Source: Minisyncoccota bacterium
GTDB lineage: Bacteria; Patescibacteriota; Minisyncoccia; Minisyncoccales; Minisyncoccaceae
Direction: 5' to 3'
NCBI GenBank assembly: GCA_041649895.1
Contig: JBAZMG010000006.1
Coordinates: 1-23,655 of the forward strand
DNA: 23,655 nt
In this document: positions 1 through 23,655 of the stretch, piece by piece
How the letters are laid out: each line of letters opens with the position of its first letter
How positions within the stretch are numbered: the stretch's first letter is position 1
The notes under the pieces: generated by a model
Seen by the model: only the letters and a program-made list of their open reading frames with translations
What the model was told of the DNA's origin: nothing
Database searches by the model: none
Made by a program: the position numbers and the translations under genes

Positions 1-78
1 TTAAAAATTGAATAAAAAGTATTGACGAAATAGTTAATTCTTTTCGTAATATACTATTCCCTATTAATTTCGCAACAT

Positions 79-152
79 CGGGATGTCATATAACGGCATT
101 ATGCAGGCTTCGGGAGTCTGTCATCTGGGTTCAATTCCCAGCATCCCGACCA
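79..152 (+). tRNA. tRNA-Pro (anticodon CGG), CCA encoded
   Basis: Manual cloverleaf: acceptor CGGGATG/CATCCCG (7 bp), anticodon stem CAGGC/GTCTG with loop TTCGGGA, T arm CTGGG-TTCAATT-CCCAG, discriminator A followed by CCA; 74 nt. Confidence 0.85.
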
Positions 153-380
153 TTTTCCAATCTCTGACCATCTGGGAATTGAAGGCGGAGGCGCGACGGC
201 GCCGAGCCGGGCCCGAGGAACACACCAGCAGGTGGGTATCCGAGGGCAATTCCCAGCATCCCGACTATTTTCCAGTCTCTGACTTTTTGGGAATTGAAGG
301 CGGAGTCGCGACGGCGACGAGCCGGGCCCGAGGAACACGCCAACAGGTGTGTATCCGAGGGCAATTCCCAGCATCCCGAC
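132..380 (+). repeat. 115-bp tandem repeat (2 full units plus a 19-nt third start); each unit begins with the tRNA-Pro 3' T-arm/acceptor sequence and contains a GC-rich hairpin module
   Basis: CAATTCCCAGCATCCCGAC at 132-150, 247-265 and 362-380 (period exactly 115); units near-identical apart from a few substitutions. Confidence 0.9.
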
Positions 381-413
381 TATTTTACCCCTCAGTCCCC
401 CATTTTAACCATC

Positions 414-484
414 GGATCCGTATTTCAGTGGTAGAATACTACCTTCACACGGTAGAGATATGAGTTCGATTCTCATCGGATCCA
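414..484 (+). tRNA. tRNA-Val (anticodon CAC), no encoded CCA
   Basis: Manual cloverleaf: acceptor GGATCCG/CGGATCC, anticodon stem CTACC/GGTAG with loop TTCACAC, T arm ATGAG-TTCGATT-CTCAT, discriminator A; 71 nt. Confidence 0.8.
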
Positions 485-501
485 CCCCGTACTAGAGTTT
501 T

Positions 502-527
502 AAAAGCCGCGCTTTTGCGCGGTTTTA
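502..527 (+). terminator. Intrinsic-terminator-like hairpin after tRNA-Val
   Basis: AAAA-GCCGCGC-TTTT-GCGCGGT-TTTT: GC stem followed by a T run; nested inside a longer CCCCGTACT...AGTACGGGG helix (485-558 region). Confidence 0.55.
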
Positions 528-622
528 TAAAACACAGTACGGGGTAGCCCTGTAGTGTGTTTTGGCAAAGCCAAAACTCTACTACGGAGCACCACTTAGT
601 AGTCATCCCCCGTCTTTTAACC

Positions 623-650
623 AAAAACCACCCCAAAAGGGCGGTTTTTT
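623..650 (+). terminator. Second terminator-like hairpin (A-tract, stem, T-tract; possibly bidirectional)
   Basis: AAAAACCACCC-CAAAA-GGGCGGT-TTTTT; 7-bp stem with one mismatch, 6 T downstream, 5 A upstream. Confidence 0.45.
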
Positions 651-667
651 GACGTAAAATCACCCAT

Positions 668-683
668 AGTTCCACGTGGAACG
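668..683. promoter_or_regulatory. parS-like palindrome (variant)
   Basis: AGTTCCACGTGGAACG contains the perfect 14-bp palindrome GTTCCACGTGGAAC; 13/16 match to the chromosomal parS consensus TGTTNCACGTGAAACA. Confidence 0.5.
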
Positions 684-862
684 CCCGAAATTGGCTAAAA
701 TTACCCCTCTTCTACGTATTTATGCGACGAATGACTTGTCATTTTGAGGGAAGGCTTAATGGTTTTACATTTGCATTTCCTAAAATAACGTGGTCGTTAA
801 ATAACAGCACTCCCCTAGCCAATGATCAAATTGGGCTAATTACGACCAAAAATCAGTCAAAA

Positions 863-878
863 AGTTTCCCGTGAAACA
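863..878. promoter_or_regulatory. parS-like site
   Basis: AGTTTCCCGTGAAACA, 14/16 to the parS consensus. Confidence 0.6.
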
Positions 879-1029
879 CTATTTTTCCCGTTTTTCTAGA
901 AAATACGTCCTTTACCGTAAAAACATAGGTCATCTATGTTTTTTAGCCAAACCATATGTCAAAACATTAGAGCTTTCCCTATTTTTACCATATTACCTTA
1001 TATTACGATTTTTACCTATTTCGCCTGAA

Positions 1030-1045
1030 TGTTTCCCGTGAAACA
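1030..1045. promoter_or_regulatory. parS-like site
   Basis: TGTTTCCCGTGAAACA, 15/16 to the parS consensus TGTTNCACGTGAAACA. Confidence 0.65.
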
Positions 1046-1180
1046 CTATTTTGAGTGTTTTTCACCAAAAATAAGGTCACCTCATAAATTTAAGGTAAAC
1101 ATAATTAAAAAACATATACTTACCCTAATTTTTAATGGTCATTAATGATCACCAAAAACTAGTCAAATGCCTTAAAACTA

Positions 1181-1196
1181 TGTTTCACGGGAAACA
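1181..1196. promoter_or_regulatory. parS-like site (opposite orientation)
   Basis: TGTTTCACGGGAAACA is the exact reverse complement of the 1030 and 1523 sites. Confidence 0.65.
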
Positions 1197-1291
1197 TTTT
1201 GCCAAATTATGCAAAATTAAGGTCATTTAACATTTTTGACTAAATGTTATTGCAAAAACTTATCACTTCCCCAATTTTACCTAATGACCTT

Positions 1292-1485
1292 ATGTCCGCA
1301 TAAAGTGCTATTTTCTCTAAAAATGGCCGAAATGAGGTCATCTATGTTTTTTAGGGTAAAGATAAGTTGTTTTAATATGTTTTTACCAAATTATAGAGGT
1401 TGTCTATGTCCACATAATACCCCTTAAGTTCAGTCTACCAACCGGCGAATGTCCACATAAATGTCCACATAATTTATGCGGACAT
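1292..1485. promoter_or_regulatory. DnaA-box-like cluster I (5 boxes); candidate oriC left half or iteron set
   Basis: ATGTCC(A/G)CA at 1292, 1406, 1449, 1461 and inverted TGCGGACAT at 1477; extended 12-mer ATGTCCACATAA. Confidence 0.55.
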
Positions 1486-1522
1486 ACAACAAATATGCTT
1501 AGGAATGATAATTTTTTGCTAG

Positions 1523-1538
1523 TGTTTCCCGTGAAACA
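1523..1538. promoter_or_regulatory. parS-like site
   Basis: TGTTTCCCGTGAAACA, identical to the 1030 site. Confidence 0.65.
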
Positions 1539-1539
1539 C

Positions 1540-1750
1540 CCAAAAAATACACTTTAAAATTTTGGGGTGGACTATATGACTATCCCAATAAAATATCATT
1601 TAGAGGCTTATTTTTTATTTCCATACCCAATATTTTTGCTCACAGTGATGTTTTTTCTTTTTTAGCGGATTTGATATTTTATCAAAAATAAAGTATCAAA
1701 TTATACCTCAATATCTTAACAATAATCCTATTAACTCGCTTAATTTTACC
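1540..1750. other. AT-rich spacer between the box clusters; candidate DNA-unwinding region
   Basis: Long T/A runs (e.g. TTATTTTTTATTTCC, GTTTTTTCTTTTTTAG, TGATATTTTATCAAAAATAAAG); no ORF. Confidence 0.35.
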
Positions 1751-1753
1751 AAT

Positions 1754-1947
1754 ATGTCCGCAAAAATAGCTTATTACTTGATTTATGTCCGCATAAATGG
1801 CTATGTGGACATAAAAAAGCTATGTGGACAAATATGTGGACAAGTATCCCGAAATGTGGACAAATCCGGACATAGCTATGTCCACATAATGTCCGGATAT
1901 GTCCGCATAAATGTCCACATAATTTATGTGGACACGAATCCGGACAT
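1754..1947. promoter_or_regulatory. DnaA-box-like cluster II (13 boxes, both orientations)
   Basis: Three TGTGGACAA sites (1823, 1835, 1855) are the perfect complement of the DnaA-box variant TTGTCCACA. Further ATGTCC(A/G)CA or ATGTCCGGA variants and their complements start at 1754, 1785, 1804, 1865, 1878, 1889, 1899, 1911, 1927, 1939. Confidence 0.6.
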
Positions 1948-2047
1948 TCCAATGCCAACTAAAACATAAAAATGTATTATTTTTTAAATACTTAATGGAT
2001 GCGGATCGCTTTACGCTATTCATTAAAAATAATATAATTAAACCGAT

Positions 2048-2464
2048 ATGACCGCCGCTAATTCAAATCACAAGCTTCAGCTTGGGCAAATAGGGGAGAG
2101 TATAGCTCAAAAATACCTAATATCCAAGAAATACAAAATTTTGGATAAAAACTATTTTTTAAAGACCAAAACAAACCGCAAACTGGGAGAAATAGATCTT
2201 ATTGCCAAAAAGGGGAGTGTGTATGTTTTTATTGAAGTAAAAACAATAGCCGGCCGGGAGGGTAGGCGATTTCCACCCGCGGCAAAAATCAATCGTGTAA
2301 AAATAAAAAAGCTGATAAGGGTGGGGGAGAGCTGGCTTAAAAACCATAAACTTTCTTTGACTGTCCGGTGGCAAATTGATATAATTACTATTGAAATTGA
2401 CATTATTCGCAAAAAAGCCCTGGTCCGGCATTATGAAAACGCGATAGAAGATATTAAAAAATAA
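2048..2464 (+). CDS. yraN: YraN/UPF0102 family endonuclease-like protein
   Basis: 138-aa ORF with the family hallmark GEIDLIAKKGSVYVFIEVKT and typical size. Confidence 0.75.
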   Translation: MTAANSNHKLQLGQIGESIAQKYLISKKYKILDKNYFLKTKTNRKLGEIDLIAKKGSVYVFIEVKTIAGREGRRFPPAAKINRVKIKKLIRVGESWLKNHKLSLTVRWQIDIITIEIDIIRKKALVRHYENAIEDIKK

Positions 2465-2469
2465 ACTCT

Positions 2470-3102
2470 ATGCTTTCAAACCAAACTTTGCTGATCGTTT
2501 TAATTTTTTTCGGTTATCTTTTGGGTTCGATTCCGTTCGGATATCTTGTTGGAAAAATCAAAAATGTTGACATTAGGAAAAAAGGGAGTGGCGCCACAGG
2601 CGCGACCAACGTCTCCCGAACAGTGGGCTTTAAATATGCGATCTTGGTTGCGGCATTGGATATCGCTAAAGCGGTTCTACCTATATATATCGGGAGCCGT
2701 TTTTTTAATCCAAGCTGGAACGCAGATCCCGGGTGGCAAATGGCCCTAATCTCTATTGCTCCGGTATTAGGTCACATATTTCCAGTCTGGCTAAAATTCA
2801 AGGGAGGTAAGGGCGTGTCTGTTATCTTCGCTTGCATTATTATGGTAATGGGCTGGCAATACTCCTTAGTTCTTTTTGTCTTATGGCTGGCGCTCTTATT
2901 GCTTATAAAAACAATGAGTCTGACAAATATCTTAATTTTCCCGATTTTACCGTTCTTGTTTTGGTTCAGGACTCACTCTTGGGTGTATGTCTGGCTTGGT
3001 GTTTTTTATGTCCTTTTAATTTGGTGGGCGCATCGCGAGAATATAAAACGCATACGACAGGGGACTGAGCCGAAAACAATTCATAACAAAAATAAAGAAT
3101 AA
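2470..3102 (+). CDS. plsY: Glycerol-3-phosphate acyltransferase PlsY (acyl-phosphate dependent)
   Basis: 210-aa polytopic membrane ORF with GSIPFGYLVGK, GSGATGATNVSR and GHIFPVWLKFKGGKGV motifs. Confidence 0.85.
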   Translation: MLSNQTLLIVLIFFGYLLGSIPFGYLVGKIKNVDIRKKGSGATGATNVSRTVGFKYAILVAALDIAKAVLPIYIGSRFFNPSWNADPGWQMALISIAPVLGHIFPVWLKFKGGKGVSVIFACIIMVMGWQYSLVLFVLWLALLLLIKTMSLTNILIFPILPFLFWFRTHSWVYVWLGVFYVLLIWWAHRENIKRIRQGTEPKTIHNKNKE

Positions 3103-3127
3103 TAAAGCACGAATTAACTAATATTTA

Positions 3128-3300
3128 GGGCTTAATCCTTTTACAAATGATTAAGGGCGGAGCCGACGGCTTGATTGTACTCAATCACGGGCGCAGGGTT
3201 GACGAACCCGAGCCGGGCCTGAGGAAATTTTCAACAGAAAATTATCTGAAGGACGAGCCGGGACTTGAGCAAAACTTCAACAGGAGCTTATATGAAGGAA
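3128..3300 (+). repeat. Cluster of GC-rich structured modules (candidate ncRNA or leader) just upstream of the pilin array
   Basis: Hairpins CTTAATC/GATTAAG (3131-3155), AGCC-GAC-GGCT (3161-3171), TGATTG-TACT-CAATCA (3172-3187), GGGTT-GACG-AACCC (3196-3209), AATTTTC-AACA-GAAAATT (3226-3243). Invariant linkers GGGCGGAG and CGAGCCGGGCCTGAG are shared with the 181-247, 18599-18660 and 20213-20277 copies. Confidence 0.6.
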
Positions 3301-3320
3301 TCCTCAAACATTGAAAAACA

Positions 3321-4205
3321 ATGAAAAAAACTATAAAAAAACAATTTGCGTTTACATTAATAGAACTGCTTATCGTTATCGCAATAATCGGAATACTCTC
3401 TGCGTTGATTATCGTGGGAATGAATAATGCAACCCAAAAAGCGACAATCGCCAAAGCGCAAGTATTTTCCAATTCACTCCGTAATTCTTTGATGTCTGGC
3501 TTGTTTGCCGAGTATAAGCTCGATGGCAACGCCAGCGACACGTGGGGGACACACACAGCCGGAACAATCAGCGGCGCATCATCTTATGCGTCCTGTATAC
3601 AAAATACTTGCTATAGTTTCGATAGCGATGATGATTATATTGAACTCGCGGATGTCGCGGATTTAAGAATGATAACCGGAGGGACTATTTCCGTTTGGAT
3701 TTATCCAAAAAGCTACGGAGAGGGCACTCTTGGAAGAATAATTGATAAGTCGTCTTCGGGCGATTCCGGTTTAGGTGGTTATACTTTTAGGAATAGTTCT
3801 CTTAATAGATTATTGTTCGTAATAAATGACGGCACCAACACACTTACTCAACAAAACGTAATAACTTATAATCAATGGCAACTTGTGACAACTACTTTTA
3901 ATGATTCCGGTAGAAAGATATACGTTAACGGAATTGATAAAACGGCATCCGGAGGTAATGAAACAGATCTACCTCCCGACAGTACGGGAATAGTGGTTAG
4001 AATTGGAAACTCCGCATATGGAACAACCAGAACTTTTGACGGATATATTGATGATGTTCAAATATATAATCAAGTAATTCCGACTTCCCAAATCCAACAA
4101 AATTACTACGCGGGACTCAACAAACTTTTTGCCAACAGGGGAGTGGAAATATCTGAATACCAACAATGCTTAACTGAATTATCAAACAATTACGCTCAAC
4201 AGTAA
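3321..4205 (+). CDS. Type IV pilin-like N-terminus + LamG/concanavalin-A-like domain protein (paralog 1 of 9, most divergent)
   Basis: MKKTIKKQFA|FTLIELLIVIAIIGILSALI prepilin-type motif with Glu+5; LamG-type hallmarks (YSFDSDDDYIEL, TISVWIYP, FDGYIDDVQIYN); shared C-terminal tail QNYYAGLNKLFANRGVEISEYQQ. Confidence 0.85.
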   Translation: MKKTIKKQFAFTLIELLIVIAIIGILSALIIVGMNNATQKATIAKAQVFSNSLRNSLMSGLFAEYKLDGNASDTWGTHTAGTISGASSYASCIQNTCYSFDSDDDYIELADVADLRMITGGTISVWIYPKSYGEGTLGRIIDKSSSGDSGLGGYTFRNSSLNRLLFVINDGTNTLTQQNVITYNQWQLVTTTFNDSGRKIYVNGIDKTASGGNETDLPPDSTGIVVRIGNSAYGTTRTFDGYIDDVQIYNQVIPTSQIQQNYYAGLNKLFANRGVEISEYQQCLTELSNNYAQQ

Positions 4206-4232
4206 TGTTTGGGTATTCGATACCCAAACATT
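4204..4232. repeat. Intergenic palindrome type 1 (13-bp arms) upstream of an A-type pilin gene
   Basis: AATGTTTGGGTAT-TCG-ATACCCAAACATT, starting inside the stop codon of paralog 1. Confidence 0.8.
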
Positions 4233-4237
4233 GAAAA

Positions 4238-5176
4238 ATGATGAATAGAAATATAAAAACAAATTTGGCATTTACATTGATAGAACTACTTGTGGTTATC
4301 GCAATCATCGGGATTTTATCTGCATTAATTATCATTGGGATGAGCTCGACAACACAGAAAGCTAGTGTTGCCAAGGCGCAGGTGTTTGCCAATTCTTTGC
4401 GCAATTCATTGATGGCGGATATGGTTTCTGAGTGGAAGCTTGATGGAAACACCAATGATACTTGGGCGGCCTCATTTGCAAACAACGGAACCTGGTGGGG
4501 AACGACCGCGCCGAATACCGTCGCAACCTATGGAACTGCGTCCGAATGCGTTTCCGGACAATGTATGGATTTTGATGGCGTGGATGATATGGTGGACTTT
4601 GGGAGCAACGCTTCTTTATCTATGGGAACAAAAGATCACACAGTCTCTTTATGGGTTAAGTTTGATAATGCGACCGCAACAGACATAGACACATTGGTTA
4701 TCTGTGGAGCAATGACGGGAACAGGGAAAGATGGGTATTGGATTACAAGACTTACCGATAGATTATACTTTTATTTTACTGATGGAGAAGGAGCAAATAC
4801 AAGAATTGCCGGCTATTTATCCGCAGCCGGAACATTAATTGCTAATAATTGGTATCAAATAACCGTAACTATGGATAGGGACGGAAATGTAACGGGATAT
4901 ATAAACGGAACATCGCAAATAAGTTGGGCTATTTCTCCTCAGCCTGGAGACGTACAAAATTCCATAAGCTTTCGAATGGGAGCTTTTACTACATCCCTGT
5001 ATCGTCTCGCCGGTAAAATGGATGAAGTGAGAATTTTTCACGCTATTACGACAATATCTCAAATAGAGCAAAACTACTTCGCGGGACTGAACAAACTTTT
5101 TGCCAACAGGGGAGTGGAAACATCAGAATACCAACAACGCTTAACTGAATTATCAAACAATTACGCACGGGATTAA
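4238..5176 (+). CDS. Pilin-like + LamG-domain protein (paralog 2, subtype A); real start may be the second ATG at 4241
   Basis: M(M)NRNIKTNLA|FTLIELLVVIAIIGILSALI; EWKLDGNTNDTW...CMDFDGVDDMVDFG...TVSLWVKFDNA...GKMDEVRIFHAI; preceded by palindrome 4204-4232. Confidence 0.85.
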   Translation: MMNRNIKTNLAFTLIELLVVIAIIGILSALIIIGMSSTTQKASVAKAQVFANSLRNSLMADMVSEWKLDGNTNDTWAASFANNGTWWGTTAPNTVATYGTASECVSGQCMDFDGVDDMVDFGSNASLSMGTKDHTVSLWVKFDNATATDIDTLVICGAMTGTGKDGYWITRLTDRLYFYFTDGEGANTRIAGYLSAAGTLIANNWYQITVTMDRDGNVTGYINGTSQISWAISPQPGDVQNSISFRMGAFTTSLYRLAGKMDEVRIFHAITTISQIEQNYFAGLNKLFANRGVETSEYQQRLTELSNNYARD

Positions 5177-5206
5177 AATGTTTGGGGGTTAAACCCCCAA
5201 ACATTT
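5176..5206. repeat. Intergenic palindrome type 2 (13-bp arms)
   Basis: AAATGTTTGGGGG-TTAAA-CCCCCAAACATTT. Confidence 0.8.
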
Positions 5207-5213
5207 AAAAACG

Positions 5214-6104
5214 ATGAATAGAAATATAAAAACAAAATTGGCATTTACATTGATTGAGCTACTTGTGGTAATTGCAATCATCGGGATTTTATCCGCTTTG
5301 ATCATTATTGGGATGAGCTCGACAACGCAGAAAGCAAACATTGCAAAATCACAAATATTTGCCAATTCTTTGCGCAATTCATTGATGGGGGACATGGTTT
5401 CGGAGTGGAAGCTTGACGAAGGAGCTGGCGATACAATATCTGATACGTGGGGCAGCAATAATGGAACAAAAGCTGGGGCAACATGGGAAGCAATAACAAC
5501 CAACTGCGTCTACGGCAAGTGCTTATCTTTTGATGGTGATGCTGATAATATAAATTTCGGAAATAAAACTGATTTTAATTTGGCTAGCACAAGCCACACT
5601 ATTTCGGTTTGGTTTAAAACAAGTACGACAACTACTGACCATATAATTAGTCGCTTTAACGGCGGAAGTCCCGGCGCTGGATATGTTATTTTTGTGTCCT
5701 CTGGAAAGGTTTGTTTTTCGGAAAGAGCAGACGGGGGAGACTTTCTTGCCCGCGATTCAGCGCTAACCTACAATGATAATTCTTGGCATTTTGTAACTTA
5801 CACGGTTGATATTTCTTTAAAAACAGGGAGGTTTTGCATTGATGGAACTTTTTTGCCCCTGGATACTTATACTGGAAACTTAATAAATTATAATAATAAT
5901 TTATATATCGGTGGACCACAGGTAGGATACTATTTTACTGGCCTAATAGACGATATACGCATATATGATGCCGCAATGCCAGCTTTCCAAATCAACGAAC
6001 AATATTACACCGGATTGAATAAACTTTTGGCAAACAGGGGAGTGGAAACATCTGAATACGAGCAAAGAATCGTAGAATTAAATTATAATTATGCAGAAAA
6101 TTAA
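5214..6104 (+). CDS. Pilin-like + LamG-domain protein (paralog 3, A-type leader, divergent body)
   Basis: MNRNIKTKLA|FTLIELLVVIAIIGILSALI; CLSFDGDADNINFG...TISVWFK...FTGLIDDIRIYDAAM; preceded by palindrome 5176-5206. Confidence 0.85.
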   Translation: MNRNIKTKLAFTLIELLVVIAIIGILSALIIIGMSSTTQKANIAKSQIFANSLRNSLMGDMVSEWKLDEGAGDTISDTWGSNNGTKAGATWEAITTNCVYGKCLSFDGDADNINFGNKTDFNLASTSHTISVWFKTSTTTTDHIISRFNGGSPGAGYVIFVSSGKVCFSERADGGDFLARDSALTYNDNSWHFVTYTVDISLKTGRFCIDGTFLPLDTYTGNLINYNNNLYIGGPQVGYYFTGLIDDIRIYDAAMPAFQINEQYYTGLNKLLANRGVETSEYEQRIVELNYNYAEN

Positions 6105-7047
6105 AATTAACGCATTTACATTGATAGAACTACTTGTGGTTATTGCAATCATCGGAATTTTATCTGCTTTAATTGTTATCGGGATGAGCTCGACAACGCA
6201 AAAAGCCAGTGTTGCAAAAGCGCAAGTATTTGCGAATTCTCTGCGCAATTCGTTGCTGGCGGATATGGTTTCGGAGTGGAAATTGGATGACGGGACTGGA
6301 AACAGCACCACAAAAGATTCCTGGGCTTCGGCTTTTGCCAATACGGGGACCTTGGGAACAGCGGCAGTAGGGGATGCAAGCGAGCCCACATGGCTAAGTA
6401 CCGGTTGTGTTTCCGGAAACTGTCTTTCGTTTGACGGCGCTGATGATTATGTTGATTTCGGAAATAATGCGTCCCTATCAATGGGAACTAAAGATCATAC
6501 TGTATCACTCTGGGTTAAGTTTGATAATGCAACAGCGCCCGCTCCTAATAATGCGGAAACGCTGGCTCGTTGTGGGGTCCAAGCTGCCGGAGTTGGGCGG
6601 GATGGATATTGGATTTATAGGACTGGGAGTAGTCTATTTTTTTATTTTTCTGATGGTTCGGCGGATAGCATAGGCGGCTCATTATCAGGGTCCGGGACAC
6701 TAATAGCTAACACTTGGTATAACATAGTTGTTGCACTCGATAGAGATATTTCTGCCTATATGTATATAAATGGAGTTAAACAAACAGGCTACTCATTAAA
6801 TATCGTACCACAAAATGGAGACGTACAAAATACATCCTTGTTAATGATTGGGGCAACTTCAGCTGGCTATGGTCGGCTTGACGGTCAAATGGATGAGGTA
6901 AGAATCTTTCACGCTATTACGACAATATCTCAAATAGAGCAGAACTACTTTGCCGGACTGAACAAACTTTTGGCAAACAGGGGAGTGGAAACGTCTGAAT
7001 ATGAGCAAAGAGTCGCGAATTTAACTTCAAACTATGCAAAGAATTAA
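6091..7047 (+). CDS. Pilin-like + LamG-domain protein (paralog 4, subtype B)
   Basis: MQKIKINA|FTLIELLVVIAIIGILSALI; EWKLDDGTGNSTTKDSWAS...CLSFDGADDYVDFG; ATG lies inside the previous gene's NYAEN-stop codons (14-nt overlap). Confidence 0.85.
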   Translation: MQKIKINAFTLIELLVVIAIIGILSALIVIGMSSTTQKASVAKAQVFANSLRNSLLADMVSEWKLDDGTGNSTTKDSWASAFANTGTLGTAAVGDASEPTWLSTGCVSGNCLSFDGADDYVDFGNNASLSMGTKDHTVSLWVKFDNATAPAPNNAETLARCGVQAAGVGRDGYWIYRTGSSLFFYFSDGSADSIGGSLSGSGTLIANTWYNIVVALDRDISAYMYINGVKQTGYSLNIVPQNGDVQNTSLLMIGATSAGYGRLDGQMDEVRIFHAITTISQIEQNYFAGLNKLLANRGVETSEYEQRVANLTSNYAKN

Positions 7048-7978
7048 AATTAACGCATTTACTTTGATAGAACTGTTGGTTGTAATAGCGATCATCGGTA
7101 TTTTATCTGCGTTGATTGTTGTGGGTATGAGCTCGGCGACGCAGAAAGCCAGTGTTGCAAAAGCGCAAGTATTTGCTAATTCTTTGCGGAATTCCTTAAT
7201 GGCGGATATGGTTTCCGAATGGAAATTAGATGACGGAACCGGAAACAGCACAACGAAAGATTCCTGGGCTTCGACTTTTACTAATACCGGGACACTGGGG
7301 ACTGCGACGGTAGGGGATGCAAGCGAGCCCACATGGCTAAGTACTGGTTGCGTTTCTGGAAACTGTCTATCTTTCGATGGAGCTGACGACTATGTTAATT
7401 TTGGCAATAACGCTTCATTGAGTATGGGAACAAAAGATCACACAATATCTTTATGGGTTGAATTTATTAATCCAACGGCACTGCAAGATGAAACAATGAT
7501 TCGCACGGGAGCTGGCGGTAGTGGAGCTGGCTATTGGATTTATAGATTTACCGGAACAAATAAATTAAGGTTTCTTTTTCATGACGGAGTTGGTTCGCAG
7601 GCATCCGGATATTTGTCGGCGGATGGCACATTAGTTGCTGGTATTTGGTATAATATAGCTATAATAATGGATAGGGATTCCAATGCCCAAGCTTATATAA
7701 ACGGGCAAATACAAACCAGTTACCCAATAGTTATATCTGGAAACCAAGGAACTATACAAAATGTTACAAATCTAATGGTTGGAGCGCAAGACGCGTCAAC
7801 ACGACGGCTTACCGGCAAAATGGATGAAGTAAAAATATTTCACGCAATACCGTCAATCTCCCAAATTCAACAAAACTATTACGCCGGACTGAACAAACTT
7901 TTGGCAAAAAGAGGGGTGGAAACATCAGAATATGAGCAAAGAGTCGCGGATTTAATTTCAAACTACGCAAAAGAATAA
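7034..7978 (+). CDS. Pilin-like + LamG-domain protein (paralog 5, subtype B)
   Basis: MQRIKINA|FTLIELLVVIAIIGILSALI; same architecture; 14-nt overlap with paralog 4. Confidence 0.85.
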   Translation: MQRIKINAFTLIELLVVIAIIGILSALIVVGMSSATQKASVAKAQVFANSLRNSLMADMVSEWKLDDGTGNSTTKDSWASTFTNTGTLGTATVGDASEPTWLSTGCVSGNCLSFDGADDYVNFGNNASLSMGTKDHTISLWVEFINPTALQDETMIRTGAGGSGAGYWIYRFTGTNKLRFLFHDGVGSQASGYLSADGTLVAGIWYNIAIIMDRDSNAQAYINGQIQTSYPIVISGNQGTIQNVTNLMVGAQDASTRRLTGKMDEVKIFHAIPSISQIQQNYYAGLNKLLAKRGVETSEYEQRVADLISNYAKE

Positions 7979-8005
7979 TGTTCGGGTATTCGATACCCAG
8001 ACATT
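7977..8005. repeat. Intergenic palindrome type 1 (one mismatch, one G-U)
   Basis: AATGTTCGGGTAT-TCG-ATACCCAGACATT. Confidence 0.75.
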
Positions 8006-8010
8006 GAAAA

Positions 8011-8955
8011 ATGATGAATAGAAATATAAAAACAAATTTGGCATTTACGTTGATTGAGCTATTGGTCGTAATAGCGATTATTGGTATTCTTTCGGCTTTG
8101 ATCGTTATTGGGATGAGCTCGACAACTCAAAAAGCTAGTGTTGCCAAGGGCCAAGTATTTGCTAATTCTTTACGCAATTCGTTAATGTCAGATATGGTCT
8201 CGGAGTGGAAATTGGATGGAAACACTAACGACACTTGGGCGGCCTCGTACGCGAACAACGGAACTTGGTCAGGTCCAACCGCGCCAAACACAGTCGCTAC
8301 TTATGGACCGGCAGCTGAATGCGTTTCCGGACAATGTATGGATTTTGATGGAGTGGACGATTTAGTTGATTTTGGAAATAACGCTTCGCTATCAATGGGA
8401 ACAAAAGATCACACAGTCTCTTTATGGATTAAGTTTGACAATGCAACAGCCCCACAACACGAAGTTTTGATTATTAGTGGCGGCAACATTGTTGCTCCTG
8501 GATATGCTGGTTATGATATTTTAAGATACACCGGAATGAGTCGACTATATGTTGAATTTTCCGATGGCTCGGCAAATAATGTCGGTGCCTATTTATCCGC
8601 ATCGGGAACATTAGTATCTAATATTTGGTATAATATAGTAGTAATTTTTGACAGAGACGGAGTTGCCAAGGCATATATTAACGGATTGTCACAGGCGGGA
8701 ACATTAAATATATCGGTTCAACCGGGCAATGTACAAAATATTTACAACTTAAGGTTGGGGGCGTGGACACCGTCCCAATTTCGTCTTGCTGGTAAAATGG
8801 ATGAAGTGAGAATATTTCACGCGATAACAACACTTTCCCAAATTCAGCAAAACTACTACGCGGGACTGAACAAGCTTTTTGCAAACAGGGGAGTGGAAAC
8901 ATCCGAATATCAACAAAGGATCGTAGAATTAAATTCGAATTATGCAAAGAATTAA
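8011..8955 (+). CDS. Pilin-like + LamG-domain protein (paralog 6, subtype A); start may be 8014
   Basis: M(M)NRNIKTNLA|FTLIELLVVIAIIGILSALI; N-terminal ~150 aa near-identical to paralog 2; preceded by palindrome 7977-8005. Confidence 0.85.
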   Translation: MMNRNIKTNLAFTLIELLVVIAIIGILSALIVIGMSSTTQKASVAKGQVFANSLRNSLMSDMVSEWKLDGNTNDTWAASYANNGTWSGPTAPNTVATYGPAAECVSGQCMDFDGVDDLVDFGNNASLSMGTKDHTVSLWIKFDNATAPQHEVLIISGGNIVAPGYAGYDILRYTGMSRLYVEFSDGSANNVGAYLSASGTLVSNIWYNIVVIFDRDGVAKAYINGLSQAGTLNISVQPGNVQNIYNLRLGAWTPSQFRLAGKMDEVRIFHAITTLSQIQQNYYAGLNKLFANRGVETSEYQQRIVELNSNYAKN

Positions 8956-9895
8956 AATCAACGCATTCACATTAATAGAACTACTTGTGGTTATTGCAAT
9001 CATCGGGATTTTGTCTGCATTAATTATCATTGGGATGAGCTCGACAACACAGAAAGCTAGTGTTGCCAAGGCGCAAGTGTTCGCTAATTCTCTACGTAAT
9101 TCATTGATGTCGGATATGGTTTCGGAGTGGAAGCTTGATGATGGGACAGGAAACAGCACAACGAAAGATTCCTGGGCTTCGACTTTTACAAATACGGGGA
9201 CCTTGGGAACCGCAGCAGTGGGGGATGCAAGCGAGCCCACATGGCTAAGTACTGGTTGCGTTTCCGGAAACTGTCTTTCTTTTGACGGCACCGACGATTA
9301 TGTTGATTTTGGGAGCAATGCGTCTTTATCTATGGGGACTAAAGACCATACTGCGTCATTCTGGGTTAAATTTGATAATGCGGTAGCAATAGAAAATAAT
9401 ACACTGATTAAATGCGGGGCCTTCGGCGCCTCTCTTGGATCAGACGGATACTGGCTTGTTAGATTAAACGGTACAAACAAACTATATTGTTATTTCTCCG
9501 ACGGAGAAACAACAACATTGCTTGGTAATTATTTATCCGCGGATGGTTCTTTGGTTGCCGATACTTGGTACAATATTGTTGTAATGTTCGACAGGAGCGG
9601 AGTGGCTCAAGCATACATAAATGGCGTAATACAATCAGGAACACTAAACATATCATCACAAACAGGAGACGTGCAAAATAGTAGAAGTTTTACTATTGGA
9701 GCCTGGTCAGCAACACTACATCGATCCGCTGGCAAAATGGACGAAGTACGAATATTCCACGCGATTACGACACTTTCTCAAATTCAACAAAACTACTTCG
9801 CAGGACTGAACAAACTTTTGGCTAATGGGGAAGTGGAAACATCAGAATACCAACAACGCTTAACTGAATTATCAAACAATTACGCACGGGATTAA
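8942..9895 (+). CDS. Pilin-like + LamG-domain protein (paralog 7, subtype B N-terminus with the paralog-2 type C-terminus)
   Basis: MQRIKINA|FTLIELL...; the last 64 nt of the CDS plus the downstream hairpin are 100% identical to 5113-5210. Confidence 0.85.
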   Translation: MQRIKINAFTLIELLVVIAIIGILSALIIIGMSSTTQKASVAKAQVFANSLRNSLMSDMVSEWKLDDGTGNSTTKDSWASTFTNTGTLGTAAVGDASEPTWLSTGCVSGNCLSFDGTDDYVDFGSNASLSMGTKDHTASFWVKFDNAVAIENNTLIKCGAFGASLGSDGYWLVRLNGTNKLYCYFSDGETTTLLGNYLSADGSLVADTWYNIVVMFDRSGVAQAYINGVIQSGTLNISSQTGDVQNSRSFTIGAWSATLHRSAGKMDEVRIFHAITTLSQIQQNYFAGLNKLLANGEVETSEYQQRLTELSNNYARD

Positions 9896-9925
9896 AATGT
9901 TTGGGGGTTAAACCCCCAAACATTT
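9895..9925. repeat. Intergenic palindrome type 2 (identical to 5176-5206)
   Basis: AAATGTTTGGGGG-TTAAA-CCCCCAAACATTT. Confidence 0.8.
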
Positions 9926-9931
9926 AAAACA

Positions 9932-10870
9932 ATGAATAGAAATATAAAAACAAAATTGGCATTTACATTGATAGAATTATTGGTCGTGATTGCAATCATC
10001 GGGATACTTTCGGCTTTGATCATTATTGGGATGAGTTCGACGACACAGAAAGCTAGTGTTGCCAAATCGCAGGTGTTTGCCAATTCATTGCGCAATTCTT
10101 TGATGGCGGATATGGTTTCAGAATGGAAATTGGACGGGAATACTAACGATACTTGGGCGTCTTCAAATGCGAACAACGGAACGTGGTCGGGACCAACCGC
10201 GCCGAATGCCGTCGCTACTTACGGGACGGCAGCCGAATGCGTCTCCGGACAATGTATGGATTTTGACGGTGTGGATGATGTAGTTGATTTTGGAAATAAC
10301 GCTTCGTTATCAATGGGAACAAAAGATCACACAGTCTCTATTTGGGTTAAATTCGATAACGCATCACCCCCAACAGAAGAAGAAACATTAATTTTTTGCG
10401 GCGGAACAGTGGCCGCGACAGAAGGCTATTGGATCAGGAGACAAATTGGAGGAACAGGAATTTATTTTTGTTTTAACGATGGCTCGGCAACAAGGGCTAA
10501 CGGTGCTTTATCAGCGAACGGAACTTTAATTAATAATATTTGGTATAATATAGTAATAACAATGGACAGAGATTCTAATGCCCAAGCATATATAAATGGA
10601 CAAAAACAAACTGGTTATGTTGTTAGTCTCTCCTCTTGGCAAACCGACATACAGAATACTTATAATTTCCAAATTGGTGGATTTGGAGCTGTTTATACAA
10701 TGGCGGGAAAAATTGATGAAGTAAGAATATTCAATGCGATAACAACACTTTCTCAAATTCAACAAAATTACTTTGCAGGACTGAACAAACTTTTTACCAA
10801 CAAGGGAGTGGAACCGTCTGAATACCAAAAAGAGGTCACGAATTTAATTTCAAACCATGCAAAGAATTAA
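9932..10870 (+). CDS. Pilin-like + LamG-domain protein (paralog 8, subtype A)
   Basis: MNRNIKTKLA|FTLIELLVVIAIIGILSALI; preceded by palindrome 9895-9925. Confidence 0.85.
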   Translation: MNRNIKTKLAFTLIELLVVIAIIGILSALIIIGMSSTTQKASVAKSQVFANSLRNSLMADMVSEWKLDGNTNDTWASSNANNGTWSGPTAPNAVATYGTAAECVSGQCMDFDGVDDVVDFGNNASLSMGTKDHTVSIWVKFDNASPPTEEETLIFCGGTVAATEGYWIRRQIGGTGIYFCFNDGSATRANGALSANGTLINNIWYNIVITMDRDSNAQAYINGQKQTGYVVSLSSWQTDIQNTYNFQIGGFGAVYTMAGKIDEVRIFNAITTLSQIQQNYFAGLNKLFTNKGVEPSEYQKEVTNLISNHAKN

Positions 10871-11816
10871 CAAAGCATTTACATTAATTGAGCTATTGGT
10901 TGTGATAGCGATTATTGGTATTCTTTCGGCTTTGATCGTTATTGGGATGAGCTCAACAACACAGAAAGCCAGTGTTGCCAAGGCGCAAGTGTTTGCGAAT
11001 TCTCTGCGCAATTCGTTGCTGGCGGATATGGTTTCGGAGTGGAAATTGGATGACGGGACTGGAAACAGCACCACAAAAGATTCGTGGGCTTCGGTTTATG
11101 CCAATACGGGAACATTGGGAACAGCGGCGGTGGGGGACGCGAGCGAGCCAACATGGCTAAGTACCGGTTGCGTTTCCGGAAACTGCCTTGATTTTGACGG
11201 CGCTGACGATTATGTTGATTTTGGAAGCAATGCGTCTTTATCTATGGGGACTAAAGACCATATTGCGTCATTCTGGGTTAAATTTGATAATGCAGTGGCG
11301 GGCGCGCAACCCGAAACGCTAATAGTTTGCGGTTCAGTTACCGGTGGGGCGACTGGAGACGATGGTTATTGGATTGTACGCTATCAAGGAACAAGCAAAA
11401 TAAGAGGATATTTTTCTGATGGTTCGGCGGCATATATCGGCGGAGATTTATCTGCTAATAGTGTTTTTGTCGCTAATACTTGGTATAACATAGTAACAAC
11501 TTTTGATAGAGATGGAGTTGTTCAGGCATATGTTAATGGATTAAAACAAACGGGTTATTCAATAAACATTGCTCCTCAACAAGGAGATGTACAAAATTAT
11601 ATGAATTTGCGAATTGGAGCCTATTCGGCAACCGGACACCGTCTCGATGGTCAAATGGATGAGGTAAGAATCTTTCACGCCATAACAACGCTGTCTCAAA
11701 TAAAGCAAAACTATTACGCAGGACTGAACAAACTTTTTGCCAAAAACTCCCTAAATAGGGTAGAATATGAGTATAGGATGGCGGAATTACAAACTTCATC
11801 TTTAGCAAACAAATGA
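10857..11816 (+). CDS. Pilin-like + LamG-domain protein (paralog 9, subtype B, divergent C-terminal tail)
   Basis: MQRINKA|FTLIELLVVIAIIGILSALI; 14-nt overlap with paralog 8; its TGA stop overlaps the next gene's ATG (ATGA at 11813-11816). Confidence 0.85.
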   Translation: MQRINKAFTLIELLVVIAIIGILSALIVIGMSSTTQKASVAKAQVFANSLRNSLLADMVSEWKLDDGTGNSTTKDSWASVYANTGTLGTAAVGDASEPTWLSTGCVSGNCLDFDGADDYVDFGSNASLSMGTKDHIASFWVKFDNAVAGAQPETLIVCGSVTGGATGDDGYWIVRYQGTSKIRGYFSDGSAAYIGGDLSANSVFVANTWYNIVTTFDRDGVVQAYVNGLKQTGYSINIAPQQGDVQNYMNLRIGAYSATGHRLDGQMDEVRIFHAITTLSQIKQNYYAGLNKLFAKNSLNRVEYEYRMAELQTSSLANK

Positions 11817-12370
11817 TGCCTTATTTATTAGCTATTGCCTTATTCTTTCTTCCGGCTTACGTGGCGAATACCACGCCGCCTTTGGCAAACCGATTTAATA
11901 TTCTAAACAGCTTGTATAAGCCGATAGACAACAACAAGACAATAAACGGAATGCCGATCTTAGGCACACACAAAAGCTGGCGGGGATTGGTTTTGGAAAT
12001 CATATTCTGTACTGTCCTAACAGGAGCGATGTTTATTCTAAACAAGCAGTTCGGGTGGGGGATTTATGAATCACTCGGATTCGCCTACGAAAAGATCAAT
12101 GGCTTTGTTTTCGGTCTGATCTTTGGCGTTGGTATAGTTTTTGGCGATCTACTCTTCGCCTTTATCAAGCGCAGACTGCGCCTTAGGCCCGGGTTTCCTT
12201 TTATCCCGTTCGATCAGATCAACTATGTTATCGGTGCCTTTATTTTCACCGAACCAATCGCGCATTTGGGAATAAAGTTTTGGATCATTCTTGCCGGAAT
12301 AACCCTGATTATACACATTGTTTTCAATCGTCTTGGGTATAATATGGGGTTGCACAAAGCAAAATGGTAA
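11813..12370 (+). CDS. carS: CDP-archaeol synthase family protein (CarS / DUF46-like CDP-alcohol-forming cytidylyltransferase)
   Basis: 185-aa membrane ORF. By recollection of archaeal CarS it aligns block by block: FLPAYVANTTPPL, PIDNNKTINGMPILGTHKSWRGL, FGDLLFAFIKRRLRLRPGFPFIPFDQINYVIGA, C-terminal HIVFNRLGYNMGLHKAKW. Confidence 0.8.
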   Translation: MMPYLLAIALFFLPAYVANTTPPLANRFNILNSLYKPIDNNKTINGMPILGTHKSWRGLVLEIIFCTVLTGAMFILNKQFGWGIYESLGFAYEKINGFVFGLIFGVGIVFGDLLFAFIKRRLRLRPGFPFIPFDQINYVIGAFIFTEPIAHLGIKFWIILAGITLIIHIVFNRLGYNMGLHKAKW

Positions 12371-12391
12371 TATAAGATTAAAAAGCAACGC

Positions 12392-12413
12392 CCCTACCAT
12401 ATATATGGTAGGG
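12392..12413. terminator. Perfect 22-bp palindrome after carS (possible terminator, no T-tract on + strand)
   Basis: CCCTACCATAT/ATATGGTAGGG. Confidence 0.3.
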
Positions 12414-12471
12414 CATAAAAACCGCCTTCGCCCCGAGCTAACCAAAAGCTACGGCGAGGCGCAGAAATATT

Positions 12472-13155
12472 ATGCAAAATCTATTTAATATAATTTCCGC
12501 GAGTGCCGAGCGAACATTATCAATGTTAACGCAAAATTTAGTCACAAACGCCGCAAATTTGATCGGTGCTGTTTTGGTATTTATTATCGGCTGGCTTATC
12601 GCGAAGAAAATAAAGGGATTCTTCACCGACCTTTTAAACAAGATCCGCCTGAACCAAATGGCGAAATCTCTGGGATGGGAACCGTTTTTTGACAAATATG
12701 ACACTCGCCTCAATGTCCCAAAATTTTTCGGAGCGATCATTGAATTATTTTTTGTTTTACTGTTTTTAACAATTTCTTTTGACATCTTGGGCCTAGCGCA
12801 AGTAAACGCATTCCTTTTGACAATCATCAATTATTTCCCGAACATCTTTATTTCAATGCTGATCTTTATCTTCGCGGTGTTTGTTGCCGACTTTTCAAAA
12901 AAGATCGTGCTCGTCAGCTTGAACAAAGAAAAAATAACCTATTCGGGAATATTGGGCGACAGCATTGCCTGGATCACGTGGATTATGGCGATACTCGCCA
13001 TCCTGTATCAATTAAATATAGTCCCGACAATAGTGCTGACTATATTTATTGGATTCGTCGCCTTGATTGTTATTGTTTTTGGATTGGCATTCGGATTGGG
13101 CGGAAGGGAATTTGCTAAAAAAATATTAGAAGACTTGGAGAACCGGGCACGATAA
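12472..13155 (+). CDS. Membrane protein with conserved TM-helix repeats (MscS-N-terminal-like); function unknown
   Basis: 227-aa ORF with 4-5 hydrophobic segments; NLIGAVLVFIIGWLIAKKI-type helix followed by a basic linker, repeated. Confidence 0.45.
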   Translation: MQNLFNIISASAERTLSMLTQNLVTNAANLIGAVLVFIIGWLIAKKIKGFFTDLLNKIRLNQMAKSLGWEPFFDKYDTRLNVPKFFGAIIELFFVLLFLTISFDILGLAQVNAFLLTIINYFPNIFISMLIFIFAVFVADFSKKIVLVSLNKEKITYSGILGDSIAWITWIMAILAILYQLNIVPTIVLTIFIGFVALIVIVFGLAFGLGGREFAKKILEDLENRAR

Positions 13156-13189
13156 TAAAATAGAGGAAAAGCATGGGCGATTCCTCTTT

Positions 13190-15001
13190 TTGATATTTAT
13201 GGATACAATAACGTACAAAGAACTACAAAAAATGATCCTCTTTTCCGGGGAGAGGGTTAATAGAGATAAAGAACAAATAAACAAGATCAATGTATTTCCG
13301 GTTCCGGACCAGGACACGGGCTCTAATTTGGCTGCGACATTAAAGGGAATAAAAGAAGCGATTGAAGGCAAAGAATTCGGCTCAATGGAAGAATTCGCGA
13401 ACACCGTTTTGGACAGCGCCCTGACTGCGGCGCAAGGCAATGCCGGAATTATTTACACCGGATTTTTGGCCGGGTTTTTGCCCGCGATAAGCGACGTGGA
13501 AGAAGTTGATGCCAAAAAGCTTGGCAATGCTTTTAAGCTCGGATACGAGCGAGCAAAAGACTCAATCCAAAATCCGAAAGAGGGAACTATTTTAGATGTT
13601 GTCCACGCTTTTGCCGAAACTTTTAACGAGTTATCAGAAGAAAAAGAAGATATCATCGAAATATTTTACGAATCTTTCGGGAAGGCCAACCAGGCCCTGC
13701 TTGATACGCCGAATAAAATGGAATTACTGAAAAAGGCCGGCGTGGTTGATGCCGGGGGATTGGGATTTTTAATGATCCTTGAAACCTACCTTGATACGCT
13801 AAAGGAACAGACCGTGGAAAAGGTCGCGGCAAAACCCTTCCTTGCTCCGGGCGAAGAATCAGCCACGAGAAAGTTCGTCCAAATTCTATCAAACCGATAC
13901 GAAGTGGTCGCCCTGTTGGCAAATCCGAACTTAAAAGAAAAAGAGATCAGGGACAAACTGAAAAATCTGGGCAATTGCCTTGATATTATCCAAATCGCGA
14001 ACCGAATAAAGATACACATCCACACCGATGACCCTTATGAGACCAGAGATATTATTTCCAATATGGGTACGGTCGAAAATCTGAGAATTCAGGATATGGC
14101 GAGGGAAGTGGTGGGAGAAGAGTCGATGGAAAACGTTTCCATCGGCATTGTAATCGATGAACGCGCGGGATTGAGCCAAAAAATAATCCAGCATTATGAT
14201 ATTGAAGTAATCCCGTTCCGTATCACCTGGCCGGAAGAACAAAACTTGCCCGGGCACAACGTGTGCGAAAAAATAAAAGAAGCGAAAAAGAAGGGATTGA
14301 ACACCAAACCGAAGATCTCTTCCATTTCTCCGGAATTCTTTATGGAATCGTACAAAAAACAATTGGAAAAATTTGAAACTATTATCTGCATTGTCAGTAG
14401 CTCCAAACTTTCCGACAACTACAATTCCGCCCTGAAAGCGCGGGAAATGCTAAATTGGAATATGAGAGAAAGGGTTTTTGTCGTTGATTCGAAAAACATC
14501 AGCGCCGGACAATCCCTTGTGGTTTTGGAAGCGATCGAGCTCATCCGGGAACAGAGAAAAATAAAAGAAATAAAAGAACGCTTGGAAGTGGCGATTCCTC
14601 AGATCAATCTGCTCGGCATTTTAAAAAACGCGGCGTGGTGGAAAAAAGACAATCCGACCGCGAAGTTTTGGTTTACCAAAGAAAAACCGCAAGATTCTTT
14701 TTGGCTCATAGAAACAAAAGATGGAAAAATCAATCCAACGGAAAAAGTAAGATCAAATGATTTCGCCGACGTCTTGTTCAAAAAAATAGAACGGGCCGCG
14801 CGAAGAGACTTGCGAGAAGGTAAAAAGATCAGAGTGGTTATCGCGCACGCCGACAGCCTGGATCAAGCGGAAAAGCTCAAAGAAAAATTAAAGACCACGA
14901 AACGGGCTGATATTTCCTTTATCAGTATCACAGATCCGGTCACAAGCATAAACGCTTGCCCGGACAGCCTTATAGTGGCGTGGATCGTTCACCCGAGTTA
15001 A
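13190..15001 (+). CDS. DAK2-domain protein of the YloV/FakA (fatty acid kinase) type with a C-terminal DegV-like domain; start may be 13199
   Basis: NVFPVPDQDTGSNLAATL and KKAGVVDAGGLGFLMILE (Dak2/YloV hallmarks). The C-terminal half (from VSIGIVIDERAGL) is paralogous to the two downstream DegV genes. Confidence 0.75.
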   Translation: MIFMDTITYKELQKMILFSGERVNRDKEQINKINVFPVPDQDTGSNLAATLKGIKEAIEGKEFGSMEEFANTVLDSALTAAQGNAGIIYTGFLAGFLPAISDVEEVDAKKLGNAFKLGYERAKDSIQNPKEGTILDVVHAFAETFNELSEEKEDIIEIFYESFGKANQALLDTPNKMELLKKAGVVDAGGLGFLMILETYLDTLKEQTVEKVAAKPFLAPGEESATRKFVQILSNRYEVVALLANPNLKEKEIRDKLKNLGNCLDIIQIANRIKIHIHTDDPYETRDIISNMGTVENLRIQDMAREVVGEESMENVSIGIVIDERAGLSQKIIQHYDIEVIPFRITWPEEQNLPGHNVCEKIKEAKKKGLNTKPKISSISPEFFMESYKKQLEKFETIICIVSSSKLSDNYNSALKAREMLNWNMRERVFVVDSKNISAGQSLVVLEAIELIREQRKIKEIKERLEVAIPQINLLGILKNAAWWKKDNPTAKFWFTKEKPQDSFWLIETKDGKINPTEKVRSNDFADVLFKKIERAARRDLREGKKIRVVIAHADSLDQAEKLKEKLKTTKRADISFISITDPVTSINACPDSLIVAWIVHPS

Positions 15002-15051
15002 ACAATTTTGCTTTGCAAAATTAGCGCATAGCGCTGTTTAACCGGGTAAAA

Positions 15052-15086
15052 TAAGAATAAAGAATCAGGAATCAAGAATTAAGAAT
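15052..15086 (+). repeat. Five in-phase heptamer repeats NARGAAT upstream of the first degV gene
   Basis: TAAGAAT AAAGAAT CAGGAAT CAAGAAT TAAGAAT. Confidence 0.7.
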
Positions 15087-15132
15087 AAAAACAGGGAACG
15101 ATTCCAATTCATAAAAATTAGATATTAAATCA

Positions 15133-16026
15133 ATGGAAACAGAAAACCAAAACAAAAAATTAATTGGCATCGTGGCCGACGAGGCCGTTGACCTGCCTGA
15201 TTCAATTGTACAAGAAAACGAGATATCGCTCGTAAAATTCAAATTGGATTTCGAAGAACTAAAGGATGTTCCCGGCAATGTTTATGAAAAAATGCGCGAG
15301 GGAGAGAGAAGGGGACTCAAGACCATTGCCAAGACATCACAACCATCCATTAATGACTTTTTAGGCGCGTACCGGGAAAAACTGAAAAGATTTGAAGAGA
15401 TAATTTGCTTCACCATATCGGGAAAACTATCAGGAACTTTTAACTCCGCTTTACAGGCAACAAAATTTTTACCAAAAGAAGCCCAAGATAAAATTCATCT
15501 GGTTGATACATTGAACGCAACCGGGGGAGAAGGTCTTGTAGCTTTGTGGGCAGCCGATATGATCAAAGAAGCAAAATTGAAAGCCGGAGAGATCGCGGAA
15601 ACAATACGGAAAAATGTTTCCAATTTCAAACTGATCGGGATCTATGGAACACCGAAATGGCTTGAAGCGAGCGGACGCTTGCCAAAATTTTTGCCGGCAC
15701 CCTTGAGGCAAGCGGAAAAAATGAACCTCAAGCCTATTTTTGCCCTGAAAAACGGAAAGATTACTTTTATAAGCATTCGAAAAAACTTAAATGGCATCGC
15801 GAATACTCTATTCCAAGAGTTTGAAAAGCAAACTCTGGCGGCGCGCAATCAAGGAAAAAAGATCAGAGCCGCGATCACTCACGGCGACAACCCGGCTGGA
15901 GCGGAAGAACTGAAAAATTTGGTCTCAAGTTTGGAAAATGTAAAAGTGGAGTTTATAAGCCTGGCTTGTTTTCCGATCGGAGGACATGTCGGCCCGGAAT
16001 CATTAGTGCTTTCCTGGCAACAATAA
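15133..16026 (+). CDS. DegV family fatty-acid-binding protein (FakB-like)
   Basis: IGIVADEAVDLP, TSQPSINDFLGAY, ISGKLSGTFNSALQA; 297 aa. Confidence 0.85.
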   Translation: METENQNKKLIGIVADEAVDLPDSIVQENEISLVKFKLDFEELKDVPGNVYEKMREGERRGLKTIAKTSQPSINDFLGAYREKLKRFEEIICFTISGKLSGTFNSALQATKFLPKEAQDKIHLVDTLNATGGEGLVALWAADMIKEAKLKAGEIAETIRKNVSNFKLIGIYGTPKWLEASGRLPKFLPAPLRQAEKMNLKPIFALKNGKITFISIRKNLNGIANTLFQEFEKQTLAARNQGKKIRAAITHGDNPAGAEELKNLVSSLENVKVEFISLACFPIGGHVGPESLVLSWQQ

Positions 16027-16096
16027 CCCCCACCTTTTTAAAAAAGATGGGGGCAAAAAAGAATAAAAATAAAGAAACACTAATTGCATAAAATAT

Positions 16097-16972
16097 ATGA
16101 GTATCAAAATCATCGTAGGCGAAAGCGCCCCCACGACTCCGGATATTGTGGCAAAGTACGGTTTTGCGACCGTACCGTTTAAGATCGATTGGCCCGAGTT
16201 CGACACCATTAAGGGCAATACGCTTTTTCAAAAAATGCGCGAAGCGAAAAAGCAAGGCATCAAAACCACCCCCAAAACTTCTCAGCCGTCTATAGGCATA
16301 TACAAAAAAGCTTTTGACGAAGCCCTTGTCGACAACGAATATATTCTCGCGATCACTATCAGCTCCGGCATCTCGGGAACTTACAACTCCGCCATTCAAG
16401 CAAAAAAGATGTTCAGTGAAGACGCGCAAAAAAAGATCTATGTTTTTGATACATTTAACGCCGATGCCGCGGAAAGCTTGTTTGCCATTAAAGCGGGGGA
16501 TATGGCGGTGCAAGAAAAGACCATTGATGAAGTAATGGCAAAATTGGAAGAATTAAAACCATCAGCCAAACTGTACGGATTTTTGGACGACCCTTATTGG
16601 CTTGAGGCCGGAGGCAGGATCAGCCATGCCGTAGCCGTAATAATGGCGCAAATGCAAAAGATCGGAATGCGGCCTCTTTTGTCAATGAAAGACGGGGTTG
16701 TTAAGCCGGCGAATCTGAAAATGCAAGCCAAGGACACGGCCGATGCTTTGTTTAAACAGCTGGAAAGCATTGTAAAAGATCCTCTCGCGGACGGGAAAAA
16801 GGTAAGCGTTGCCATAAGCCACGCGGACAATCCCGGAGAGGCCGAAAACTTGAAAAAAATGATCGAAGAAAAATATCCTAGCGCTAAAATAGAATTCGTG
16901 ACCGAGACCGGTCCGGTGATCGGCGCGCACATCGGACCCGGATCATTAATTTGCTGCTGTTTAATAGATTAA
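16097..16972 (+). CDS. DegV family fatty-acid-binding protein (FakB-like), second paralog
   Basis: TSQPSIGIYKKAF, ISSGISGTYNSAIQA, GPVIGAHIGPGS; 291 aa. Confidence 0.85.
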   Translation: MSIKIIVGESAPTTPDIVAKYGFATVPFKIDWPEFDTIKGNTLFQKMREAKKQGIKTTPKTSQPSIGIYKKAFDEALVDNEYILAITISSGISGTYNSAIQAKKMFSEDAQKKIYVFDTFNADAAESLFAIKAGDMAVQEKTIDEVMAKLEELKPSAKLYGFLDDPYWLEAGGRISHAVAVIMAQMQKIGMRPLLSMKDGVVKPANLKMQAKDTADALFKQLESIVKDPLADGKKVSVAISHADNPGEAENLKKMIEEKYPSAKIEFVTETGPVIGAHIGPGSLICCCLID

Positions 16973-17039
16973 CCCTGTTAAATACTTTTGCCAAGCAAAA
17001 GTAAAATTTAAAAGAATCTTTAAATTTTATTTAACAGGG
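16973..17039 (+). other. 67-nt three-way-junction-like inverted-repeat structure directly after the degV stop codon
   Basis: Outer stem CCCTGTTAAAT/ATTTAACAGGG encloses hairpins CTTTTGC-CAA-GCAAAAG and AAAATTTAAA(A)G-AAT-CTTTAAATTTT. Confidence 0.6.
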
Positions 17040-17105
17040 CAAGCCCGGTTAAAAGCACTTACTGTAAACATTATTGATAAATATTAATTATAATAAATCC
17101 AACCC

Positions 17106-17810
17106 ATGATCTTTAATTTAATTGCGATCGCTTTAATTTCTTACATTCTGGGATCAATTCCTTTTTCTCTGGTTTTTGTCAAATTGTTTACGAAAAAAAA
17201 CCTGCACGAACTGGGATCAAAAAACGCAGGAGCATTAAATACCCTGAGGATCGTTGCCAAAGAAAAAGGGAAGGTTTGGGGCGTCTTATCTTTTCTTTTG
17301 GTCGGAATTCTGGACGCAAGCAAGGGTGTTTTCGCCGTCTTAATCGCCAAAAGTTATTTTTTCCCGATTCTTTTGCAAACATCAGCGGAAATAACAATGC
17401 CCTGGCCGACCATTGTCGCCATTATCGCGTTCTTTGCCGTACTCGGACACAATTATTCCATTTTCTTAAAATTCAAGGGTGGAAGAGGGGCTGCCACCTT
17501 ATTTGGTATTCTTTTGTATTTAAACGTTACGGCAGCTCTCGGTATTCTCGGCTTTGTTCTTTTGTTTATTTTTTTAGGAGAACTGCTGGCCGGACACAAA
17601 TTAAACAAAAAATTCGTAAGCGCCGCGATATCAAACCAGATCATTGGCCGGCTTTTGGGAGAAATTGTCGGGCTGTTCTGGATGTACACTATTGATCCTA
17701 TGGTGTTTTATATCGCCGCTTTGCCGATTGTATTAATTGTTTTCGCGCACAAAGACAGGCTTGACGAACAAATTAAAAAGATCAAAGATAAAACCTATCT
17801 AAAAGATTAA
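17106..17810 (+). CDS. plsY: PlsY-family acyltransferase paralog 2 (divergent)
   Basis: LGSIPFSLVFVKL, GSKNAGALNTLR, LDASKG, GHNYSIFLKFKGGRGAAT; 234 aa. Confidence 0.7.
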   Translation: MIFNLIAIALISYILGSIPFSLVFVKLFTKKNLHELGSKNAGALNTLRIVAKEKGKVWGVLSFLLVGILDASKGVFAVLIAKSYFFPILLQTSAEITMPWPTIVAIIAFFAVLGHNYSIFLKFKGGRGAATLFGILLYLNVTAALGILGFVLLFIFLGELLAGHKLNKKFVSAAISNQIIGRLLGEIVGLFWMYTIDPMVFYIAALPIVLIVFAHKDRLDEQIKKIKDKTYLKD

Positions 17811-17814
17811 ACAA

Positions 17815-18483
17815 ATGCAAACATATATTTTGTATCTATTGTTGCTTATAGTCTCTTATTTGGCCGGATCTATTCCTTTCAGTTATATTATTACCCGTCT
17901 CTCCACGCATAAAAATATTTTGGAGATCGGATGGAAAAAAAGCTCGGGGTCCAATGTTTTAAAAAACGTGGGCAAATGGCAGGGAGTACTTGTTTTTCTT
18001 TTGGATGTGGCCAAAGGATTTTTTGTCATCTGGCTCGCGAGAGAACTCGGCACGCCAGCATACTTTCAATCGTTGTGCGGAGTCGCCGCGGTAGTGGGAC
18101 ACAATTGGTCTATATTTTTAAAGGGGAGCGGGGGCAGAGGATTAGCCGCTCTGGTCGGAGCCTTGCTTGCTTTCTCTCCTTTGTTTCTCGCGATAATCTT
18201 ACTCCCGACAATTCTTTTAACTTTTCTTTGGACCGCCTCGATCGGCACACTTTTATCTCTCGCGTTCGGAATCGCGATTGGATTCGGCTGTGTTTATTGC
18301 AAGCCAATGGGCCTTATGCTACTTATATCCTTGACCCCGATATTTATAAAACGCTTAAGCCCGATAAAAGAGATCCCCGGAGCAAAGAACAAAGCGGAAC
18401 TGATCAAAAATCGTTTGCTTTTTGACCAAGACACTGTTCCGCCTTTACGAATAACAAAGTATTTTAATAAGAAAAAGGCTTAA
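17815..18483 (+). CDS. plsY: PlsY-family acyltransferase paralog 3 (most divergent)
   Basis: AGSIPFSYIITRL, LDVAKG, GHNWSIFLKGSGGRGLAA; motif 1 degenerate (KKSSGSNVLKN); 222 aa. Confidence 0.6.
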   Translation: MQTYILYLLLLIVSYLAGSIPFSYIITRLSTHKNILEIGWKKSSGSNVLKNVGKWQGVLVFLLDVAKGFFVIWLARELGTPAYFQSLCGVAAVVGHNWSIFLKGSGGRGLAALVGALLAFSPLFLAIILLPTILLTFLWTASIGTLLSLAFGIAIGFGCVYCKPMGLMLLISLTPIFIKRLSPIKEIPGAKNKAELIKNRLLFDQDTVPPLRITKYFNKKKA

Positions 18484-18498
18484 AATATAAAACGTTTT

Positions 18499-18734
18499 GC
18501 AAACATTTATTTAGACTGTATTATTAGGACGCTTCTCGCAAGAAAATTTTCACCAGAAAATTTGCTGAGCGCTTAATTATTTATTTTAAAATAATTAAGG
18601 GCGGAGGGCCGACGGGCCCGAGCCTGTCCTGAGCGCAAATTCAACTGAATTTGACGCGAAGGAGTGCAGACGCCGGCGACGGCCGGCGGATGACACGTCG
18701 AACGAATAATGCAGTCTAAAAGCTAAATGTTTGC
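18499..18734 (+). ncRNA. 236-nt GC-rich structured element closed by a ~27-bp inverted repeat (candidate ncRNA or MITE-like element) just upstream of tRNA-Arg
   Basis: Arms GCAAACATTTATTTAGACTGTATTATT (18499-18525) and AATAATGCAGTCTAAAAGCTAAATGTTTGC (18705-18734). Internal hairpins at 18544-18563, 18572-18599, 18606-18619 (GGGCC-GACG-GGCCC), 18636-18653, 18672-18687 (GCCGGC-GACG-GCCGGC). Confidence 0.55.
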
Positions 18735-18744
18735 ATTGAGATTA

Positions 18745-18816
18745 GCCCCCGTAGCTCAACGGATAGAGTACTAGTCTTCGGAACTAGTGGTGCGGGTTCG
18801 AATCCTGCCGGGGGCA
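18745..18816 (+). tRNA. tRNA-Arg (anticodon TCG)
   Basis: Acceptor GCCCCCG/CGGGGGC, D arm GCTC-AACGGATA-GAGT, anticodon stem CTAGT/ACTAG with loop CTTCGGA, T arm GCGGG-TTCGAAT-CCTGC; 72 nt. Confidence 0.85.
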
Positions 18817-18841
18817 CAGCAAATTTTGCTGACGCAAAATA

Positions 18842-18943
18842 TTGCAGTAATTAGTAGTTTGTAGTTTGTAATTAGGGTAAGGAAATTATTAGGATAACAA
18901 AATTTGCTCCCAAAGTACCAACTACTCACACAAAGTACAAAAG
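18842..18943 (+). repeat. tRNA-linked ~100-nt repeat, copy 1 (long imperfect hairpin)
   Basis: TTGCAGTAATTAGTAGTTTGTAGTTTGTAATTAGGGTAAGGAAATTATTAGGATA...TTTGCTCCCAAAGTACCAACTACTCACACAAAGTACAAAAG; the TTTGTAG heptad arm pairs with the CAAAGTAC arm. Confidence 0.8.
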
Positions 18944-18945
18944 CG

Positions 18946-19066
18946 TTGCAGTAATTAGTAGTTTGTAGTTTGTAATTAGGGTAAGGAAATTATTAGGATA
19001 TTTTAAAGTAAAATTTATTCCCAATCCGCCAGCTGGCGGAACAAATTACTCACACAAAGTACAAAA
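18946..19066 (+). repeat. tRNA-linked repeat, copy 2 (carries an extra CCGCCAGCTGGCGG hairpin)
   Basis: First 54 nt identical to copy 1; 3' arm ACAAATTACTCACACAAAGTACAAAAA. Confidence 0.8.
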
Positions 19067-19072
19067 ATTTTT

Positions 19073-19427
19073 ATGTTTGATTTTGAAAAATTAGACGTCT
19101 ATAAAAAAGCAAAACAACTAAATAAAAATGTTTTGCGTTTCCTGAAAAAACAACAAACAAATAGATACATATCTTAGAGACCAGCTAAAAAGAGCTTCCA
19201 TTAGTATTGTCATAAACATAGCGGAGGGGAGTGGGAAATTTTCAAAACCGGACAAAAAGAACTTTTACACAACTGCCCGCGGGTCCACGTATGAGTGTGT
19301 TTCTCTGCTTGAAATTATATGCGAAGAAGGCTATATTTCCAAAGAAATCTTTGATATTTTTTACAAAAACTTCGAAATTATCTCAAAAATGCTATTAGGA
19401 CTAATAAATAGCCAAAACAAGGCTTAG
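19073..19427 (+). pseudogene. Four-helix-bundle protein gene (23S rRNA intervening-sequence protein family), disrupted by a 1-nt frameshift
   Basis: Frame A: MFDFEKLDVYKKAKQLNKNVLRFLKKQQTNRYIS-stop (TAG 19175-19177). Frame B from 19179: DQLKRASISIVINIAEGSGKFSKPDKKNFYTTARGSTYECVSLLEI...KMLLGLINSQNKA-stop. Removing one T near 19172 would give NRYILRDQLKRAS. Confidence 0.75.
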
Positions 19428-19431
19428 TTGC

Positions 19432-19460
19432 TTGATTTTTTAAATAAAACAGGCTATACT
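19432..19460 (+). promoter_or_regulatory. Sigma-70-like promoter for the downstream pilin-like gene
   Basis: TTGATT (19432-19437), 17-bp spacer, TATACT (19455-19460), 26 nt before the ATG. Confidence 0.45.
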
Positions 19461-19486
19461 CAAAAAAAAGATTCGGCTAAAAAAAT

Positions 19487-19987
19487 ATGATTTTAAGCTT
19501 AAAAATCAAACATTTTACTACTTTTACTGCAATTCTTTTTTTGTTTTTGTCAATAATTGTGCCTATTACAACAGCTATGGCGGATGATCCCGCCGCGGAA
19601 GAAGGGTTGCAAGTATGCAATTATGGCGAATGTAAATCCATTGTTTGCTGCGGAAACGGGGATCCGATATTAAACGGACAACCAAACCCAGCTTACAAAC
19701 CCTGCACGTTCAACGATATTTTCTGCACAATTAACCGAATCGTACATTTTATACTTTTTGAAATAGTCCCGGCATTAGCGCTTATCTGGTTTGCCATCGC
19801 CGGATTTACAATAATTACCGCGGCGGGCGATCCGGGCAAAGTCACCCAAGGGAGACAAATGATTACTTACGCAGTTATCGGACTGCTTGTTGTTTTTACC
19901 GCGTGGATACTTGTTTACGAATTTGTCGGATTTATCGGAGGAGCGGACCAAAAAGAATGGTTATTGCAATTTTTTAAAAAACCGTAA
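19487..19987 (+). CDS. TrbC/VirB2-like (type IV secretion pilin family) small membrane protein
   Basis: Signal peptide ending TTAMA|DD, Cys-rich segment, then two TM helices flanking AAGDPGKVTQGRQMITYAVIGL, the pattern typical of T4SS pilins. Confidence 0.55.
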   Translation: MILSLKIKHFTTFTAILFLFLSIIVPITTAMADDPAAEEGLQVCNYGECKSIVCCGNGDPILNGQPNPAYKPCTFNDIFCTINRIVHFILFEIVPALALIWFAIAGFTIITAAGDPGKVTQGRQMITYAVIGLLVVFTAWILVYEFVGFIGGADQKEWLLQFFKKP

Positions 19988-20003
19988 TGAGCCTTATACA
20001 AAA

Positions 20004-20076
20004 GCCCCGTTAGCTCAGTTGGTAGAGCAGGAAGCTCTTAACTTCAAGGTCGTGGGTTCGAATCCCTCACGGGGCA
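20004..20076 (+). tRNA. tRNA-Lys (anticodon CTT)
   Basis: Acceptor GCCCCGT/ACGGGGC, D arm GCTC-AGTTGGTA-GAGC, anticodon loop CTCTTAA, T arm GTGGG-TTCGAAT-CCCTC (one T-T mismatch; one G-A mismatch at the top of the anticodon stem); 73 nt. Confidence 0.8.
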
Positions 20077-20104
20077 CAGCAAATTTTGCCCCCGAGGCAA
20101 AATC

Positions 20105-20205
20105 TTGCAGTAGTTTGTAATTTGTAGTTTGTAGTTTGGGTAAGGAAATTATCAGGATATATAAAATTTGCTCCCAAAGTACAAATTACACACACAAAGT
20201 ACAAA
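20105..20205 (+). repeat. tRNA-linked ~100-nt repeat, copy 3
   Basis: TTGCAGTAGTTTGTAATTTGTAGTTTGTAGTTTGGGTAAGGAAATTATCAGGATA...TTTGCTCCCAAAGTACAAATTACACACACAAAGTACAAAG; homologous to 18842-18943. Confidence 0.8.
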
Positions 20206-20296
20206 GGATTCGAAGGCGTAGCCACGACGGTGGCGAGCCGGGCCCTGAGAATTTTTCAGCAGAAAAATATCGAAGGGCGAATCCCTCACGGGGCAC
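20206..20296 (+). repeat. GC-rich structured module fused to a 19-nt duplicate of the tRNA-Lys 3' end
   Basis: GGATTCG (20206-20212) pairs with CGAATCC (20278-20284). Hairpins GCCAC-GACG-GTGGC (20221-20234) and ATTTTTC-AGCA-GAAAAAT (20251-20268). CGAATCCCTCACGGGGCAC at 20278-20296 duplicates 20059-20077. Confidence 0.8.
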
Positions 20297-20512
20297 CACT
20301 TCGCTCCGACCAATCGGAGCTACGCGGTGCAAGCACAGCCCAGCTTAAAGTTGAATTGACGTTTTAGAAAAGCGAAGTGGTCCCGCGAAGCCTTGGCGAA
20401 GTAGGGGCGAAGTGGGACAGCACCCTTACATACAAAAACTTAATAATGAACAGACACCCATCTCGGTATAAAACCTGGGATGAGGCGCATAACAAATGTA
20501 ATAATTAAAAAT

Positions 20513-20779
20513 ATGTTATCAGCAGAAGAAAAGACAGCTATCATAGCAAAGTACAAGATACACGAAAAAGATACCGGATCGGCCGAAGTGCAAATTGCCT
20601 TGCTCTCCGAAGAGATTGAACAACTTTTGGAGCACCTGAAGACACACAAAAAAGACTTGCACTCCAAAAAGGGACTTTTGAAAATGGTTTCAAAAAGAAG
20701 AAAGCTTTTGAAATACTTACAGAAGACCGACGAAAAAAAATATAAAGACATCACTAAAAAAATCGGCCTTAAATCATAA
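20513..20779 (+). CDS. rpsO: 30S ribosomal protein S15
   Basis: 88 aa from the internal Met (MLSAEEKTAIIAKY...DTGSAEVQIALLSEEI...HKKDLHSKKGLLKMVSKRRKLLKYL), full-length match to the S15 pattern. The ORF-track start at 20480 would add an atypical 11-aa extension. Confidence 0.9.
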   Translation: MLSAEEKTAIIAKYKIHEKDTGSAEVQIALLSEEIEQLLEHLKTHKKDLHSKKGLLKMVSKRRKLLKYLQKTDEKKYKDITKKIGLKS

Positions 20780-20797
20780 GGCCGCTTAACTTATAAT

Positions 20798-22912
20798 ATG
20801 GAAACCGAATCATTTGAACTGGATCTGAACGGAAAAACACTAACCGTGGAATTTAACGGCTTGGCCGAAAGAGCCAACGGCTCTGTTTTTGTTAAATACG
20901 GCGACACTGCCGTAATGGCAAACTGCGTCATCGCGAAAAAAGAAATCGAAGGAGCTGATTTTTTCCCTCTAATGGTGTTATACGAAGAAAAATATTACGC
21001 TGTCGGAAAAATATTGGGGTCCCGCTTTATGAAGAGGGAAGGGAGGCCGTCGGAACAATCGGTTCTTACGTCCCGCTTGATCGACCGCGCCATCCGTCCG
21101 CTTTTCCCCTCAAACCTGCATCACGAGGTTCAAGTGGTTATCACTTGCCTTGCCTGGGATCAGGAATCTGATCCGGCCGCGCTAAGCTTGCTTGCCGCCT
21201 CAATAGCGTTGTACTGCTCCGACATTCCTTGGAACGGACCGGTGGCCGCGATAAGGATCGGTGAAAAAGACGGACAAATAATTCCGTTCCCGACAGTAAA
21301 AGAAAGAGAAGAAGGCTCTGTTGATCTTATCGTCTCCGCTTTAAAATCAGAATCGGGAAAAGAAATGCTAATTAATATGATCGAGGCCGGATTAAAAGAA
21401 GCTCCGGAAGAAATAATCCTGAAAGCCATCAATGACACAAAAAATTTACAGCGCGAGCTCATCGACTTCCAGGAAAAAATACGAGCAAAGATCGGAAAAG
21501 AAAAGATGAAAATAAAAGAACACCCGAAAAACGAAGAATTGGAAAAAGAAGTAAAAATATTTTTGGGCGACAAACTGAAAAAAGCGTTATTTGAATCAAA
21601 AGAAGAGGTAGAGATTTTGAAAGACCAATTGGCCGAACATTTGCGCGGAGTAAACGAAGACCCGGAGCAGCTGAGGCAAGGTTTGAACTTTTTTGAGATA
21701 GAAGCCGAAAGGTTAATTCACGAAGGAGCCTTGCGCGAAGGCTTGCGCGCCGACAAACGAAAAATTACTGAGTTGAGATGCATCGGCTGCAACGTGGGAT
21801 TGTTTAAAAGAACTCACGGTTCGGGATTATTTACCCGCGGACAAACAAAAGTTTTGTCTATGCTCACTTTGGGCTCTCCCGGCGACCAAAAAATATTCGA
21901 GGAAATGGAATTGCAAGGAAAGAAAAGATTTATGCACCACTACAACTTTCCTCCCTACAGCGTGGGGGAGACCGGCCCGATGCGCGGACCGGGCAGAAGA
22001 GAGATCGGACATGGTATGCTTGGAGAAAAAGCCTTGCGCCCGATGATACCCTCGGCGGAAGATTTTCCATACACCATCAGGATCGTTTCCGAGGTTTTAT
22101 GCTCCAACGGTTCAAGCTCAATGGCCTCAACCTGCGCCGCTTGCTTGGCGCTGATGGACGCGGGTGTGCCGATCAAAAGGCCTGTTTCAGGAATCGCGAT
22201 GGGGTTAATGATGGAAATTAACAATGAAAAAAGCACGGAAGAAAAAGGATACGCGATCTTGACCGATGTTCAGGGCGAAGAAGACCACTATGGCGATATG
22301 GATTTCAAGGTCGCGGGAACCGATCAAGGTATCACCGCCTTACAAATGGACTTGAAGGTCAGGGGCATCACGGACAAAATAATCAGTGAGGCACTCAAAC
22401 AATCAAAGCCGGCCAGAATGGAAATATTAAAAGAAATGAAAGCCATCCTTCCCGAGCCGAGAAAAGAATTGTCGCCTTACGCCCCGAGAATTTACATTAT
22501 AAAGATCGATCCGGAAAAGATCGGCGAAGTCATCGGCACGGGCGGAAAAATAATCAATGAGATAATTGATGAATGCCACGTCACGATCGATATCGAAGAC
22601 TCGGGCGAAGTTTTTGTGACAGCCGAAAGTGAAGAAGCGGCGCAAAAAGCGATCGAATGGATCAAAAATATCATCAAAGAAGTGGAAGTGGGGGAGACCT
22701 ACGAGGGTGTCGTGAAAAGAATTATGGATTTCGGCGCTTTTGTGGAAATACTTCCGGGACAAGAAGGACTCGTTCACATCTCACAGCTGGACAACAAGCG
22801 TGTTGAAAAAGTTACCGACGTGGTAAAGCTCGGACAAGTCATTCCCGTAAAAGTAATCTCTATTGACGAACAAGGTAGAATTAATCTATCATTAAAGGAA
22901 GCAAGGAAATAA
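20798..22912 (+). CDS. pnp: Polyribonucleotide nucleotidyltransferase (PNPase)
   Basis: 704 aa; two RNase PH-like domains (FFPLMVLYEEKYYAVGKI, FMHHYNFPPYSVGE, HYGDMDFKVAGT), then KH (GKIINEI) and S1 (GVVKRIMDFGAFVEILPGQEGLVHISQL) domains; canonical rpsO-pnp order. Confidence 0.95.
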   Translation: METESFELDLNGKTLTVEFNGLAERANGSVFVKYGDTAVMANCVIAKKEIEGADFFPLMVLYEEKYYAVGKILGSRFMKREGRPSEQSVLTSRLIDRAIRPLFPSNLHHEVQVVITCLAWDQESDPAALSLLAASIALYCSDIPWNGPVAAIRIGEKDGQIIPFPTVKEREEGSVDLIVSALKSESGKEMLINMIEAGLKEAPEEIILKAINDTKNLQRELIDFQEKIRAKIGKEKMKIKEHPKNEELEKEVKIFLGDKLKKALFESKEEVEILKDQLAEHLRGVNEDPEQLRQGLNFFEIEAERLIHEGALREGLRADKRKITELRCIGCNVGLFKRTHGSGLFTRGQTKVLSMLTLGSPGDQKIFEEMELQGKKRFMHHYNFPPYSVGETGPMRGPGRREIGHGMLGEKALRPMIPSAEDFPYTIRIVSEVLCSNGSSSMASTCAACLALMDAGVPIKRPVSGIAMGLMMEINNEKSTEEKGYAILTDVQGEEDHYGDMDFKVAGTDQGITALQMDLKVRGITDKIISEALKQSKPARMEILKEMKAILPEPRKELSPYAPRIYIIKIDPEKIGEVIGTGGKIINEIIDECHVTIDIEDSGEVFVTAESEEAAQKAIEWIKNIIKEVEVGETYEGVVKRIMDFGAFVEILPGQEGLVHISQLDNKRVEKVTDVVKLGQVIPVKVISIDEQGRINLSLKEARK

Positions 22913-22941
22913 AATTTTAAAAATATTTTGAAATTTTCCCT

Positions 22942-23655
22942 ATGGCGGAAAATACTTTAAACATAATTGCCGACAAAATAAGGACGATGAAAAAAGACCT
23001 CGCTTCCCCCGATGTCGGCACTGGCAATGAACCGAAAGAACCCACGCTTGTTCTGCCAAACAAAAAAGATTTTAAAAACATCGGCACTTACAGCAAGGCC
23101 GTGGTGATGCCCCAAAAGATCGGGGAAGTATTCAGCTCAAATAATCCGCCCTCGACCGCGACAACAATGAACCCGCCCGTTTCCGTTAAACCGACCGCGG
23201 AAGAAAAGAAAACGGAAGAAAAACCGCAACCAATCTCGCAAAAACCAAAGGAAGAAAAAAAAGTTGTTCCGTCTTTTGGTTTTAAAGAAGACAAACTGCC
23301 GATAGCAAAAAAAGAGCCCGAGAAAAGCAACGCGTTATTCCAAAAAGAAAAGACTGTCTTTATACCGGAAAACGAACAAAACGCGGACCTGAACATCAGC
23401 TATGGAATGGAAGGAAAAGATTTAGGTACGCCCTACAGAGCGCCAACCCCGGTTCCCGAGCCTCCAATGGCGCCACCAACCTTAAGATTACCGGAAATTG
23501 AACCCGTGCCCGCGCCGCAACCCCTGGAAGAATTGCGAATAGAAGAGCCGGAGGCTGATTTCGCGAATCAGGGAATAGAAAGCCGAAAATTCGAAGAAGA
23601 AGAACAGGAGATCATAATGCCCGGACCGATGCCTTCGAAATTTGAAGAGGAACGA
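22942..23655 (+). CDS. Partial (3'-truncated by window end) Pro/Glu/Lys-rich low-complexity hypothetical protein
   Basis: ATG at 22942; 238 codons open to the window edge (translated manually, no stop). Not in the ORF track because it lacks a stop; the minus ORF 23088-23396 is its shadow. Confidence 0.55.
   Translation, partial: MAENTLNIIADKIRTMKKDLASPDVGTGNEPKEPTLVLPNKKDFKNIGTYSKAVVMPQKIGEVFSSNNPPSTATTMNPPVSVKPTAEEKKTEEKPQPISQKPKEEKKVVPSFGFKEDKLPIAKKEPEKSNALFQKEKTVFIPENEQNADLNISYGMEGKDLGTPYRAPTPVPEPPMAPPTLRLPEIEPVPAPQPLEELRIEEPEADFANQGIESRKFEEEEQEIIMPGPMPSKFEEER

Follow-up and report, generated by a model that had tools for sequence, protein, structure and literature searches.

Protein-less structured modules and duplicated tRNA 3' ends: a possible family of mini-elements at tRNA genes of CPR-like bacteria

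The tRNA-Lys locus

The window analyzed here is a stretch of 23,655 nucleotides with bacterial genes (PlsY, FakA/DegV, PNPase, pilins) of the kind usually found in CPR-like organisms with small genomes. The tRNA-Lys(CTT) gene and the region downstream of it are organized as follows:

20004..20077, + strand: intact tRNA-Lys(CTT), predicted by ARAGORN and matched by the Rfam tRNA model with 67 bits; its last 19 nt are copy 1 of a direct repeat, X
20078..20205, + strand: spacer F of the Lys unit, with a hairpin (GCAAATTTTGCC..GGCAAAATCTTGC) followed by an AT-rich repeat; no credible ORF
20206..20214, + strand: arm (IR) GGATTCG plus AA, the reverse complement of tRNA positions 54-62 (TTCGAATCC) and the 5' strand of a closing helix, P1
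20213..20278, + strand: conserved 66-nt module, Lys copy; covariance-model match of 65.5 bits (E 1e-13), fold z -4.4
20278..20296, + strand: second copy of X, covering the 3' end of tRNA-Lys from C56 to the discriminator plus one base; exact repeat

The repeat CGAATCCCTCACGGGGCAC, that is, the last 19 nt of tRNA-Lys(CTT), starts at C56 of the T-loop, ends one base beyond the discriminator and is present in exact form only at 20059-20077 and 20278-20296. An earlier note on this DNA had pointed to this duplication of the tRNA 3' end. None of the shuffles of the window reproduced the 19-nt repeat, and it is not a chance duplication; we read the copy at 20278-20296 as a displaced 3' fragment of tRNA-Lys. 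The arm GGATTCG (20206-20212) can pair throughout with the first seven nucleotides of the second repeat copy, CGAATCC (20278-20284), of which it is the reverse complement. The module between the arm and the second X copy contains two hairpin arms. In P2, GGC/GCC is followed by a G-N-A/G-A internal loop and by a stem of 5 bp that is capped by a GACG loop. In P3, a tandem GA/GA and 2-3 bp separate the basal stem from a bulged A, beyond which a stem of 7 bp carries an AGCA loop.

The spacer between the tRNA and the arm is unusually long at the Lys locus (128 nt), with a unit length of 219 nt from X to X. Both this unit length and the 201-nt interval owe their size to the extra AT-rich repeat in the spacer, which recurs after tRNA-Arg (18831-18905, 18935-19009; 18899-18941), beside the putative remnant of a gene for a four-helix-bundle protein. 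The same note had described the 201-nt insert as devoid of ORFs, and indeed the sole reading frame in this interval is a spurious, TTG-started one of 70 aa.

Other copies in the window

The covariance model identifies five complete modules in the window, at 182-247, 297-362, 3188-3253, 18598-18663 and 20213-20278. The earlier note had counted seven, but the two isolated GACG hairpins at 3161-3171 and 18672-18687 turn out to be pieces of composite copies. Apart from the Lys locus, the copies and the associated tRNA gene are arranged as follows:

79..152, + strand: tRNA-Pro(CGG), CCA encoded; X = 132-150
172..265, + strand: Pro unit a, with arm CTGGGAATTG (172-181), AA, module (182-247) and X copy CAATTCCCAGCATCCCGAC (247-265)
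288..380, + strand: Pro unit b, with arm TGGGAATTG (288-296), AA, module (297-362) and X copy (362-380)
3141..3303, + strand: composite copy not associated with a tRNA, directly upstream of the first pilin-like gene (3321)
18529..18690, + strand: copy that lacks a tRNA duplicate and precedes tRNA-Arg(TCG) by 80 nt

The claim that the same GC-rich module is found at tRNA-Pro holds, and the module is in fact present there twice, units a and b forming a tandem with a period of 115 nt; the arm CTGGGAATTG is complementary to the duplicated CAATTCCCAG. In the composite copy, an AT hairpin and a truncated outer P2 (GGCGGAG-CC-GACG-GC) precede a hairpin (CTTGATTGTACTCAATCA) and the complete inner module (3188-3253), after which come CGAGCCGG and a second P3-like hairpin, so that there are two P3-type arms in total; the same architecture recurs at the tRNA-Thr unit in L099. 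In the copy upstream of tRNA-Arg, the module (18598-18663) comes after a P3-like hairpin and an AT hairpin (18572-18599) and before an additional GACG hairpin (18672-18687), and no second copy of the tRNA-Arg 3' end is present in the window. The two additional hairpins of this copy, GAAAATTTTC-ACCA-GAAAATTT (18529-18573) and GCCGGC-GACG-GCCGGC (18672-18687), were missed by the covariance model and may be permuted or partial copies of the module.

Distribution of the module

A search pattern that matches all five window copies retrieved 41 metagenome loci, from digesters and activated sludge, and gave 0 matches in viral contigs. One further copy is located in a contig of a metagenome-assembled genome (MAG). 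With the covariance model (R1), the collection amounts to 119 copies in 43 DNA stretches, namely five in the window, one in the MAG contig and the rest in the 41 metagenome loci. The neighboring genes are housekeeping ones, and identical 63-nt modules stand beside different tRNA genes (Lys, Val and Leu). No earlier description of the module or the insert was found in Rfam or in the searchable literature.

The MAG contig, L070, shows an unusual arrangement (7211-7440) in which tRNA-Arg(TCG) is followed by a module with a duplicated fragment of the tRNA-Lys type. In the related contigs L086 (4589-5700) and L123 (1842-3100), the Arg and Lys genes own one unit each; judging from these sequences, L070 looks as though tRNA-Lys had been lost between two modules, either by deletion or by collapse of the assembly. 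L070 bears the label Pacearchaeota in its record, and the window, with the same module family, has bacterial genes; therefore this label does not establish an archaeal origin of the element. The bacterial genes of the window likewise rule out an archaeal split, permuted or intron-containing tRNA.

Fold and covariation

All module copies in the window can be folded into the closing helix P1 and the two hairpin arms, with z scores from -3.3 to -6.4. Across the collection, P2 is built of the same elements as in the Lys copy (GGC/GCC, G-N-A/G-A internal loop, 5-bp stem) and ends in an invariant GACG loop, whereas in P3 the basal stem measures 3-4 bp, the bulged A belongs to the 3' strand and the loop reads A(C/G/A)CA, the remaining elements (tandem GA/GA, 2-3 bp, 7-bp stem) being those of the Lys copy. 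In a gap-free alignment of 28 distinct cores, 97.6% of the cells hold standard pairs, compared to 20-52% when the partners are slid, and both partners are changed in 13 of the 21 pairs (105 cells of this kind, compared to 32 in shuffles). In the larger set of 83 distinct copies, 95.6% of the stem cells are Watson-Crick, and among the 1618 cells there are 25 G.U and 13 A.C. We conclude that the module is conserved as the fold of a single strand and that its covariation is real. Given the paucity of G.U cells, the stems indicate neither RNA nor DNA as the folded strand.

The earlier note was thus right that the internal stems covary. The linkers that it considered invariant and single-stranded are, however, mostly paired, as GGC/GCC in P2 and as CC(U)/(A)GG, which closes P3 next to the tandem GA/GA. 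Its suggestion of a functional RNA fold or a ribozyme-type core fares similarly: the conserved, covarying fold is there, but nothing points to a ribozyme core, no patterns of hammerhead, HDV, twister or similar ribozymes were found in the module, and the Rfam 15 covariance models detect only tRNAs in the window (E<1) and in three of the other loci (L116, L096 and L118; E<0.1), so that no Rfam family is matched by the module. The junction of P1, P2 and P3 is almost without unpaired bases. Several specific motifs were considered and rejected. Strings resembling the hammerhead CUGA(N)GA..GAA vary between copies (CCGAGGA in the Pro copies) and are located in the internal loop of one helix, off the junction; a K-turn or box C/D motif would share the tandem G.A, but the 3-nt bulge is missing; and the upstream complement to the acceptor 3' strand that a tRNA-like structure with a full acceptor stem calls for is not seen.

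The arm and the identity of the tRNA

About 90 copies (class A) are located downstream of a tRNA gene on the same strand, all of them in the sense of the tRNA. The first unit lies 14-80 nt after the tRNA, and units either stand alone or follow one another every 100-165 nt, with up to 3-4 per array. The tRNAs involved represent at least 18 species: Arg x3, Lys, Glu x2, Leu x3, Ser x3, Thr, Ala, Gly, Val, Ile, His and Pro. Most of the class A modules are followed by an exact copy of their own tRNA from C56 to the discriminator. [quoted passage not shown]

When the closing helix is compared with the neighboring tRNA for the copies found with the covariance model, the identity of the arm tracks that tRNA across the 18 species. 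The mean length of the contiguous helix formed by the arm is 8.7 pairs with its own tRNA and 7.2 with the adjacent copy of X, compared to 3.9 when the arm is set against 3' ends from other tRNA species; some arms form 10-12 pairs, reaching past the T-stem into the acceptor strand. The proposal of the earlier note that the closing helix is tuned to the associated tRNA is borne out to this extent, but the partner that fits better is the live tRNA rather than the duplicate. Where the two copies of X differ (L086, L091, L092, L097, L098, L102, L124), the arm matches that of the tRNA better, and in the Glu unit of L096 it pairs with the tRNA's own X at 12 of 12 positions and with the adjacent X at 9. 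This preference suggests that the insert supplies the new 3' end of the tRNA whereas the old end decays, and the closing helix of the integrated state may not be the one under selection.

Complementarity is not always exact: some arms pair through G.U wobbles, and a recurrent variant has GAG in place of UCG, which yields a G-C pair and tandem G.A against C56-G57-A58. Such solutions suggest selection on the fold rather than copying. The bases that follow the discriminator in the X copies vary (CTA, CAC, ACA, TTT and others), CCA is only occasional, and the GCACCA behind the Lys duplicate is not representative. Since CCA is not conserved after the copies, their source is gene DNA or a precursor rather than mature tRNA; for the same reason, we reject a primer-binding site or a SINE-like retro-copy of mature tRNA.

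Insertion polymorphism

The earlier note had likened the direct-repeat geometry to attL/attR around an insertion. This idea is supported, as the tRNA-His genes of two of the loci provide an empty and a filled site. The flank ATATTGACAATA... follows directly after tRNA-His in L110 and after the distal X in L118, where the insertion is a block of approximately 150 nt flanked by the duplicated 19 nt. The number of units at orthologous tRNAs is variable (His 0,0,0,1,3; Glu-TTC 0,0,2; Ser-CGA 0,0,1,2,2), some of these numbers being inflated because the counts include modules downstream of close neighboring tRNAs. The 'empty' alleles could equally be deletions between direct repeats. The duplication spans at least 19 nt, with the left end fixed at C56 and a variable right end that often extends into the 3' trailer up to the terminator.

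The module can also interrupt a T-loop. In L096, the intact tRNA-Arg(GCG) gene is the last in a series, preceded by two full pseudo-copies in each of which the T-loop is interrupted by a module in the opposite orientation, and the same antisense interruption appears, by eye, in a tRNA-Trp fragment of L089. Copies not associated with a tRNA (class B) have an extra hairpin, CTTGATTGTAATCAATCAAG, and lie inside the loop of palindromic repeats of the type ATGTTTGGGAG..CTCCCAAACAT; thus, the module tends to occupy hairpin loops. The class B flanks in L084, L085, L087, L093 and L105 are intergenic clusters of palindromic repeats (GAATGTTTGGGAGTTAAACTCCCAAACAT and variants, ..TTTAGGGG..CCCCTAAACAT), some of which hold a module in the loop.

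Within the arrays, the proximal unit is better preserved in L090 (Arg), L102 (Ser-CGA), L115 (Leu) and L121 (Ala), but not in L109 (Val) and L116 (Leu), a pattern that lends weak support to the model in which the insert provides the new 3' end.

As for the enzyme, no integrase, recombinase, transposase or reverse transcriptase was identified in the 42 loci among the ORFs of at least 200 aa (25 most frequent of 130 families), and no recombinase recurs among the most frequent families of the 92 ORFs from these loci (again the top 25); such an enzyme could be encoded at any other place in the genome. The only YxDD candidate for a reverse transcriptase near the copies proved to be DnaB.

A proposed mini-element targeting the T-loop

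So what kind of entity could combine a conserved fold, an arm matched to the adjacent tRNA and a duplicated tRNA 3' end, with no gene of its own? The best reading of the Lys locus appears to be that it is one copy of a family of protein-less, structured mini-elements in CPR-like bacteria. More specifically, we propose, with a probability of about one half, that the units are non-autonomous, structured, protein-less mini-elements that integrate at the T-loop of tRNA genes and restore the gene. Under this hypothesis, the unit would integrate through an exchange of strands within TTCGA, a conserved stretch of the T-loop. [quoted passage not shown] The free form would probably be single-stranded (DNA or RNA), with the arm, the module and X folding as a three-way junction the closing helix of which reproduces the target sequence. 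The GNA/GA loop, the GACG loop, the tandem G.A and the bulged A might then serve as handles for an enzyme supplied in trans. We infer a single-stranded intermediate because a double-stranded circle of 100-150 bp would be physically awkward, and with such an intermediate the conserved fold gains a role. What speaks against mobility is that a new target tRNA requires a new X, spacer and arm all at once, for which conservative recombination falls short. Neither a free or circular form nor an autonomous parent was seen.

A bolder version, which we regard as improbable, is that the arm, the module and X form a self-contained, nucleic acid-guided insertion device. A small folded RNA or single-stranded DNA would read the T-loop of a tRNA gene or precursor through the arm, and an enzyme of the host or one acting in trans would assist in joining it at C56. 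If so, a guide of approximately 10 nt would program the target in an element of no more than about 150 nt without a protein gene of its own.

If the units are mobile, they would rank among the smallest site-specific insertion elements known to us, and the combination of a target-matched arm with a conserved fold in place of a gene would be unusual. They would offer a simple system to study how such an element finds and restores an essential gene in bacteria with very small genomes, and which enzyme, of the host or of a helper, is borrowed for this purpose. By adding tRNA-like fragments and tandem repeats beside many tRNA genes, the units can mislead tRNA annotation, genomic island finders and the assembly of CPR genomes.

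Comparison with known systems

A T-loop class (sublocation) of tRNA integration sites was reportedly distinguished by Williams in 2002. The islands and prophages of Islander-type geometry that target tRNA genes by means of tyrosine integrases share with the present units the insertion into the 3' part of the gene, the restoration of the latter, the repeat of the displaced fragment from the T-loop and tandem accretion. The restored tRNA with a displaced 3' repeat is found here at 18 tRNA species and in the L118/L110 pair. In contrast, the tyrosine or serine integrase that such an island carries is not there, the units being 100-220 nt long without an ORF. Unlike the ends of islands, moreover, the insert is approximately 100-200 nt in size and carries no cargo, and it combines a covarying 66-nt fold with an arm complementary to the target. 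A restored gene together with a displaced fragment is the geometry that has been described for integrase-borne islands (PMC4383910).

The insert also resembles CIMEs (cis-mobilizable or non-autonomous integrative elements) and MITE- or REP-like repeats in being protein-less and multi-copy and in having a structured core with compensatory changes. These elements are likewise protein-less and multi-copy, are presumably moved in trans, and keep palindromic or structured cores by compensatory change. CIMEs, however, are kilobases long, and MITEs and REPs are bounded by terminal inverted repeats, duplicate a short target (of fixed length in the case of MITEs) and rebuild no tRNA 3' end. By contrast, the inverted arm of the insert matches the target tRNA and not a second end of the element, and the duplication is at least 19 nt long, anchored at C56 and variable at the right end.

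A model for the arm, the module and X might be found, by analogy only, in the folding of the integron attC and the CTX-phage attP (XerCD) sites. In these, a single strand folds such that the hairpin duplex imitates the target, the structure is conserved over the sequence, and unpaired bases are marks for the protein. The target of the insert would be the T-loop of a tRNA, and neither an integron integrase nor a Xer site motif was found.

Finally, the bridge RNA of IS110 and the tigRNA of TIGR-Tas share with the units the organization of a structured RNA flanked by two short segments that match the target. The tigRNA arrays, which consist of structured RNAs with two short target-matching segments, occur in parasitic bacteria (PMC12045711). 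TIGR units, however, are 36 nt long, have two spacers of approximately 9 nt that do not covary, and adjoin the gene for the Nop-domain protein Tas (PMC12045711), whereas the present units are 100-165 nt long with flanks that are fully complementary to each other, so that a TIGR array can be dismissed. No Tas-like or IS110 gene is found near the copies among the 25 most frequent of the 130 neighbor families.

Alternative explanations

The alternative that survives best, although we consider it unlikely, is that the module is not mobile but is a functional non-coding RNA of the tRNA 3' trailer. Such an RNA would be co-transcribed with the tRNA or transcribed from the spacer, its arm would pair with the T-arm sequence, and it would have a role in tRNA processing, quality control or protein binding, with the duplicated X supplying the closing helix and a single-stranded, acceptor-like tail. 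The strong covariation is what one would expect of such an RNA, as are the conserved unpaired bases typical of RNA motifs (tandem G.A, bulged A), the G.U and G.A solutions in P1 and the orientation of all class A copies in the tRNA sense. Furthermore, orthologous positions are kept in several genomes: the order Pro(CGG)-module-Val(CAC), for example, is shared by the window, L111 and L124. On the other hand, orthologous tRNAs can do without the units and carry different numbers of them; several spacers contain a terminator-like hairpin with a T-run directly upstream of the arm, the adjacent X decays while the arm still matches the tRNA, antisense and non-tRNA copies exist, and no Rfam family is matched. 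Should this explanation nevertheless be correct, the modules would represent a new, widespread class of RNAs tied to tRNA genes.

Quite improbable, in our view, is mobility mediated by RNA. In this scenario, the arm would act as an internal guide on positions 54-66 of the precursor tRNA, and the 3' end of the module would be joined at C56 in a ribozyme-like or protein-assisted reaction, giving a chimeric RNA of arm, module, X and trailer that would be reverse-transcribed and would recombine into the tRNA locus via the shared X and spacer. The ends of the duplication, fixed at C56 on the left and variable on the right, often reaching into the trailer up to the terminator, fit this scenario, and so do the non-conservation of CCA and the complementarity of the arm, including the AA, to T54-N66 of the live tRNA. 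In one Leu array, three different arms pair with the same X via G.U wobbles, which is RNA-type pairing, and CPR genomes are rich in retroelements. However, the loci lack a reverse transcriptase within the scope given above (ORFs of at least 200 aa; 25 most frequent of 130 families), and a 66-nt fold of two hairpins, with almost no bases at the junction and no known ribozyme pattern, is an unlikely catalyst. Furthermore, the distal copy in the Ala loci keeps the hairpin but not the T-run that this model predicts, and G.U pairs are rare in the stems.

The possibility that the units are remnants of larger, integrase-bearing islands, of which internal deletion has spared one end (where the module would be a region of arm-type sites) and the displaced fragment of the tRNA, is consistent with the geometry of islands (PMC4383910) and with the unrelated AT-rich repeat in the Lys spacer, which elsewhere flanks the putative four-helix-bundle gene remnant, but is highly improbable because all of the approximately 90 units are small, no locus has genes between the tRNA and the module, and independent deletions would not repeat the compact layout that recurs at 18 tRNA species and in tandem.

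Additional observations

Several other repeats are present in the window. The AT-rich repeat (GCAGTAATTAGTAGTTTGTAGTTTGTAATTAGGGTAAGGAAATTATTAGGATA... followed by AAAATTTGCTCCCAAAGTAC..CACACAAAGTACAAA; 18831-19065 and 20094-20205) is found twice at tRNA-Arg and once at tRNA-Lys, and CAGCAAATTTTGC directly follows the discriminator at both of these tRNAs. Directly after the AT-rich repeats downstream of tRNA-Arg, there is a frame at approximately 19074-19430 (..IAEGSGKFSKPDKKNFYTTARGSTYEC..) that seems interrupted and that, by eye, we take to be related to the four-helix-bundle '23S rRNA intervening sequence protein' family. A 16-nt palindrome, TCCGCCAGCTGGCGGA, at 19026-19041 of the window is inserted, in L111, inside the duplicated tRNA-Pro fragment after the module, and may be a separate small palindromic insertion element. 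More repeats are located 3' of the Lys unit (20297-20420) and 3' of tRNA-Val (487-600), namely CACTTCGC...GCGAAGTGG with several copies of GCGAAGT(A/G)GG, as well as CCCCGTACTAGAG...CTCTACTACGG long-range inverted repeats.

The region 3321-11816 encompasses nine tandem paralogous genes for pilin-like proteins of approximately 295-320 aa, which have an N-terminal prepilin-type methylation motif and carry a Laminin_G_3/ConA-like lectin domain; the mutual DNA identity of these genes is 60-83% over long stretches.
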